DNA of 64,000 nt, from contig JAFGEW010000027.1 of NCBI GenBank assembly GCA_016931415.1, positions 4,550 through 68,549 on the forward strand, given 5' to 3'. The DNA is from Verrucomicrobiota bacterium. Lineage in GTDB: Bacteria; Auribacterota; JABMQX01; JAFGEW01. Under the pieces are notes generated by a model that worked only from the letters and a program-made list of their open reading frames with translations, made no database searches and was not told the DNA's origin. Each line of letters opens with the position of its first letter. The first letter of the stretch is position 1. Shown one piece after another: positions 1 to 64,000 of this stretch. A program made the position numbers and the translations under genes.

Positions 1-5
1 AGGAG

Positions 6-599
6 ATGATGATGCTTGCCTCCGGCGCACGTGCGCGCCACGCGCTGCGCGTCAAGAACGACTCCGAGGTGCCGCTCACCACCGGCCCGGCCCTCATCCT
101 CGCCGAGGGAAGTCGGACGGGTGGCCAACTGCTTGCCCAGAGCTTGATCCGCTACACATCGGTCGGCAACGAGGTCGATGTTGACGTCACGGTCGCCACC
201 GATCTCCACACCAAGAAGTGGGAGCAGCAGACCGGCCGAGAGGACAACGCCAAGGTCATCAACGGCCACAACTTCACGCGCCTCAACATGCGCGGTTTCC
301 TCGAACTGACCAACTACAAGAAGGAACCGGTCACCGTCGAGGTCACGCGCGCCGTGCTCGGTACCCTCACCGAGTCCGACAACGACGGCGAGCTCTTGCA
401 GATCAACGCCTTCGAGGACTGGTCCTACCTGCCCGAGGGCTCCGGGGCGAACTGGCGTTCCTGGTATTGCCGTTGGTGGGGCAACTGGCCGTCGTGGTGG
501 CACAACGCCAACGACATCGGCCAGGTCAAGTGGACCATCACTCTCAACCCGGGCGAGAAGCGCACGCTCGGATACACGTGGTACTACTACGCGTGGTGA
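6..599 (+). CDS. Hypothetical Trp-rich protein (C-terminal WWGNWPSWWH / YTWYYYAW). AGGAG sits at window positions 1-5, so the gene may start at one of the first ATGs or continue upstream of the window.
   Basis: Long ORF with GC3-rich codons and no recognisable family motif. Converges on the small membrane protein gene on the minus strand. Confidence 0.4.
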   Translation: MMMLASGARARHALRVKNDSEVPLTTGPALILAEGSRTGGQLLAQSLIRYTSVGNEVDVDVTVATDLHTKKWEQQTGREDNAKVINGHNFTRLNMRGFLELTNYKKEPVTVEVTRAVLGTLTESDNDGELLQINAFEDWSYLPEGSGANWRSWYCRWWGNWPSWWHNANDIGQVKWTITLNPGEKRTLGYTWYYYAW

Positions 600-996
600 G
601 CGATTCACGCCACGGCGTAAGGTACAGGAATGCCGTGTCGCCGTCTTTGATCTCGGGAACTTGGAACTGCGGGTACGCGAGGCCCTGCTCAATAATGTCG
701 AAGATCCCCTCGTTTCTCGCGACGGTGTCGGCGGCAAGCGCATCATCCCAGCCGTCGCCGACAAGAAGGCCTTCGAGACGTTTGTTGTCGTTGTAGTGCG
801 TGGGCCAGTCAAGGGCAGCCACCGCGTCGGCGAAGAAGGTGAAGGCGTTCTCCGAGTCGGGAATCCGTTCGGAGGTGGGGCGCAGGTCGGCATCGTCGGG
901 CGCGAGGGCGTCGACCAAAGCCCAGATGCTGAACAGGGCGAACAGGGACAGAACAATGATGGAGGCAATGATGATCCGCTTCCGGCCCAACGTCAT
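544..996 (-). CDS. Small membrane-anchored hypothetical protein (N-terminal TM helix IIIASIIVLSLFALFSIWALV).
   Basis: Start chosen at M46 (MTLGRKR...) of ORF 544..1131. It has one hydrophobic helix and no motif. It lies downstream of, and co-oriented with, hybrid kinase 1. Confidence 0.35.
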   Translation of the reverse strand: MTLGRKRIIIASIIVLSLFALFSIWALVDALAPDDADLRPTSERIPDSENAFTFFADAVAALDWPTHYNDNKRLEGLLVGDGWDDALAADTVARNEGIFDIIEQGLAYPQFQVPEIKDGDTAFLYLTPWRESLTTRSSTTCIRACASRPG

Positions 997-1127
997 AATC
1001 GAGTCTCCCAGCTCCGTCACGCTCGCCGCCGTGATGCGAGCAGCCGCATGCCGTTTGCCGCGGCGCACAGGTGCCTGCACTGAGACTAGCAGGGAACGGC
1101 TACCTGGCCAGGTCGCGAGGAGCGGAA

Positions 1128-4100
1128 TCATGCACCGGCGGGAGGCCTCCTGGACTCGAAATGGGCCTGAATGGCGCGGAGCCGCTCAATAAGCGGGCCG
1201 ATGGAGTCGAGATCGCCGGCCTTGCCAAGCTCCTCGATCCGGGCGCCGATCTCGCTGATCTCGGGGAAGCCGTACGAGGCGCCGCTGCCCTTGAGCCGGT
1301 GGCCGAGCCCGCCGAGTCCGGCCGCGTCGTCCTGCACCGCGAGCGCGTCGAACTCGGCCAGCACGCCGGCAAAGGCGTCCATGTATTCGCCGCGCAATTC
1401 CTCGAGGAGCCCGCTGAACTGCTCATCGGCCTCGACCTGGGTGGCCGGTGCCGACGTCGACGGCGCGAGGCGCGGAGCGGGCTGCGCCGCAGGCGTTGCG
1501 ACCACCTTGCCGACGCCGCCGGCATGCGCCGGCACATGGCGGTGCGCAAGCACACGCCTCATCTCGCCAAAGAGCTCCATCTTCTCGATGGGCTTGGAGG
1601 CGAAACCGTCGCACCCGGCGGCCATAGCTTGATCGCGGTCGACTTCCATTGCCGAGGCCGTCAGCGCCACGATCGGCAGATCGGCCAAGTCCGGATCGGT
1701 CTTGATCGCGCTGGTGGCCTCATGACCGCTCATCACGGGCATGTGCATGTCCATCAGAATGATGTCGGGGCGCCGGCGCGCCTGCTCGACGGCCTGGCGG
1801 CCGTCTTCGGCGATGAGTACGGTGCAGCCGTGGTTCTCCAGCAGCCGGGTGATAAGACGGCGGTTGAACACGTCGTCCTCGGCCACCAACACGCGCAAGC
1901 CCTCACATTGCAGGTCCGGCCGGGTGTGGGACGCGTCCTGCCCGGTCTGCACCTCGCTTTGAACCGGCGCCCACGGGAAGGTCAGCGTGAAGGTCGAGCC
2001 GACGCCCGGCGTGCTCTCGACGCTGATCGTGCCGCCGATCAGCTCGGCGAAACGCCTGCACAATGTCAGGCCAAGCCCGGTGCCGCCGAAACGGCGCGTT
2101 GTGCTCGCATCGGCCTGAGTGAACGGCTGGAAGACCGCGTCGAGCTTGTCGGCGGCGATGCCGATGCCGGTGTCAATCACGGCCAGCTCGATAAGCGCCG
2201 CGCGGCACCGCACGCGAACAGTGATCGAGCCCTGCTCGGTGAACTTCGCGGCGTTCGACAGCAGGTTGGTCAGGATCTGGCGGACTTTGACTTGGTCGGC
2301 GCGGATGGCGTCCGGCACATCGGGAGCGATGTCGGTAACAAGCACGATCCCGTTCTTGGAGCAGCGGGCGCGCACCAGGTCCGTGCTGTTGGCAACAAGC
2401 CCGTGGAGGGAGAAGTCCACCTCCTCGATCGTCATGCGCCCAGCCTCGACTTTGGACAGGTCGAGAATATCGTTGATGAGCGCCAACAGGTTGGTGCCGC
2501 TCGTGTTGATCATGCTGACGGTCTCGCGTTGCTCGGGCGTGAGCGCCTCTTCGAGCAGCAGCGTCGAGAACCCGATAATGGCGTTCATCGGCGTGCGGAT
2601 CTCGTGGCTCATATTGGCCAGGAAACGGCTCTTGGCCTCGTTGGCCGCTTCCGCCGAACGTTTGGCCTGCTCGAGCGCCTCGGCCTGCTTTCGCTCGGTA
2701 ACGTCCTGGAGCACCGTGGCAAACTGGCCGGGCGCCGGAGCGAACACCGAGGCCATGCAGTGCTTGCCCAGCGGCTCGATGTACTGCTCGACAAACACGG
2801 AGCGCTGGGTGGCTATCATCTGGTGGTACAGATCGAGGAACGGGGGCGCTCCCGAGCTGAACAGCTCGGAGCCGCGCTTGCCGAGCACTTGGGCACGCGT
2901 CACGCCGGCGAGCGTCTCGAAGGCCGGGTTGATGTCGAGCACGACGTAGTCGACGGCGCTGCCATCATCACCGCTGACGACCTCGTGCAGGGCGACGCCC
3001 TCGGTCATGGCGGCAAACATGCCGCGGAACCGCTCCTCGCTCCGCCGCAGGGCCTCCTCGGCCCGGAGCCGCTCGGTGATGTCGCGCGAGAGGGCGAGGA
3101 GAATCTCGCGCTCGCCCCATCCAACCTTGGAGACGCGCGTCTCGACGGGGATAAGGGTGCCGTCCTTCGCCATGAGCGGCACGGGGCAGGTCTGGCGCGT
3201 GCCGGCAAGCATATCGGTAATGATGACGGCGCTTTCGGCCCGGCGTTCAGGCGGGTGGACATCGAGCACGTCCATGCCCTGGAGTTCGCGGGCCGAGTAG
3301 CCGAGGCGCTTTTCGACAACCGGGTTGACCTGCACGATGCGCGCGCTCGCATCGAGAATGAACAGGAAGTCCTCCATGCCGTTGAACAGCGTCTGGAGTT
3401 TGTCGTGGCTCTCGCGCACGGCGGTCTCGGCATGCCGGATCTCGTCCGTGCGGCGCTCCACCTCGGCGATCATGGCGTTGATGCTTCGCTGCAACTGCCC
3501 CAGCTCATCGGCCCACGTCTTGGACGAGAGTCGCGCTCCGAGGTCGCCTGCCTCGACGCGCCGCAGGCAGCGCACGGTCTGGCCGATGCGCCAGCCCGTC
3601 AGCGTGTGCACCAGAAACACCCCGGCCAGCGTCGTGAGCACCACACAGACGACCGAGCTCAACGCAAAGGACACGGCGGTCGCCCGCTTCTCGGCCGCCG
3701 AGCGGCTCGTGTTCACCTCGAGGTAAAGGTAGCCGATGAGCTTGTCGCCCGAATGCAGCGGCGTGAGCGTCGAGACGTAGGTCTTGCCGTCGCGCCGGAA
3801 CCACCGCGTCTGGCCTGTCGCGGCGTCGGTCTTCCAGTCCGTTTCGGCTCCGAGCACGGCGCTTGCGTACCGGCCTTCGAGGGCCGGGTCTGAGGCATAG
3901 AACAGCCTGCCGTCGGGCCGCACGACGAAGGCCTGCTCAACGTTCTCGCCAACGAGACGTTCGAGCGCCGCCCGGTCGCGCACCGCGTCGTAGTTGAGCG
4001 CCTGCTCCGCCATGAGCGTGCCTGGGATCTGCATCTTGGTGCGGACCTGGGTGTCGAGTTCGCGGCTGTAGTGGCCGACGTAGTGGAAGCCCAGCAGAAC

Positions 4101-4172
4101 AAAGACCAACGTCTCCATCATGAAGATGGCGAAGCTGATCTTGAATGCAAGGCTATGAACGAACCGCCGCAT
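1128..4172 (-). CDS. Hybrid sensor histidine kinase with domain order TM, HAMP, 2x PAS, HisKA, HATPase_c, REC, Hpt.
   Basis: H-box [18 protein letters not shown]; G-box [13 protein letters not shown]; receiver domain [12 protein letters not shown]...[14 protein letters not shown]...VALTASAM; C-terminal Hpt [12 protein letters not shown]. Start chosen at M22 (MRRFVHS) ahead of the TM segment. Confidence 0.85.
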
Positions 4173-4242
4173 CGCGATCACTCCGACGCCCCCGCACACG
4201 CCGATCCGACCGCCGGCGGCCGGATCGGCCCGCACGGACGGT

Positions 4243-5649
4243 CTACTTGCACTCGGCCATCACCGCGTCGTAGGCCTGCTGGGCTGTCGTTTCGCCAGCG
4301 AGCAAGCGGACGACCTGCTCGTTGACCACATGCCCGAGCAGCTTGTTTTCCTCGCCGAGAATAAAGCCAACGTCATCGCTGAAATACAGCCGGCCCCCAT
4401 AGGTCGTGTTGACCCGAGCCTGAAACTGCTCGAACTGGTCTGTGCCCGCGGTCGAGGTTTCCAGGTTGCCGCGCAGCCCCGTGGGTGCCTTGGTGTAGCG
4501 CACCCACTTCTCGGCCACCTTCGGCTGGCACCAGAACTGAAGCAGCCGCACGGCCGCGTCGCGGTTGGGCGCGTTCTTGAACACGGCAAACTGCGGCGTG
4601 TAGCTGCCCATGTAGAAGTCGGTCGGCGCCAACACGGGCAGTTCGGCCGGCACCATCTTCATCGTCTTGGTCTCGTTGAGGTTCATCCAATGGCTATACA
4701 TCCACGAGCCATTGACATAGAAAAGCGCCTGGCCATCGAGCACCAGCCCGCGCGTGTCGAACCACACGTTGTCGTTGTACGAGCCGATCAGCGGCTGGTA
4801 CCGGCCGATCTCCTCGAGGGCCTGGAGCGTCTTGAGCAACGAGGCCCGCTTGCCCTCCGAAGCGGTCTTCTGCCTCAGCTCGTCGTAGTCGCCCACGGCT
4901 GAGGCGAACAGGTGGCGGAACAGGTACTCGGTCGTGCGCCAGTCTTTGGCCTCGTAGAGTGCGGCGATTGAAGTCCCGTGCGTCGCGTTGTAGTCGTGTA
5001 CGGCGCGCACGTAGCCGACGAGGTCCTCCAACGTCATGCCATGCTGCTTGATCTTCAGGCCGAGATCTCTGGCCACCTCGCTGTTGAACCACAGCATGCA
5101 GTAGAACCCCTCGATGTACGGCCCGACGTAGGTCCCGCCGAAGGCCTCGCGGTACATCGGATCCTCGCTGATGCACGGCTTCTGTGTGGCCAGGAAGCCG
5201 TCGATCTCCCCGAAATCCACCAGGTACTTCTGGCCCCACAACGGGTCGTCAAGCAGCGCGGCCACGTCGCGGTACTGCCCGGTGTTGACCGGCACAATGT
5301 CCCACTCATAGTTGCCGCTCCGAATCATCTCGACGATCTTGGCGGCGACGCACTTCTCGTTGGGCAGTCCGGCTTCCTGATGGAACGCAAAATTGAGGAC
5401 CAAGTCCGGGTTGAGAAAACCGAACTCTTGCGCGAGCTCACGGACGAACGTTTCGCGCTTGTGCTCGCCCATCCACCGGGCCATCCAATTCAGAGACGCC
5501 GTCGTGGGCATCGTCGGACCGCTCGGGCCCGTCCCGTCAAGCACCGGCGTGCCCGCCGGGCCCGTTGTCCGCTGCGACGGCCAGAGCAGGAAGAGCGCCA
5601 GGCCGGCGACCAACACAGTGGTGCCCACGGCAATCCAGGTACGATTCAT
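4243..5649 (-). CDS. Extracellular solute-binding protein (ABC-type family 1, sugar-binding-like) with an N-terminal signal anchor.
   Basis: N-terminal TM/signal [23 protein letters not shown]. About 450 aa with the alpha/beta periplasmic-binding-protein flavour. Encoded between the two hybrid kinases. No cognate ABC permease or ATPase genes are adjacent. Confidence 0.65.
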
Positions 5650-5652
5650 CGT

Positions 5653-7890
5653 CTAACCCTCCTTGGGAGCGGCCACAGGGACCCGCGCCCGGTTGTATGC
5701 GGTATGGATCTCGCGGAGCCGCTCGACCAGCGGCGCGATCGGATCGAGCTTCGCCTGCCTGCCGAGCTGCTCGATCTGGGCGCCCAACTCGCTGATCTCG
5801 GGGAACCCGTACGAGGCGCCGTTGCCCTTGAGCCGGTGGCCAAGTCCGCCGACCGCGGCGGGATCCTGTTGGGCGATGAGCGCGTCGAGCTCGGCGAGCA
5901 CACCGGCAAACGCCGCCATGTACTCGCTACGCAGCTCCGCCATAAGCGAGTCGAAACCCGCCTCCACGGCCGCGCCCGATGCCGCCTGGCTGTCGGACGA
6001 CGCCCGCGGCACGGCCGTCGTGCCGCGCACCCCGAGCACACGCTGCATCTCGGAAAACAACTCGTCGGTCTTGACGGGCTTGGCGACGAAACCGTCGCAG
6101 CCGACGGCAAGCGCCTTCTTGCGGTCGCTTGCCATGGCCGAGGCCGTGAGCGCGATGATGGGGATCGCGGCCGTCCTGTCATCGGTTTTCAGGGCACGCG
6201 TCGCGTCGTGCCCGCTCATGACCGGCATGTGCATGTCCATGAGCACGAGGTCGGGCCGATCGGCAACCAGCGCGACGGCCTCGGCGCCCGTGGCGGCAAA
6301 GGCGGGGATACAGCCATGATTCTCAAGCAGGCGACGTATGAAGCGGCGATTGAACTCATCGTCCTCGGCCACGAGCACGCGTAGCCCGTCGAAGGTCAGC
6401 GACGCCGACGGGGATACCGGCTGCGCGGACAAGCCGGTGCCCGGCCTGAACGGGAACGACATGGTGAACGTCGACCCTTCACCCGGTGTGCTCTCGAGGC
6501 GGATCGTGCCGCCCAACAGCGCCATGTAGCGCCTGCACAGCGTCAGCCCGAGCCCGGTTCCGCCAAACCGGCGCGTTGTCCCCTCGTCGGCCTGCGTGAA
6601 GGGCTGGAAGATGTGTTCGATCTTGTCGGCCTGGATGCCGATGCCGCTGTCCCTGACGTCAACCTTGATGGCGTTGCCCTGCCGCGAGGCGTGCACGAGG
6701 ATCGAGCCGCTCTCGGTGAACTTCACCGCGTTCGACAACAGGTTGTTCAGCGTCTGTCGCACCTTCACCTCGTCGGAGCGAACCGTCGCCGGCAGGCTCT
6801 CTCCGAGTTTGACGCTGAGCGCGATCCCCTTGGCCGAGGCCCGATTGCGGAACAGGCTCACGCAGTTACGCACGAGCGCGCTCAGGTCGAAATCGACTTC
6901 CTCGATGGTCATGCTGCCGGCTTCCACCTTGGACAAGTCGAGGATGTCGTTGAGAAGCACGAGCAGATTGCTGCCGCTCGTGTGGATGATCTCGACCGTC
7001 TCGTGTTGCTCGGGCGTCAGTTCCTCCTCGAGCAGCAAGGTCGAAAAGCCGATGATGGCGTTCATCGGCGTGCGGATCTCATGGCTCATGTTGGCCAGGA
7101 ACTGGCTCTTGGCCTCGGAGGCGGCGCGCGCCTCGCGCGTTTTGGTCTCGAGGTCGCGTGTGCGGTCATGGACCAATTCCTCGAGGTGGGCGCGATGCTG
7201 CTCAAGCTCGGCATCGCGTTTCTGGATCTGCGCCACCATCGAGTTGAATCCCTCGTGGAGCACGCCGAGCTCATCACGGCTCGTGCTCGCCACTCGGATC
7301 GAGTAGTCCCCGTCGATCGAGATGTGCTGCGTGGCCTTGGCAAGCCGCATGATCGGGTCCGCGATGAGGCGCTGGAGCGCTAATCCGAGCAGGACGGAGG
7401 CGCCCAGCGAGCTGCTCACCACGGCGGCCATGATGTACAGCGCCTGCATAATGCGCGCGCGCACCTCGCCCAAGTGGGCGCGCAAGAACACGGTGCCGAC
7501 CTGCTCGCCCTCGAGCACGATTGGGCTGAACACCTCGAGGTGCTTGTTGCGGAACCAGGCGCCACTCTCCCCCACCGGCGGCACGGGGCCCGGCGTGCGC
7601 CCGGCATGGTACGTGGCAAACGGCGCGCCAAGACCGTCATAGACGCACGCATCGACCACAACCGCCTCGTGGCGGAGCGAGGCAAGGGTCTCGTTCGCCG
7701 CACGCGCATCATCGAAGGCAAGTGCCGCCGCCGTGTTGTCGCCGAGCACGCCGGCCAGTGTCGAGAGTGTGCGCACCATCGAGGCGCGCGTCACACGCAC
7801 CTCGTTCACCATAGACGTGGCCCCGGAGAGAAATACCGACACGGCGGCAATCAGCGCCAGGAGCAGCACCAGCTTCGTCTTGATCGACAT
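5653..7890 (-). CDS. Hybrid sensor histidine kinase with domain order periplasmic sensor domain, HAMP, HisKA, HATPase_c, REC, Hpt.
   Basis: H-box [24 protein letters not shown] and Hpt segments are closely paralogous to kinase 1 ([19 protein letters not shown]). Start chosen at M58 ([16 protein letters not shown]). Confidence 0.85.
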
Positions 7891-7909
7891 GGCACTGAAG
7901 CCGCGCACG

Positions 7910-8497
7910 TCAGTCCTCCTTGGTGGCCTTGACAAGGCGCGCCAGCCGCAGCAGCTTCGAGCTGATCTTGAGCCCCGCGCGCTCGGCAGCCGCCGGGTTG
8001 ACTTCGAGCCGCACCTTGTTGTCTTCGATGACCAGACCGAGCGCTCCGCCCGCCTGGGCAAACCCTTTGGTGTCGGCCACGAGCAACACCGGCGTGTCTC
8101 GTAGTCTCTCGATCACGCCGGCGATGCGGCTGTGCTCGGAGACTGCGACAAACAAGATGTGGCACGGCGTGTAGGCCTCGAGGGTCTCGAAACGGCGCAC
8201 GATGATCCGCTTGTCGCCGACCTTCTTGGTCGCTGCAATCTCGTCGAGGAAGGTCCCGAAAGGATCGGAGCCGAGCACGCCGATCACGAACACGTCGGGC
8301 GTCTCGGGTACGGCGGTTGCCGGCCATTCGACGAACAGGGCGGCCTTATACAGAAACGCTGCCTTGATCTGGTACTCGCGGGCCACCAGCTCGGACGCGC
8401 CGGCGCGCCCCGCCATGGCAAACACAGCCGCCAACGCGATCAGGCCGGCGACTGCGGCGGTTGGACACAGCATCAAGGCCGTTCTGCGCAGCATCAC
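7910..8497 (-). CDS. DUF4154 / YfiR-like periplasmic protein.
   Basis: Signal peptide followed by conserved [18 protein letters not shown] ... CHILFV ... LLVADT ... ISSKLLRLA, typical of YfiR-family proteins linked to TonB-dependent receptors and sensor kinases. Confidence 0.7.
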
Positions 8498-8501
8498 CGT
8501 C

Positions 8502-9182
8502 TCAGCTCCCTGCCCAGAGGGCCTGCCGCCAACGGCTCGACGGGCCCCTGGCCGATGCCAGCTTGGTCAGCGCGAGGATCATCCCGCGCCCCCCGGCCTC
8601 GCCCTGGACAAGGCGGGCCAGCCGAAGGAGTTTCGAGCTGATTCTGAGCCCGGCCCGCTCGGCGGCTGCCTGGTTGATCTCGAACCGGACCTTCCTCTCC
8701 TCGAGTACGAGGTTGACCATGCCTCCCGCCTCGGCGAACCCCCCGGTGTCGCCCACGATGAGCACAGCGGCACCGGCAAGCCGCTTGAGCACAACCGGCA
8801 GATGCTCGCGCTCCGACGCGGCGACGAACAGGATGTGGCACGGCGTGTAGCCGTCGAGCGTGGCGAACCGCCGCACGACGATCCGCTTGCCCCGGACGGT
8901 CCTGGACGCGGCGATCGAGTCAAGCTCTGGCCCGAAGGGGTCTTTGCCGAGCACGCCGATGATGAACGTGTCGCCCGCGTCGGGCACGGCGTCCTCGGGC
9001 CAGTCGACGAACGTGGCGAAGTTGTACAGAAAGGCCGCCTTGACCTCGTACTCGCGCGCGGCGCTCTCGCCTTCGCTGGCGAGGACCGGGATCGTGGCGC
9101 ACAGCCACAGCAGCACCACGGCGATGACCGCCGCGGCACTGCGCGTCGGGTCTCGAAGGCCTCTGTCCTTCGTCACGTTCAT
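8502..9182 (-). CDS. DUF4154 / YfiR-like periplasmic protein, a tandem paralog of the preceding gene.
   Basis: Same motif set ([43 protein letters not shown]), giving clear paralogy with 7910..8497. Confidence 0.7.
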   Translation of the reverse strand: MNVTKDRGLRDPTRSAAAVIAVVLLWLCATIPVLASEGESAAREYEVKAAFLYNFATFVDWPEDAVPDAGDTFIIGVLGKDPFGPELDSIAASRTVRGKRIVVRRFATLDGYTPCHILFVAASEREHLPVVLKRLAGAAVLIVGDTGGFAEAGGMVNLVLEERKVRFEINQAAAERAGLRISSKLLRLARLVQGEAGGRGMILALTKLASARGPSSRWRQALWAGS

Positions 9183-9201
9183 GTCAGACGGTCCCCGAGT
9201 G

Positions 9202-11211
9202 TCAGAAGCGGTAAACCAGCTTCAGGCGAAAGCTGCGCCCATCCTGGTCAATGATGTCCTGGATGTGCTCCTCCGACCCTGGATGCCCATAGCGCGTGTC
9301 GAACACGTTGTAGATGCTTGCCGAGAGGCTCAGCCCGTCGGCGAGGTGCGCCGCCACCAGGGTGAGGTTAGCCACGACGAAATCGTCGGCCTCGTTGCCC
9401 CCCAGCGTCAGCCGCGTACCCGTGTAGCGGACTTCGAGGCCGGTGGAAAGCCGTTGGCCGGCGAGAGGCGCCCGTAGCTTGAACTTCGCCAGGTGTCTGG
9501 GCGAGTTGGTCAGCCGCGCGCCGGTTTCACTGTTGGTCGTCTCTTGATAACTGTAACTCGCCGTGGCGCGCGCGCCGGAGCGCCAAGCGCGTTCGAGCTC
9601 GAACTCGACACCATGCGACTCGGCCTGATCGATGTTCATGAAGAAGAGCAGCCCGTCGTCGGGGTCCTCGACCTGGTTGATCAGATCGTCGAGTTCGTAG
9701 CGGAACCCGGCCACCGTGAGCCGCAGCGCCTTGCTGAGCACCTGTTCGAGAACGACCTCGTAGGTCGTGATTGTCTCCGGCCCCAGCTCGGCGTTCCGTC
9801 GTTGGGTGATGGCGTAGTCCTCGTAGTACAGCTCGTAGACGCTCGGGGCACGAAACGCCTCGCCATAGAGAAACTTGAGCGTCGTGCGAGCGCCCGCCGC
9901 ATAGATGAGGGCCAAGCGTGGATTGGTGCTGCCGCCGAAGGTCTCGAAATGGTCGTGGCGCACGCCGGCGTTGACGATGAGCGCGTCGGCGAGCATCCAC
10001 TCGTCCTGCGCATAGACGCCCCAGTTGACGCTGCTCCGCTGGTCGTCAAGATAGACCACTTCATCGAAGTTGAGCTGATCCTGGCGGTAGTTGTTCTGGA
10101 CCTCCGCGCCGACGGTGAGCCGGTGGCGCGCCGAGACCGGCTTGCTGAGCTGAGCCTCGCCGCCGTACCAGCGGCCCCAGACGAAGTCCGTGTTGACCAG
10201 GATGCGCGAAAGATCCCCCGCCTCCGAAGCGTCCCAGGGGTACTCGCCAGCGTAGTTGTACCAGCCGTATGAGAGCCGGGCGAGCGCCTCGAGCTCGCTG
10301 GGATAGGCGTGCATCCATGTCAGGTCGAGGCGGCCCTGCGCGTCAACCGTGAAGGTTCCATGCGCATCGAACAGCGTCTCCCAGGGCGCGGTCGGGATCA
10401 TCTTCTCCCGCCGGGCGTAAGCCGCCTGGAGCGAAAAGTCGCCGTACGAGATCAACCCGAATAACTGGTTGGAGGCATCGTCGTCGTCGGTGGTGCTGCC
10501 GTTGTTGGTCTCAGGCGAGTCGAATTCCTCGAAGAACAACCTCGGGCCCGCGCTGTCGTAGAGCGTGCCCGAGAGCAGCACCTCGAGGCCGTTCTCACGC
10601 CGCGTCGCGTAGGTGAACCGCCCCTTGAGCGTATCGTAGCTGGCCACCTCAGCGCTCGCCTCGGCCCCTTGCAGATCGCGCCCGTGCCTGGTGATAACAT
10701 TGACAACGGCGAACAACGCACCCGTGCCATAGAGCGACGATGAGGGCCCGCGCACGATCTCGACCCGGTCGATCAGATCGACGTCGATAATGGCTGCCGT
10801 GCCGAGGTAGGCTGCGCTGTAGATGTTCTCGTTGATACGGCTGCCGTTGACGAGCAGCAACACACGTGTGTTGTAGTCGCCGGGCCGCAAGAAGCCCCGC
10901 ACGCCCAAGTAGCTGTAGTTGCGATCGTAGGTGACGTAGAAGCCGCGCACCCCGTCGAGCAGCTCGCCCAGCGTCCGGTAGCCGTAGGCGCGGATGTCGC
11001 CGGCCGTCACGATTGTCACCGACGACGGTGCCTGGCGCACCTCCTGCTCGTGGCGCGAGGCGGTCACCACCACGTCAACGTCCATGAGCTCTTCGAGGCT
11101 CAGGTCAGTGAAGTCGGCGCCCTCGGCGTCGCTGTCCGCCGCCTGGGCGGAAGGAGCCGCCGTTGCAGCGATGACGCCGGCGAACAGCACACAGAGGACT
11201 TCGCGTCTCAT
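9202..11211 (-). CDS. TonB-dependent outer-membrane receptor.
   Basis: Signal peptide, then plug domain (DVVVTASR...SVTIVTAGDI...RVEIVRGPSSSLYGTGALFAVVN). The beta-barrel ends in an aromatic residue (LVYRF). Confidence 0.85.
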   Translation of the reverse strand: MRREVLCVLFAGVIAATAAPSAQAADSDAEGADFTDLSLEELMDVDVVVTASRHEQEVRQAPSSVTIVTAGDIRAYGYRTLGELLDGVRGFYVTYDRNYSYLGVRGFLRPGDYNTRVLLLVNGSRINENIYSAAYLGTAAIIDVDLIDRVEIVRGPSSSLYGTGALFAVVNVITRHGRDLQGAEASAEVASYDTLKGRFTYATRRENGLEVLLSGTLYDSAGPRLFFEEFDSPETNNGSTTDDDDASNQLFGLISYGDFSLQAAYARREKMIPTAPWETLFDAHGTFTVDAQGRLDLTWMHAYPSELEALARLSYGWYNYAGEYPWDASEAGDLSRILVNTDFVWGRWYGGEAQLSKPVSARHRLTVGAEVQNNYRQDQLNFDEVVYLDDQRSSVNWGVYAQDEWMLADALIVNAGVRHDHFETFGGSTNPRLALIYAAGARTTLKFLYGEAFRAPSVYELYYEDYAITQRRNAELGPETITTYEVVLEQVLSKALRLTVAGFRYELDDLINQVEDPDDGLLFFMNIDQAESHGVEFELERAWRSGARATASYSYQETTNSETGARLTNSPRHLAKFKLRAPLAGQRLSTGLEVRYTGTRLTLGGNEADDFVVANLTLVAAHLADGLSLSASIYNVFDTRYGHPGSEEHIQDIIDQDGRSFRLKLVYRF

Positions 11212-11698
11212 TGCCGTCTCCTGTCCCTATTCGGTATCTCCAGGTAATCGGGCATTTGTCGCAACCCGCGGCTGGGCCGACGCGCCGGTCAACTCCCCAC
11301 GGATGCGGTGAAGACGCACGGCAGGCATAGGGACAAGCCCGGCGGGGATATGCTCTGTGCAGCCCAGCGCGCTCGGGGGTGTTCCCGAGCTGGGCCGGTA
11401 ACAGTCGGCAGCGTGCGGAGTCCTCACTGTTGTTGCGGCAGCACGATCCGCTGCGACCATGTGTGTCTCTCTCCCTGCGGCGCGCCCCCGGGGCGGGCCG
11501 GCAGCTCTCTCTGGTGCGCGGGTGGGCGCGCCCCCCGGGGGAGAGGGCGCGCGCAGTCCGGTCGTGGTATCGGCACACTGGGGAGTCGCTTGAGCTGAAA
11601 CCCGACCCTCCGAGTCGGTTCCGAGTGCCGAACGGAAGGGTTGCCCGGATCGGACCTGACCTGTATCATCCGCGGGCACTGTCTTGGGAGGAAAGCGA

Positions 11699-12772
11699 AT
11701 GCCGTCTCAATCGGACCACGGCGAGACCGCCGCCGGCCACCTGCAGCCTCAGGAACCACTCTCCCAGATCCCCGTCCTCCACATCCGTGCCCGCACGCTG
11801 CCCGAGGCGTGGGAACGCGCCGTCGCCGAGACCTGGCGAACGGGCGCCGCCATATGCACCCAGTACGACAAGCCCGGCGACCCGCCTAGCCGTGACGCCA
11901 CCGTCGTGATCGAGATCGCCGAGCCGCTCGGCGAGCCGCGCCTGCACCGTAGCTTCCCCGCCGGGCTCGAGGAGCTGGAGATCTACGTGCAGGAGGTCGT
12001 CTGGGGCGTGCACGACTCGTGGATTCGTCCGGACCAAGGCAAGTGGTCCTACACCTACCACCAGCGCCTGTTCGCCTACGACGTGATCGCCGATTTCCGG
12101 GACTCGCCCACGGGCGGCCCGTTCGGCGCCGTTGACCAAGTAGCTGCCGTGGTCGACGAGCTCGCCGCGTGCGGCTACACGCGCCGTGCCCAAGCGATTA
12201 CCTGGATGCCGACCGTTGACCTCGGCCACGCCGAGCCGCCGTGCCTCCAGCGCGTCTGGTGCCGGCTGATCGATGCTGCCCCCGCGCACCGCACTGACGA
12301 GGCCCCGCGCCTGGTGATGAACACACACTGGCGCTCGCGGGACGGCTACAAAGCGGCCTTCATGAACATGGTAGCGCTCACCACGCTCCAGGCCGAGATC
12401 GCCCGCCGGCTCGCCGAGCGCCTTGGCCGGCCCGTCGAACTCGGCCGCTACGTCGACATCTCCGACAGCTTCCACATCTACGGGAGCTACTTCGGCGAGA
12501 TCGAACGCAGCTTCCTCGCCCTCATGGCGCAGCGCTCGTTCGACGAGCGCACCTGGCGCACCGACGATGTGGCCGACCTGCTCCTCATGGGGCGCGTGCA
12601 GCTTCTCAACGGCAAACCTGGTGAACCGCCCGTCTCCGACAACGACGCGGCGCGTCTGTACTCAAGCCTTCCCCCATCGCACCGATGCTTAGTGGAGGAA
12701 TCGGTGCGCACCCGCATCGAGCGCGCACAGGCCGGCCCCCGCGCCGCAGGCGCAGGCGACGCCGGACTGTGA
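11699..12772 (+). CDS. Thymidylate synthase / dCMP-hydroxymethylase superfamily enzyme; divergent, with a 60-aa N-terminal extension.
   Basis: Active-site Cys (PPCLQRVWCRL) aligns with ThyA PPCHAFFQFYV. WRSRD aligns with QRSCD, FMNMVAL with FNIASYAL and DISDSFHIYGSY with GDTHLYSNH. ATG at 11699 sits 7 nt after GGGAGG. Confidence 0.65.
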   Translation: MPSQSDHGETAAGHLQPQEPLSQIPVLHIRARTLPEAWERAVAETWRTGAAICTQYDKPGDPPSRDATVVIEIAEPLGEPRLHRSFPAGLEELEIYVQEVVWGVHDSWIRPDQGKWSYTYHQRLFAYDVIADFRDSPTGGPFGAVDQVAAVVDELAACGYTRRAQAITWMPTVDLGHAEPPCLQRVWCRLIDAAPAHRTDEAPRLVMNTHWRSRDGYKAAFMNMVALTTLQAEIARRLAERLGRPVELGRYVDISDSFHIYGSYFGEIERSFLALMAQRSFDERTWRTDDVADLLLMGRVQLLNGKPGEPPVSDNDAARLYSSLPPSHRCLVEESVRTRIERAQAGPRAAGAGDAGL

Positions 12773-12866
12773 CCGGAGTGCTCTGCGACAGCTAGACGGA
12801 TTGGACAACACGAGACACCAGCACCATGCCGGCTCAGACGAAGCGTCGGCGAGCCCGAGCGTATCC

Positions 12867-14039
12867 ATGGCAACACGAGCCCAGGTTCTCATCATCGACG
12901 CCGACGTGACCACGCTGGAGGCGCTCCGCGTCGGCTTGGCGAAAAACGGCTTCACCGTCGAGGCCCATGCCGACGCCCATGAGGCCTACCGGGCGCTGGC
13001 GGCCCGGCCGTTCGACGTCGTCATCGCCAGCCTCGGCGTGCCCCAGGCCGAGGGCCGCAAACTGCTCGAACGCGTCAAGCAGGGCGACCCGACCGTGCCG
13101 GTCATTTTCCTGGCCAACGGCTCGGCCTGCTCGTCCGCGGTCGAGGCGCTGCGACAAGGCGCCTTCGATATCGTCGAGGGGCCCATCCGCGTACCCAAGG
13201 TCCGATCGCTTGTCGAGCGCGCCATCGAGGTGCGCCGCTTGCGCGAGGAAGTGGCCCGCCTGCGTGCAGAAATGCTCGCCGGCACCTGCCCCGACGAGCT
13301 CATCGGCCAAAGCCCCCCCCTCGTCGCCGTCCTCGAGGCGATCCGGCGTGCAGCGGCCGACACAGGCTGCGTGTTGCTCTGCGGCGCGCCGGGCACCGGC
13401 AAAGAGCTGGCGGCCCGCACCATTCACCGGCTCAGCACCCGGGCAAGCAAACCGTTTGTTGCCGTCGACTGCGCCGCCCTCAACGAGGCCTTCGTCGAGA
13501 GCGAGCTTTTCGGCCACGTGCGAGGCGCCTTCCCCGGCGCCTTCGCCGACCACGCCAGCCTGATCGAGACCGCGGATGGCGGCACGTTGTTCCTCAACTC
13601 GATCGACGTGCTGTCGAAAGCGGCCCAAGTACGCCTGCTCAAGGTCATCGACGAGCGCGTGATCCGTCCGCTCGGCTCGACCGCGTCGCGCCCCGTCGAG
13701 GCCCGGCTCGTGGCCGGCACCGCAACCGATCCTGCAACCGCCGCCGGCCGCCGCCGAGTCCGGGAGGATCTTCTTGCCCGCCTGAGCACGGTGCGCATCG
13801 CCCTTCCCGAGCTCAAGGAGCGGTCCGAGGACATCCCGCTACTCGCCAATTTCTTCGCCAAGACCATGGGCGCACGCCTCGGCACCCCGCCGCCTGCAAT
13901 CTCGCCCAAGGCGATGGCAATCCTCATGGATCGGCCCTGGCCAGGCAACGTCCGACAACTGCGCGACGTGGTTGAGCGCGCCGCCCTTCTGACCGACAGC
14001 GCTCAGATCTGCCCAGAACACCTCGGCGAGCCAACCTAG
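12867..14039 (+). CDS. Sigma-54-dependent response regulator (REC + AAA+ sigma-54 interaction domain). It ends at TAG before any DNA-binding domain.
   Basis: REC domain (VLIIDADV...DVVIASLGVP); Walker A GAPGTGKE; ESELFGHVRGAFPGA; GNVRQLRDVVERA. See the finding on the in-frame extension 14040..14279. Confidence 0.8.
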   Translation: MATRAQVLIIDADVTTLEALRVGLAKNGFTVEAHADAHEAYRALAARPFDVVIASLGVPQAEGRKLLERVKQGDPTVPVIFLANGSACSSAVEALRQGAFDIVEGPIRVPKVRSLVERAIEVRRLREEVARLRAEMLAGTCPDELIGQSPPLVAVLEAIRRAAADTGCVLLCGAPGTGKELAARTIHRLSTRASKPFVAVDCAALNEAFVESELFGHVRGAFPGAFADHASLIETADGGTLFLNSIDVLSKAAQVRLLKVIDERVIRPLGSTASRPVEARLVAGTATDPATAAGRRRVREDLLARLSTVRIALPELKERSEDIPLLANFFAKTMGARLGTPPPAISPKAMAILMDRPWPGNVRQLRDVVERAALLTDSAQICPEHLGEPT

Positions 14040-14648
14040 CCGGCCGGCACATTCAGGCGCGGCCTGGAAGGCGCGACGTTCATCGGCTCGTTCGAGTCCC
14101 TCGACGTCACCACACCATACGAGGGCGTCCGCGATGTCATCGTGCGCGCCAGCGCCCTCTGCCACGGCATGTCGCGCTCGATCCTGGCCACGCCGGGCGT
14201 CGAGCTCGAGTTTTCCGAGGGTCTTCGACCACATGAACTTCGTGAACTGCTGGAGCCCCCTCAACGACTCGCTCGATGAAGGGGAAAGAGGATCCCGGCC
14301 TCGACGGCCTGACAAGTATCGGCGACTTGGGCGAGGGCGACGGCCCGGGAGAGAGAGCCGGCCATGGCTCACAGGGCAAGCCACGACCTCGACGACCTGA
14401 TCGGCGCCCTTGTCATCGGCGGAGTCAGCCTCGTCGGCTTCCTCCTGCTCCGCGGCCGCGATTGGACGTGACGTCGTCGCCCGAGCGCACGCCCACGCCC
14501 TGTCGCGCGGCGCGGCCACTCGGGTTGGCTTTGACCCCGCGCGGCGAGCAAGATACACTCCTGCCGGCCGACTCATGTGAACAGAGCGACCGTCCAGGCG
14601 TCCTAACGTTCAGCGCATCTCGGACCCTGAGCAGGACAACTCGCTATC

Positions 14649-15653
14649 ATGCCGACGATCACCGCCCACATCTCACGCCCCTGGTTGCCCTGGTTCATCT
14701 GTCTCGTGGCCATCAGCACGACCGGCGCGGCCTCCGAGACGCAACAGCCCGCCGAGACCGTCCCGGCCCGACTGCTGGCCTGGGTACTCGAGCCAGGCGA
14801 GGCACGCGGCCACACCGTCGAGATCGAGCTCGACACACGGTTGGCCATCACGCAAGGCAGCGAGGCCATGCGGCGCCACACGGCCATCGTTGCCTCGTTT
14901 CAGATCGAATCGCTCGGCCTGCGCCGCCGCCAGATCGACGAATACGTCGTCGAGGACTGCGTCCATGATTTTCAGCTCGCCGTCCTTACCACGGCCGACG
15001 ACACGACCACCGAGGTGACCATGGATCGGACAGGCCTCACGGCGCGGCAAGGGCGTGGACAGCCCCACACCGCGCCGTGGGCCGATGTGCCGCGCGGTCA
15101 CGGCGGGGAGATCGGCGAGTTGCTCGGCCGCGGGATGACCAACACGATCAACCGCTGTGGCACGGCGCTGGCTGTCGACGCCCGCATGAAGCCATGGGAG
15201 CGTGTGCTTGACTGTATGGACCTGACACCCTTGCTGCTGCCGCTGGTTCCGCTGCCAGACAGCGCCGTCGAACTGGGCACAACATGGACGGTGACCGGCC
15301 GGCGCCAGGTGCAGCTCTCGTGGCCCTGGGGCTCGATCGAGCTCGAAACCCGCACCGAGGTCAAGGTCCGCGCCTTCGAGCGCCAGGGCGACCGCGACGT
15401 GGTGCGCCTCAGCTTCATGGCCGTCACCAAGCCGGCCGAGGAGCAGGTGCGCCTCAGATACGCCCTGACGCTACGCGGCGAGGTTGTGCTCGGGCTCGAC
15501 GGCACCGTCGTCGGCGGCGAGGCGGACATAACGCTCGCCGCCTCGACCACGGTCATCGATGCCGTGCACGAGCTGGCTGGCGCGGGCACACTCCGCTTTC
15601 GCGGCGCGCCCGGAGCGCCGATCCCGCCCCAGAACGAGCGCAACAGCGATTAG
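14649..15653 (+). CDS. Hypothetical secreted protein.
   Basis: Signal peptide (WLPWFICLVAISTTGAAS). 334-aa ORF with no recognised motif. Confidence 0.45.
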   Translation: MPTITAHISRPWLPWFICLVAISTTGAASETQQPAETVPARLLAWVLEPGEARGHTVEIELDTRLAITQGSEAMRRHTAIVASFQIESLGLRRRQIDEYVVEDCVHDFQLAVLTTADDTTTEVTMDRTGLTARQGRGQPHTAPWADVPRGHGGEIGELLGRGMTNTINRCGTALAVDARMKPWERVLDCMDLTPLLLPLVPLPDSAVELGTTWTVTGRRQVQLSWPWGSIELETRTEVKVRAFERQGDRDVVRLSFMAVTKPAEEQVRLRYALTLRGEVVLGLDGTVVGGEADITLAASTTVIDAVHELAGAGTLRFRGAPGAPIPPQNERNSD

Positions 15654-15669
15654 ACGGCGCGCGCCGTCC

Positions 15670-16227
15670 TCACTCGGCCGTGATGGCGGTCGGCGAGGTC
15701 CACACCGTCCCAATCCAGGCCGGCGTGCCCCCGCCGGGGAGCGGCTCGTCCTTGACCGTGTAGAAGAACACCACGCGGTACTCCCCTGGCTGGGAGAAGC
15801 TGTAATACGGCGCGATACGCACCACCTCGTTCGCGCTGGTGAAGTCGCCGAGTTGAGGCGCATACAGCTCGCCCTGGACGTCCTTCGGCGCAAGCGCGAC
15901 CGAGGTGATCTGACCATCGGGGGCCTTGATGGCCGCGCTGAGAAATGTGTACACGATGCCGTCGGGCGTCTCGATGCCGAGCGGCAGCGCGCGCGGCGTT
16001 TTCGATGCATTGTACAGGAGCACATTGAACTCCACGTCGCCGCCGGTTTGGATGGTCGTCCAGGCCGGGCGGGCCTGGAGCTTCACCGAGCGGTCCTTGG
16101 GCGGGCGGAACTCCTCGCCGAAAAACTGCTCAAGGTCGGTTCTCTCGTCCAGCGGCTTGTCCTTGCGCCCGCAACCGCACAAGACGGCCACCACGGCAAT
16201 CACACAGATCATCGTTCGCCAGATCAT
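15670..16227 (-). CDS. Hypothetical lipoprotein.
   Basis: Lipobox-like N-terminus (VIAVVAVLCGCG). Start overlaps the archaemetzincin stop by 4 nt, which suggests translational coupling. Confidence 0.5.
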   Translation of the reverse strand: MIWRTMICVIAVVAVLCGCGRKDKPLDERTDLEQFFGEEFRPPKDRSVKLQARPAWTTIQTGGDVEFNVLLYNASKTPRALPLGIETPDGIVYTFLSAAIKAPDGQITSVALAPKDVQGELYAPQLGDFTSANEVVRIAPYYSFSQPGEYRVVFFYTVKDEPLPGGGTPAWIGTVWTSPTAITAE

Positions 16228-17195
16228 GGTTCCTCCACACCTCTTGTTGTGGCTGCACGCACGCCCGGAGCGCCGGCAAGACGCTCGCGCACGAGGCGCG
16301 CATCCAATGTGAATCCAAGTTGGTCGTATAGAGCCGCCAGCCGTTCGAACCGCACCGTCGGATCAAAGGCAAGCGCATGACGCAGTTTATCATGACACAG
16401 CGGGCAGTAGTGTAACGGCTGGCCGTCGCTTTCACCGAGCGAATTGCTCCCGTTCATACAGCAGGCGTAGAAGATGCAGTGCCGCAGACCGAAGACGTGG
16501 CCGGTCTCGTGCGCGAAACTCTTGACCGCCCGGTGCAGGAACTCGGGCGTGTCCGGCTCCCCGTTGCGCCCCAGCGCAATGATCGCGACCCGCCTGCGCA
16601 AGCTGGCCAGACCGAATACGAAGTCGAGCTCGCCGCTGTAAAGGTCGGCCATGGTCACCCCAACCACGGCGAGCGCATCGTCGGGCGCGACGCGCGCCAG
16701 CCGGGTGAGCACGTCGGCCGCATTGTACTGCTTGCGCCGGTGGATGTAGGACGCCTCGGGCAGTCGAACGGGCCGGAGCACGGTGACGCGGCAATCGAAG
16801 AACACCCGCGCAAACGCGGCGAGCTGTGTCACCACCCGCTGCGTCGCCGCGTCCATCGGCCCGCACGGCAGAATGTAAATCGTCTGGCGCTGATCGGACT
16901 TGAGGTTGCCCGCCGTCCGGACGAACTCCTCGTACGTCTGCCCGGGCTCGACCACAATCGAACGCCACTCGCCCGGCTTCGGCTCGCCGAGCTTACGCCA
17001 TTCGCTCTGAGCATACTCGGCATAGACAAGCGCTGTGCGCTGCTCGGCCGTCAGCGGCGCGCTCGGACGCGCCGCCTGCCCGGCCGCACGCAGGAAGCCC
17101 CACCCGATCGCGATGCACGCGATCAGTCCCACCAGCCTGAGCAACAAGCCCGGCCGGACGGCTCGGTGGAACGTCGTGAGACGCTCAGACATGGA
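16224..17195 (-). CDS. amzA: Archaemetzincin-like zinc metallopeptidase.
   Basis: HETGHVFGLRHCIFYACCMNGSNSLGESDGQPLHYCPLCHDKL matches the archaemetzincin HExxHxxGxxHCxxxxCxM...CxxC signature. N-terminal TM anchor present. Confidence 0.7.
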   Translation of the reverse strand, partial: SMSERLTTFHRAVRPGLLLRLVGLIACIAIGWGFLRAAGQAARPSAPLTAEQRTALVYAEYAQSEWRKLGEPKPGEWRSIVVEPGQTYEEFVRTAGNLKSDQRQTIYILPCGPMDAATQRVVTQLAAFARVFFDCRVTVLRPVRLPEASYIHRRKQYNAADVLTRLARVAPDDALAVVGVTMADLYSGELDFVFGLASLRRRVAIIALGRNGEPDTPEFLHRAVKSFAHETGHVFGLRHCIFYACCMNGSNSLGESDGQPLHYCPLCHDKLRHALAFDPTVRFERLAALYDQLGFTLDARLVRERLAGAPGVRAATTRGVEEP

Positions 17196-17337
17196 CATTG
17201 TCCTTGACTGCGTCTGGGGCACCAAATAGGTTGGGGCCGCGTTGCCATCTCTGAACGGATGATGCTATCATATATATATGATGCGTGTCCCGCCAACGCA
17301 AGTTGGGGGTGCGCATCGTGCTGCAAAGGAGATCGCC

Positions 17338-17562
17338 ATGGAGACAAAGATCCGCGAAGTGATCGAAAACCAGATTCGGCCCCTGCTGCAACGCGACGGA
17401 GGGGATATTGAATTCGTCGGCATGGACGACAAGACGGTGAAGGTCCGCCTCCGGGGGGCGTGCGCCGGGTGCCCCGCCTCGCAGATGACACTGCAGTTCG
17501 GCGTCGAACGCCTGCTGCGCGAGGAAGTGCCGGAGATCGAACGCGTGGTCGCGGTCGCCTGA
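17338..17562 (+). CDS. NifU-like (Nfu-type) Fe-S cluster scaffold domain protein.
   Basis: IREVIENQIRPLLQRDGGDIEFVGMDDKTVKVRLRGACAGCPASQMTL carries the Nfu C-terminal domain with its CxxC motif. Confidence 0.7.
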   Translation: METKIREVIENQIRPLLQRDGGDIEFVGMDDKTVKVRLRGACAGCPASQMTLQFGVERLLREEVPEIERVVAVA

Positions 17563-17590
17563 GCGGCCGCGTAGAGGGAGGGAGTCGGCG

Positions 17591-18205
17591 ATGGCCTTGA
17601 CGTTGTTTCGATGGATTCACGTGATGGCCGCGGCGCTCTGGCTGGGCAGCCTTGTGTTCATCATCGTGGTCATGCGTGCCCCTGTGCAGGAGCTCGGGCG
17701 GCACACGACGCTCGATCCGATGCTCGTGCGCTTCCGCGCGCGCTTCAAAGGGATGCTCATTGCCACGGCCGTGGCGCTGGTCGTCTCCGGCATCGGCGCC
17801 CTCGCCGTACAGCATGTGCCGCCGAAAGCGTTCTATGTGGTCCTCATCATCGCCAAGATCCTGTTGAGCAGCGGCGTCATCGCGTTGTTCTGGTACGTCG
17901 CCTTCGTCCGACAGGAACCGCGCAAGCGTCTCCCCGAGGCCGTTGACTCGCCGCAGACCACACCGGCCGCCGGCGAAGGCGTGCCGTCGGGCGAGGCGAT
18001 CGAGGACGCCGACTTCTTTTTCCGTCCCAAGCCGCATCAGGCTTCCGTGCAGTGGTGGATTGTCGGCGCCACTGCCGCCGCCGTCCTGCTCGGCCTCGTC
18101 GCCGCCCACAAGGGCACGGGCCTCGCCGAGCAGCGCAAAGAGCAGCAGCGCAAGGCGCGTGCGACTGAGCAGCCGCAGGAACAGAAACCGAATCCGAACG
18201 AGTAG
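17591..18205 (+). CDS. Hypothetical integral membrane protein (4 predicted TM helices).
   Basis: Hydrophobic helices, with no family assignable from sequence alone. Confidence 0.5.
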   Translation: MALTLFRWIHVMAAALWLGSLVFIIVVMRAPVQELGRHTTLDPMLVRFRARFKGMLIATAVALVVSGIGALAVQHVPPKAFYVVLIIAKILLSSGVIALFWYVAFVRQEPRKRLPEAVDSPQTTPAAGEGVPSGEAIEDADFFFRPKPHQASVQWWIVGATAAAVLLGLVAAHKGTGLAEQRKEQQRKARATEQPQEQKPNPNE

Positions 18206-18221
18206 CGCAACGAGTCTTGTA

Positions 18222-18270
18222 CGCGGCACCCTGCCGTCATCGGGTGATGATGACACGGTGCCGCGTTTTT
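18222..18270 (+). terminator. Rho-independent terminator downstream of the membrane protein gene.
   Basis: cgcggcacc ... ggtgccgcg stem with an inner ccgtcatc/gatgacacgg pairing, followed by TTTTT. Confidence 0.6.
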
Positions 18271-18749
18271 CATTTCGACGCGTGCCCCGCAACACCACGC
18301 CAGCGTCGTACAACCCGCGCCCGCGCGCCGCACTCGTTTTCTCGACGAGCAGCCGTGATGCTGTCGCGTTGCCGCTGCGATGCAGCTCACACTCGGTACA
18401 CTTCTTGCTTTCTGAGCAGGCTTGCTTCGCGCGACCGCGAACATCACGTGATCGGCACCGCACAATGAGCATGCACGCTTTCGTCGAGCTCCAAACGCTT
18501 CCGACCCGAGCGCCCGGCGCGATGCACGGCGTTGCCCAACGGATCGCCACGATCGTTGCCCGGTGTCCTCGCGCACGAGGCGCGCGGTGCACGCCCGCCG
18601 CGGACGGCGTTATCTTCCCGTCGAGAAACCACACCATCGCAATGGCAGCCGCACAGGCGCCCGCGCGGCGTTTTCACGCGGAGCGTGAGGACCGTCGCTT
18701 GCATGCCCCGTGCGCTGCCGTGTGCTCTCCAATACGCGAGACAGAGAAA

Positions 18750-18765
18750 AAACGTGTTGACACGT
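18750..18765 (+). promoter_or_regulatory. Palindromic operator AACGTGT-TG-ACACGTT overlapping a TTGACA -35-like hexamer.
   Basis: Perfect 7-2-7 inverted repeat seen directly. It lies about 135 nt upstream of the mini-ORF. Confidence 0.4.
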
Positions 18766-18901
18766 TGAACTTGTGCACTCTACAAGCGTGATGGTTGCAC
18801 GTGTCCGCGCGGCGCGGCCTCGTGCGAGGTCTTTGAAAGCAGATTGACCGCACTCCTTCCCGATTATTACAACGCCAGTCGAAAGGAGGTGAGCGCGTAC
18901 A

Positions 18902-18982
18902 ATGGCGAAGAAGAAAGCGAAGAAGAAGGTCGCCAAGAAGACCGCAAAGAAGAAGGCGAAGAAGAAGGCCAAGAAAAAGTAG
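18902..18982 (+). CDS. 26-aa lysine/alanine-rich mini-protein MAKKKAKKKVAKKTAKKKAKKKAKKK.
   Basis: AAAGGAGGTG SD ends about 8 nt before the ATG. TAG-TAA double stop. A rho-independent terminator follows about 90 nt downstream. Below the ORF-track length cutoff. Confidence 0.4.
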   Translation: MAKKKAKKKVAKKTAKKKAKKKAKKK

Positions 18983-19073
18983 TAAGGCCTTCCGAAGCCG
19001 CCTTCGAACACGTGTTGGCTGCGGATCGTGTCAGCACCAGGTCATTCGCAGCCGCGCTGTTCAAGGATCGCAG

Positions 19074-19104
19074 CCCCGTGGCATCAGTCACGGGGCTCGT
19101 TTTT
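19074..19104 (+). terminator. Rho-independent terminator.
   Basis: ccccgtg-gcatcagt-cacgggg hairpin followed by ctcgTTTTTTgcg. Confidence 0.6.
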
Positions 19105-19379
19105 TGCGCTCCTCTTCTGCACTGGAGCTGTCTCGCCCTGCGCACCCCGCTTCTCTCGTCGGGCGCACCGGATCCACCCCAGCACTCGGCCTGCTGCAAG
19201 GTCGCCCCCCGGCGACTCCAACAAGACTCTGAAGCCCCGCACCACGATGACGGGGACGCCATCATCAAGCGGATGGACGCGTGCAGGTCCTCAATCGACG
19301 AGCATGTGGACGCCGGCTACAGGCGGCCTCGTCCGGCCTGCGCGCGGCTGCCTTGCGCGCCTGACCACCGGCATGCTAG

Positions 19380-19760
<381 letters not shown>

Positions 19761-19763
19761 ACC

Positions 19764-20582
19764 ATGACTGACACGGTCTTGCGCGCCGACGCCTTGAGCG
19801 TCGGCTATCACGGCCGCCCGGTGCTCCACGCCATCTCGTTTGGCGTGCGCGAGGGCGAGTTCTGCGGCCTGCTCGGGCCGAACGGCTCAGGCAAGAGCAC
19901 GCTGCTCAAGGTGCTCGCCGGTCTGCTACGCCCATGGTCGGGCCGCGCCGAGCTGTTCGGCACCGACGTGCACGTGCTCTCGCCCAGGGCGATCGCCCGC
20001 CGCGTCGCCGTCATCCCCCAGGGTGTGAGCATGCTGTTCCCGTTCACGGTCGAGGAGATCGTCGCCATGGGGCGCCATCCGCACCTCGGCCGATTCCAGC
20101 GCGAAGGCCGCTTCGACCGTGACGCCGTCCGGCGCGCGCTTCACGAGACGGATACCGCCGCGCTCGTGGGCCGGCCTGTTGACGAGCTCTCCGGCGGCGA
20201 GCGCCAACGTGTCGTCATCGCCCGCGCGCTTGCCCAGGAGCCGGAGCTGCTGCTCCTTGACGAACCGACGACTCACCTCGACATCAACCATCAGGTCGAA
20301 GTCTTTGAGCTGCTCGCCCGCCTCAATCGCGAGCGTGGGCTTACGGTGCTTGCCATCTCGCACGACGTCAATGTCTGCGCCGAATACTGCCGCCGCCTCC
20401 TCGTGCTCAAGGACGGCCGCCTCGTCGGCGACGGCACACCGGCCGTGCTGCTCACGCCCGAGCTCGTGAGCCACGTCTACGGCGCGCCGGTCCACGTCCT
20501 CGCCAACCCGACCAGCGGTGCGCCCCTCGTCGCCGTCGACTCGTCTCGCGTCGGTGCCGATTCCCCCCGGGGCCGGCCATGA
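19764..20582 (+). CDS. ABC transporter ATP-binding protein (FecE/BtuD/HmuV-like).
   Basis: Walker A GPNGSGKST; signature LSGGERQRVVIARAL; Walker B LLLLDEPTTHLD. Starts 3 nt after the glnB stop. Confidence 0.85.
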   Translation: MTDTVLRADALSVGYHGRPVLHAISFGVREGEFCGLLGPNGSGKSTLLKVLAGLLRPWSGRAELFGTDVHVLSPRAIARRVAVIPQGVSMLFPFTVEEIVAMGRHPHLGRFQREGRFDRDAVRRALHETDTAALVGRPVDELSGGERQRVVIARALAQEPELLLLDEPTTHLDINHQVEVFELLARLNRERGLTVLAISHDVNVCAEYCRRLLVLKDGRLVGDGTPAVLLTPELVSHVYGAPVHVLANPTSGAPLVAVDSSRVGADSPRGRP

Positions 20583-21817
20583 TTGCCGACGTCGCGCCGT
20601 CGGACACGCGCCGCGTCGTGCTCGCCTTCGCCGCATGCAATTTCCTGTTCTCGTGCGCGAGCTGGATGCTCGTCGCTTTCCTCCCCATCTACCTGCGGAA
20701 CGACCTGGGCTGGTCGGCGGGGCGGATCGGCATGCTCATCGCCGCCTATATCGTGACAACCTTGTTGCTGATCGTGCCGCTGGGCTACCTGTCGGATCGC
20801 GTCTCGCCCAAGCGTCTCGTGCAGGCGGGCGCCGCACTCTACATCGTGTATGCCCTCCTGCTCACGTCCGTGCAAACGTTTGGCGCTCTGGTCGCAGCCC
20901 AGATCGTCGGTGGAATGGGCGAGGCCGTCATTCTCATCGTGCTGCCCGCGCTGCTCTACAAGGACCTTGGCGTGACAGGGCGGGGCCAGAACGTCGGCGC
21001 GTTCGTGGCCGGATCGATGTTCGGTTTCTCTATCGGGCCCATGGCCGCGTGGGCGCTGCTCGACGTCGCGGGCCTGGCGTATCGGGGCTTGTTCGGCATG
21101 GTCTGCGGCGTCGCCGTCGTGCTTGTGCTGGTCAGCACGTTGCTCAAGGACGCCCCGCCGCTGTCCATCCACCTCGCCGATTACCTGCGTGACATCAAGC
21201 GACGCGAGGTGCTCCTCGTCGTGATCGCCATCGCCGGCCTTGGTGTCCACTTCGCCCACGAACGAACGACCTACGCGCTGTTCCTGAAGAACGTGGCCCA
21301 GTTCTCACGTCTGGGCGTGGCGGGCATGTTCGGCGTGATCGGGATCTGGATGGGCGTGCTGTCCCTGCTCATGGGACGAATCTTCGACCGGAACTCGCAT
21401 GTCCTTGTGTTGATCGGCGTCGGCTTGGCGCTCTCGGGCGGGTTCCATGCCGCGACGCCGTACGTCCGGGGTTTCGGGAACCTCGTCGTGATGCGCGCCA
21501 TCCACACGATCGGCGACGTGATGGTGATCTTCTCCTACAGCGTGATCGTCGCTTCGATCTTCCCCCGGGCGCGCATGGGCGGCAACACGGGCTTCGCCCT
21601 CATGTTCCGTGCAGTCGGCGGCGTGCTCGGCGCGGCTGTCGCCGGCCTGCTCGACAAGGAATTCACGTCGCTTACGCCGTCGTTCGCGTTTGCCGGCGGA
21701 GCGATGATCGTCTGCGGCGCCGTGCTTCTGATCAACTGGCGCACCTTCCGCCGCGTCTCGCACGGCATCCGCGCCGATCTGAGGGGTCAGCCGGCCCCGC
21801 TGCCTCCCGCATCCTGA
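20579..21817 (+). CDS. MFS transporter (12 TM).
   Basis: 12 hydrophobic helices and a D-R-x-x-P-K-R-like loop (YLSDRVSPKRL). ATGA overlap with the ABC ATPase gene. Confidence 0.75.
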   Translation: MIADVAPSDTRRVVLAFAACNFLFSCASWMLVAFLPIYLRNDLGWSAGRIGMLIAAYIVTTLLLIVPLGYLSDRVSPKRLVQAGAALYIVYALLLTSVQTFGALVAAQIVGGMGEAVILIVLPALLYKDLGVTGRGQNVGAFVAGSMFGFSIGPMAAWALLDVAGLAYRGLFGMVCGVAVVLVLVSTLLKDAPPLSIHLADYLRDIKRREVLLVVIAIAGLGVHFAHERTTYALFLKNVAQFSRLGVAGMFGVIGIWMGVLSLLMGRIFDRNSHVLVLIGVGLALSGGFHAATPYVRGFGNLVVMRAIHTIGDVMVIFSYSVIVASIFPRARMGGNTGFALMFRAVGGVLGAAVAGLLDKEFTSLTPSFAFAGGAMIVCGAVLLINWRTFRRVSHGIRADLRGQPAPLPPAS

Positions 21818-22029
21818 CCGGCGTCGAGTTCCCTGAGCAGCTCGATCGTCCGGCGCGCCTCATCTTGGTCGAGGCGTTCGAGCGCGAACCCGGCGTGCAC
21901 GATAACGTACTCGCCCGGCTTCACGTCCGGCAGGAGCGTCAGGTTCACCGGTTGCTGCACGCCGCCCAGCTCAACGGTGCCCGCGGTGCCCTCGACCGAG
22001 ACGACGCGCATCGGGACGGCAAGGCACAT
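21787..22029 (-). CDS. hypC: Hydrogenase maturation factor HypC.
   Basis: N-terminus MCLAVPMRVVSV matches the HypC signature (MCLAIP). Start chosen at M26 of the ORF. Confidence 0.8.
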   Translation of the reverse strand: MCLAVPMRVVSVEGTAGTVELGGVQQPVNLTLLPDVKPGEYVIVHAGFALERLDQDEARRTIELLRELDAGQDAGGSGAG

Positions 22030-22031
22030 CC

Positions 22032-22691
22032 TCACGCCCCCTTCCGGCACAGCCGCCGCTCGAGCCACGCGTACCAGGCCTCCAGCCCCTCGCCCGTGCG
22101 GCACGAGGCGCGGATGATCTCGAGCTTCGGATTGATCTTGCGCGTCTCGCCGATCAGCGCTTCGACGTCGACGTCGCAGTACGGCGCGAGATCGAGCTTA
22201 TTGAGCACCATGGTCTCGGCGCGCCGGAACAGCGCCGGGTACTTCGCCGGTTTGTCCTGCCCTTCGGCAATTGAGAGCACGGCAACCACCGCCTCCTCGC
22301 CCAGCTTATAGCTCACCGGGCAGACGAGGTTGCCGACGTTCTCGATGAACACCACGTCGAGCGCCTCGAGCGGCAGGTTCTCCAGCGCGCGCCCCACCAT
22401 GTTCGCGTCGAGGTGGCAGCCGCCCTGCGTGTTGATCTGCACCACCGGCGCGCCAAGCGCCTGGATCCGCTCGGCGTCGCGCGAGGTGGCGATATCGCCC
22501 TCGATCACGCCGATGCGCCACGTTCCCTTGAAGTGCTCGAGCGTGCGTTCGAGCAGCGTCGTCTTGCCCGCGCCGGGCGAGCTGATGAAGTTGAGCGCAC
22601 GCACGCCGTGCTCGGCAAACCGCCGGGCGTTCGACTCGGCAAGCGCGTCGTTCGCTTTGAGTATCCCTTCAACGACTCTGATCTCAGTCAT
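22032..22691 (-). CDS. hypB: Hydrogenase nickel-incorporation GTPase HypB.
   Basis: P-loop SPGAGKTTLL; metal-binding GGCHLD; ENVGNLVCP; NKLDL. Confidence 0.85.
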   Translation of the reverse strand: MTEIRVVEGILKANDALAESNARRFAEHGVRALNFISSPGAGKTTLLERTLEHFKGTWRIGVIEGDIATSRDAERIQALGAPVVQINTQGGCHLDANMVGRALENLPLEALDVVFIENVGNLVCPVSYKLGEEAVVAVLSIAEGQDKPAKYPALFRRAETMVLNKLDLAPYCDVDVEALIGETRKINPKLEIIRASCRTGEGLEAWYAWLERRLCRKGA

Positions 22692-23055
22692 TGACGGCCT
22701 TCTCCTCGAGGTCCGTGTCGCCCTCGATCGAATCGAGGTACAGCTCGCTGCCGCGCACGACGTCAACGTTGACCGACCCGCACGCCGAGCAGACGAACGC
22801 GATGTCCTCAAGCTCGGTCTCTGTTCCGCACTCGGTGCAGCGCACCGTCACCGGCACCTCGATAATCTCCAATTGCGCCCCGTCGGCCACCGTGCCACGC
22901 CCGGCGACCTCGAGGGCGAACTCGAGCGCCTCGGGCACCACGTTGCCGAGTGCGCCGACGACGATCCGCAGCCGCGCCACGCGCACGAGCTGGTGCTCAG
23001 CCGCCGTCTTCTCGACGATGGCGAGCAGGTCCTCTGCAATCGAGAGCTCGTGCAT
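22684..23055 (-). CDS. hypA: Hydrogenase nickel-insertion protein HypA.
   Basis: MHELSIAEDLLAIVE N-terminus and C-terminal zinc ribbon CTECG...CSACGS. Confidence 0.8.
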   Translation of the reverse strand: MHELSIAEDLLAIVEKTAAEHQLVRVARLRIVVGALGNVVPEALEFALEVAGRGTVADGAQLEIIEVPVTVRCTECGTETELEDIAFVCSACGSVNVDVVRGSELYLDSIEGDTDLEEKAVND

Positions 23056-23243
23056 GTCGCCTCCAGAAACGCCTGCGCCCTGTTGTTCGACGGGATCTCC
23101 AGACCCCGTGCCACATCCGGCCGAAGCCTGCGCGGCACCGCGTCGGAGCTTGGCCTTGACCCGCCTGCGCCCGGCTGCCAGAATCCGCTGCACCGGGTTG
23201 GTTCAGTCTAGCACAGGCCCCCGCACTTGCACAGGAGGAAGCC

Positions 23244-24863
23244 ATGGGCGTCGAGATACGCCCCATCGAGGAGGGCGACATCCAGGGCGTCATCGCCCTG
23301 TACCGCAAGGTCTACGGCGACGACTTCCCGTTCAAGCAGTTCTATGAGCCGACTTGGGTGCGCAAGGGCATCTACGACGACGACTTGGTCTGGAGCGTCG
23401 CCGAGCTCGACGGTCGCATCGTCGGTTCAGCCGCCGTTATGGTCAACGTCGGCGACCACGACGACCTCATCGGCGAGTTCGGACGCCTCGTCGTCGACCC
23501 GGACGCCCGCGGCCACGGCGTCGGCCAAGCGCTCGGCCAGATGCGCGTCGACGCCGTGAGCCGGCACATCGAGTTCGGCTTCGCCGAGGCGCGCGCCGTC
23601 CATCCGGGCGCACAGAAGATCATGGATCGCCTCGGCTTTGCCGCGATCGGGTTCGAGCCGATGAAGTACGTGCTCCGCCGCCGCGAGAGCGTCGTGTTCT
23701 TCGGCCGGCACTTCGGCAATGCGGCCGCGCTGCGCAAGAACAATCCGCAGGTCATCAGCGCCGTGCACGCCCTCGGCTCGCGCGCCCTCGAGAACATGGG
23801 TCTCGAGCCCGACCTCATCGTCAAGGCCGAGGTCGAGCCTTATCCGTCAGATCTCGAGTACGAGATCGTCGAGCTCCAGGGCGCCTGGTCGCACCGCCTC
23901 CTGCGCATCGAGCAGGGCCGCGTCGTCAAGCCCGAGGTTTTCGGCGGCATGCACCTCGACTACGGCTACCTCAAGATCAAGGCGGCCGCTGCGACCTACC
24001 TCGTCGCGCGTGAGCACGGCGCTCCCGTCGGCGCCATCGGGTTCACCATCGACGACATCGACCGCAAGTGCCGCATCTTCGAGCTCATCGAGTTCGACGA
24101 CGCGGTCAAGGGCTTCCTCCTCCGCTGCGTCACGGAGCGCGCCGAGACCCAATACGGCTGCGACTATATCGAGGTTGACGTCAACGCCCATTCGCCGCGG
24201 CTCCAGTGCACGCTCGACCTGCTCGGCTATGTGCCGGTCGCCTACTGCCCGGCGATGGTGTTCCACACCGTCGAGCGGCTCGACGTGGTGAAGATGGCCA
24301 AGGTCGTCTGCGACTACGAGCTCGGCGGGGTCGACCTCATCGACAACGCGAAACCGCTCTTCGACATCGTCAACAACGCGATGGTGCAGAAGAAGAAGGG
24401 CGTCGAGATCGACTCGATCATGGCACGCATCGGCATCTTCGAAGGCCTCGACTGGGCCGGCATCGACCGGATCGGCCGCATCTGCACCGAGAAGCAGTTC
24501 AAGGCCGGCGAGACGGTTTTCGCCGAGGGCAGCGAGGGCGCCCAGATGTACGTGGTCACTCGCGGCTCGATCGAGATCCGCGATTCCTCCTCGGGCGACG
24601 GGACGGTCGCCGCCGTGCGTGCCGGCGAGATCTTCGGCGAGTTCGCTCTCATCGACGCGTTGCCGCGTTCGATGTCGGCCGTCTGCGTCGAAGACGCCAC
24701 CGTGCTGGTGATCGCCAAGCGCGATTTCGACCACCTCATGGCCTACCATCCCTCGATCGGCTCGCGCGTCTACCGCAACATCGCCGCGACGCTCGTCGGC
24801 CGCCTCCGCCGCACGAACGTCAGCCTCGCCCTGCATAAGCTGAAGTACGAGACGGAGGACTAA
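23244..24863 (+). CDS. Tandem GNAT-fold acetyltransferase fused to a C-terminal cyclic-nucleotide-binding domain.
   Basis: GNAT acetyl-CoA motif RLVVDPDARGHGVGQAL. The cNMP-binding domain has a phosphate-binding cassette, GEIFGEFALID...PRSMSAVC. Confidence 0.7.
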   Translation: MGVEIRPIEEGDIQGVIALYRKVYGDDFPFKQFYEPTWVRKGIYDDDLVWSVAELDGRIVGSAAVMVNVGDHDDLIGEFGRLVVDPDARGHGVGQALGQMRVDAVSRHIEFGFAEARAVHPGAQKIMDRLGFAAIGFEPMKYVLRRRESVVFFGRHFGNAAALRKNNPQVISAVHALGSRALENMGLEPDLIVKAEVEPYPSDLEYEIVELQGAWSHRLLRIEQGRVVKPEVFGGMHLDYGYLKIKAAAATYLVAREHGAPVGAIGFTIDDIDRKCRIFELIEFDDAVKGFLLRCVTERAETQYGCDYIEVDVNAHSPRLQCTLDLLGYVPVAYCPAMVFHTVERLDVVKMAKVVCDYELGGVDLIDNAKPLFDIVNNAMVQKKKGVEIDSIMARIGIFEGLDWAGIDRIGRICTEKQFKAGETVFAEGSEGAQMYVVTRGSIEIRDSSSGDGTVAAVRAGEIFGEFALIDALPRSMSAVCVEDATVLVIAKRDFDHLMAYHPSIGSRVYRNIAATLVGRLRRTNVSLALHKLKYETED

Positions 24864-24930
24864 CCGCAGATCAGTACAGGCGGCACCGATATGACACACT
24901 GCCCCTCTATGTGATCTATGGCTCATTCCG

Positions 24931-26295
24931 ATGCGCTACCACGACGCGATCGACAGGCTATACACCATCCGCATGTTCGGCGCGAAGCTCGGGCTGGCAA
25001 ACACTCGCCATCTGCTCGACGCGCTCGGCCACCCGGAACAGCGCTATCGCATCGTCCACGTAGCCGGCACGAACGGCAAAGGCTCGGTCGCGGCGCTCGT
25101 TGCCTCCGCACTTAAGGCCGCCGGCCACACGGTCGGCCTGTTTACCTCGCCGCACATCTCGTCATTTCGTGAGCGGATGCAGGTCAATGGCCAGTCCGCA
25201 AGCGAGGCCGAGATCGCCGCGCATCTCGAACGCCTCCTGCCCATCGTTGACGATATGGCACGGCGCGATGACGTCACCTCCCCCACCTTCTTCGAAGTCG
25301 TCACGGCCATGGCCGCCGATCTTTTCGCCGCGCGGGGCTGCGACCTCGCCGTCTTCGAGGTCGGCATGGGCGGCCGCCTCGATGCGACCAACGCGCTGCC
25401 GGCCGCGGTCTCGGCCATCACGAGCATCGGCCTCGACCACACCGAATGGCTCGGCTCGACCATCCCCGAGATTGCGTTCGAGAAAGCCGGCATCATCAAG
25501 CCCGGCGTGCCTGTCGTGACCGACGCGCTCCCGGACGCCGCGCGCGACGTCGTCCGCTGCGCCGCCGCCGAGCGCCGGGCTCCGCTCATCGAGGGGGGCC
25601 GCGACATCGTCGTCGAGACCCGTACGCCGTCTCGCGAGGGCCAGACACTCACCGTCCGTACGCCCAACGGCCGCTATGACAACCTGCACCTTGGCCTGCA
25701 CGGCGCGCACCAGGCCGGGAACTGCACCGTCGCCCTCGGCGTCTTAGAGTCGCTGGCTGATCAGGGGGTCGATGTGCCGCGCGAGGCGATCGTCTCGGGC
25801 GTGCGCACCGCGCGCTGGCCCGGGCGCTTCGAGATCGTTCCGGGCGATCCGGCGTTCATCCTGGACGCGGCGGCCAATCCCCCCGCGGCCCAGGTGCTCG
25901 CCGCGACGCTCGGCGAGTTCCTTGCCCCCGGCGAGCGGCTCGTGCTCGTTACCGGCGCGCTCAGGGACAAGGACACGGTGCGCATGTGCCGTGCGCTCGT
26001 CCCACGCGCCGACGAGGTCATCGTTACCGAGCCGGCGAGCACGCGGCGGCTGCACGCCGATGAGCTGTACTACACCGCCGGCCGCTATGCGCTCGGTTGC
26101 CCGGTCCGCGTTGTCAACGGGCTCGACGCGGCGCTCGAGACCGCCGCCGCCCGGCTGCGCGGGCGACAGGGCTTCGTCCTGGTCACCGGTTCGATCTTTC
26201 TGCTCGCCCGGGCACGCGAGATGCTCGGTATCGCCGAGGCAGCCCAGGACTTCCGCCTCACGGAAGTCCTTGCCACACCCCAGGCGAAACGGTAA
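24931..26295 (+). CDS. folC: Folylpolyglutamate synthase / dihydrofolate synthase.
   Basis: VAGTNGKGS P-loop and Mur-ligase-family layout of about 450 aa. Confidence 0.85.
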   Translation: MRYHDAIDRLYTIRMFGAKLGLANTRHLLDALGHPEQRYRIVHVAGTNGKGSVAALVASALKAAGHTVGLFTSPHISSFRERMQVNGQSASEAEIAAHLERLLPIVDDMARRDDVTSPTFFEVVTAMAADLFAARGCDLAVFEVGMGGRLDATNALPAAVSAITSIGLDHTEWLGSTIPEIAFEKAGIIKPGVPVVTDALPDAARDVVRCAAAERRAPLIEGGRDIVVETRTPSREGQTLTVRTPNGRYDNLHLGLHGAHQAGNCTVALGVLESLADQGVDVPREAIVSGVRTARWPGRFEIVPGDPAFILDAAANPPAAQVLAATLGEFLAPGERLVLVTGALRDKDTVRMCRALVPRADEVIVTEPASTRRLHADELYYTAGRYALGCPVRVVNGLDAALETAAARLRGRQGFVLVTGSIFLLARAREMLGIAEAAQDFRLTEVLATPQAKR

Positions 26296-26353
26296 CGAAG
26301 GGGCGTCGCATTCACAGCAAGCCGGTCATTGCATCGAGGAGACTGACGACACC

Positions 26354-28195
26354 ATGTGCGGCATCGTTGGGTATATCGGCGCGCGCGACGCGCAAGACAT
26401 CCTGATCACCGGGCTCAAGCGGCTCGAGTACCGCGGCTACGACTCGTGCGGCATCGCCGTGCTCAGCCCGGCCGGCGAGATCGTCGTCGCCAAGAAGGAG
26501 GGACGCATCTCCAACCTGGAAGCCGCCCTTGCGGACCACCGCCTCGCCGGCACAACCGGCATCGGCCACACGCGCTGGGCCACCCACGGTCGTCCAAGCG
26601 ACGTCAACGCCCACCCGCATCGCGACGGCTCGGGCAGCGTCGTGCTCGTCCACAACGGGATCATCGAGAACTACGGCGAACTCAAGGAAGCGCTCCGTCT
26701 CAAGGGCCACGCCTTCGAATCCGAGACCGACACCGAAGTGGTCGCCCATTTGATCGAGGACGAGTTCGAGAACGGCGCCGCCACCCTGCTCGAGGCCACC
26801 CGCACCGCCCTCAAGCGCGTGCGCGGCGCCTACGCGCTCTGCATCATGCGCACGAGCGAGCCCGACCGCCTTATTGCCGCGCGCTCCGGTGCGCCGTTGC
26901 TCATGGGCGTTGGCGATGGCGAGTACTTCCTTTCGAGCGACGCCGCGCCCATCATCCCCTACACGCGCCGCGTGCTCTACCTTAACGACGAGGAGCTGCT
27001 CGAGATTCACCGCGACGGCTTCACCAAGATCAGCCTCGACGGCGAGCCCCTCGAGAGCACGATCTCGCAGATCACCTGGACGGCCGAGGAAGCCGAGAAG
27101 GGCGGCTACGAGACCTTCATGCTCAAGGAAATCTACGAACAGCCGGCCGCGCTCCGCCGCACGTTGAGCAGCCTGATCGACTCGAAAACCGGCGAGCTCC
27201 TCGTCGAGAACGCACCGTTGACGGCCGAACGCCTCCGCTCGCTTACCGACATCTCGGTCGTCTCGTGCGGCACCGCCCTCCACGCCGGCATGGTCGGTAC
27301 CTACCTCGCCAACGAGCTGTGCGGCCTCGACGTGCATACCGAGTGGGCGAGTGAGTTCCGCTACCGCCGCCTCAAGCTCAACCCGCAGCGCATGGTGCTC
27401 GTGATCTCGCAGTCGGGCGAAACCGCCGACACGCTCGCCAGCCTCCGCGCGGCCAAGGCGCTCGGCGCCCCCGTGCTCGGGATCATCAACGTGCGCGAGA
27501 GCACGATCGCCCGCGAGAGCGACCACGTGCTCTATACTCAAGCCGGCCCGGAGATTGGCGTCGCCTCGACCAAAGCCTACACGAGCCAGATCGCGGCTAT
27601 GGTTGTCTTTGCGCTGCACCTCGCGCGTGTGCGCGGCGAGATGAGCGATGACGACTACAATCGTTTTATGCGCGACCTGCTCGCCGTGCCCGACGTGATC
27701 GAGCGCATGCTGGCCGACATCACGACAATCAAGCGCATCGCCGACCGCGTCTACGATGCGCGGAGCTCGCTCTATCTCGGCCGTGGTTTCAATTTTCCGT
27801 CGGCGCTCGAGGGCGCGCTCAAGAACAAAGAGATCTCCTACATGCACTGCGAGGGCTATGCCGCCGGCGAGATGAAGCACGGGCCGATCGCGTTGATCCA
27901 GGCGCGTTTCCCCATCTTCAGCGTCTGCACCAAAGGCAGCACGTACGAGAAGATGGTGTCGAACATCAAGGAGGTCGGCGCGCGCAACGGCTACATCGTC
28001 ACCATTGCTACCGAGGGCGACGAACACATCAAGACGATCAGCGACGACGTGATCTACGTGCCCGAGGTACGCGAGGAGCTCTCGCCGCTCGTCAACGCCG
28101 TGCCGCTGCAACTGCTCGCTTACCACATCGCACGCATCCGTGGCTGCGACATCGACAAGCCGCGTAACCTGGCCAAGAGCGTCACGGTGGAGTAA
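26354..28195 (+). CDS. glmS: Glutamine--fructose-6-phosphate aminotransferase.
   Basis: MCGIVGYIG N-terminal Cys, two SIS domains and the C-terminal VTVE. Confidence 0.95.
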   Translation: MCGIVGYIGARDAQDILITGLKRLEYRGYDSCGIAVLSPAGEIVVAKKEGRISNLEAALADHRLAGTTGIGHTRWATHGRPSDVNAHPHRDGSGSVVLVHNGIIENYGELKEALRLKGHAFESETDTEVVAHLIEDEFENGAATLLEATRTALKRVRGAYALCIMRTSEPDRLIAARSGAPLLMGVGDGEYFLSSDAAPIIPYTRRVLYLNDEELLEIHRDGFTKISLDGEPLESTISQITWTAEEAEKGGYETFMLKEIYEQPAALRRTLSSLIDSKTGELLVENAPLTAERLRSLTDISVVSCGTALHAGMVGTYLANELCGLDVHTEWASEFRYRRLKLNPQRMVLVISQSGETADTLASLRAAKALGAPVLGIINVRESTIARESDHVLYTQAGPEIGVASTKAYTSQIAAMVVFALHLARVRGEMSDDDYNRFMRDLLAVPDVIERMLADITTIKRIADRVYDARSSLYLGRGFNFPSALEGALKNKEISYMHCEGYAAGEMKHGPIALIQARFPIFSVCTKGSTYEKMVSNIKEVGARNGYIVTIATEGDEHIKTISDDVIYVPEVREELSPLVNAVPLQLLAYHIARIRGCDIDKPRNLAKSVTVE

Positions 28196-28235
28196 GCCTT
28201 CGCCACAGATTCCCACAGAGGACACGAAACCCGCG

Positions 28236-28916
28236 ATGGCGAAGACGCAAGGACAGAGCACGTATCTCATCATCGGAGCCGGCAAGTTCGGCCAGGGCGT
28301 GGCTCGCGCGCTCGCCGAGCGCGGTGCGCGCGTGATCGCCGTCGATCGCCATCCCGAGGCGCTCGCCCAACTGTGCACCGTCGCCTCGAACACCCTCCAG
28401 TTCGACGCGACCGACGAGGCGGCGCTCACCGAGGCCGCGCGCGGCACGGACGTGGCCATCGTGAGCATCGGCGAAGATGTCGAATCGAGCCTCCTCATCG
28501 TCGCCGCGCTCAAGGAGGCAGGGGTGCCTACCGTCGTGGCCAAGGCACTCACCGACACCCATGGCAAGCTGCTCGCGCGCGTGGGAGCCGACCGCATCGT
28601 GTTCCCCGAACGGGACATGGGCCGCAAGCTGGCCGCCTCACTCGTCTCGCCGATGATCTTCGATCAGGTCGAGGTCACCCCCGGCTACGCGATCCTCGAG
28701 GTGACCGCCTCCGGCGCCTTGTGTGGCAAGAGCCTCGCCCAATCCGACATCCGCGCCCAGTACGGCGTCACCATCATTGCCATCAAGCCCGGCGGTGGTG
28801 CCCGCCGCGAAGCCGTCGTCGCACCGCCGGCCGACACGGTCATCGCCGAGGGCGACATTCTCGTCGTCATCGGGACCGACGCCGACATCGAGCGCTTCCG
28901 CCGTGTGACCGCCTGA
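28236..28916 (+). CDS. TrkA/KtrA-type K+ transport regulatory subunit (TrkA-N + TrkA-C).
   Basis: Rossmann GAGKFG motif and C-terminal TrkA-C (VTASGALCGKSLAQSDIRAQYGVTIIAIK). Confidence 0.75.
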   Translation: MAKTQGQSTYLIIGAGKFGQGVARALAERGARVIAVDRHPEALAQLCTVASNTLQFDATDEAALTEAARGTDVAIVSIGEDVESSLLIVAALKEAGVPTVVAKALTDTHGKLLARVGADRIVFPERDMGRKLAASLVSPMIFDQVEVTPGYAILEVTASGALCGKSLAQSDIRAQYGVTIIAIKPGGGARREAVVAPPADTVIAEGDILVVIGTDADIERFRRVTA

Positions 28917-28998
28917 GCTCACAGCGGCGGCCTCCGCCATCGACAGAACGACTGGAGAGAACTGCGCAGGCAGCAACGCGGGCCGATGGATCAAGCCG

Positions 28999-29655
28999 CT
29001 ACTCGTCGATGAAGCGGCCCGAGAGGAACATCTGGCGCAGCTCGACGATGCGGCCCATGAGGCGCTCGCGCGCGCCGATCAGCCGGGCCCGGAACCGGCT
29101 CGCGACCGGCTTCGGCACCGCGCCGCTCCGCTCGGCCTCGTCAAGCGCCGAGAGCGACACGAGCACATGGCCCATGGCACGTTTGTGGTTGGCGATGTTG
29201 CCGCCGAGCGCGTCGCGCGAGAAACCCATGCTGCGGCCGCCGGCGATTTTGGCGGCAATCATGGCCGACTGCGCCAGGAGCTCGGGAATGGCGGGCGAGA
29301 CTGCGCCGTCGCCCGCTCCGTCGAGGAAACGGTGGATGTCGACCGCGACGTCCTCCGCCCAGCGCCACAGGGGGTCGCGCTCGTAGTCGCACCCATCTTG
29401 CTCATCCGCGTCATCGTCGTCGAAGGCGCCATCCGGGCAGGCGTCGTCGTCGGCGCCGTCATCGAACGCCGCGGGCAGCTCCCAGCCCATCTCGCGCGCA
29501 ATCCGCTCCTCGGCGTCCGGCAGGCCGTGGTAGAGCTCCTCGAGCTGCATGTACCGATCGGTCAGTTCGTCCTGCTCGCGCAGGAACGCCTCCCACCGGT
29601 ACTCGTCCCACGGCTCATCATTCTGCCACGACTCGAATCCCCCGTCGTGAGGCAT
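28999..29655 (-). CDS. Hypothetical acidic protein.
   Basis: Start chosen at M17 (MPHDGG), preceded by GGGGGAG. Asp-rich tract. No motif recognised. Confidence 0.4.
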   Translation of the reverse strand: MPHDGGFESWQNDEPWDEYRWEAFLREQDELTDRYMQLEELYHGLPDAEERIAREMGWELPAAFDDGADDDACPDGAFDDDDADEQDGCDYERDPLWRWAEDVAVDIHRFLDGAGDGAVSPAIPELLAQSAMIAAKIAGGRSMGFSRDALGGNIANHKRAMGHVLVSLSALDEAERSGAVPKPVASRFRARLIGARERLMGRIVELRQMFLSGRFIDE

Positions 29656-29704
29656 CTCTCGCTCCCCCTCAGCTCCTGCGGGCCGTCTTCGACTCCCGGC
29701 CAAC

Positions 29705-31780
29705 CTAGACCTTCACCTCGACCAGGTGCGGCGCCATGGCCGGCACGGGAGCCTTGATGGTCAGCCGCGACCCTTTGAGCGCCCACTGGGCGCCGTCGAC
29801 CGTCAGATCCTTCGAGGCAACCAGACCCACGCGCCCGAGATCGAGCGCCTTGCGCAGTGTACGCTTCCGGCCGGCGAGATTGAACAGGTTTATCACCGCG
29901 CCGCGGCCGGGCAGCACGTGCACGTGCGCGTGTGGGTCGATGCCCCAGAACGTGCCGTGCGTATAGTAGCGCCGCAGCCGCTTGTAGACCTTCACCGCCG
30001 CCTTGAGCTTCTTGAAGTAGTCGGACCTCACGTCCTTGACACCGCCGATGCCGAGCCGCCGCACGAGCGATGCGTACCACCAGAACACGAGCAGGTTGTC
30101 ATTGTCCTGCCCGAGGTTGACGTGCAGATACATCGGGATCGAGTAGCACAGGTTGTAGTGGTAGAGCGTCTCGGCGCGGCCCGACGTGAGGTCGTTCATG
30201 CAGTCCCACATCAGTTCGAAGCCCCAGAGCTCATCGAAGCTGCCGGGCAGTCCGTGCTGAAAGTGCATCGGGTGGTAGTCCTGAGGACCGGAGGCGATCC
30301 GGTCGTGTGCCTCGAGCAGCACGTCGGGGTGCTTCGACTTGACCCCCTGGTACAGCCCAAGCAAGCCGTTCGCATGGTCGATGCGCCGCGACGGCACGGG
30401 GTGGCCGTGCGCGCGGTCGTGACACTCGGTGCCCGGCAGGAAGTCGGTGAAGTCGATCATGAGCCAGCTCGCGCCGTCGCGGCACAGGCGGTGCAGCCGC
30501 TTGACCTTCTCGTCGAGCCAGGCCGACGCCGTGCACGGGGCGCGCAGCTTCCAGCACGAGGCGATCTCGCCGCGCTCGTCGGTGCGGTAGAGGCCGGCAT
30601 ACTCGGTCGCGCTGTTGGTATTCTGCATCGTGTGCAGCGCCAGGTCGAGCCCGTGCTTCGTGCCGAGATGCTCGGCGAACGCGCGCTGCCGGCCCAGGCG
30701 CTTGGTGTCCCACTTCGTCGAGCCCTCGACCGTGTCCCATCGCGGGTCAAGGTAGAGGGCCTCGCAGCCGGCGGCCTTGGCGCGCACCGCTTCGGCCTCG
30801 AGGTCGTCGCGCGAGTACGAGGGACCGGGCGGCGTCGTCACCTCCCAGCCGCAGTTATACAGCACGTTCCAGAAGAGCTTGGGCCGGTAGCCGGGCGGCG
30901 CGATGTGGCCCCGCTCGTCCATCGCCTCGCGGAACAACCGGCATGCCTCCATCCAATCGCCGTCGAACAACACGTAGCGCGTCGCGCCGAACGCAAACGA
31001 CGACCGCGCCTCGAGCACGGCGGTCTCCTCCGGATCGCCACGGTACAGGCCCGCGCCGCCGAAGCGCAGCACGCCGGCGTGGCCCAGCCGCTCCGCCTTG
31101 AGCACGCTGAACTCGATCGAGCCGCCGTTGTGCTTGAGCACGAGGAGCCCGTGAGAACCGTCCGTCAGGCTCCAGCCCTCGGCCGCGTAGTCGGGCAGCT
31201 TGCCCGGCTTGGCCTCGGCCAGCTCGAGCGCGGTGAAGGCCTCGCGCCCGCGGTCAATGCGCAGTCCCTGCCGGCGCTGGAACGGCAGCGAACGCAGCGC
31301 GCAGCCGCGCAGCGCAGCAACGGGGATCCCGCCGGCCGTGTCGGCGAGCCGCTTGCGGAACCCGAACGCCACGTCGCGCACATGGACCGGCGCGTGGCCC
31401 ATGTTGCGCAGCGTGATCGCCTCCTCGAACCACGGCCTATTGGCAGGGATAACAAACCGCTGGGTAAAGTACAGATCGTCGGGCGCCGTCTTGCCGGGGA
31501 AACGCAGCCGGCCGGTGAACGTCAGCTCGACAAACGCCCGCGGGTGGAACCGGGTCGAGAAATCAACAAGCTCGGCGCCCAGGCTCGTCGCCGCCGGCTC
31601 GCCGAGCTTGAGCCGATAGGCATAGTCCTCGTCGGCGAAGCACACGCCCGAAGCCGCACTGAGCAGCCGGCACGGCGACAATCGGTGCCGCACGTCGACC
31701 TCCAGCTCGAGGAACTGGTTGCCGGCCGTCAACACATTGTGAAGGACCGAAAGCCTCGCCCCTATCGTCCGGCTCCCCAT
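29705..31780 (-). CDS. Hypothetical protein, about 690 aa; possibly glycoside-hydrolase-like.
   Basis: Long ORF with conserved-looking Trp and acidic residues (YLDPRWDT, WGFELMWD). The start is uncertain and no family could be called. Confidence 0.4.
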   Translation of the reverse strand: MGSRTIGARLSVLHNVLTAGNQFLELEVDVRHRLSPCRLLSAASGVCFADEDYAYRLKLGEPAATSLGAELVDFSTRFHPRAFVELTFTGRLRFPGKTAPDDLYFTQRFVIPANRPWFEEAITLRNMGHAPVHVRDVAFGFRKRLADTAGGIPVAALRGCALRSLPFQRRQGLRIDRGREAFTALELAEAKPGKLPDYAAEGWSLTDGSHGLLVLKHNGGSIEFSVLKAERLGHAGVLRFGGAGLYRGDPEETAVLEARSSFAFGATRYVLFDGDWMEACRLFREAMDERGHIAPPGYRPKLFWNVLYNCGWEVTTPPGPSYSRDDLEAEAVRAKAAGCEALYLDPRWDTVEGSTKWDTKRLGRQRAFAEHLGTKHGLDLALHTMQNTNSATEYAGLYRTDERGEIASCWKLRAPCTASAWLDEKVKRLHRLCRDGASWLMIDFTDFLPGTECHDRAHGHPVPSRRIDHANGLLGLYQGVKSKHPDVLLEAHDRIASGPQDYHPMHFQHGLPGSFDELWGFELMWDCMNDLTSGRAETLYHYNLCYSIPMYLHVNLGQDNDNLLVFWWYASLVRRLGIGGVKDVRSDYFKKLKAAVKVYKRLRRYYTHGTFWGIDPHAHVHVLPGRGAVINLFNLAGRKRTLRKALDLGRVGLVASKDLTVDGAQWALKGSRLTIKAPVPAMAPHLVEVKV

Positions 31781-31865
31781 CGGCCAGCGCTCCTGCTGCG
31801 TGTCGGGCCACAGTCTCCCACCGCGGCACCCCGTGGTCAAGGCCAATGCCAACCCGGCCTGTCTC

Positions 31866-32774
31866 TCAGACCGCGCCCGTGCGCGCCCGCAGATCCTCGT
31901 AGAACGCGATCTCGGCCGCCTTCATGTACGGCGTCAGCCACAAGAACCCGATTCCACAGGTGAGCACGCACAGGAACGCCCACCCGATGAAACTCAAGTC
32001 GAGCGGAAAGAGACGCCCCTTGTGCCCGTCCATCATCTGCTTGCTCGTGCTGATCGCCGCCAGTGGCCGCGTTGCGGGCTTATCAGCGATGATGTAGAAA
32101 ACCATCCGGTAGGAATAGAGCGCGATGATGCCCGGGATAATCAGCAGCAGCGACCAAAGAACAACCAGGAGCAGCCTGAGCATGTACGTGTTGATCGCGG
32201 TGCCCAGGTTGCTGAAGCCCTCGAACAGCCGGCTCAGGCTCGCCGGATAGCCGCGCGTGAACGTCAGAAAGAAGATCGCCAAGCCCAGCTCGAACGGTCC
32301 CACGATAATGATCTGCACCAGCCCGCCGAGGGGCCCCAGGAGATTGCCCGCTCCAAACGCGATCCCCCAGCAGATGAAGAGCGCGGCGATCGCGTTGCCC
32401 CAGTTGTCGCGCAGCGTCTTCCTTGCGCGGTTCCGAAGCTCATCGCTCGCCGGGAAGGCGCGGTTCGTATACGCGTACGCCGCTGACCCCCCGATCGCTG
32501 GCGCGCCGCCGTACAATGGCCACGCCCCCGGCTGCACCGGCGGAACGGCGGCCTGCACCGGCGGCACGCCCGTCGGCGGCGGCATACCTACCTGCAGCGG
32601 CTGCGCCACGGGAAACAGGTTGGGAACCAGAACCGCCTTTGACCAGTTCTGGCCCATCGTGCTGTTCCAGACATAGTCGGTTGGCCTGAGCTGGCCGCTA
32701 CGGGCCAGGCGCTGCAGCTCCTCCCACGACACCGGCCCGTACTGCAGTCCCTCAAGCGCGTAGAACCAGTCCAT
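31866..32774 (-). CDS. Membrane protein: N-terminal GYF/DUF4339-like domain, Pro-rich linker, C-terminal multi-TM domain.
   Basis: MDWFYALEGLQYGPVSWEELQRLARSGQLRPTDYVW, followed by four hydrophobic helices. Confidence 0.5.
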   Translation of the reverse strand: MDWFYALEGLQYGPVSWEELQRLARSGQLRPTDYVWNSTMGQNWSKAVLVPNLFPVAQPLQVGMPPPTGVPPVQAAVPPVQPGAWPLYGGAPAIGGSAAYAYTNRAFPASDELRNRARKTLRDNWGNAIAALFICWGIAFGAGNLLGPLGGLVQIIIVGPFELGLAIFFLTFTRGYPASLSRLFEGFSNLGTAINTYMLRLLLVVLWSLLLIIPGIIALYSYRMVFYIIADKPATRPLAAISTSKQMMDGHKGRLFPLDLSFIGWAFLCVLTCGIGFLWLTPYMKAAEIAFYEDLRARTGAV

Positions 32775-32879
32775 GCATCTCCCCTCGACGGCACGGCGCC
32801 TCGCACAACGGCGTCTCACCGGGGCTCTGCGCCGCGTCGGGTTCCTGTTCCCGGACAGGAATAGCACGCACGGCGGGAC

Positions 32880-33761
32880 TCAGAACAGCTTTTCCTGCGA
32901 CGCTTGCGTCGTCGAGATCCCTTTCAGCTCGGGGAAGCGGTCGTGCATCGCCGGCGGCGTCGGCACACACGCTTCCTTGACCAGGAACTTGAGCTGGAGC
33001 GCGTTGGCCACGGCTTGGCCTTGGAAGTGGTTGTTGGTGATGACGTAGGTCTCCTTGGTCTGCTCGGCCACCGCGCGGATGCGCTCGATCCACGGTTGAA
33101 GCTCGTCGATCGAATAGTAGTAGTTGTAGCGCTCGTCGCGTCCGGCGTCGGCCTTGAACCAGCTCTCCGTGTTCTGGCCGTGCAGCCGGATGTAGCCCAC
33201 CCGGCTCGTCGCGAGCTGCGTCGGCCGGAGCTGGCTGCGGAACAGCGGCTGGTCGATGTTGCAGAACCCCACGCCGCGCTCGGCGAGCATCTCGTAGACT
33301 ACTTCGTTGTCCCACGAGGCGTGGCGCACCTCGAGCACGAGCGGGTAGTCCTTGAACCGCTCGATGAGCCGCTTGAGGTAGAGCGAGCTGTCGGGGAAGA
33401 ACCTGAATGACCACGGAAACTGCATGAGCAGGCAGCCGAGCCGGCGCGCTTCGACGATCGGATCGATACCGGCGCGAAACGCCGTCTCGTCCGCTTCGGT
33501 GATGGCGCGCCGCTCGTGAGTGAACTTCTGCTGGAGCTTGAGCGTGAACTTGAACCGCGGATTGTCCGAGGTGCGCCGCACCCAACTCGCTGCCGCGCGC
33601 GCCGCCGGCGCACGGTAGAACGTGCTGTTGATCTCAATCGTGTCGAAATACTGCGCGAGATAGGCGAGCGGATCGAACCCCGCCGGCTTCCGCGACGGGT
33701 AGACAACCCCCTCCCAATCGTCGTACGACCACCCGGCCGGCCCGATCCGAAGCGTCTCCAT
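32880..33761 (-). CDS. DUF72 (YecE-like) family protein.
   Basis: LRIGPAGWSYDDWEGVVYP...YFDTIEINSTFYR is the typical DUF72 N-terminus. Confidence 0.7.
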   Translation of the reverse strand: METLRIGPAGWSYDDWEGVVYPSRKPAGFDPLAYLAQYFDTIEINSTFYRAPAARAAASWVRRTSDNPRFKFTLKLQQKFTHERRAITEADETAFRAGIDPIVEARRLGCLLMQFPWSFRFFPDSSLYLKRLIERFKDYPLVLEVRHASWDNEVVYEMLAERGVGFCNIDQPLFRSQLRPTQLATSRVGYIRLHGQNTESWFKADAGRDERYNYYYSIDELQPWIERIRAVAEQTKETYVITNNHFQGQAVANALQLKFLVKEACVPTPPAMHDRFPELKGISTTQASQEKLF

Positions 33762-33856
33762 CCCCGGCTTCTGAGCGCTCAGATTCTGATCGCTCGGATT
33801 CCCGTCCGCGTCGATCATGGCGTCGCCCTCACAACGCGTGCCGTCGCGTGCGACGG

Positions 33857-36800
33857 CTAGAACTCCGACAGGACCCTGTAGTAGTATTCGACGAGCGCCT
33901 GGTACTCGGGCGGGCACGTCTCGTCCTTCGGCAGGAGGACCTTGCGTGCCTTGACCAGCACGTCGATGCGCTGAACGACCGTGTCGAGCGCCTGCTCGAG
34001 CTGCTCGGCGGCCGTCTCGATCCGCTCGGTGTCTTCCATGCCCGGATCGGTCGACGTGTGCTCGCGGCTCAGGATCTCGCCTGCCTTCTTCGCGTGTTCG
34101 CCCGCCGTCTTGGTCTCGGCGTTCTCGCTGAGGTTCTCACCTTCGGCGGTAAGCTGCTCGGCGAGGCTGTCCATCTCCTCGTCACTCGGCTCGCCGTTGC
34201 GCATCGACTCGAGCTGCTCGCGCGCCTCGGTGAGCGCCGTGGCCGATTCCCACAGCCGCTCGAGCTCCGACGTGGTCAGAATCTTGTACGCGCGCTCGAG
34301 ATCGGCCCGCGCCGCATCGATCCGCTCGAGGACGCGGTCCTGCTTCGCCATCGCATCGTCCGCACGCCCCTCGACGATGTCCGTGCGACTCCCCTCGACG
34401 GCCGACTTGAACTCCTCGGAGCCGAGCGTCTCCTTCGCCTGCTCGATGCGTTCGCGCGCCTCGCTGCCGGCCGTGCCGGCCTGTTCGACCACGGTCGCAA
34501 GCTTATCCTCGAGCGCCCCCGCATCGTCGCCGACCCACTTCTGCTGCAGGGCCGTCTTCTCGCGCTGGCCCTCGGTCGGATCGTCCTGCGTCAGCGCATC
34601 GGTGCGCTCGCGCACGCGCTTCTCGTCGCTCTTGAGCCGGTCGGCGTCGCCGATCGCCTGGGCAAGGTCCTCGAGCAGCGCCTGGCCGTAGAGCTTCTGC
34701 AGGTCCTCCAGCCCTTTGGCCAGCCGCTCCTCGGCAAGCTCGCCCGACGACGAGGCGTTTGCCAGGTTGCCCTCGCTCAGGTAGCGCTCGGCCGTCGCCA
34801 TCTCGCGCCGCGCCTCGCGGAAGTCCTTCGAATCCGGCTGGTACTTGTCGCCCGTGGCCAGATCGTCGAGCAGCGTCACGATCTCCTGTACGAGCGTACC
34901 GGCCGCGCCTTGCTTCTCGGAAAGCTGCGCGGCCTTTGTGCGCTTCTGGTCCGCGCTCGGCGTCGGGTCAGCCTCGATCTCCTCCTGCGCGCGGTTCAGG
35001 CCGCGCTGCTCGGCGACCGCCTCCTTCGCTTTGGCAATCGCTTCGAGGAGCTTCTCCTTCTCGGTCTTCGACAGCGAGCGCAGCGCCTCGGCCGCCAGGT
35101 TGGCCGCCTCGCGAAGGTCCTTGCGCGCCTCTTCCTGCTCGGGCTGCGCGCCGGAGATGTCGCCGCTGCCCAGCTTCTCGACGGCGCGCTCCATCGCGTC
35201 CTGGATGTCGCCCGACGCAAGCTGCTCGGCGACCTCCTTGACCTTCTCGCCCGCCTCCGGATGTTCATCACGCACCTTCGGCGCGATTGCCTCGGCGTCC
35301 TTGGCCAGATCATCGATCGTCCCCTTGAGGCTCTCCTGCTGCCGGCCCGTCTCGGCCAGATTCGAGACATCGCCCGCCGAATCCGCCGCGTCTTCCTTAA
35401 GCAACTCCTGGAAGCGGCTCGCCTCGTCGAGATCGCGCGCAAGCCGCTCAAGCGAGCGTTCGAGGTTGCGTTGCTCGGCGGCGGCGATCTCCTGCATCAC
35501 CGTGTCGAGTAGCCGCTCGGCGTCGACGCCCTCCTTGAAGCCTTCCTCGTAGCTCGGCTTGTCGAGCTGCTCGGCTGCCTCATCCATCTTCGCGCTTGCC
35601 TTCTCGGCGCTCGTCGGCGCCTTGCTGCTCAGGCTCGGATCCTTCTTCGCCATCTCGGCAAGCTCGCTGGCGGCGGCCTTCGTCTCGTCGGCGAGTTGAC
35701 GCTGGCGCTGCGGGAGACCCTGGCCCTGGCCCTCGCCTTCGCCCTTGCCCTCGCCCTCGCCCTGGCCCTCCTTCGACTGCGTGCTCTCGCTGCCGCTCTG
35801 CGGCTGGGTGCTGGGCTGCGCGCCGGGTTTCTGCTGTTCGGCCTGGCTCGCCATTTCCTCGTTCAGGTCGTGCTGGCGATCCTTGAGCTCCTCGATCTCG
35901 CTCTTCTGCTCCTCGAGCTTCTCGCGGCGCTCCTCCTCGCGCTCGCGGCCCATCTCGGCCGCCTTCTTCTGCGCCAGTTCGAGTGCTTGGCGGAGTTGCT
36001 CTTTCTTCTGCGCTTCGGACATGCTGCTCGAGTCCTGCGAGACGAGATGCTCAAGGTCGGCCAACGCCTTGTAGAGCGCCCCGAGCGCCTGCTGCTCTGG
36101 ATCCGTGGCGCCCTGTGTGTCGAGAGCGTGCAGCAACAGAACCGCGGCGTCCATAAAGTCAGCGGCACGCTCGATCGCCTGCACCTTGCCGATCTCGTTC
36201 TCCATCTCCAGCGCAAGCAGCTCGGCCTGGAGCGTCACGGCGAAGTCACGCGCAAGCAACGCATTGTCGAACTCGAGCGAGGCAATCGACATGATCCGCT
36301 CCTCGACCTCCGGCTCGATCGGATCCGTCAACGCGTTGAGCACACCGAACGTCTTCTGGATCACCTCCTTCTGAATCCGGATCAGCTCGCCAAGCACGTC
36401 GAGCTTCGGCGCCATCGGCAGTCCCGAACCCTCCTTGAGCCGGTAGCGTTCCTCGTACGGCATGATCTCGAGAAAGTAGACGGTCGATCGCCCCTGCTTG
36501 GGCGACGGCGCGATCGCGTCGTTGTCGATGGCGAAGACGTAGTAGCTCACGATGTCGTGCGGCTCGAGCGGGTAGTCCTCGAGCATGATCACCGCCTCAC
36601 CCTGCGCGTTGAGCGTGCGCGTGTCGAATTCCTGCACGATCTGGCGTTGCTCGCCCTCCATGCGCACGTTGAGCGCCAGGCCGATCTTCGAGATGCCGTA
36701 GTCGTCGGCCACCTCGAACTCGATCGGCACCTCGCTCGTCTTGGTCACCTTCATGTCTTGGCCCGGATGGATGATGCGCACGTCGGGCACGGTGTCTTTG

Positions 36801-37960
36801 AGGGCGGTGATCGCGTACTGCTTGCGCTGACGGTTCACGTGCCCGTACTCGTCCTCGATCACGATCTCGTACAGGCCGTCTTGCTCGACGGTGAATGCGC
36901 CGCTCGCGTTGCGTCCATTCTCGCTGATCGCGAGCGGCACCACCGTGCCGTCGGCGCGCACAAGCCGCGCGCGATCGAGCTTCGTGTTCGCATGCGCGTT
37001 GAGCGTCACCTTCGTCCCGCGCAACGCCACGATGTCGCCCTTCTTGATCGTCTGCTTCGGGAGCTGCGTATAGGCCGGGAAGAGGAGCTCGGCACTGATC
37101 GCGTCGACTTTCGGGTCGGGATAGACGATCACCTCGTAGGTGGGCGAGGTCGCGTCGCCCGCCTCGACGTAGTATGAGAACGGGCTCGAGAGCCGCGTGA
37201 ACTCGAACGAGGCCGACATGTGCCGCACCCGGCCCCGTTCCAGGTCGAGCTTCTCGCTGATCCACTCGCCCTTGTCGTTCTCGAAATGGATCGTCGCCTC
37301 GTCCGGGATGCGGCCCGAGAGCTCGGCGTAGATCGTCAGGTCGCTCAGCTCCTCGCACTCGACGCTGCCCGGCTGCACGTCGAGTTGCGTGAAGGTCCGC
37401 TCCTGCCATGGCGTGATCGCGCGCAGCAGCGCCGTCCGCCCGTTCGGCACCAGCCCGGCGAACAGCCCCAGCCCAACGACGAGCGCCACGAGCGCCACAA
37501 ACGGCCACCGTACCCGCGCCCAGCGCACGCTGCGTCGCAGCGGCAGCACGCTGATCCGCTCGCGCGTCTGCCCCGCAAGCGCCTCCTTCATCTCGTCGCT
37601 CGTGTAGTGCGTGCGTCCGTACGGATCGACCGTGTACTCGACCGTCGTCGCGAGTGTCGCCCGCAGATCGGGGAACGTCTCCTCGACATCCCACGAGAGC
37701 TTGAGGATGCCGAGCCACCGCAGGATCGGCACGACGACGAGCCCGGCGACAAGCACGAGCCCGCTCAGCACGAGCCCGGCGAACAACAGCGTGCGCAGCC
37801 ATTGCGCAACCGAGACGTGGAGGTCAACAGATGACAACACGAGCGAGCCGAGGCACACGACGGCCAGCACGACGGCCGCGCCGAACGTGACGTAGAACCA
37901 CCGCTTGCTCCCCTGGAGCCCGCGCAGCCTTCGCTCGATGTATCTCACGTCGTCGTTCAT
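33857..37960 (-). CDS. Giant coiled-coil membrane protein (1367 aa): two N-terminal TM helices, a central beta-rich region and a roughly 800-aa E/K/A/Q-rich coiled coil. It is the terminal gene of the Bat-like operon and may belong to the DUF4175 family.
   Basis: ATG (MNDDVRY) preceded by AGGAGAAAGG, 16 nt after the stop of the VWA protein gene. The upstream 200 codons of the ORF-track call are Ser/Arg/Cys-rich and unlikely to be coding. Confidence 0.65.
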   Translation of the reverse strand: MNDDVRYIERRLRGLQGSKRWFYVTFGAAVVLAVVCLGSLVLSSVDLHVSVAQWLRTLLFAGLVLSGLVLVAGLVVVPILRWLGILKLSWDVEETFPDLRATLATTVEYTVDPYGRTHYTSDEMKEALAGQTRERISVLPLRRSVRWARVRWPFVALVALVVGLGLFAGLVPNGRTALLRAITPWQERTFTQLDVQPGSVECEELSDLTIYAELSGRIPDEATIHFENDKGEWISEKLDLERGRVRHMSASFEFTRLSSPFSYYVEAGDATSPTYEVIVYPDPKVDAISAELLFPAYTQLPKQTIKKGDIVALRGTKVTLNAHANTKLDRARLVRADGTVVPLAISENGRNASGAFTVEQDGLYEIVIEDEYGHVNRQRKQYAITALKDTVPDVRIIHPGQDMKVTKTSEVPIEFEVADDYGISKIGLALNVRMEGEQRQIVQEFDTRTLNAQGEAVIMLEDYPLEPHDIVSYYVFAIDNDAIAPSPKQGRSTVYFLEIMPYEERYRLKEGSGLPMAPKLDVLGELIRIQKEVIQKTFGVLNALTDPIEPEVEERIMSIASLEFDNALLARDFAVTLQAELLALEMENEIGKVQAIERAADFMDAAVLLLHALDTQGATDPEQQALGALYKALADLEHLVSQDSSSMSEAQKKEQLRQALELAQKKAAEMGREREEERREKLEEQKSEIEELKDRQHDLNEEMASQAEQQKPGAQPSTQPQSGSESTQSKEGQGEGEGKGEGEGQGQGLPQRQRQLADETKAAASELAEMAKKDPSLSSKAPTSAEKASAKMDEAAEQLDKPSYEEGFKEGVDAERLLDTVMQEIAAAEQRNLERSLERLARDLDEASRFQELLKEDAADSAGDVSNLAETGRQQESLKGTIDDLAKDAEAIAPKVRDEHPEAGEKVKEVAEQLASGDIQDAMERAVEKLGSGDISGAQPEQEEARKDLREAANLAAEALRSLSKTEKEKLLEAIAKAKEAVAEQRGLNRAQEEIEADPTPSADQKRTKAAQLSEKQGAAGTLVQEIVTLLDDLATGDKYQPDSKDFREARREMATAERYLSEGNLANASSSGELAEERLAKGLEDLQKLYGQALLEDLAQAIGDADRLKSDEKRVRERTDALTQDDPTEGQREKTALQQKWVGDDAGALEDKLATVVEQAGTAGSEARERIEQAKETLGSEEFKSAVEGSRTDIVEGRADDAMAKQDRVLERIDAARADLERAYKILTTSELERLWESATALTEAREQLESMRNGEPSDEEMDSLAEQLTAEGENLSENAETKTAGEHAKKAGEILSREHTSTDPGMEDTERIETAAEQLEQALDTVVQRIDVLVKARKVLLPKDETCPPEYQALVEYYYRVLSEF
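35719..35771. repeat. In-frame hexanucleotide simple repeat (gccct[cg] x9) encoding GEGEGKGEGEGQGQG within the giant gene.
   Basis: Read directly from the sequence. Confidence 0.7.
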
Positions 37961-37976
37961 CGCATCCGCCTTTCTC

Positions 37977-40076
37977 CTAGACGTGCGTCCGGTTTGCCAG
38001 CCAGGTCTCGCTGAGCATGATGGCCAGTAGACCGATGAACAGGTACTGCCAGATCTCGTCCCGGTCGGCGGCATCCTCGTCGCCCAGCCCGGCGCGCGCC
38101 GGACCGTCGGTCTCGCCCGAGAGAATCTTGCGGAACTCGACCACGCTGCACGCGCGCAGATCCGACTCCACGGGATTGACGGTGATCGCGAGCGCGTTCG
38201 CCCGCCCGTCGTCGAACAGCAGCGTATACAAACCCGGTGCCTCCGTCTCGCGCAGCGCGCTGCGGTCCGCGAGCTCAAGCACGCGACCGCCCGGGTCGAA
38301 CACCTTGGCAAGCCCCTCGGGCAGCGCGACCGGCTCGCCGACGAAGTACGAGTGCTCGGCCGCCGCTGTATCGGTGACGCCACAGAGATAGCCGGCCATG
38401 CGGTGCAACAGCGGCAAATAGACCTTGCGCTTCGGCAGGTCGGTCCACGCCTCGTCGCCGCTCGTCGGCACAAGGAGCACGCGGCCGGCGCCGAACTGCT
38501 TCTCGACAAGGATCGGCCGCCCGTCGTTGAGAAACGCAAGAGCACGCGCCTTGCCTTCATCGAAGGCGCCGAGCCGGTGGATGCGCTGGAAGCGCGGCAC
38601 GCTCAGGTCGCCTGCGGCCGGGTCGAGGAACGGCTGAAAGACCGGGTGCTTCTCGTCAAAGCTCGTGATCTCCCAGAAGACCGACGCGTCTACGAGTGTG
38701 CCCGCCGCCGGCTCGAGCGCCGCCGGCAGCAACCCTTCGCCATCCTTGTAGAGGTCGCGGTTGTACTGGATGATGGAAGCTTTGTCGCCCGTGAAGACGA
38801 GCAGCCCGCCACCGTCGCGCACGAACCGCTCGAGCAGCGCCACGGTGCCCTCGTCGAAGAAATCGACGTTGGCCAGCACGACGGCGTCCTGCCCCTCGAG
38901 CGCCGGTGCGCTGAGCTCGCCGGGCGAGATGACCTGCGGCGCGAACATCGTCGTCCCCGGCTCCTCACCGAGCCGGAACGGGTTGAGCGCCACCTCGATG
39001 TAGTGCGTCTCGCGGAAGTACGCAATCTGCGACGGCGTCCCGTTGACGAGCAGCACGTGGAGTGCACGCCGTACATCGAGCACCGCGTAGGCTGCGTTGT
39101 CGGTCCCAAGGGCGTCATCGACGTCCAAGCTCACCCCGATCCCGTACAGCCCAGGGTCTGCAAACGTATGCTCGAATTCCACGGTCGTCGTCCCGCCTGG
39201 GCCGAGTGAGACGCGCTGCTTGCCGGCCACACCGCCGCCGGCCTCGAGCGTTGCCAGCACCGAGCAGGGCGCCGTGCCGTAGTTGCGCACCTGCGCCTGG
39301 ACCGTCACCGGTGCGCCGCTCTGGAGAAAGCGCCCGACGGCCTCGAGCTTGGTGACCGCCACGTTGGCGGGCGCGTGCGTCAGGTCGGGAATCTCGAGAA
39401 CCACGCCGCGTCTGAGTCGCACGTCGCCCAGCATGCCGAGGCCGCCCATCTGGAGGTCGCTGACGAGGAACATCGCCTTCTGCCTCGCGTGTCCTGCACG
39501 CGCGCCGTCCCAGTCGAACGCCGCCTGCGCCGCCGCGATCGCCGTACCGAAGTTCGTCGTGCGCGTCCCGGGCGTGATCCGTTCCACGGCGGCGAGCACG
39601 GCGCCGAAGTCGTCCGTCATCGCCTGCACAAGCTCGGGCGTCTCGTCAAAGGCAATGACAGCCGCCGTGTCGCCCGGCTTGAGCTCCTTGATCCTCTCGA
39701 TCGCGTAGGCGCGGCCGTGCTCGATCTTCGTGCCGCCCAGCTCACTCTCCGCCCCCATGCTGTAGGAGCGGTCGACGAGGAACACGACCTCCTGGGCGCC
39801 CGGCCCGATGCCAGCGAGCGCCTCGTCGCGAAGAAACGGCCGCGCAAACGCAAAGACAATCAGCCCGACGATGAGCACGCGCATCGCCAGGAGAATGATC
39901 TGCTTGATCCGGTTGCGGCGCGCGTTTTCGCGCGTGGCGATCTTGAGGAAACGCAGCGTGCTGAAGACGATCTTCTTGCGCCGCTTCTTGAACAGCAGAT
40001 GGATGATGATCGGCGCCGACACCGCACCGAGCACGTACAGAAACGGCGCGTTGAGATAGCTGACGGCGATCAGCAT
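37977..40076 (-). CDS. BatA-like protein: N-terminal TM / Bat_N region, von Willebrand factor A domain, C-terminal TM.
   Basis: VWA core VVFLVDRSYSMG (DxSxS MIDAS). N-terminus IIIHLLFKKRRKK typical of BatA. Confidence 0.75.
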   Translation of the reverse strand: MLIAVSYLNAPFLYVLGAVSAPIIIHLLFKKRRKKIVFSTLRFLKIATRENARRNRIKQIILLAMRVLIVGLIVFAFARPFLRDEALAGIGPGAQEVVFLVDRSYSMGAESELGGTKIEHGRAYAIERIKELKPGDTAAVIAFDETPELVQAMTDDFGAVLAAVERITPGTRTTNFGTAIAAAQAAFDWDGARAGHARQKAMFLVSDLQMGGLGMLGDVRLRRGVVLEIPDLTHAPANVAVTKLEAVGRFLQSGAPVTVQAQVRNYGTAPCSVLATLEAGGGVAGKQRVSLGPGGTTTVEFEHTFADPGLYGIGVSLDVDDALGTDNAAYAVLDVRRALHVLLVNGTPSQIAYFRETHYIEVALNPFRLGEEPGTTMFAPQVISPGELSAPALEGQDAVVLANVDFFDEGTVALLERFVRDGGGLLVFTGDKASIIQYNRDLYKDGEGLLPAALEPAAGTLVDASVFWEITSFDEKHPVFQPFLDPAAGDLSVPRFQRIHRLGAFDEGKARALAFLNDGRPILVEKQFGAGRVLLVPTSGDEAWTDLPKRKVYLPLLHRMAGYLCGVTDTAAAEHSYFVGEPVALPEGLAKVFDPGGRVLELADRSALRETEAPGLYTLLFDDGRANALAITVNPVESDLRACSVVEFRKILSGETDGPARAGLGDEDAADRDEIWQYLFIGLLAIMLSETWLANRTHV

Positions 40077-40091
40077 CGGCTCCGCATCCTC

Positions 40092-40799
40092 CTATTCGAA
40101 CGGATCGACGGTGTAGCTCTCCGCCGTCTCCACGTCTTCCCTGACGATGAGATACTGGACGTGCCCGTCGAGATACAGCACGTTGAACGACGGGAAGCCC
40201 GCCGCCGTGTGCCAGTACCGTTGCAGCTTCGGCCAGTTCGGATTGAGCGTGACAAACCACCCTGCGTCGCCCGCGACACAGAGCCGGTCCGACGACGTCG
40301 AGATCTCGCCCAGATGCACGCCGCACAGCCGATCGTCGTTGTAGATGTACGACGTGCCAAACCGCGTGTAGACCGGCACGCCCGGCCGATCGGCGAACCC
40401 GTCGTCGCTTGGGCACAGAAATACCTCGTAGCGCGACGTCTCGGTGCCCGGCTGAACGTACGGATTGAGAATACGGTGCGACGCCGGGTACGCCCCGCCC
40501 CAGGGAGCGTCCTCGCCCGTCGCCCCGCCGAACGTGCTGCCGAGCACCATGTTGTTCTCGTCGCTCGGGAAACCGTCCCAGTCGGCCAGATACGCCGACC
40601 ATCCGATGCCGATCTGCCGCAAATTCGACAGGCACGACGCCCGCTTGGCCGCCTCGCGCGCCCGCCCGAGCGCCGGCAGCAGAAACCCCGCGAGAATCGC
40701 AATGATGGCGATCACCACGAGCAGCTCGATCAGCGTGAACCCGCGCCCCCGCCGGCCCGGGTGCTGAGAACGATCCGCTGAGCGCATTGGACCTCCCAC
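40092..40799 (-). CDS. Prepilin-type N-terminal cleavage/methylation domain protein with DUF1559 (Planctomycete pseudopilin).
   Basis: [25 protein letters not shown] and C-terminal H-x-DG region (YLDGHVQY). Confidence 0.75.
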
Positions 40800-40800
40800 C

Positions 40801-41826
40801 TCAGTGCGACTTGCGTCGCTTGATCAGATACTGCATGAGCGCGATCCCGAGCGACTCGTCGGTGACCACCGGCACGAAGTCGATCTGGCTGTTCGCGCAC
40901 TCCTTGGCGATCCAGCGCTGGTGCGCGCTGAACACTTCCTTGTACTTGTCCTGAACCGACGCCGGCAGCGTGGTGAGCCGCTCGCCCGTCTCGAGGTCCT
41001 CGAACAGGATCTGCCCCGTGAACGGCAACTCCACCTCGTCGCGCGTCAGCACCTGGAACACGAGCACCTCGTGCCCGGCGTGCCGGAAGTGCTTGAGCAC
41101 GTCCATGACCGCCTCCGGCTCGTCGAACAGGTCCGAGATGACGATGATCATGCCCCGCTTGCGAATCCGCTCGGCGAGCGCGTCGAGCCCCCGGGCGAAT
41201 CCCGTCTGTTCGGCCACCTTGACCCGGTCGAGGATCTTGAGCACGTGCAGCAAGTGGTCAAGACGCGCGCGGGGGGGTAAGTAGTGGCGGATCTCCGTGT
41301 CGAACGTCGCCACGCCCACGGCGTCCTTCTGCAGCATCATGAGATAGGCCAACGCGGCGCCAAGATACACGCCGTACTTGTACTTGCTCACCGCGTTGTC
41401 GCCGCCAGCCTGCGGCGCGTACCCCATCGAGGCCGAGGTGTCGAGCAGAATGTGGGCACGCAGGTTCGTCTCCTCGACGAACAGCTTGAGGAACAACTCG
41501 TCGGTACGCCCCCACAGCTTCCAGTCGATATAGCGGGTGTCGTCGCCCTTCATGTAGGGCCGGTACGAGCTGAACTCGACGCTGAAGCCGTGGAACGGGC
41601 TCTTGTGCAGTCCGACGAGGAACCCCTCGACAACGACCCGGGCCAGCAACTCGAGGTTCTGGATCCGGGCGATCACCTTCGGATCGAGGTACTGCAGCGC
41701 ATCGCGCACGCTTCCTCCTTCGCCGCTCGTGACGGGCGTGACGCCGCTAGCGCGCCATGCTCGTCGAAACCGAGTCGACCAGCCGCTCGATAATCGTCTC
41801 GGGTTGGACGTCCTCGCTCCGGGCAT
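40801..41826 (-). CDS. DUF58 family protein.
   Basis: [42 protein letters not shown]. The ORF overlaps the MoxR 3' end by about 80 nt, so the true start is probably an internal GTG or TTG. Confidence 0.7.
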
Positions 41827-42757
41827 GGAAGTTCAGAATGATCCGGTGATGGAGCACCGGCTCGGCCACCGCCCGCACGTCGTCGAACGTCACCGCGAGA
41901 TTGCCCTGCAGAATGGCGCGTGCCTTGGCGCCCAGCGTCAGGTACTGCGACGCGCGCGGGCTGGCGCCCCAACTGAGGTACTCCTTGACGAAATCAGGCG
42001 CCTCGGGCCGGTCGGGCCGCGTGGCCGAGACGAGCCGGACGGCGTACTCGACCACCTCGTCGGCAATCGGCACCTGCCGCACCAGCCCCTGCAAGCGCAC
42101 GATGTCCTGACCGGTCAGCACGCTGCGCAGCTCGGCCTTGTAGGTCGACGTGGTGCTCTGCACCACGGCAACTTCCTCGGCCACGGTCGGGTAGTGCACG
42201 CGCAAGTTGAACATGAACCGGTCGAGCTGCGCCTCCGGCAGCGGGTAGACGCCCTCGAGCTCGATCGGGTTCTGCGTCGCTATGACGAAAAACGGCTCCT
42301 CGAGCGGGTAGGTCTTGGTGCCGACGGTGACCTCGTGTTCCTCCATGACCTGGAGCATGGCCGCCTGCGTCTTGGGCGGCGTCCGGTTGATCTCGTCGGC
42401 GAGCACGATGTTGGCGAAGATCGGGCCTTTGATGAACTTCACCACGCGATGGCCCGTGCTCACGTCCTCCTCGATCACGTCGGTGCCCGTGATGTCCGAC
42501 GGCATCAGGTCCGGCGTGAACTGGATCCGGCTGAACTTGAGGTCGAGCACCTCGGAGATGGTCTTGACCATCATCGTCTTGGCGATGCCCGGCACGCCGA
42601 CCATCAGGGCGTGGCCGCGGCACAGGATCGTGATAAGCAGATGGTCGATCACATGGCGCTGCCCGACGATGACCTTGCCGATTTCGGCAGTCATCTCGGT
42701 GCGCGCGGCCGCGAGCCGCTCCACCGCCTCGCGGATGGCCCTGCCCGATTCCGTCAT
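41747..42757 (-). CDS. MoxR-family AAA+ ATPase.
   Basis: Walker A GVPGIAKT; Walker B LADEINR; VIATQNP. Confidence 0.9.
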   Translation of the reverse strand: MTESGRAIREAVERLAAARTEMTAEIGKVIVGQRHVIDHLLITILCRGHALMVGVPGIAKTMMVKTISEVLDLKFSRIQFTPDLMPSDITGTDVIEEDVSTGHRVVKFIKGPIFANIVLADEINRTPPKTQAAMLQVMEEHEVTVGTKTYPLEEPFFVIATQNPIELEGVYPLPEAQLDRFMFNLRVHYPTVAEEVAVVQSTTSTYKAELRSVLTGQDIVRLQGLVRQVPIADEVVEYAVRLVSATRPDRPEAPDFVKEYLSWGASPRASQYLTLGAKARAILQGNLAVTFDDVRAVAEPVLHHRIILNFHARSEDVQPETIIERLVDSVSTSMAR

Positions 42758-43060
42758 GAACTGCTCCTCCCCTCTCGTGTCAGTCCGTCATCGAGTCCAG
42801 TATCTCTCCCTAGAGCCGCGTCCGCGCCGTGCGATCGCGCCCGCGTGCTGACGCTGCCTTCGGCCGCCGGAGCGCCAGCATCCGGCGGCGCAACGCGCCG
42901 AGCGCACGCACGCGGTCCAGCGAGCCGTCCGAATCCTGCCCAACAAAGACCACCGCCACGAGCAGTTGCTCCTGCACGACACGCGCCAGTGCGGCGCTCT
43001 CAAGCAAGTTGTCCTTCACCACCATCGTTGACCCCTTCTCTCCTCAGACCTGCATCGCGC

Positions 43061-45778
43061 TCACAGCGGCGCGAGTGCGGCGCCATCGGCGTGCTCTGCC
43101 AACGACGCCTCTTCGATAAGCACGATAATCCGCCGCTGCGCCTGCGCCACGTCCCGAACGAACGCCCGGAACTCGGCGTAGTCGGCGGGGCTAATCTCGG
43201 CCACGCCCAGCTCGAACCGGTTGCAGCACACGATCGCGCCATCCTTATTGACGCTATAGGACTCCGAATAGGTCCCGATTTCTGTCCGAATCTCGAGCGC
43301 CTCCGGCAGGTTGCGTACCCGGAAGCCCTGCGGCACGGCAAGCACAAGCTCTCCCTCGCGCCGCATCGTCTGGCCGAGCCGCAACGGCTGCTGACGCTCG
43401 GGTATCGTCGCGAGATTCAGCAACCCGATGCGCTGAAGGGGCGCCGTGAGCACGATCAGATCGCCGGCCGTCGACGCGTAGCTCGGCGCCGTGTACGTGC
43501 GCGAGTAGACAATCGCGTCGGCCATCTCGACCATGCCCTGGATTGCATACTGGTCAAGCGTCGCCCCGGCACTGAAGTTGCCCAGCGCCTCCTGGAGCAT
43601 CGCCTTCTGCCCCGCGGCGTCGGCGTACCGGTAGGTGGCGCGGAACTGGTCGGCGAACGCGCCCCGGTACTCGACATGCTCCTCGACACGCAGCGTCCCG
43701 TCGCGCCCGACGGCCGCCGTGCCCGTATTCCTGAGCAAGTTCGCCTCGGCCGGCAACACCGGGATCTGCATGAACTCGCCCTTGGCCTCGCCGATGACGA
43801 ACACGGTACGGCCCTGGTCGTTGACTGGGATGTCGCCGAACGCCGTCTCGCCTCCCGTGCTGTCGAGCCAGTAGCGCGTCCCGTCAATCACCACGGTGGC
43901 GATGGCGTGGTTGAACTGGTCGAGCGTCGGCATCTCGGGATCGACCTGTGCCATGACGTCGGTGGCCACGAGCACGATGCTGCCGCGGATCCCCGCCTCA
44001 TCGAGCATCGTGAGCAGCAGCGTCGCCTTGTCCTTGCAGTCGCCATACCGGTTCTCGTAGATGCTCGACGCCGAGTGCGGCTGGTAGCCGTGCGGCCCGA
44101 GTTCGAGTCCGACGTAGCGGATCTTCGAGCACACGTAGTTGTAGACCGCCCGCGCCTTCTCGAGCTCGGTTGTCTGTCCCTCGATCGCCTGCGCCACCGC
44201 CTGCCTGATTGGCTCGTCGGCTTGGCGCGCGTTGTCCGAGAGCCGCCGGTACCAGTCCCATACCATGTCCCAGGACGCGATCGACGTGGAGATCAGCCGC
44301 GTGCTCAGCGCCGCCGGCGCCGGCCCGTACGGCTCCGAGCGCAGCGGCGCGATGTCGGTGAGGACGTACTCGACCGTCTGCCCGTAGCGCTCCGTCCGCT
44401 CGCTCTTCTCCACGCTGAACGGTGGCTCGGACGGCACAAACCGCGTGTTCACCCGCTTGGTGTCCGGCACGGTGAACCGCATCACCACGCGCTCCTGCGG
44501 GATCGGCATCTCGATCGCGAACGTGTTCCAGAACTCCCGGCTGAGCTGCACGCTCTTGCCCGTCTTGACAAACGTGTAGTCCAGAATACAGCCGTCCTCG
44601 ACCGACGGCATGCTGAATCGCTTGTACCGCGACTCGGTGTAGAACAGCGCCGTCGTCGACTTGACGTCGTGGATATTGGCTGCATCGAGCACCGCGACCT
44701 CGCCGCTCGGCTTGATCGTCTTGGCCTCCTCGATCTCGAGCGTCTCGCTGAACGTGTTATAGAACACGATGACTTCCGAGTACTCGTGCCCCCCCTTGTT
44801 GAGCACCTTGACCCGGCGGCGCTCGCGGATCCGGTAGGTTAGATCCGTGCTGATCGAGTAGTCGATCTCCTTGAGCAGGACAATGGCCGGCGGCTTGAGC
44901 TCGGCCCACTTCGAACCCGCCTCGGTCACCTCGGCCTCGGCCTCGGCCGCTGGCAACGCCGCCGCACGCACCGCCGGCCCAACATACGTCGCAAGCGCCA
45001 GCGCCCCGTCGGTCGCCTCGCCTGAATCACGCTCACCCGGGATCTCCCGCGTCCCCTCGCCGTCGCCGTTGTCGTCGAGCATCGCGTGCTCGGTCGGGAT
45101 CAGTCCCCCCGTCTTGAACTCCCCGTCGACGAGCGCGCGTGCCTGCATGTACAACTCGCCAATCGAGGGCCGTTCGCCGGCGTTCGCCGTCTTCTCGAGC
45201 ACCTCCGAAAACACCCGGCCGAAACGCACCTTGTTGATCTCGCGGTCGGCCTTCGTCGCCGTGATCACGATGCGGCCCGGCCCCTGCAGCGGCGCCATGA
45301 AGTAGCCGCTTACCGGCGTCGACACGATGAGAATGAGCCGCCCCGGAAAACCCGCGAAAAGCTCGCCGAGGTCCTTGTCGCGTATGTCGCGCCCCGGCAG
45401 ATGAACGGACGCCTGCCGGCCCACCATCTCGGCGTGCCCAAGCACCACGACGAGCAACTGGTCCTCGGGTCGCGTCACCGCGCGCAGCCTCTCGACCGTC
45501 GCCTCGATCGTCTCGCGGCGGGGCAACCCGTCGGCGCCCACGCCCACCCGGGCCTCGTCGTCAAACAGCAGCGTGACGTTCTCGCGCGCGTACCCGTATG
45601 GCCCCGTCAGCACCGAGACAAACCGCTGCGCCGTCTCCCAGAACTCGACGTGGTTTTTCTGGTCGCCGGCGACACCCGCGATGATCAGCGCACGGTAGGC
45701 CCCGCCAGGGTCGCTGTCTGCCGCGAGACCCGCCGTGGCAAAGACAAAGATGCCGACAAGCGCAACGAACACTCTCAT
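43061..45778 (-). CDS. Secreted DUF3857 + transglutaminase-like domain protein (about 905 aa).
   Basis: Signal peptide MRVFVALVGIFVFATAGLAA. Transglutaminase core YGDCKDKATLLLTMLDEAGIRGSIVLV. Start chosen at M95 of the ORF. Confidence 0.65.
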   Translation of the reverse strand: MRVFVALVGIFVFATAGLAADSDPGGAYRALIIAGVAGDQKNHVEFWETAQRFVSVLTGPYGYARENVTLLFDDEARVGVGADGLPRRETIEATVERLRAVTRPEDQLLVVVLGHAEMVGRQASVHLPGRDIRDKDLGELFAGFPGRLILIVSTPVSGYFMAPLQGPGRIVITATKADREINKVRFGRVFSEVLEKTANAGERPSIGELYMQARALVDGEFKTGGLIPTEHAMLDDNGDGEGTREIPGERDSGEATDGALALATYVGPAVRAAALPAAEAEAEVTEAGSKWAELKPPAIVLLKEIDYSISTDLTYRIRERRRVKVLNKGGHEYSEVIVFYNTFSETLEIEEAKTIKPSGEVAVLDAANIHDVKSTTALFYTESRYKRFSMPSVEDGCILDYTFVKTGKSVQLSREFWNTFAIEMPIPQERVVMRFTVPDTKRVNTRFVPSEPPFSVEKSERTERYGQTVEYVLTDIAPLRSEPYGPAPAALSTRLISTSIASWDMVWDWYRRLSDNARQADEPIRQAVAQAIEGQTTELEKARAVYNYVCSKIRYVGLELGPHGYQPHSASSIYENRYGDCKDKATLLLTMLDEAGIRGSIVLVATDVMAQVDPEMPTLDQFNHAIATVVIDGTRYWLDSTGGETAFGDIPVNDQGRTVFVIGEAKGEFMQIPVLPAEANLLRNTGTAAVGRDGTLRVEEHVEYRGAFADQFRATYRYADAAGQKAMLQEALGNFSAGATLDQYAIQGMVEMADAIVYSRTYTAPSYASTAGDLIVLTAPLQRIGLLNLATIPERQQPLRLGQTMRREGELVLAVPQGFRVRNLPEALEIRTEIGTYSESYSVNKDGAIVCCNRFELGVAEISPADYAEFRAFVRDVAQAQRRIIVLIEEASLAEHADGAALAPL

Positions 45779-46056
45779 GAAGACTCTTACTCTCTCTGGC
45801 CGGTCATAAGGCCCGCCCAAGTGACGAGGAACAAATAGGAGCCAACGATGATCCGGCAACCGCGCCGCAGAAACAGCGCACGGGCCTCGGTCGCCCGTGT
45901 TCCGCTCCCAATTGCTGTGCACTTCAAAGACTCTGTTTTGTAGCACGCGGTTCCGCGCAGGGCAAGACAGAACGGCGAGACTCCGGCCCCAAGGCAGGGC
46001 GTGCGGCAGAAGAAACTGTTTGACTACTCTGATGCGCGACCGGCAGGCGGGGGCTC

Positions 46057-47127
46057 TCACCCACCCGGTAGCTCCCCCTCGGAACCGCCGGGCTGGCGGG
46101 TGCCGGGCTCGATATCGGTCAGCGCGATGCCGTGGCGGTAGACGCGGACCTCGCCGGTGGACTCGCTGACCACAATGGCGATGGAGTTGCTGACGGCGGC
46201 GGTGATGGACGCGGCGGCGAGATGCCGCGCGCCAAGTCCCGGCGGCAGCTCGGCCGGCGTGATCCGCGCGTCGAGATAGGTGCCGGCGGAAAGGACGATG
46301 CCCTTGGTGTCGATGACAAAGGCACCATCGATGGTCGAGAACTCCTTGATCGTGGCGCGCACGGAGGGATCGAGTATCTGGCGTTGGCGCTCGCTATAGC
46401 CCTTGAACGGATTGAGGACGAGCTGGCGCACGTGGTCCTTGAGCGCCTTGGTGTCGCCGATGACGAAGATGGTGCCGACTGGCTTGCCTTCGCGCCCCTG
46501 GTTGGCCAGCTCGAGAGCCAACTCGAGGACCGTGTCGAAGACGCCGGCCTTGACGCGCCTGGCAAATCCCCCGATGTCCGACGTGGTGATCACCTCGGTC
46601 TCAGTGCCTACCTGCAGAACCAGGATCGTGTCGAGCACGCCCGCCTCCGGCAGCCCGGAAACGCAGACGACCCGGTCGCCCGTCTTGAGCAGCCCGCGCG
46701 AAGCCGCCATGACCATCGCGACCTTGATCTTGCCCACGCGCCCCATGGGAATGCTGGGAACCTTGAGCACCTTGCACGCGGCGGCATCGGGGAGTACCAT
46801 CTGGTCAGTCGACTGCGTGACGACGTAGATGTCGAAGCGGCGTTTCGACGCATCCAGGACGCGCCCGGACGGGAGCAGATCGGCCGAGATGAACACCGCA
46901 AGGGCCTGGAAACGGTCCGCGATCTCGAGCGCGTGGTCAATGACCATGTTGGACAGGGAACTGCCGTCGGGCGACAGCGGGCCGGACACCGTCTTCAAAC
47001 CCGTCTTGCTTACGGCCTTCCCGCCTGCTCGTACAGGCAGCGCGGCTGTACGCCGGCGTGGCCGCCCCGTCTCCTTGGCGCCCGGCTTGTCGCGTGGCGC
47101 GCCCGCATCTCTGCTCGATATGGCCAT
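46057..47127 (-). CDS. CdaZ-type diadenylate cyclase: pyruvate-kinase C-terminal-like domain + DAC domain (c-di-AMP synthase).
   Basis: DAC motifs GTIFVIGDT, DGAFVIDTKGIV, GARHLAAASIT, AIVVSESTGEVRV. N-terminal domain resembles PK_C (GDRVVCVSGLPEAGVLDTILV). ATG 9 nt after GGAGG. Confidence 0.65.
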   Translation of the reverse strand: MAISSRDAGAPRDKPGAKETGRPRRRTAALPVRAGGKAVSKTGLKTVSGPLSPDGSSLSNMVIDHALEIADRFQALAVFISADLLPSGRVLDASKRRFDIYVVTQSTDQMVLPDAAACKVLKVPSIPMGRVGKIKVAMVMAASRGLLKTGDRVVCVSGLPEAGVLDTILVLQVGTETEVITTSDIGGFARRVKAGVFDTVLELALELANQGREGKPVGTIFVIGDTKALKDHVRQLVLNPFKGYSERQRQILDPSVRATIKEFSTIDGAFVIDTKGIVLSAGTYLDARITPAELPPGLGARHLAAASITAAVSNSIAIVVSESTGEVRVYRHGIALTDIEPGTRQPGGSEGELPGG

Positions 47128-47567
47128 GACGGCTTGAGCTCCTCCTTCCTCACTATACCACAATGGGGCCATCTGTCGCCTTCCCGCGAGTTCGCCCGCC
47201 AGGCCATCAGACACGGGTGTCTCTTTGTCCTTGACAATCATCTACTAACTGAACAAAAAGCATACCAACCCAGTGCCACTGGGCACGCGGTGCAGCGCGT
47301 GACGGGCTTGCTCGCCAAAGACGGGTGCGACACCATGGCCCATACTTGAGCTGCGGTTGTGTGTCACCTTGTCCCGATTCCACTCGGCCAGAGCCAGGCA
47401 CACGATCGGCCGATGTCGGTAACAAGCGTCCGCGCAGGCTGTTAAGATGATACTATTCCGCTGGCACCGCACTTGCGTTCTGTCTGGCAGAGATGAGGTT
47501 TGCCCATTCGTGATCGGCTGAACAGCCTAGGGATAGCAGGAAGAAACTGACAAGGAGGGACGAAGGT

Positions 47568-47864
47568 TTGAAAACGAAAGTCAAGCCACTGGGCGGCCGC
47601 GTACTGGTCAAGCGGCTTGAGGAGACCGAGCGGACCAAAGGCGGGATCATCATCCCCGACAGCGCCAAAGAGAAGCCCAAAGAGGGTGAGATCGTCGCCC
47701 TCGGCACCGGCAAGATCGACAAGGAAGGCAAGAAGGTCGCCTTCAACGTCGCCGTCGGCGACCGGGTGCTCTTCACCTCGTACGCGGGCACCGAGGTGAC
47801 CGTGAATGACGAGGAATACCTCATCATGAGCGAGGACGACATCCTTGGTGTTGTCGCGAGATAG
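47568..47864 (+). CDS. groES: Co-chaperonin GroES (TTG start).
   Basis: KPLGGRVLVKRLEETERTKGGIIIPDSAKEKP. AAGGAGG SD. Confidence 0.9.
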   Translation: MKTKVKPLGGRVLVKRLEETERTKGGIIIPDSAKEKPKEGEIVALGTGKIDKEGKKVAFNVAVGDRVLFTSYAGTEVTVNDEEYLIMSEDDILGVVAR

Positions 47865-47879
47865 GCGCGCGCAAGGTAA

Positions 47880-49583
<1,704 letters not shown>

Positions 49584-49650
49584 GCCGGTCTTGTCGCACG
49601 GTCCGGCGCCGGAACCCGGCACCGGACCGGAACGTCACAGAATCGGTGTG

Positions 49651-49682
49651 CCCCGAGGCACGGGCTTCCCCCGTGCCTCGGG
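49651..49682 (+). terminator. 12-bp perfect GC hairpin (cccgaggcacgg / ccgtgcctcggg) after groEL; no U-tract.
   Basis: Read from the sequence. Likely a terminator or attenuator between groEL and rpoZ. Confidence 0.4.
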
Positions 49683-49741
49683 TCCGCCGTGCGATGCTCA
49701 GGCGTCGCTCACCTCTAGCCGTAGGGAGTGCGAAAAGGCCA

Positions 49742-49990
49742 ATGACAACATCGAAACTCGGGACCGTCGTCAGCGAGAATATGTCGCTGAATCCGTTCCA
49801 ACTTGTGCTGATCGGAGCGGAGCGCGCCCGTCAGCTCATGCGCGGCTCGCGCCCCATGATCCAGACGCGCGCGAACCATCCCAGCGCCATCGTGCTCGAG
49901 GAGTTCGCCTCCGGATTGCTCAAGGCCGAACCGCTGGACGAGGTCCCCATCATCTGGTCCACGCCCATCAGCGAAATCGAAACGGACTGA
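49742..49990 (+). CDS. rpoZ: DNA-directed RNA polymerase omega subunit.
   Basis: NPFQLVLIGAERARQL aligns with RpoZ NRFxLVLxAAxRARQL. Start at MTTSK after GGGAG; an alternative start is MSLNPF at 49781. Confidence 0.65.
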   Translation: MTTSKLGTVVSENMSLNPFQLVLIGAERARQLMRGSRPMIQTRANHPSAIVLEEFASGLLKAEPLDEVPIIWSTPISEIETD

Positions 49991-50001
49991 GAGAGTCGGC
50001 C

Positions 50002-50310
50002 ATGCCAACCTACGACTACGAGTGTCAGCGCTGCAAACACACCTTCGAGGCGTTCCAGAGCATGACCGAGAAGCCGTTGTCCAAGTGCCCCGAATGCGGC
50101 GGCCGGGTCCGCCGCCTCATCGGAGCGGGCGCCGGCATCATCTTCAAAGGCTCCGGCTTCTACGCCACCGACTACCGAAGCAAAAGCTACGCGAAAGGCG
50201 CCAAGGCGGACGCCCCTGCCGCCGAGCCCGGCTCGAAACCAGCCTGTCCGGCCGGCAAGAGCGGAGGCTGCCCCGGAGGCGCGTGCGGCCGTTCCAGCAA
50301 AACTGACTGA
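50002..50310 (+). CDS. FmdB-family zinc-ribbon regulatory protein.
   Basis: MPTYDYECQRCKHTFE...CPECGG is the FmdB CxxC...CxxC signature. Gly/Cys-rich tail. Confidence 0.65.
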   Translation: MPTYDYECQRCKHTFEAFQSMTEKPLSKCPECGGRVRRLIGAGAGIIFKGSGFYATDYRSKSYAKGAKADAPAAEPGSKPACPAGKSGGCPGGACGRSSKTD

Positions 50311-50381
50311 CGCCTCACCGCGGCCTCGCGCCGCCTGACCCGCCGCGTAGCCGAGTGCGATCGCACGAAAGAGGCTCGAAC

Positions 50382-51722
<1,341 letters not shown>

Positions 51723-51763
51723 GGCCCGGCCGGCTCATACGCGGCGTTGCACGGAAAAATCAG

Positions 51764-51788
51764 AAGCCCCGCCTTGAGCGGGGCTTCG
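51764..51788. terminator. Bidirectional terminator hairpin between degP (+) and the tauE-like gene (-).
   Basis: gaagccccgc-cttga-gcggggcttc with an A-run on the plus side, which is a U-run for the minus-strand transcript. Confidence 0.5.
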
Positions 51789-51872
51789 AAACCCGGAGAC
51801 GAACCAGCCGGGGTGGTCTGCTATGGGTACTGGATGCCGTCGTGCAGCTATCGGCCCCAAGGCGCTGGGTCG

Positions 51873-52640
51873 CTACGCCCAACCGATGAACCTGGCCAGC
51901 GTGTAGCAGCCAAGCACGAAGATGATGCCCGCCACTGCCGGTTTGACGAGTCGCTCCGGTAGCCGCCTGACTGTGTGCGCCGCAAACGGCACTGACAGCA
52001 GCGCGCCCAGCATCAAAAATGGCGCCAGACGCCACGTCACCTCGGGGTGCAGCACCGCGTAGACAACGACGCCGACGAGACACGTGAGCCCCTCGGCCAG
52101 CGACGTGATCCCGATGGCGTTCTTGACCCCGACGCCCGAGAGCATCTGTCCGCCCATCACAAGCGGCCCGTAACCGCCGCCACTCAGCCCTTTGTTGAAC
52201 GAGGCCACCGCACCCACCGCCGTGATCTTTGCCCACGAGAACCGCGGCGTCCACCGCAGCGTGACGAGAATCACGCCGCCCATCGATAGAATGATGATGC
52301 CGATGATGAGCGTCAGCGTCTCCTTGCTGATCAGCGTCGTGAGCCACACGGCCCCCACCGTGCCCACCATCGAACACGCCGCCAGCACGACGGCGACTTT
52401 CGTGTCCTTCGAGCGGCGTTCGAACCGCACATTGCGGAAGCTGTGGTGCGCAAACGCCGCCGCCATCCCCGTGACAAACTCCGACATGAGCACCGCCGGC
52501 ACCACGTCCATCGGCTTGAACCCGAAGAAGACCATCAACACGGGCGTCAGAATCGTCCCGTACCCCATTCCCAAGCTCGAATCGCAGTACTCGCAGACGA
52601 ACGCGATCGGCACAAGCAGCAGAAGCTTCAGCTCCATCAA
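51873..52640 (-). CDS. TauE/SafE (DUF81) family sulfite/anion exporter-like membrane protein.
   Basis: Two-repeat, roughly 8-TM architecture with G-rich helices. Confidence 0.7.
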   Translation of the reverse strand: MMELKLLLLVPIAFVCEYCDSSLGMGYGTILTPVLMVFFGFKPMDVVPAVLMSEFVTGMAAAFAHHSFRNVRFERRSKDTKVAVVLAACSMVGTVGAVWLTTLISKETLTLIIGIIILSMGGVILVTLRWTPRFSWAKITAVGAVASFNKGLSGGGYGPLVMGGQMLSGVGVKNAIGITSLAEGLTCLVGVVVYAVLHPEVTWRLAPFLMLGALLSVPFAAHTVRRLPERLVKPAVAGIIFVLGCYTLARFIGWA

Positions 52641-52681
52641 TCCATCCTCTTTGCCGGCGTTACCCCTTGAAGAAAAACAAG

Positions 52682-53083
52682 CTAGACAAGATCGGCCAAG
52701 GTCGTCGCCTCAAGCCGCTCAGACACGTAGTCACGGATCTCCGTAAGCACCCCGATCACCTTCGCCTCCTTCTCCAGCGGCGTGTGCGAGAAGAAGTACT
52801 CGCTCACCGACTCGGTCGGCGCCAGCGCACCATCCATCAGACGGATCACCTCGGCCAGCGTGATCGCCCCAGGCGACTTGGCCAAGCAGTACCCGCCCTC
52901 GGCGCCCCGCCTGGCCCGCACGTAGCCGCTACGCTTGAGGATGAACAGAAGCTGCTCCAGGTACTTCTTGGGAATGCCGTACTTGGTGCAGATCCCCTCC
53001 ATCTTGACCAACTCGTCGCCCTTGTGCCGCGCCAGATGAATGAGCGCCAGGATCGAGTATTCACTTTTAGTCGTGAGCTTCAT
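52682..53083 (-). CDS. Rrf2-family transcriptional regulator.
   Basis: MKLTTKSEYSILALIHLA...LEQLLFILKRSGYVRARRGAEGGYCLAK is the Rrf2 wHTH. Contains a single Cys. Confidence 0.8.
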   Translation of the reverse strand: MKLTTKSEYSILALIHLARHKGDELVKMEGICTKYGIPKKYLEQLLFILKRSGYVRARRGAEGGYCLAKSPGAITLAEVIRLMDGALAPTESVSEYFFSHTPLEKEAKVIGVLTEIRDYVSERLEATTLADLV

Positions 53084-53101
53084 TGTTCTATATGAGATCT
53101 C

Positions 53102-53119
53102 TGTAGTCTAGCGACTACA
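53102..53119. promoter_or_regulatory. Perfect 7-4-7 palindrome TGTAGTC-TAGC-GACTACA, about 20 nt upstream of the rrf2 start codon; candidate Rrf2 autoregulatory operator.
   Basis: Read from the sequence. Resembles the IscR-type AGTC...GACT half-sites. Confidence 0.45.
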
Positions 53120-53481
53120 TAGACAATGGCGGCCGGTATGTCAAGCTCTGAAGAGAAAAAACATGTGCTTAAGTCTGAGCCTCTCAACAACTGCCCAGCG
53201 GGACTGGGAACGAGCGAAAAGAAGCGGCCCTGTCCTGAGGGGGATGGACAGGGCCGAGGGAAAGAGGGGTCGTAAAAGGAGGTGGTCTGTCTCGTCTATC
53301 CTATCTGGAGCCGCTGAGGTGCTGCGTCTTCGCCAGGTAACCGCTTTCTCAGAGGAAACTCGAAGGCAGTCGGTCCACCTGCTGCGCTCTTCCTCCGCTT
53401 CCTTCGTGGCCTTTGTTAGTGTATACGTGTCCCGCCCCGGCTTTGTTCCCCGGTGTCCAGGACTGATTCAGCGAGGATCGC

Positions 53482-55704
53482 ATGCCGCAACGAGACATCG
53501 ACAGCTTGCTCCAGCGCAGAGACAAGTGGTATCTCGGCGGCGGGGACGCAGTGATCTGGGCGCCCCGCTTCCCCATGTGGCTGACGCGTCCCGGATTCTG
53601 GGACGAGGCCCATGTCTACAACGAGCCGTTCGGCCCCGTGTTCGCCGTCTCGCTCATCGACGAGGAAGTGCGTGCGGTGCCGCTGCGGGCGCGTCGTTAC
53701 CAGTGGCGCCCCAGCTCGTTCAGTGTCAACTATGTCGTCGTCGGCCGCGCCGCGCGCGGACTGCGCGTTCGCGAGCGCAAGTGTGTGCTCGACAACGACG
53801 TGCTCGCCTCCGACTTCATCCTGCGCAACGAGGGCCGCTCGCCGCGGCGCCTGCACGTCGTGCTGTGGACGTGCCACCCTTACGCCCCCGACCCGCTCGC
53901 GCACCACGTCCGCGATGTGCGCGTGAGTGACGAGGCGATCGAGTTCGTCAAGATGCTTCAGGTGGGGCCCGGCCCGAAGCGCGACGTCACCTGCGTGCTC
54001 GGCACGGACGCGCCGCGGACCTCGTACCTCGTTCAGCTCTCGCAGCCCACCGAGAACCATCCGCGCTGGGCGCTCACGCCGTTCCACGACCGCTTCGATG
54101 GCCACAGCCTCGGCGATGAGATCAACCTCGGCGGGGTACACCGCGACGGGCTCGTCTACGTCGGCCAGCATGCCGTTGTCGAGCTTGCCCCGGGCGAGAA
54201 ACGCGCCATCAAGCTCTGCGCAGCGGTGGCCGAATCGCCCGACCGCGCCCGCGCCGCGCTCAAGAACGCCATCGCCACGCCCGGCCTGCTTGCCGACCGC
54301 TCGCGCCGCGCCTGGGGCCGCTACTTCGCCAGCCTCCCGCAGTTCGAATGCGACGACGAGTATCTGACCCGCTACTACTGGTACCGCTGGTATGGGCTCC
54401 GGCTCCTCACCACGCACGGCAACAACGACATAACCCCGTGGCCCTCTCTCAACGAGGGCATCGAATACTTCCGAGGGCCGATCGCCTACAGCGCTCCCGG
54501 CCATATGCTCGAGACCCGCTGGATGGCCGATCCCGAACTCGCACGCGGCTGCCTGCGCAACTTCATCCACAACCAGCGCCGCGACGGTTCGTTCCGCGGC
54601 ACGCTGCGCGTCCACCTTGGCGTCGGCTGGGACTTCTTCCACACCAACTGGGGCCGCGCCGTCATGGCCGTCGATGAACTCCATCCCGACGACGAGTTCC
54701 TGCGCGAGGTCTACGGACCGCTCTGCCGATACGCCGAGTACTTCGAACAACGCCGCGATTCCGAGGGAAGCGACCTCTACGACGTCATTGATCAGTTCGA
54801 GACGGGTCAGGAGTACATGAGCCGCTACACGGCCGTCAATGCCGCCGCCGACACCGGCTTGGGCGAGCCGATGATCCGGCTCAAGGGCGTCGACGCCACG
54901 CTCTACGTCTACGAGCTCCAGCGCGCGCTCGCCCGGATCGCCCGCCGCCTCGGCCTCAACGACGACGCTGTACGCTGGGACGCCGATGCCGACGCCACCC
55001 GCGCCGCGATGCGCTCCCGCATGTGGGACCCCGAGCGCGAGATGTTCTCCGACATCGATCCGAGCACCAACAGGCGCACGGGCATCGAGGCCGCCGTCTG
55101 CTTCTATCCCTACTTCACCGACGTGGCCGAACCGAAGCATGTCGCCGGGCTCGAACGCCACTTGCTCGATCCCGACGAGTTCTGGACCCCGTTCCCGGTG
55201 GCGACGACGAGTCGCAAGGACCCCTCGTTCGATCCCGCCAGCCGCTGGCGCCGCAAGCGCCACCACTGCCCATGGAACGGCCGCGTCTGGCCGATGGTCA
55301 ACAGCCACATCGTCGACGCCCTCGCCGGGGCCGGCCGCCACGACCCCCGCCTGCGGGAGCGCGCCGCCGAGCTGCTGCGCAAGTTCGTCCGCATGATGTT
55401 CTTCTACCAGGACGTGTCACGCCCCAACTGCTTCGAGCACTACAACCCGCTCACGGGCGCCGCCTCGGTCTTCCGCGGCATCGACGACTACCAACACTCC
55501 TGGGTCGTTGATCTCATCATCCGCTACGTCGCCGGCTTCCGCCCCCAGCCCGACGGCACCTACGCGATCGAGCCGCTGCCCTTCGGCCTCAAACGCGTCG
55601 TGCTCGACAACCTCCACTACCGCGGTAAGCGCCTCAGCATCGCGGTTGTGGACGGTCGTGTCAGCGTTAAGGAGAGCCGCATCCGGGCCAAGCCGCGGCC
55701 CTGA
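53482..55704 (+). CDS. (alpha/alpha)6-barrel glycoside hydrolase, GH63-like (glucosidase-I / mannosylglycerate-hydrolase family).
   Basis: 740 aa with conserved acidic/aromatic blocks (DQFETGQEYMSRY, HHCPWNGRVWPMVN) typical of GH63/GH37/GH15 folds. Family assignment is from memory only. Confidence 0.5.
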   Translation: MPQRDIDSLLQRRDKWYLGGGDAVIWAPRFPMWLTRPGFWDEAHVYNEPFGPVFAVSLIDEEVRAVPLRARRYQWRPSSFSVNYVVVGRAARGLRVRERKCVLDNDVLASDFILRNEGRSPRRLHVVLWTCHPYAPDPLAHHVRDVRVSDEAIEFVKMLQVGPGPKRDVTCVLGTDAPRTSYLVQLSQPTENHPRWALTPFHDRFDGHSLGDEINLGGVHRDGLVYVGQHAVVELAPGEKRAIKLCAAVAESPDRARAALKNAIATPGLLADRSRRAWGRYFASLPQFECDDEYLTRYYWYRWYGLRLLTTHGNNDITPWPSLNEGIEYFRGPIAYSAPGHMLETRWMADPELARGCLRNFIHNQRRDGSFRGTLRVHLGVGWDFFHTNWGRAVMAVDELHPDDEFLREVYGPLCRYAEYFEQRRDSEGSDLYDVIDQFETGQEYMSRYTAVNAAADTGLGEPMIRLKGVDATLYVYELQRALARIARRLGLNDDAVRWDADADATRAAMRSRMWDPEREMFSDIDPSTNRRTGIEAAVCFYPYFTDVAEPKHVAGLERHLLDPDEFWTPFPVATTSRKDPSFDPASRWRRKRHHCPWNGRVWPMVNSHIVDALAGAGRHDPRLRERAAELLRKFVRMMFFYQDVSRPNCFEHYNPLTGAASVFRGIDDYQHSWVVDLIIRYVAGFRPQPDGTYAIEPLPFGLKRVVLDNLHYRGKRLSIAVVDGRVSVKESRIRAKPRP

Positions 55705-55903
55705 CAACGCCTTTCTCATCGACAGCACACCCCTTCGCCCCTGGAGCGCACCGCCCCATGCGATTTGTGGGTTGCATGCCCTGCCCATACTGGTGTATAA
55801 GCCCTATGGCCTCCCGCGGCCATTCGGGGCACGCCCCGGCCAGCGGGAATCGAGGCCCGGGAGACCATGCGACCACACCCAGATACGGGGAAGGGGTCTC
55901 ACC

Positions 55904-57091
55904 ATGGCCAAACCCGCACGCGCAATGGACGAAGCGATGAAGGGCGAAGCCGACGTCGCCCGCTCACAAGCGCATTTCTCAATCCTCGACGGCGAGGACT
56001 TCACCGCCTTCAAGGAGTGTCTCCAGAAAGACTTCTTCCAGCCCGACGAGCCGCTCGAGGACAACGCCACGCGCGACAGGTGCCTGGCCTTCATGCGCTC
56101 GAAGGACTTCCAGGTCCAGATCCCGATGTGGAACGAGGGCGACACGGTCGGTCCGATCGTCAAGTTCCTCATCGAGCAGCTCGACGGCCCCCAGCACCTC
56201 ATCTGCATGGACGCCAACAGCGACGACAACTCGGTCGAGGTCGTCGAGGCCCTCGGCGTGCGCACCATCCGCCAGGCCGACATGTTCGCCTGCGTCAAGT
56301 GGGACAGGTTCTGCGAGTTGCTCAACGACCCGGAGCCGCGCGGCCGCGGTATGACGCTCTACGCCATGACCATGTATCGCTTCCTGATCCAAGAGGGCGC
56401 CTTCCCGAGCTACCTTGCGTACAGCGACTCGGACATCCGCAACTTCGCCGAGTACGACCCGATCCCGTACCTCGTCTACCCGGTCGTGACCGAACCGAAG
56501 CGCCACTGGCTCTACACGAAGATCGCCAAGCCGGGACGCAACAACGAGTCCGTCATGGCCGGCCGCATCGCGGCGCAGTCCTGCAGCCCCGTCGGGCGGC
56601 GCATCTACGAGCGGCTCTCGCGCGACATGTGGATGATCTCAGGCGAGTACATGGTCGAGGGCAAGTACATGCGGACGCTCGTCCATACCACCCGCTCGTT
56701 TCTCGACGCGCTGACGGCCGTCTACTTCGCCGACCTCGACGTGGGCGGCGTCGGCGACGTCGCCATCGTGGGCAACGGCAACTCCCGCCTCGACAAGAAG
56801 AACGACAACATGAAGGAGCAGACCATCCTCTACTCGATCGCCGCCAACATCGTGGCGTTCGCCAACTACGGCCGGTACGTGAGCGAGCTCACGCTCGACG
56901 ACATTCGAAAGCTCAACACCGACTGGTTCAACCGGATCGAGATCTATCCCTACATCCCGGAGGCAAGCGAGCCGATGCACGCGGTCAAGATCATGAACGA
57001 CCGCTTCATCCCCAGCATCGAACAGCTCATCGCCGCCGACCTGGTCGACACCGCCAAGGTCGCCGAGATGAAGAAGAAGTACCGTGGCTAG
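55904..57091 (+). CDS. GT-A fold glycosyltransferase (395 aa).
   Basis: N-terminal Rossmann (QVQIPMWNEGDTVGPIV...LICMDANSDDNS) and DxD motif (YSDSDIR). ATG after GGGGAAGGGG. Confidence 0.5.
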   Translation: MAKPARAMDEAMKGEADVARSQAHFSILDGEDFTAFKECLQKDFFQPDEPLEDNATRDRCLAFMRSKDFQVQIPMWNEGDTVGPIVKFLIEQLDGPQHLICMDANSDDNSVEVVEALGVRTIRQADMFACVKWDRFCELLNDPEPRGRGMTLYAMTMYRFLIQEGAFPSYLAYSDSDIRNFAEYDPIPYLVYPVVTEPKRHWLYTKIAKPGRNNESVMAGRIAAQSCSPVGRRIYERLSRDMWMISGEYMVEGKYMRTLVHTTRSFLDALTAVYFADLDVGGVGDVAIVGNGNSRLDKKNDNMKEQTILYSIAANIVAFANYGRYVSELTLDDIRKLNTDWFNRIEIYPYIPEASEPMHAVKIMNDRFIPSIEQLIAADLVDTAKVAEMKKKYRG

Positions 57092-57177
57092 GCGGCCGCG
57101 GTGCGGCCCGCGTACCGCGCGGCCCGGCATGATCCAGGCTCTAGAATCTGTGTGCTTTCCGCGCGAATCCGTGTTTA

Positions 57178-58542
57178 ATGGCGTCCATGGATAGACGCAT
57201 CCTCATCATCGGCGGCGGGCCGACCGGCTGCGGCGCTGCCCGGCGCCTCGTTCAACGCGGGCACACCAACTGGCACCTTTACGAACGCGACTCCGTGCTC
57301 GGCGGACTCGCCGGCTCGAGGACCGACGAGCATGCCTTCACCTGGGACATCGGCGGCCACGTCATCTTCAGCCACTTCAAGGAGTTCGACGCGCTCGTCG
57401 ACGACATGCTCGGCAACGAGATGCTCTCGCACGAGCGCGAAAGCTGGATCCGCATCCTCGGCACATGGGTTCCCTACCCGTTCCAGAACAACATCCGCCA
57501 CCTGCCCGCCGAGGCGCTGCTCGAGTGCCTCATGGGCCTGATCGAGGTTCACGCCACGGAACGCTCGACGGCTGATTTCCATCAGTTCATCCGCACCACG
57601 TTCGGCCGCGGGATCGGGCGCTACTTCATGGAACCATACAACTTCAAGGTCTGGGCTACGCACCCGAGTGAGATGAGCGCCGCCTGGATCGCCGAGCGCG
57701 TCAGCGTCGTCGACATCGAGCGCGTGCTGCGAAACGTCATCACACAACACGACGACGTCGCCTGGGGACCGAACAACCTGTTCCGCTTCCCGCTGCGCGG
57801 CGGGACGGGCGAGATCTACCGCCGCTTCGGCCGGACCATCGAGGCGAAAACCACGCTCAACGCCGAGGTGGTCGAGATCGACACGGCCAGGAAGCGCGTC
57901 AAACTCGACAGCGGCGAGACCGACCCGTACGACGTGCTGATCTCGACCATGCCGCTCAACGCCCTCGCCGCGCGCCTCCACCCGAAACGCGGCGACCTCG
58001 TCGAGGCCGCCGCCAAGCTCCGGTCGAACAGCGCGCTCATCGTTGGGCTTGGCGTCGAACGCCCCGTGGACAACAAACGCTGCTGGATGTACTTCCCCGA
58101 GGATAACTGCCCCTTCTACCGCACGACGAATTTCTCGAACTACTCGTACAACAACGTTCCGTACGGCGACGTCGCGCGCTACCACTCGCTCATGTGCGAG
58201 ACGTCGTTCAGCGACATCAAACCCCGTCCGAGCGACATGGTCAGGGCGACACTCGACGGCGCGATCAGCGCCGGCCTGCTCACCGACAACGACCGTCCGC
58301 GCATCGTCGACGAGTTTCTCATCGAGGTGCCCCAGGCCTACCCGGTCCCGACCCGTGATCGCGACACGGCGCTCGCCACGCTGCAACCCGAGCTCGAGCA
58401 ACTCGGGATCATGAGCCGCGGCCGCTTCGGCGCCTGGCGCTACGAAATCGGCAACATGGACCACTCGTTCATGCAGGGCTGGCAGGCCATCGACCACGTC
58501 TTCGACGGCGCCGCCGAAGACGTCTTCCTCAAGTGGAAGTGA
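57178..58542 (+). CDS. glf: Eukaryotic-type UDP-galactopyranose mutase (FAD-dependent).
   Basis: GGGPTGCGAARRL; GGHVIFSHFKEFD; WVPYPFQNNI; PYNFKVWA; CWMYFPEDNCPFYRTTNFSNYS; SRGRFGAWRYEIGNMDHSFMQG. All match blocks remembered from fungal/kinetoplastid UGMs. Confidence 0.75.
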   Translation: MASMDRRILIIGGGPTGCGAARRLVQRGHTNWHLYERDSVLGGLAGSRTDEHAFTWDIGGHVIFSHFKEFDALVDDMLGNEMLSHERESWIRILGTWVPYPFQNNIRHLPAEALLECLMGLIEVHATERSTADFHQFIRTTFGRGIGRYFMEPYNFKVWATHPSEMSAAWIAERVSVVDIERVLRNVITQHDDVAWGPNNLFRFPLRGGTGEIYRRFGRTIEAKTTLNAEVVEIDTARKRVKLDSGETDPYDVLISTMPLNALAARLHPKRGDLVEAAAKLRSNSALIVGLGVERPVDNKRCWMYFPEDNCPFYRTTNFSNYSYNNVPYGDVARYHSLMCETSFSDIKPRPSDMVRATLDGAISAGLLTDNDRPRIVDEFLIEVPQAYPVPTRDRDTALATLQPELEQLGIMSRGRFGAWRYEIGNMDHSFMQGWQAIDHVFDGAAEDVFLKWK

Positions 58543-58564
58543 CGCCGGACGCGGCGGGGCCTCT

Positions 58565-58589
58565 CAGCTACGGCGAGACCCCGTAGCTG
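58565..58589. terminator. Bidirectional terminator hairpin between convergent genes.
   Basis: cagctacgg-cgagacc-ccgtagctg. Confidence 0.45.
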
Positions 58590-58638
58590 CGTCTTCTCGT
58601 GCTTGCCGACGATACCCCGGCCCGGCTGGATGCCCCTC

Positions 58639-59889
58639 CTACTTGAGAGGCACCTCAACCCGGTAGACGTCTGTCCCGTCGACAGCCAGGTAATGCAGGC
58701 GATCGGCCGAATCGAAGATGACCCTGCCCGCGTTGAGAATGCGGTCATACGGGTCGCACTCGCGCCCGTTGATCACGACGAACTGGTCGCCGCCCAGAAC
58801 CGCCGTGTAGGCGAGCATCTCGCTGTCAGGGCTGAAGAGGAGCGTGCGCGGGTCAATCTGATCGTAGACCTTGCCCTCTTCGCCGTTCATCACGACGGAC
58901 TCGTTGCCGAATTTGCCGACCACGTAGGCGAGCTTCTTCCCGTTGGGGCTGAAAGCGAACACCGCCACAACGTGCTCGTAACGCTTGCCCTCGGCGCCGT
59001 TGTCGAGCACGTACCATTGGCCGCCCTCGAGGACGGCGTGCGCCAGCCGCGACCCGTCGGGGCTATAGAAGGGGCCTCCGACCCCGCCGTAACGCTTGCC
59101 TTCCACACCGTCGGCCACAATGAAGAACTGCCCGTTCGATCCTGCCACGAAGGCCATTTTCGCCCCGTCGGCACTGAACTCGGGTCCGCCGACCGCACTG
59201 TAGTGCTTGCCTTCCTCGCCGTTGATGACGAGGAACTGCTCGCCGCCTTCGACGGCTCCGTAGACGAAGGTCCTGCTATCCGGGCTGAACTTGAAGCCCG
59301 GGATGCCGTCATGCTGACGACCCTCCTCCCCATCGACCACGACGATCTGCTTATCGCCCACCTTGGCGCCGTGGGCGAGGCGTGCACCGTCGGGGCTGAA
59401 TGCCAAGCCGGCGACAATCCCGTCATAGGCCTTGCCCACCTGGCCATCGACGACAACGAACCACTTCCCGTCTTTCGAAGCCACATACGCGACTCGCGCG
59501 CCGTTCTCGCTGAACGTCAGCCCGCCGGCGGTATCGTAGGACTCACTCTCCTTGCTGTCGATGACGGCAAGCCACTTCCCTTCCTTCGACGCGAAGTAGC
59601 CCGCGCGTGCGCCATCTGCGCTGAGCACCACGCCGTCGCGACCAAGCTCGTCGTAGAGCGGCCCCGACGTCCCGTTGATCACAGCACGCTGCTTGCCGCC
59701 AAGGTCGGCCACACACGCGTACGCCGTCCCATCGGCACTGACGACGAGGCTCTCGGCAATCCACGACGGCTCGATCGTGGCGATGAGCTTCTCCGTCGTC
59801 CCAGCATCCTGATCGGCCGCCGATGCGGCCACGCTCAGGCAGATCAGCACAAGGGAAACGCAGTACAAAGAGGCATCCCGGAACACCAT
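58639..59889 (-). CDS. Secreted tandem-repeat protein (about 13 repeats of a roughly 28-aa unit, beta-propeller-like).
   Basis: Signal peptide. Repeating units of the form xVVxDGxEGKxYDxxxxxxFSPDGxRxAY. Confidence 0.55.
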   Translation of the reverse strand: MVFRDASLYCVSLVLICLSVAASAADQDAGTTEKLIATIEPSWIAESLVVSADGTAYACVADLGGKQRAVINGTSGPLYDELGRDGVVLSADGARAGYFASKEGKWLAVIDSKESESYDTAGGLTFSENGARVAYVASKDGKWFVVVDGQVGKAYDGIVAGLAFSPDGARLAHGAKVGDKQIVVVDGEEGRQHDGIPGFKFSPDSRTFVYGAVEGGEQFLVINGEEGKHYSAVGGPEFSADGAKMAFVAGSNGQFFIVADGVEGKRYGGVGGPFYSPDGSRLAHAVLEGGQWYVLDNGAEGKRYEHVVAVFAFSPNGKKLAYVVGKFGNESVVMNGEEGKVYDQIDPRTLLFSPDSEMLAYTAVLGGDQFVVINGRECDPYDRILNAGRVIFDSADRLHYLAVDGTDVYRVEVPLK

Positions 59890-60149
59890 TGCTCTCCTCC
59901 GAAACCAAGGTTCGTCCGCCCGCTATCGCCCTCCGGGCAGGCACCCTCCTACCACATTATAACCCTACTTGAACAGAGCGAACACCGCCAGACTCCGCCC
60001 GTAGGCCCCGCCGTTGCGGCGGCCCCGTGGCAACAGACAGGATTCCGCTTGCCGCAGGGCTGTGCTATGATAAGCACACGAGCGACGTGAACCTGAGCGA
60101 CCCTGCCCGGCGCTCCCCACACCCGATCAAGCGAGGTGATGCTGTTCTC

Positions 60150-61436
60150 ATGGCAGCCATGACACAGATCGAAGCGGCCCGAAAGGGCCAGGCGACCGAC
60201 GCGATGCGCGCGGCCGCCGAGCACGACCACGTCCCCGTTGAGCACATCGTCGCCGGCCTCGCCGACGGCACAATCGTCGTGCCGAAGAACACGGGCCACG
60301 CGTTCGCGCACATCATCGGCGTCGGCCGCGGTCTGCGCACGAAGACCAACGCCAACATCGGCACGTCGACCGACGTGTGCGAGCTCGACTTCGAGCTCCA
60401 GAAGCTCGCCGTCGGCAAGAAGGCCGGCGTCGATGCCGTGATGGACCTCTCGACCGGCGGCGACCTCAAGGCGATCCGCAAGGCCATTCTCGACGCGTGC
60501 GACATGCCGCTCGGCACCGTGCCCATCTATGACGCTGCTGTCGAACTCGCAACCCACGGCCGCCAGCTGAGCACGATGACACCCAACGAACTCTTCGCCG
60601 CCGTCGAGGCCCACTGCGCCCAGGGTGTGGACTTCATCACCGTGCATTGCGGCGTCACCCGCACTGCCGTCGAGGCGCTGCGGCGCGAGAGCCGCCTGCT
60701 CGACGTGGTGAGCCGCGGCGGCGCGATCCTTACCGACTGGATCCTTACCAACGACGCCGAGAACCCGCTCTACGCCGAGTTCGACCGCCTGCTCGAGATC
60801 GCCCGGCGCTGGGACATCACGCTCAGCCTCGGCGACGGCATGCGGCCCGGTTGTCTGGCTGACGCGACCGACCGCGCGCAGGTCACCGAGCTCGTCACCC
60901 TCGGTGAGCTCCAGCAGCGCGCGCTTCAGGCCGGCGTCCAGGCGATGATCGAAGGCCCCGGCCACATCCCGCTCAACGAGGTTGCCGACAACGTCCGGCT
61001 CGAGAAAGAGCTCTGCCACGGCGCGCCGTTCTACGTGCTCGGCCCGCTCGTGACCGACGTCGCTCCCGGCTACGACCACATCACCTCGGCGATCGGTGGC
61101 GCGATCGCCGCGGCCGCCGGCGCCGATTTCCTCTGCTACGTCACCCCGGCCGAGCACTTGCGCCTGCCGGAGCTCGACGACGTCCACGAGGGCGTCATCG
61201 CCGCCCGCATCGCGGCCCACGCCGGCGACGTGGCCAAGGGCATCCCCGGCGCGCGCGACTGGGACGACGATATGGCCCGCTGGCGCAAGAAGCGCAACTG
61301 GGCCAAGCAGATCGAGCTGGCGCTCGATCCCGAGCGGGCCCGCGACTTCCATGCCGTGCGCGTCTCGCACATCGAGGACGCCTGCACCATGTGCAGCGAG
61401 TTCTGTGCGATCCGTCTGCTTGACAAGCACCGCTGA
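60150..61436 (+). CDS. thiC: Phosphomethylpyrimidine synthase.
   Basis: TQIEAARKG N-terminus. C-terminal CxxC...C motif (CTMCSEFCAIR). Start after GAGGTGA. Confidence 0.9.
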   Translation: MAAMTQIEAARKGQATDAMRAAAEHDHVPVEHIVAGLADGTIVVPKNTGHAFAHIIGVGRGLRTKTNANIGTSTDVCELDFELQKLAVGKKAGVDAVMDLSTGGDLKAIRKAILDACDMPLGTVPIYDAAVELATHGRQLSTMTPNELFAAVEAHCAQGVDFITVHCGVTRTAVEALRRESRLLDVVSRGGAILTDWILTNDAENPLYAEFDRLLEIARRWDITLSLGDGMRPGCLADATDRAQVTELVTLGELQQRALQAGVQAMIEGPGHIPLNEVADNVRLEKELCHGAPFYVLGPLVTDVAPGYDHITSAIGGAIAAAAGADFLCYVTPAEHLRLPELDDVHEGVIAARIAAHAGDVAKGIPGARDWDDDMARWRKKRNWAKQIELALDPERARDFHAVRVSHIEDACTMCSEFCAIRLLDKHR

Positions 61437-61501
61437 TCTGCTGTGACCCGCACGGGGAACGTTCTTCCGCTCTCGACGGTTACATCGGAGAGGAGCCGAC
61501 G

Positions 61502-63334
61502 ATGAGCAGAACAATGTTGACGCCAACCTTGGCCCTTCTTCTCCTGCTGCCCGTGGGCGCCTGCGCCGCAGGCCTCGACGACCTGTTCGGCACGGGCACC
61601 GTGCCGAAAGAGCCGGTGCTCGGCTTTGAGTTCACCGCCTCACATACGACCCTCCGCCCCGCGACGCCGTTGCTCGTGGCCATCACGACGACGATCCCCG
61701 AGGACTACCACCTCCTCGACCAGATCTACCTCCGGCTCGACGACGGCGGACCGTTCGCGCCCGAGCGGTCGTGGCACACGCCCTACAAGGTGCGCAAGAT
61801 CGGCCCGAACGAATATGCCGAGTTCGTCGGCGACTTGCTCGTCGTCTACGAGCTTGCTGCCGATGAGGGCGCCGCGCCGGGGCCGCACGATCTCACGCTC
61901 ATCTTCGAGTACTCGCCCTGCCACGAGGAGCTCTGCTTCGGCCTCCGCGAGGCGCGCGCCACAATCCCGATCACGGTCGGCAGCACCGCCACGGCGAATC
62001 CCGCGTTCGAGCCGTTCCGCGCGCAACTCCCTGCGCTCACGGCCGTTGTGGCGCGGGAGGGCGCAGACGCGCTCCCGAAGACCGCGGGGGAAAACAGGAG
62101 GTACGTCGAGCAGTTCGACCTCATCGGCAAACCCAACGTTGTCTTCCTCGACGCCGAGGGCCGCGAACTCAACCGCATCGTCGGCTACCGGGGCCGGCGC
62201 GTGTTCCTCGAGGAGGTCGGCAAGGTGGCCGAGGGCCAGGTCGTGCAGCAGACGCGGCGCTCGCTCGCGCTCTGGATCGGGCTGGCGCTCGTTGGCGGCT
62301 TGCTCGCGGCGTTTTCGCCGTGCGTCTACCCGATGATCCCGATCACGATGGGGTACCTGGCTGACCAGGCCGGCCATCAGTTCCGGCGCAACCTCATGCT
62401 CGTTATCGCGCTCGGCGCCGGCGTCCTCCTGCCGTTTGCGCTCATCGGCGCGTTTATCGGTGCGCTCAAGGACACGCTCTACAGCCTGACGAGCAACACG
62501 GCTTACGTCATCGCCCTCGACGTGATCCTCATCGCGCTCACCGCCTCGATGCTCGGCGCCTTCGAGATCCAACTCCCCGCTGCGTTGCGCAACACGGCGG
62601 CCGCGGGGCGCAACACGGTCGGCGCAATCGGTGCGTTCATCATCGGGCTTGTCGTCGTCCCGCTCGCGTTCGCATGCACGGCGCCCGCGCTCGGGCTCAT
62701 CATCCCGTTCATCGTCGGGCAATCGGTCGGCGCCGCCATGCTCATCATGATCGTCTTCGGCCTCGGCTTGGCGCTACCGTTCCTGGCCGCCGGCATCTTC
62801 ACCGGGGCGATCTCGGCCATGCCGCGCGCGGGCGCGTGGATGCTCGGCATCAAGAAGGTGCTCGCGCTCTTGCTCCTCGGCGTGATCTTCTACGTCTCGC
62901 GTCCGCTCACCGCCGATTTCCCGCACACGACAGGCGTGATCGCCGGGACGGTGTTCATCGCCGTCGCTGTCAGTCTCGGCGTGTTCAGGAAGAAGCTCGC
63001 TTCGGTGTTTGACCGCGCCGTGGCCGTGATCGCTCTCGTGCTCGGCCTCAACCTCGTTGTCGGCTCGGCCCTGGTCAAGGCGGACCAGATCCCCGGCTTC
63101 CCGCTCCAGACCATCGTGGCCTATCCGCGCCTGGACGAGTCCGCCATTGACTGGCGTTCCAGCCTGGACAAGGCGCTCGCCGAGGCCAAACGCGACGACA
63201 AGCTCGTCATGGCATACTTCTGGGGCTACAACTGCATCGCCTGCACCGAGTACACCGCCTACGTCTGGTCGAGCCGCGAGACGGCCGACGCCCTCACAGG
63301 CTTCGTCCCGGTCAAGATCAACATAGACGAATGA
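61502..63334 (+). CDS. dsbD: Thiol:disulfide interchange protein DsbD (CcdA-like TM core + C-terminal thioredoxin-like domain).
   Basis: Signal peptide. TM-core Cys pair (FSPCVYPMIP ... FACTAP). C-terminal NCIAC thioredoxin motif. Confidence 0.75.
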   Translation: MSRTMLTPTLALLLLLPVGACAAGLDDLFGTGTVPKEPVLGFEFTASHTTLRPATPLLVAITTTIPEDYHLLDQIYLRLDDGGPFAPERSWHTPYKVRKIGPNEYAEFVGDLLVVYELAADEGAAPGPHDLTLIFEYSPCHEELCFGLREARATIPITVGSTATANPAFEPFRAQLPALTAVVAREGADALPKTAGENRRYVEQFDLIGKPNVVFLDAEGRELNRIVGYRGRRVFLEEVGKVAEGQVVQQTRRSLALWIGLALVGGLLAAFSPCVYPMIPITMGYLADQAGHQFRRNLMLVIALGAGVLLPFALIGAFIGALKDTLYSLTSNTAYVIALDVILIALTASMLGAFEIQLPAALRNTAAAGRNTVGAIGAFIIGLVVVPLAFACTAPALGLIIPFIVGQSVGAAMLIMIVFGLGLALPFLAAGIFTGAISAMPRAGAWMLGIKKVLALLLLGVIFYVSRPLTADFPHTTGVIAGTVFIAVAVSLGVFRKKLASVFDRAVAVIALVLGLNLVVGSALVKADQIPGFPLQTIVAYPRLDESAIDWRSSLDKALAEAKRDDKLVMAYFWGYNCIACTEYTAYVWSSRETADALTGFVPVKINIDE

Positions 63335-63390
63335 CCCCGCGCTCTGTACCCTATGCAGCCCGGCACAAGGGCAACCAGGAGGAATGATCG

Positions 63391-64000
63391 ATGCCTGACT
63401 ACGATGTCGTCGTGATCGGTTCCGGCCCCGCGGGCTACGCGGCGGCCTTTCGCGCCGCCCAGCTCGGCGGCCGCGTCGCCATGGTCGAGAAGGACCTCGT
63501 CGGCGGCACCTGCCTCAACCGCGGGTGCATCCCGACCAAGTCGCTGCTCGAGGCGACCGCCGTGCTCGATCACATGAACCACGCCGAAACGTTCGGCCTC
63601 GCCTGCGACAATCCGCGCCCCGACATGGTCAAACTCATCGAGCGCAAGGAGCGCCATGTCGCCAAGCTGCGCGGCGGCGTGGAGCAGGTCGCCAAGGGCC
63701 TCGGCATCGAGATCGTGCGCGGCACAGGCACGCTCGCCGGCCAGCGCAAAGTGAGCGTCGCCGGCAACGACGGCGGCGTACGCGAGCTGACGGCGAAGGC
63801 GATCATCATCGCGAGCGGCTCCGAGCCCCTCGAGCTCAAGGCGCTGCCGTTCGACCACATGACCGTGCTCTCGAGCACAAGCATCCTTGAATTGCGCGAG
63901 GTGCCGGGCTCGCTGCTCATCATCGGCGGCGGCTACATCGGTTGCGAGTTCGCCACCGTCTTCGCCTCGCTCGGCACGAAGGTCACCATCGTCGAGATGC
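63391..64000 (+). CDS. lpdA: Dihydrolipoyl dehydrogenase, 3'-partial (runs off the window end).
   Basis: MPDYDVVVIGSGPAGYAAA...GGTCLNRGCIPTK redox-active disulfide. CAGGAGGA SD. Not in the ORF track because no stop codon falls within the window. Confidence 0.85.
   Translation, partial: MPDYDVVVIGSGPAGYAAAFRAAQLGGRVAMVEKDLVGGTCLNRGCIPTKSLLEATAVLDHMNHAETFGLACDNPRPDMVKLIERKERHVAKLRGGVEQVAKGLGIEIVRGTGTLAGQRKVSVAGNDGGVRELTAKAIIIASGSEPLELKALPFDHMTVLSSTSILELREVPGSLLIIGGGYIGCEFATVFASLGTKVTIVEM

Follow-up and report, generated by a model that had tools for sequence, protein, structure and literature searches.

A UDP-galactopyranose mutase (UGM) resembling those of eukaryotes, encoded in a Verrucomicrobiota genome next to a glycoside hydrolase (GH) and a glycosyltransferase (GT), raises the question of what the three proteins do together and where the mutase came from. 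The window analysed here is a 64-kb stretch of that genome, in which positions 53482-58542 hold three co-directional genes in the order GH, GT, UGM. All three open reading frames listed in the first-pass annotation were recovered at their positions and in the same orientation:

Upstream intergenic region, 53084..53481, no strand: conserved blocks common with relatives in a five-way alignment
GH, 53482..55704, plus strand, 740 aa: cytoplasmic six-hairpin glycoside hydrolase
GT, 55904..57091, plus strand, 395 aa: soluble GT-A glycosyltransferase of a rare GT81-like family
UGM, 57178..58542, plus strand, 454 aa: class-II ('eukaryotic-type') UDP-galactopyranose mutase, an FAD enzyme

NCBI places the UGM start at 57187, giving 451 aa, and the GT start at 55904 was preferred because all homologues begin there. 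No signal peptide or hydrophobic membrane segment was found in the GH, GT or UGM protein, and no flippase, polymerase or additional GT is encoded anywhere in the 64-kb window. GC3 is 0.89-0.93 across the three genes (0.90 for UGM), and neighbouring genes are alike. The UGM site shows conserved synteny in relatives (GroEL-HtrA-TauE-Rrf2 / UGM / propeller-ThiC-DsbD), and close relatives carry UGM at this site without GH and without GT, so UGM must have, or once had, another client. The region homologous to 53084..53481 lies 5' of GH in genomes with the trio and directly 5' of UGM where GH-GT is absent; GH-GT therefore sits between UGM and the ancestral UGM upstream region, a placement that would fit co-transcription of the trio. 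No terminator-like sites were found on the plus strand between GH, GT and UGM, and the intergenic gaps of 200 bp (GH-GT) and 87 bp (GT-UGM) do not prove an operon.

We evaluated the identity of the mutase against solved structures. In a PDB search, UGM matched the enzymes of T. cruzi (TcUGM, 4dsg; E 5.6e-118, residues 6-449) and A. fumigatus (AfUGM, 3uka/3ute; E ~1e-102, residues 8-447). A three-way MAFFT alignment gave identities of 47% to TcUGM and 43% to AfUGM, with 50% between those two; identity among eukaryotic UGMs is 47-60% (PMC3624792). The four blocks on which the assignment was originally based (GGHVIFSHFKEFD, WVPYPFQNNI, YFPEDNCPFYRTTNFSNYS and GRFGAWRYEIGNMDHSFMQG) are all in the translation and, when aligned computationally, match the solved eukaryotic UGMs column for column. 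The GxGxxG FAD-binding Rossmann motif, IIGGGPTGCGAA, occupies residues 9-20, and the GGH histidine loop is present. Taking 20 published AfUGM residues as the active-site reference (including Arg327, Arg182, the His63 loop, Trp315 and Tyr317; PMC3322874), 19 are identical in the window UGM, the sole difference being M427 in place of Q458. The residues shared with both AfUGM and TcUGM are H61, F64, R87, F150, M151, Y154, N155, W159 and R174 in the first half of the protein and P198, N199, W303, Y305, R315, E341, Y388, R416, Y422 and N426 in the rest. Arg315 corresponds to the catalytic R327 of AfUGM, whose alanine mutant is inactive (PMC3322874). All 20 active-site positions are invariant across 16 bacterial UGM homologues. 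Together, the full-length match to solved UGMs and the conserved active site support the assignment of the flavoenzyme to class II, originally described from eukaryotes, and it very probably has UGM activity, as judged from its sequence.

As had been claimed, the protein does not match the bacterial mutase Glf. Pfam returned NAD_binding_8 (2e-9) and Amino_oxidase and no others, the GLF domain (PF03275) being absent; no Glf structure appeared in the PDB search at E<=1e-3, and BLASTP against E. coli K-12 Glf gave E 0.11 with the Rossmann motif alone covered. Glf catalyses the same reaction and has the same overall three-domain flavoenzyme fold as class II (PMC3322874), but the Glf enzymes of E. 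coli K-12 (b2036), Klebsiella, Mycobacterium and Deinococcus differ at several active-site positions, and Glf is 367 aa long against 454 aa here. The residues that set class II apart from Glf (F64, R87, N155, P198, N199, W303, Y305 and N426) are all kept. In comparison with AfUGM and TcUGM (480-510 aa), the window UGM (~450 aa) is without the longer eukaryotic insertions, seen as alignment gaps; it is bacterial and cytoplasmic, adjoins a GT81-like transferase and carries Met427 for Gln458.

The unusual part of the locus is not UGM itself but the rare GT that is always encoded beside it. A search of 5.8 billion proteins yielded only 26 GT relatives, and the homologues form one 50%-identity cluster, after which scores fall from 704 to 190 bits. 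UGM lies directly downstream of GT in 14/14 loci with a visible downstream side, on the same strand and at a spacing of 60-160 bp, including loci whose GTs are just 50-55% identical. One GT relative at greater distance, P0267, has no UGM beside it, and a set of 80 further bacterial UGM loci contained no window-type GT.

Pfam gave a weak GT2 match for GT. Its invariant motifs are IPxWNExDT, MDAxSxD, DSDI (the DxD metal site), KPGRNNE and SGEY, the DSD at residues 175-177 being invariant in 25 sequences, and its AF2 model (pLDDT 86.8) has a Rossmann-like beta/alpha core; the weak GT2 match, the motifs and the model bear out the GT-A assignment of the first-pass annotation. Foldseek returned nothing but GT81 enzymes in its first 41 ranks (E 4e-14 to 1e-11) and GT55 MpgS next; the top 50 consist entirely of soluble enzymes that make small molecules and belong to GT81 or GT55, which are retaining families. 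Profile searches against the PDB are likewise led by GT81 MpgS/GpgS, with 3f1y and GpgS on top. The GT scored 31.4 bits against the GpgS model NF010496 (cut-off 262) and did not match TIGR02460; being below the GpgS/MpgS cut-offs, it is GT81-like rather than GpgS or MpgS. The 3-phosphoglycerate loop of GT81 is GGRVTE. HMMER aligned AGR(221)IAA of GT to GGRVTE of MpgS, with the Arg kept and the Thr and Glu not; the invariant KPGRNNE is separate and precedes this stretch. Given that the loop is not conserved, a phosphoglycerate acceptor is unproven. Glycosyl-glycerate-type solute metabolism, as suggested earlier, is a fair lead, since the neighbours of GT are all glycosyl-3-phosphoglycerate synthases and the proteins are soluble. 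From the strict linkage and the fold, GT probably uses UDP-Galf as donor, and it could plausibly act on a small-molecule acceptor.

The best Pfam model for GH was MGH1-like_GH (PF22422; 1.5e-46, 160 bits, cut-off 27), with further matches to Trehalase (5e-9) and, at residues 541-662 only, to Glyco_hydro_63 (PF03200; 2e-6, 27.1 bits, cut-off 22.4). Its AF2 model (pLDDT 89.5) shows an (alpha/alpha)6 barrel flanked by a beta-sandwich at either terminus. Profile searches against the PDB ranked GH142 BT1020 (1e-19) above GH121 HypBA2 (2e-14) and GH63 YgjK (5e-12), and Foldseek ranked GH121 (6m5a, 1.4e-26, TM 0.70) above YgjK (2e-24, TM 0.64) and GH142 (5mqr, 2e-22); the margins are small and GH is roughly equidistant from the three families. 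The earlier label 'GH63-like' therefore holds for the clan, with its (alpha/alpha)6 fold, but not for the family, since GH142 and GH121 are ahead by profile. GH has 575 homologues; within the GH63/GH121/GH142 six-hairpin clan it falls into an uncharacterised family of ~750-aa proteins. It did not reach the models of characterised enzymes, namely glucosylglycerate hydrolase (GgH; 31.7/550 bits) and YgjK-type alpha-glucosidase (39.6/625 bits), and its alignment to YgjK covers 126 residues only, with the general acid outside.

The family-invariant E325 of GH aligns with E352 of the HypBA2 chain in 6m5a, within 'SIEGVLGY'. The subsite -1 glutamate of HypBA2 is the essential Glu383, with Glu694 as its BT_1020 counterpart (PMC7263609); only with a construct offset of 31 would E352 be this Glu383, and the alignment of GH to BT_1020 around this glutamate is offset by 5-6 residues. 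HypBA2 and BT_1020, which are beta-L-arabinofuranoside enzymes, have the same three-domain architecture as GH at 15-16% identity, and YgjK is almost as close; they are extracellular or periplasmic plant-glycan degraders, whereas GH is cytoplasmic. The nearest characterised families all cleave alpha-pyranosides or beta-L-arabinofuranosides. The latter, cleaved by GH121 and GH142, are 1,2-cis stereo-analogues of alpha-D-Galf. Homologues of GH at 45-49% identity in other phyla are encoded together with other GHs at loci for ABC sugar import, so the general role of the family looks catabolic. The GH-GT-UGM order was found in six independent loci (the window, L004, L011, L104, L105 and L106); GH is joined to the GT-UGM pair only in this Verrucomicrobia clade, and more distant pairs are without it. 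That GH acts on the GT product can be put forward only tentatively.

These data allow us to propose, as a reading that we somewhat favour, that the trio is a native, self-contained cytoplasmic galactofuranose unit running from UGM through GT to GH. Given its homology and active-site conservation, UGM would use reduced FAD to attack C1 of UDP-alpha-D-Galp, with ring contraction and release of UDP-alpha-D-Galf. GT would then put Galf from UDP-Galf onto a small soluble acceptor, as strict gene linkage and fold suggest, with organic acids resembling glycerate or phosphoglycerate as the lead. In the third step, where our inference is weakest, GH might serve turnover by hydrolysing the GT product or a similar glycoside with an alpha (1,2-cis) linkage. 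Synthase/hydrolase pairs in glucosylglycerate and mannosylglycerate metabolism offer a possible parallel. In these systems (GpgS/MpgS with GgH/MgH of mycobacteria, Rubrobacter and Thermus) a soluble retaining-type GT-A enzyme with DSD likewise accompanies a cytoplasmic (alpha/alpha)6 hydrolase; the synthases are the nearest sequence and structure neighbours of GT, and the best Pfam model for GH is the MGH1-like domain. The window proteins are just 15-18% identical to them, GT has not kept the GGRVTE loop, gene linkage points to UDP-Galf, not UDP-Glc or GDP-Man, as donor, and there is no phosphatase partner, a phosphatase gene being absent beside the GT-UGM pair in every locus.

Alternatively, UGM could feed LPS, EPS or glycoprotein synthesis. 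GT would then be a conventional Galf transferase whose acceptor is lipid-linked, a polysaccharide or a protein, and GH an unrelated catabolic neighbour. The neighbours of most bacterial class-II UGMs are an envelope-glycan context: at 80 such loci GT2 genes were the most frequent (19, in most cases immediately downstream), then sulfotransferase (15), with GT9 and Wzx-like flippase at 8 each. The solo UGM of close relatives, the sugar-import loci around GH homologues and the weak GT2 match of GT agree with this explanation. We consider it unlikely, because GT lacks a membrane segment, the 50 structures most similar to it come from GT81/GT55 and not from GT2 polymer or lipid transferases, the window has no flippase, polymerase or other glycan GT, and the gene order is conserved across the six loci. 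Classical Galf clusters such as E. coli O16 glf-wbbI are alike in that the UGM gene adjoins a UDP-Galf-consuming transferase; they combine a Glf-type UGM with inverting transferases within large loci for O-antigen or cell wall that also encode flippases and polymerases, whereas the trio stands alone amid housekeeping genes.

For the cytoplasmic galactofuranose unit, an alpha-Galf product is a speculative possibility. GT might be the first retaining galactofuranosyltransferase, linking Galf to a small acid as an alpha-D-galactofuranoside, such as a solute of the galactofuranosyl-glycerate type, and GH the first alpha-D-galactofuranosidase, a combination that we regard as rather improbable. It is raised because GT81 and GT55 are retaining, UDP-Galf is alpha-linked and GH121 and GH142 cleave 1,2-cis analogues. 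A 2025 review, which gives UDP-Galf as alpha-linked, states that the routes by which alpha-D-Galf is made and metabolised are still unknown, and that an attempt at detecting an alpha-Galf-ase failed (PMC12290620). If true, GT and GH would each be the first of their kind for alpha-D-Galf synthesis and hydrolysis.

The strong similarity of UGM to the eukaryotic enzymes, and the treatment of class II as 'eukaryotic' in the literature (PMC3624792), had suggested a eukaryote-like origin for the gene. This did not hold up. UGM has >7,771 homologue matches, the closest of which are all bacterial or metagenomic; hundreds of bacterial homologues are 50-82% identical to it, against 43-47% for eukaryotic ones, and class-II UGM is carried by at least 569 species-representative bacterial genomes in >10 phyla. 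In a neighbour-joining tree, the window UGM forms a clade with Verrucomicrobiota relatives (bootstrap 200/200), and TcUGM and AfUGM have their own branch (100/100), which is not sister to the window UGM and attaches elsewhere without support. Bacterial class-II UGMs uniformly have Met, which is also the Glf state, where eukaryotes carry Gln458. With its native GC3 and conserved synteny added to these data, movement of the gene from a eukaryote into this bacterium is highly improbable, and the window UGM almost certainly involves no such transfer. Equally remote is the explanation that the flavoenzyme is another amine-oxidase-fold enzyme, such as protoporphyrinogen oxidase, which the Pfam matches and the usual JGI and NCBI labels of its homologues ('FAD-dependent oxidoreductase' or 'protoporphyrinogen oxidase') would allow, but against which stand the full-length alignment to solved UGMs (E 1e-118), the 19/20 substrate- and flavin-site residues with catalytic Arg315 and the GGH loop, and a score of 21 bits against the protoporphyrinogen oxidase model (cut-off 517). 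Class-II UGM is common and native in bacteria, where it forms a large, mostly unannotated family.

Three plus-strand genes with two minus-strand neighbours make up the locus:

52682-53083, minus strand: Rrf2 regulator, divergent, upstream flank of the trio
53482-55704, plus strand: GH, a six-hairpin glycoside hydrolase of 740 aa
55904-57091, plus strand (best start 55904): GT, a GT-A glycosyltransferase of 395 aa
57178-58542, plus strand: UGM, a UDP-galactopyranose mutase of 454 aa
58639-59889, minus strand: secreted beta-propeller gene, convergent, downstream flank of the trio

A longer GT reading frame from a TTG at 55508 was discarded, as it overlaps GH and has a start used by no homologue. 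The gaps are 200 bp between GH and GT and 87 bp between GT and UGM. In a promoter/terminator scan the plus strand was free of terminator-like sites between the genes, and the single such site of the trio scan lies on the minus strand, within the GT ORF. Proteins 100% identical to GH, GT and UGM occur in a MAG labelled "Verrucomicrobia bacterium". G+C is 64-68% across the whole window, and the GC3 values of GH, GT and UGM (0.89, 0.93 and 0.90) compare with 0.82-0.92 for their neighbours; the codon signature of all three genes is that of the host. No signal peptide or hydrophobic segment was found in the three proteins (maximum Kyte-Doolittle 19-mer ≤1.27), unlike the propeller protein adjoining UGM, which has a clear signal peptide. 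The latter is a 416-aa PD40/WD40-like protein with a TmcD-family match below threshold (99.7 vs 440 bits), and its gene is a conserved convergent neighbour of UGM both in genomes with the trio and in those with UGM but without GH and GT.

The first-pass annotation had matched the mutase to eukaryotic UGMs rather than to bacterial Glf, and computational alignment bears this out. UGM aligns end to end with the enzymes of T. cruzi (TcUGM, E 5.6e-118) and A. fumigatus (AfUGM, about 1e-102), and no other PDB chain scores better than 8e-4. It is 47% identical to TcUGM and 43% to AfUGM, which share 50% with each other. E. coli Glf gives E 0.11 over the Rossmann motif only, the Pfam GLF domain is absent, and no Glf-type mutase was found elsewhere in the window. 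We mapped onto UGM, via MAFFT, the 20 AfUGM active-site residues that have been tabulated against four bacterial Glf enzymes (PMC3322874), and 19 of them are identical. The eukaryotic state is kept at every position that differs between the eukaryotic enzymes and Glf (F64, R87, N155, P198, N199, W303, Y305 and N426), as are the GGH loop and the catalytic R315, equivalent to AfUGM R327, mutation of which to Ala abolishes activity (PMC3322874). The sole active-site difference is M427 (codon about 58456-58458) in place of AfUGM Gln458, where Glf has Met (PMC3322874). This Met is present in 16 of 16 sampled bacterial class-II (eukaryotic-type) UGMs, whereas eukaryotic UGMs have Gln. Given that Gln458 of AfUGM is close enough to the redox-sensitive loop III to hydrogen-bond with it, loop-flipping may differ between the bacterial and eukaryotic enzymes. 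UGM is a known kind of enzyme, from an under-annotated bacterial family.

The proposed eukaryote-like origin of the mutase gene is rejected, since its closest homologues are bacterial, its codons native and its synteny conserved. Among 5.8 billion proteins searched, at least 7,771 UGM homologues reach E≤1e-10. The best 120 are all from bacterial MAGs or metagenomes (50-100% identity) and, where named, carry the labels "FAD-dependent oxidoreductase", "amine oxidase" or "protoporphyrinogen oxidase". When one genome per prokaryotic species was scanned, class-II UGM was found in at least 569 genomes. Phyla among the best 80 of these include Verrucomicrobiota, Desulfobacterota, Acidobacteriota, Planctomycetota, Actinomycetota, Omnitrophota, Nitrospinota, Armatimonadota, Chloroflexota, Dormibacterota, Eremiobacterota and Bacillota, and the Desulfobacterota carriers include the cultured Geomonas limicola, Geothermobacter hydrogeniphilus and Salidesulfovibrio brasiliensis. 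A sample of 16 bacterial sequences shows no variation at any of the 20 active-site positions.

We placed UGM in an unrooted neighbour-joining tree of 88 bacterial and two eukaryotic sequences, the latter reconstructed from PDB alignments and Glf being too distant to serve as outgroup. UGM clusters with its Verrucomicrobiota relatives in 200 of 200 bootstraps; TcUGM and AfUGM form their own clade (100/100), the attachment of which to the bacterial tree lacks support (38%). As an unrooted distance tree with only two eukaryotes, it cannot tell which domain had the gene first. On this phylogeny the window gene reads as an ordinary vertical member of the bacterial family. Consistent with this, relatives with UGMs 72-80% identical share the gene order GroES-GroEL-RpoZ-Zn-ribbon-HtrA-TauE-Rrf2, UGM, propeller-ThiC-DsbD.

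The UGM field is split into a "prokaryotic" and a "eukaryotic" class, the latter being treated as a drug target in eukaryotic pathogens. The "eukaryotic" class is in fact a large bacterial family with an invariant active site that is systematically annotated as other oxidoreductases. JGI labels its bacterial members 'protoporphyrinogen oxidase' and NCBI 'FAD-dependent oxidoreductase' or 'NAD(P)-binding protein', and Pfam reports just Amino_oxidase and NAD_binding_8. These thousands of mislabelled homologues are a systematic annotation gap for galactofuranose (Galf) metabolism, and Galf is therefore probably under-predicted in environmental bacteria. We found no account of bacterial members of the class in a partial search of the full-text literature; the homologue annotations and two reviews (PMC3624792, PMC5421137) lead us to call the class under-appreciated in bacteria.

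GT is the unusual part of the trio. Its family is tiny: the 5.8 billion proteins contain 26 clusters at 90% identity, and a library grouped at 50% identity yields a single one, after which scores drop from 704 to 190 bits. It is also highly conserved (mean column identity 68%), with the invariant motifs IPxWNExDT, MDAxSxD, DSDI, KPGRNNE, DMWMISGEY and RLDKKND. A class-II UGM is the next same-strand gene after GT in 14 of 14 loci with downstream DNA visible (the window and the loci L004/5, L011/12, L013/14, L015/16, L017, L104, L105, L106, L107, L109, L111, L112 and L113); nine of these GTs are just 50-55% identical to that of the window. The linkage is one-way: at 80 other bacterial UGM loci no window-type GT was found. 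A remote GT relative, P0267 (E 8e-51), has no UGM alongside. This strict, one-way linkage is the main argument that GT would consume UDP-Galf.

The GT family profile finds the mannosyl-3-phosphoglycerate synthase (MpgS) of Rubrobacter and mycobacterial glucosyl-3-phosphoglycerate synthases (GpgS) first in the PDB (1.5e-4 to 1e-3), and a wider-family profile also matches the GT81 C-terminal region GE[FY]...PF.tGY.vE. The best NCBIfam model is GpgS, but at 31 bits GT stays below its cut-off of 262. An AF2 model of GT (pLDDT 86.8, pTM 0.87) has only GT81 GpgS/MpgS structures as its best 41 PDB neighbours (E 4e-14 to 1e-11, TM about 0.7 on the target), followed at ranks 42-50 by nine GT55 MpgS. 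Together, the GT81-first matches and the sub-cut-off GpgS score point to a distant GT81-like GT-A enzyme that is neither GpgS nor MpgS. Only the Arg of GGRVTE, the phosphoglycerate-binding loop of GT81, is retained in the window GT, and no phosphatase gene was found alongside the GT-UGM pair. A GHMP kinase upstream of distant GT-UGM pairs was considered as a pathway member and dropped, being the housekeeping IspE (209-235 bits, above cut-off). DUF6259 and other proteins downstream of these pairs yielded no family or PDB information, and outside the trio clade no third partner of GT-UGM recurs.

In Pfam, GH is best matched by an MGH1-like GH63-type domain (1.5e-46); the trehalase, GH63 and rhamnosidase six-hairpin models match less strongly. 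Its family profile finds GH142 BT_1020 (1e-19), GH121 HypBA2 (2e-14), GH63 YgjK (5e-12) and GH37 trehalases (about 1e-4) in the PDB. The AF2 model (pLDDT 89.5), a helical barrel flanked by N- and C-terminal beta-sandwiches, comes closest to HypBA2 (1.4e-26, TM 0.70), followed by YgjK (2e-24), BT_1020 (2e-22) and GH94 phosphorylases (1e-19). The earlier description of GH as GH63-like is right at clan level but not as to family, GH121, GH142 and GH63 being roughly equidistant; GH probably belongs to a separate family of its own. In the HypBA2 alignment, the family-invariant E325 falls on the glutamate of "SIEGVLGY" (chain residue 352), which is the probable essential Glu383, provided that the residue numbering of the crystal structure is offset by 31. 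Alignments to BT_1020 and YgjK were short or ambiguous, and no catalytic residues were assigned from them. GH has 575 full-length homologues. In other phyla, homologues with 45-49% identity are encoded within ABC sugar-import loci, next to other six-hairpin hydrolases, a setting in which the general role of the family looks like cytoplasmic glycoside breakdown.

Six loci have the complete trio, and their GTs share 77% identity or more with the window GT; the trio UGMs form a clade (175 of 200 bootstraps). GH is absent from the more distant GT-UGM pairs, and two sister lineages have UGM alone at the identical site. Since the intergenic region after Rrf2 is homologous between trio genomes and those with UGM alone, GH-GT sits between UGM and its ancestral upstream region, an arrangement that would suit co-transcription of the trio.

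These data allow us to propose a pathway in which UGM, as homology shows, makes UDP-alpha-D-Galf, from which GT, given its strict linkage, solubility and GT81-like fold, would move Galf onto a small cytoplasmic acceptor. More tentatively, GH might then hydrolyse the GT product, a role modelled on the glucosyl- and mannosyl-glycerate hydrolases GgH and MgH, which hydrolyse glucosyl- and mannosyl-glycerate. The rest of the 64-kb window encodes sensor kinases, a TonB receptor, GlmS, a MoxR/DUF58 cluster, a c-di-AMP cyclase and chaperonins but no flippase, polymerase or further glycosyltransferase, which supports a self-contained pathway. Against this, the sister lineages retain UGM but have neither GH nor GT, envelope-glycan contexts surround most class-II UGMs elsewhere, and relatives of GH lie in catabolic sugar-import loci. 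The original interpretation of the cluster is supported in part: the class-II mutase and, at clan level, the six-hairpin hydrolase stand, and the eukaryotic origin does not. What appears new is the GT81-like partner and the trio as a variant Galf-biosynthesis unit, and both are directly testable. The strictly UGM-linked GT offers a specific candidate for a novel type of Galf transferase, and, being soluble and of 395 aa, is cheap to test.

GT81 and GT55 are retaining families, and to our knowledge all characterised Galf transferases are inverting, with beta-Galf as product. The UDP-Galf donor is alpha-linked (PMC12290620), and the GH121/GH142 substrates are beta-L-arabinofuranosides, 1,2-cis stereo-analogues of alpha-D-galactofuranosides. 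By family-level analogy, the three genes taken together would suit a pathway that makes and turns over an alpha-D-Galf glycoside. We consider this specific reading unlikely; GH63 is nearly as close to GH as GH121 and GH142 are. A 2025 review describes the biosynthesis and metabolism of alpha-D-Galf as unknown and an attempt to detect an alpha-Galf-ase as having failed (PMC12290620); GT and its partner GH might offer a way into the so far unsolved biosynthesis and degradation of alpha-linked galactofuranosides.

We surveyed the neighbourhoods of 80 other bacterial class-II UGM loci, near which neither window-type GH nor GT was found. The commonest neighbour is a GT2 (19 of 80, mostly directly downstream), followed by a sulfotransferase (15), a GH1-like protein (9), GT9 (8) and a Wzx-type flippase (8); envelope-glycan contexts are the commonest surroundings of the class. 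The sulfotransferase genes lie at most four genes from UGM (L027-L095, Acidobacteriota; e.g. L039 5390-7195, L054 12145-13041), and a bifunctional ATP-sulfurylase/APS-kinase is likewise nearby in six of the 80 loci, which hints at sulfated Galf-containing glycans in Acidobacteriota. In nine Planctomycetota loci (L043-L096, e.g. L050 3184-4530) a gene for a 448-aa GH1-like protein (Pfam E 1.6e-15) lies directly upstream of UGM on the same strand, another recurring UGM-plus-glycosidase pairing.

Upstream of the trio, a 10-bp GC-rich hairpin at 53226-53255 (GGCCCTGTCC...GGACAGGGCC) is kept in five of five aligned relatives, with 98% of cells paired and compensatory double changes in three of ten pairs. 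A T-run follows it on the minus strand, with the T-tail towards about 53215, so that it resembles an intrinsic terminator. Its position is immediately upstream of the Rrf2 promoter, and no annotated minus-strand gene ends there. At 53422-53450 on the minus strand, GGGAAC-N17-CGTATA, with fixed spacing in five of five relatives, resembles an ECF-sigma promoter; that of B. subtilis SigW is TGAAAC-N16-CGTATA. Together these elements predict a minus-strand transcript of about 200 nt (about 53215-53415), which could be a small RNA or an Rrf2-TauE leader or attenuator. Its region has no Rfam match and no conserved small ORF, and its whole-region fold is not significant (z -0.28). At 53102-53145, some 20 nt before the Rrf2 start, a minus-strand promoter (TTGACA-N17-TATGTA) shares sequence with a perfect palindrome, TGTAGTC-TAGC-GACTACA (53102-53119), which is probably an autoregulatory operator for this CymR/IscR-like regulator, although its conservation in relatives appears loose. 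Elsewhere in the window, a strong AT skew (-0.42) at 34000-36000, inside the minus-strand ORF 33857-38560, is ordinary, arising from low-complexity sequence rich in Glu, Lys and Ala within a 1567-aa DUF4175 protein, whose gene shares the region with the MoxR (41747-42757) and DUF58/VWA (40801-41826) genes.
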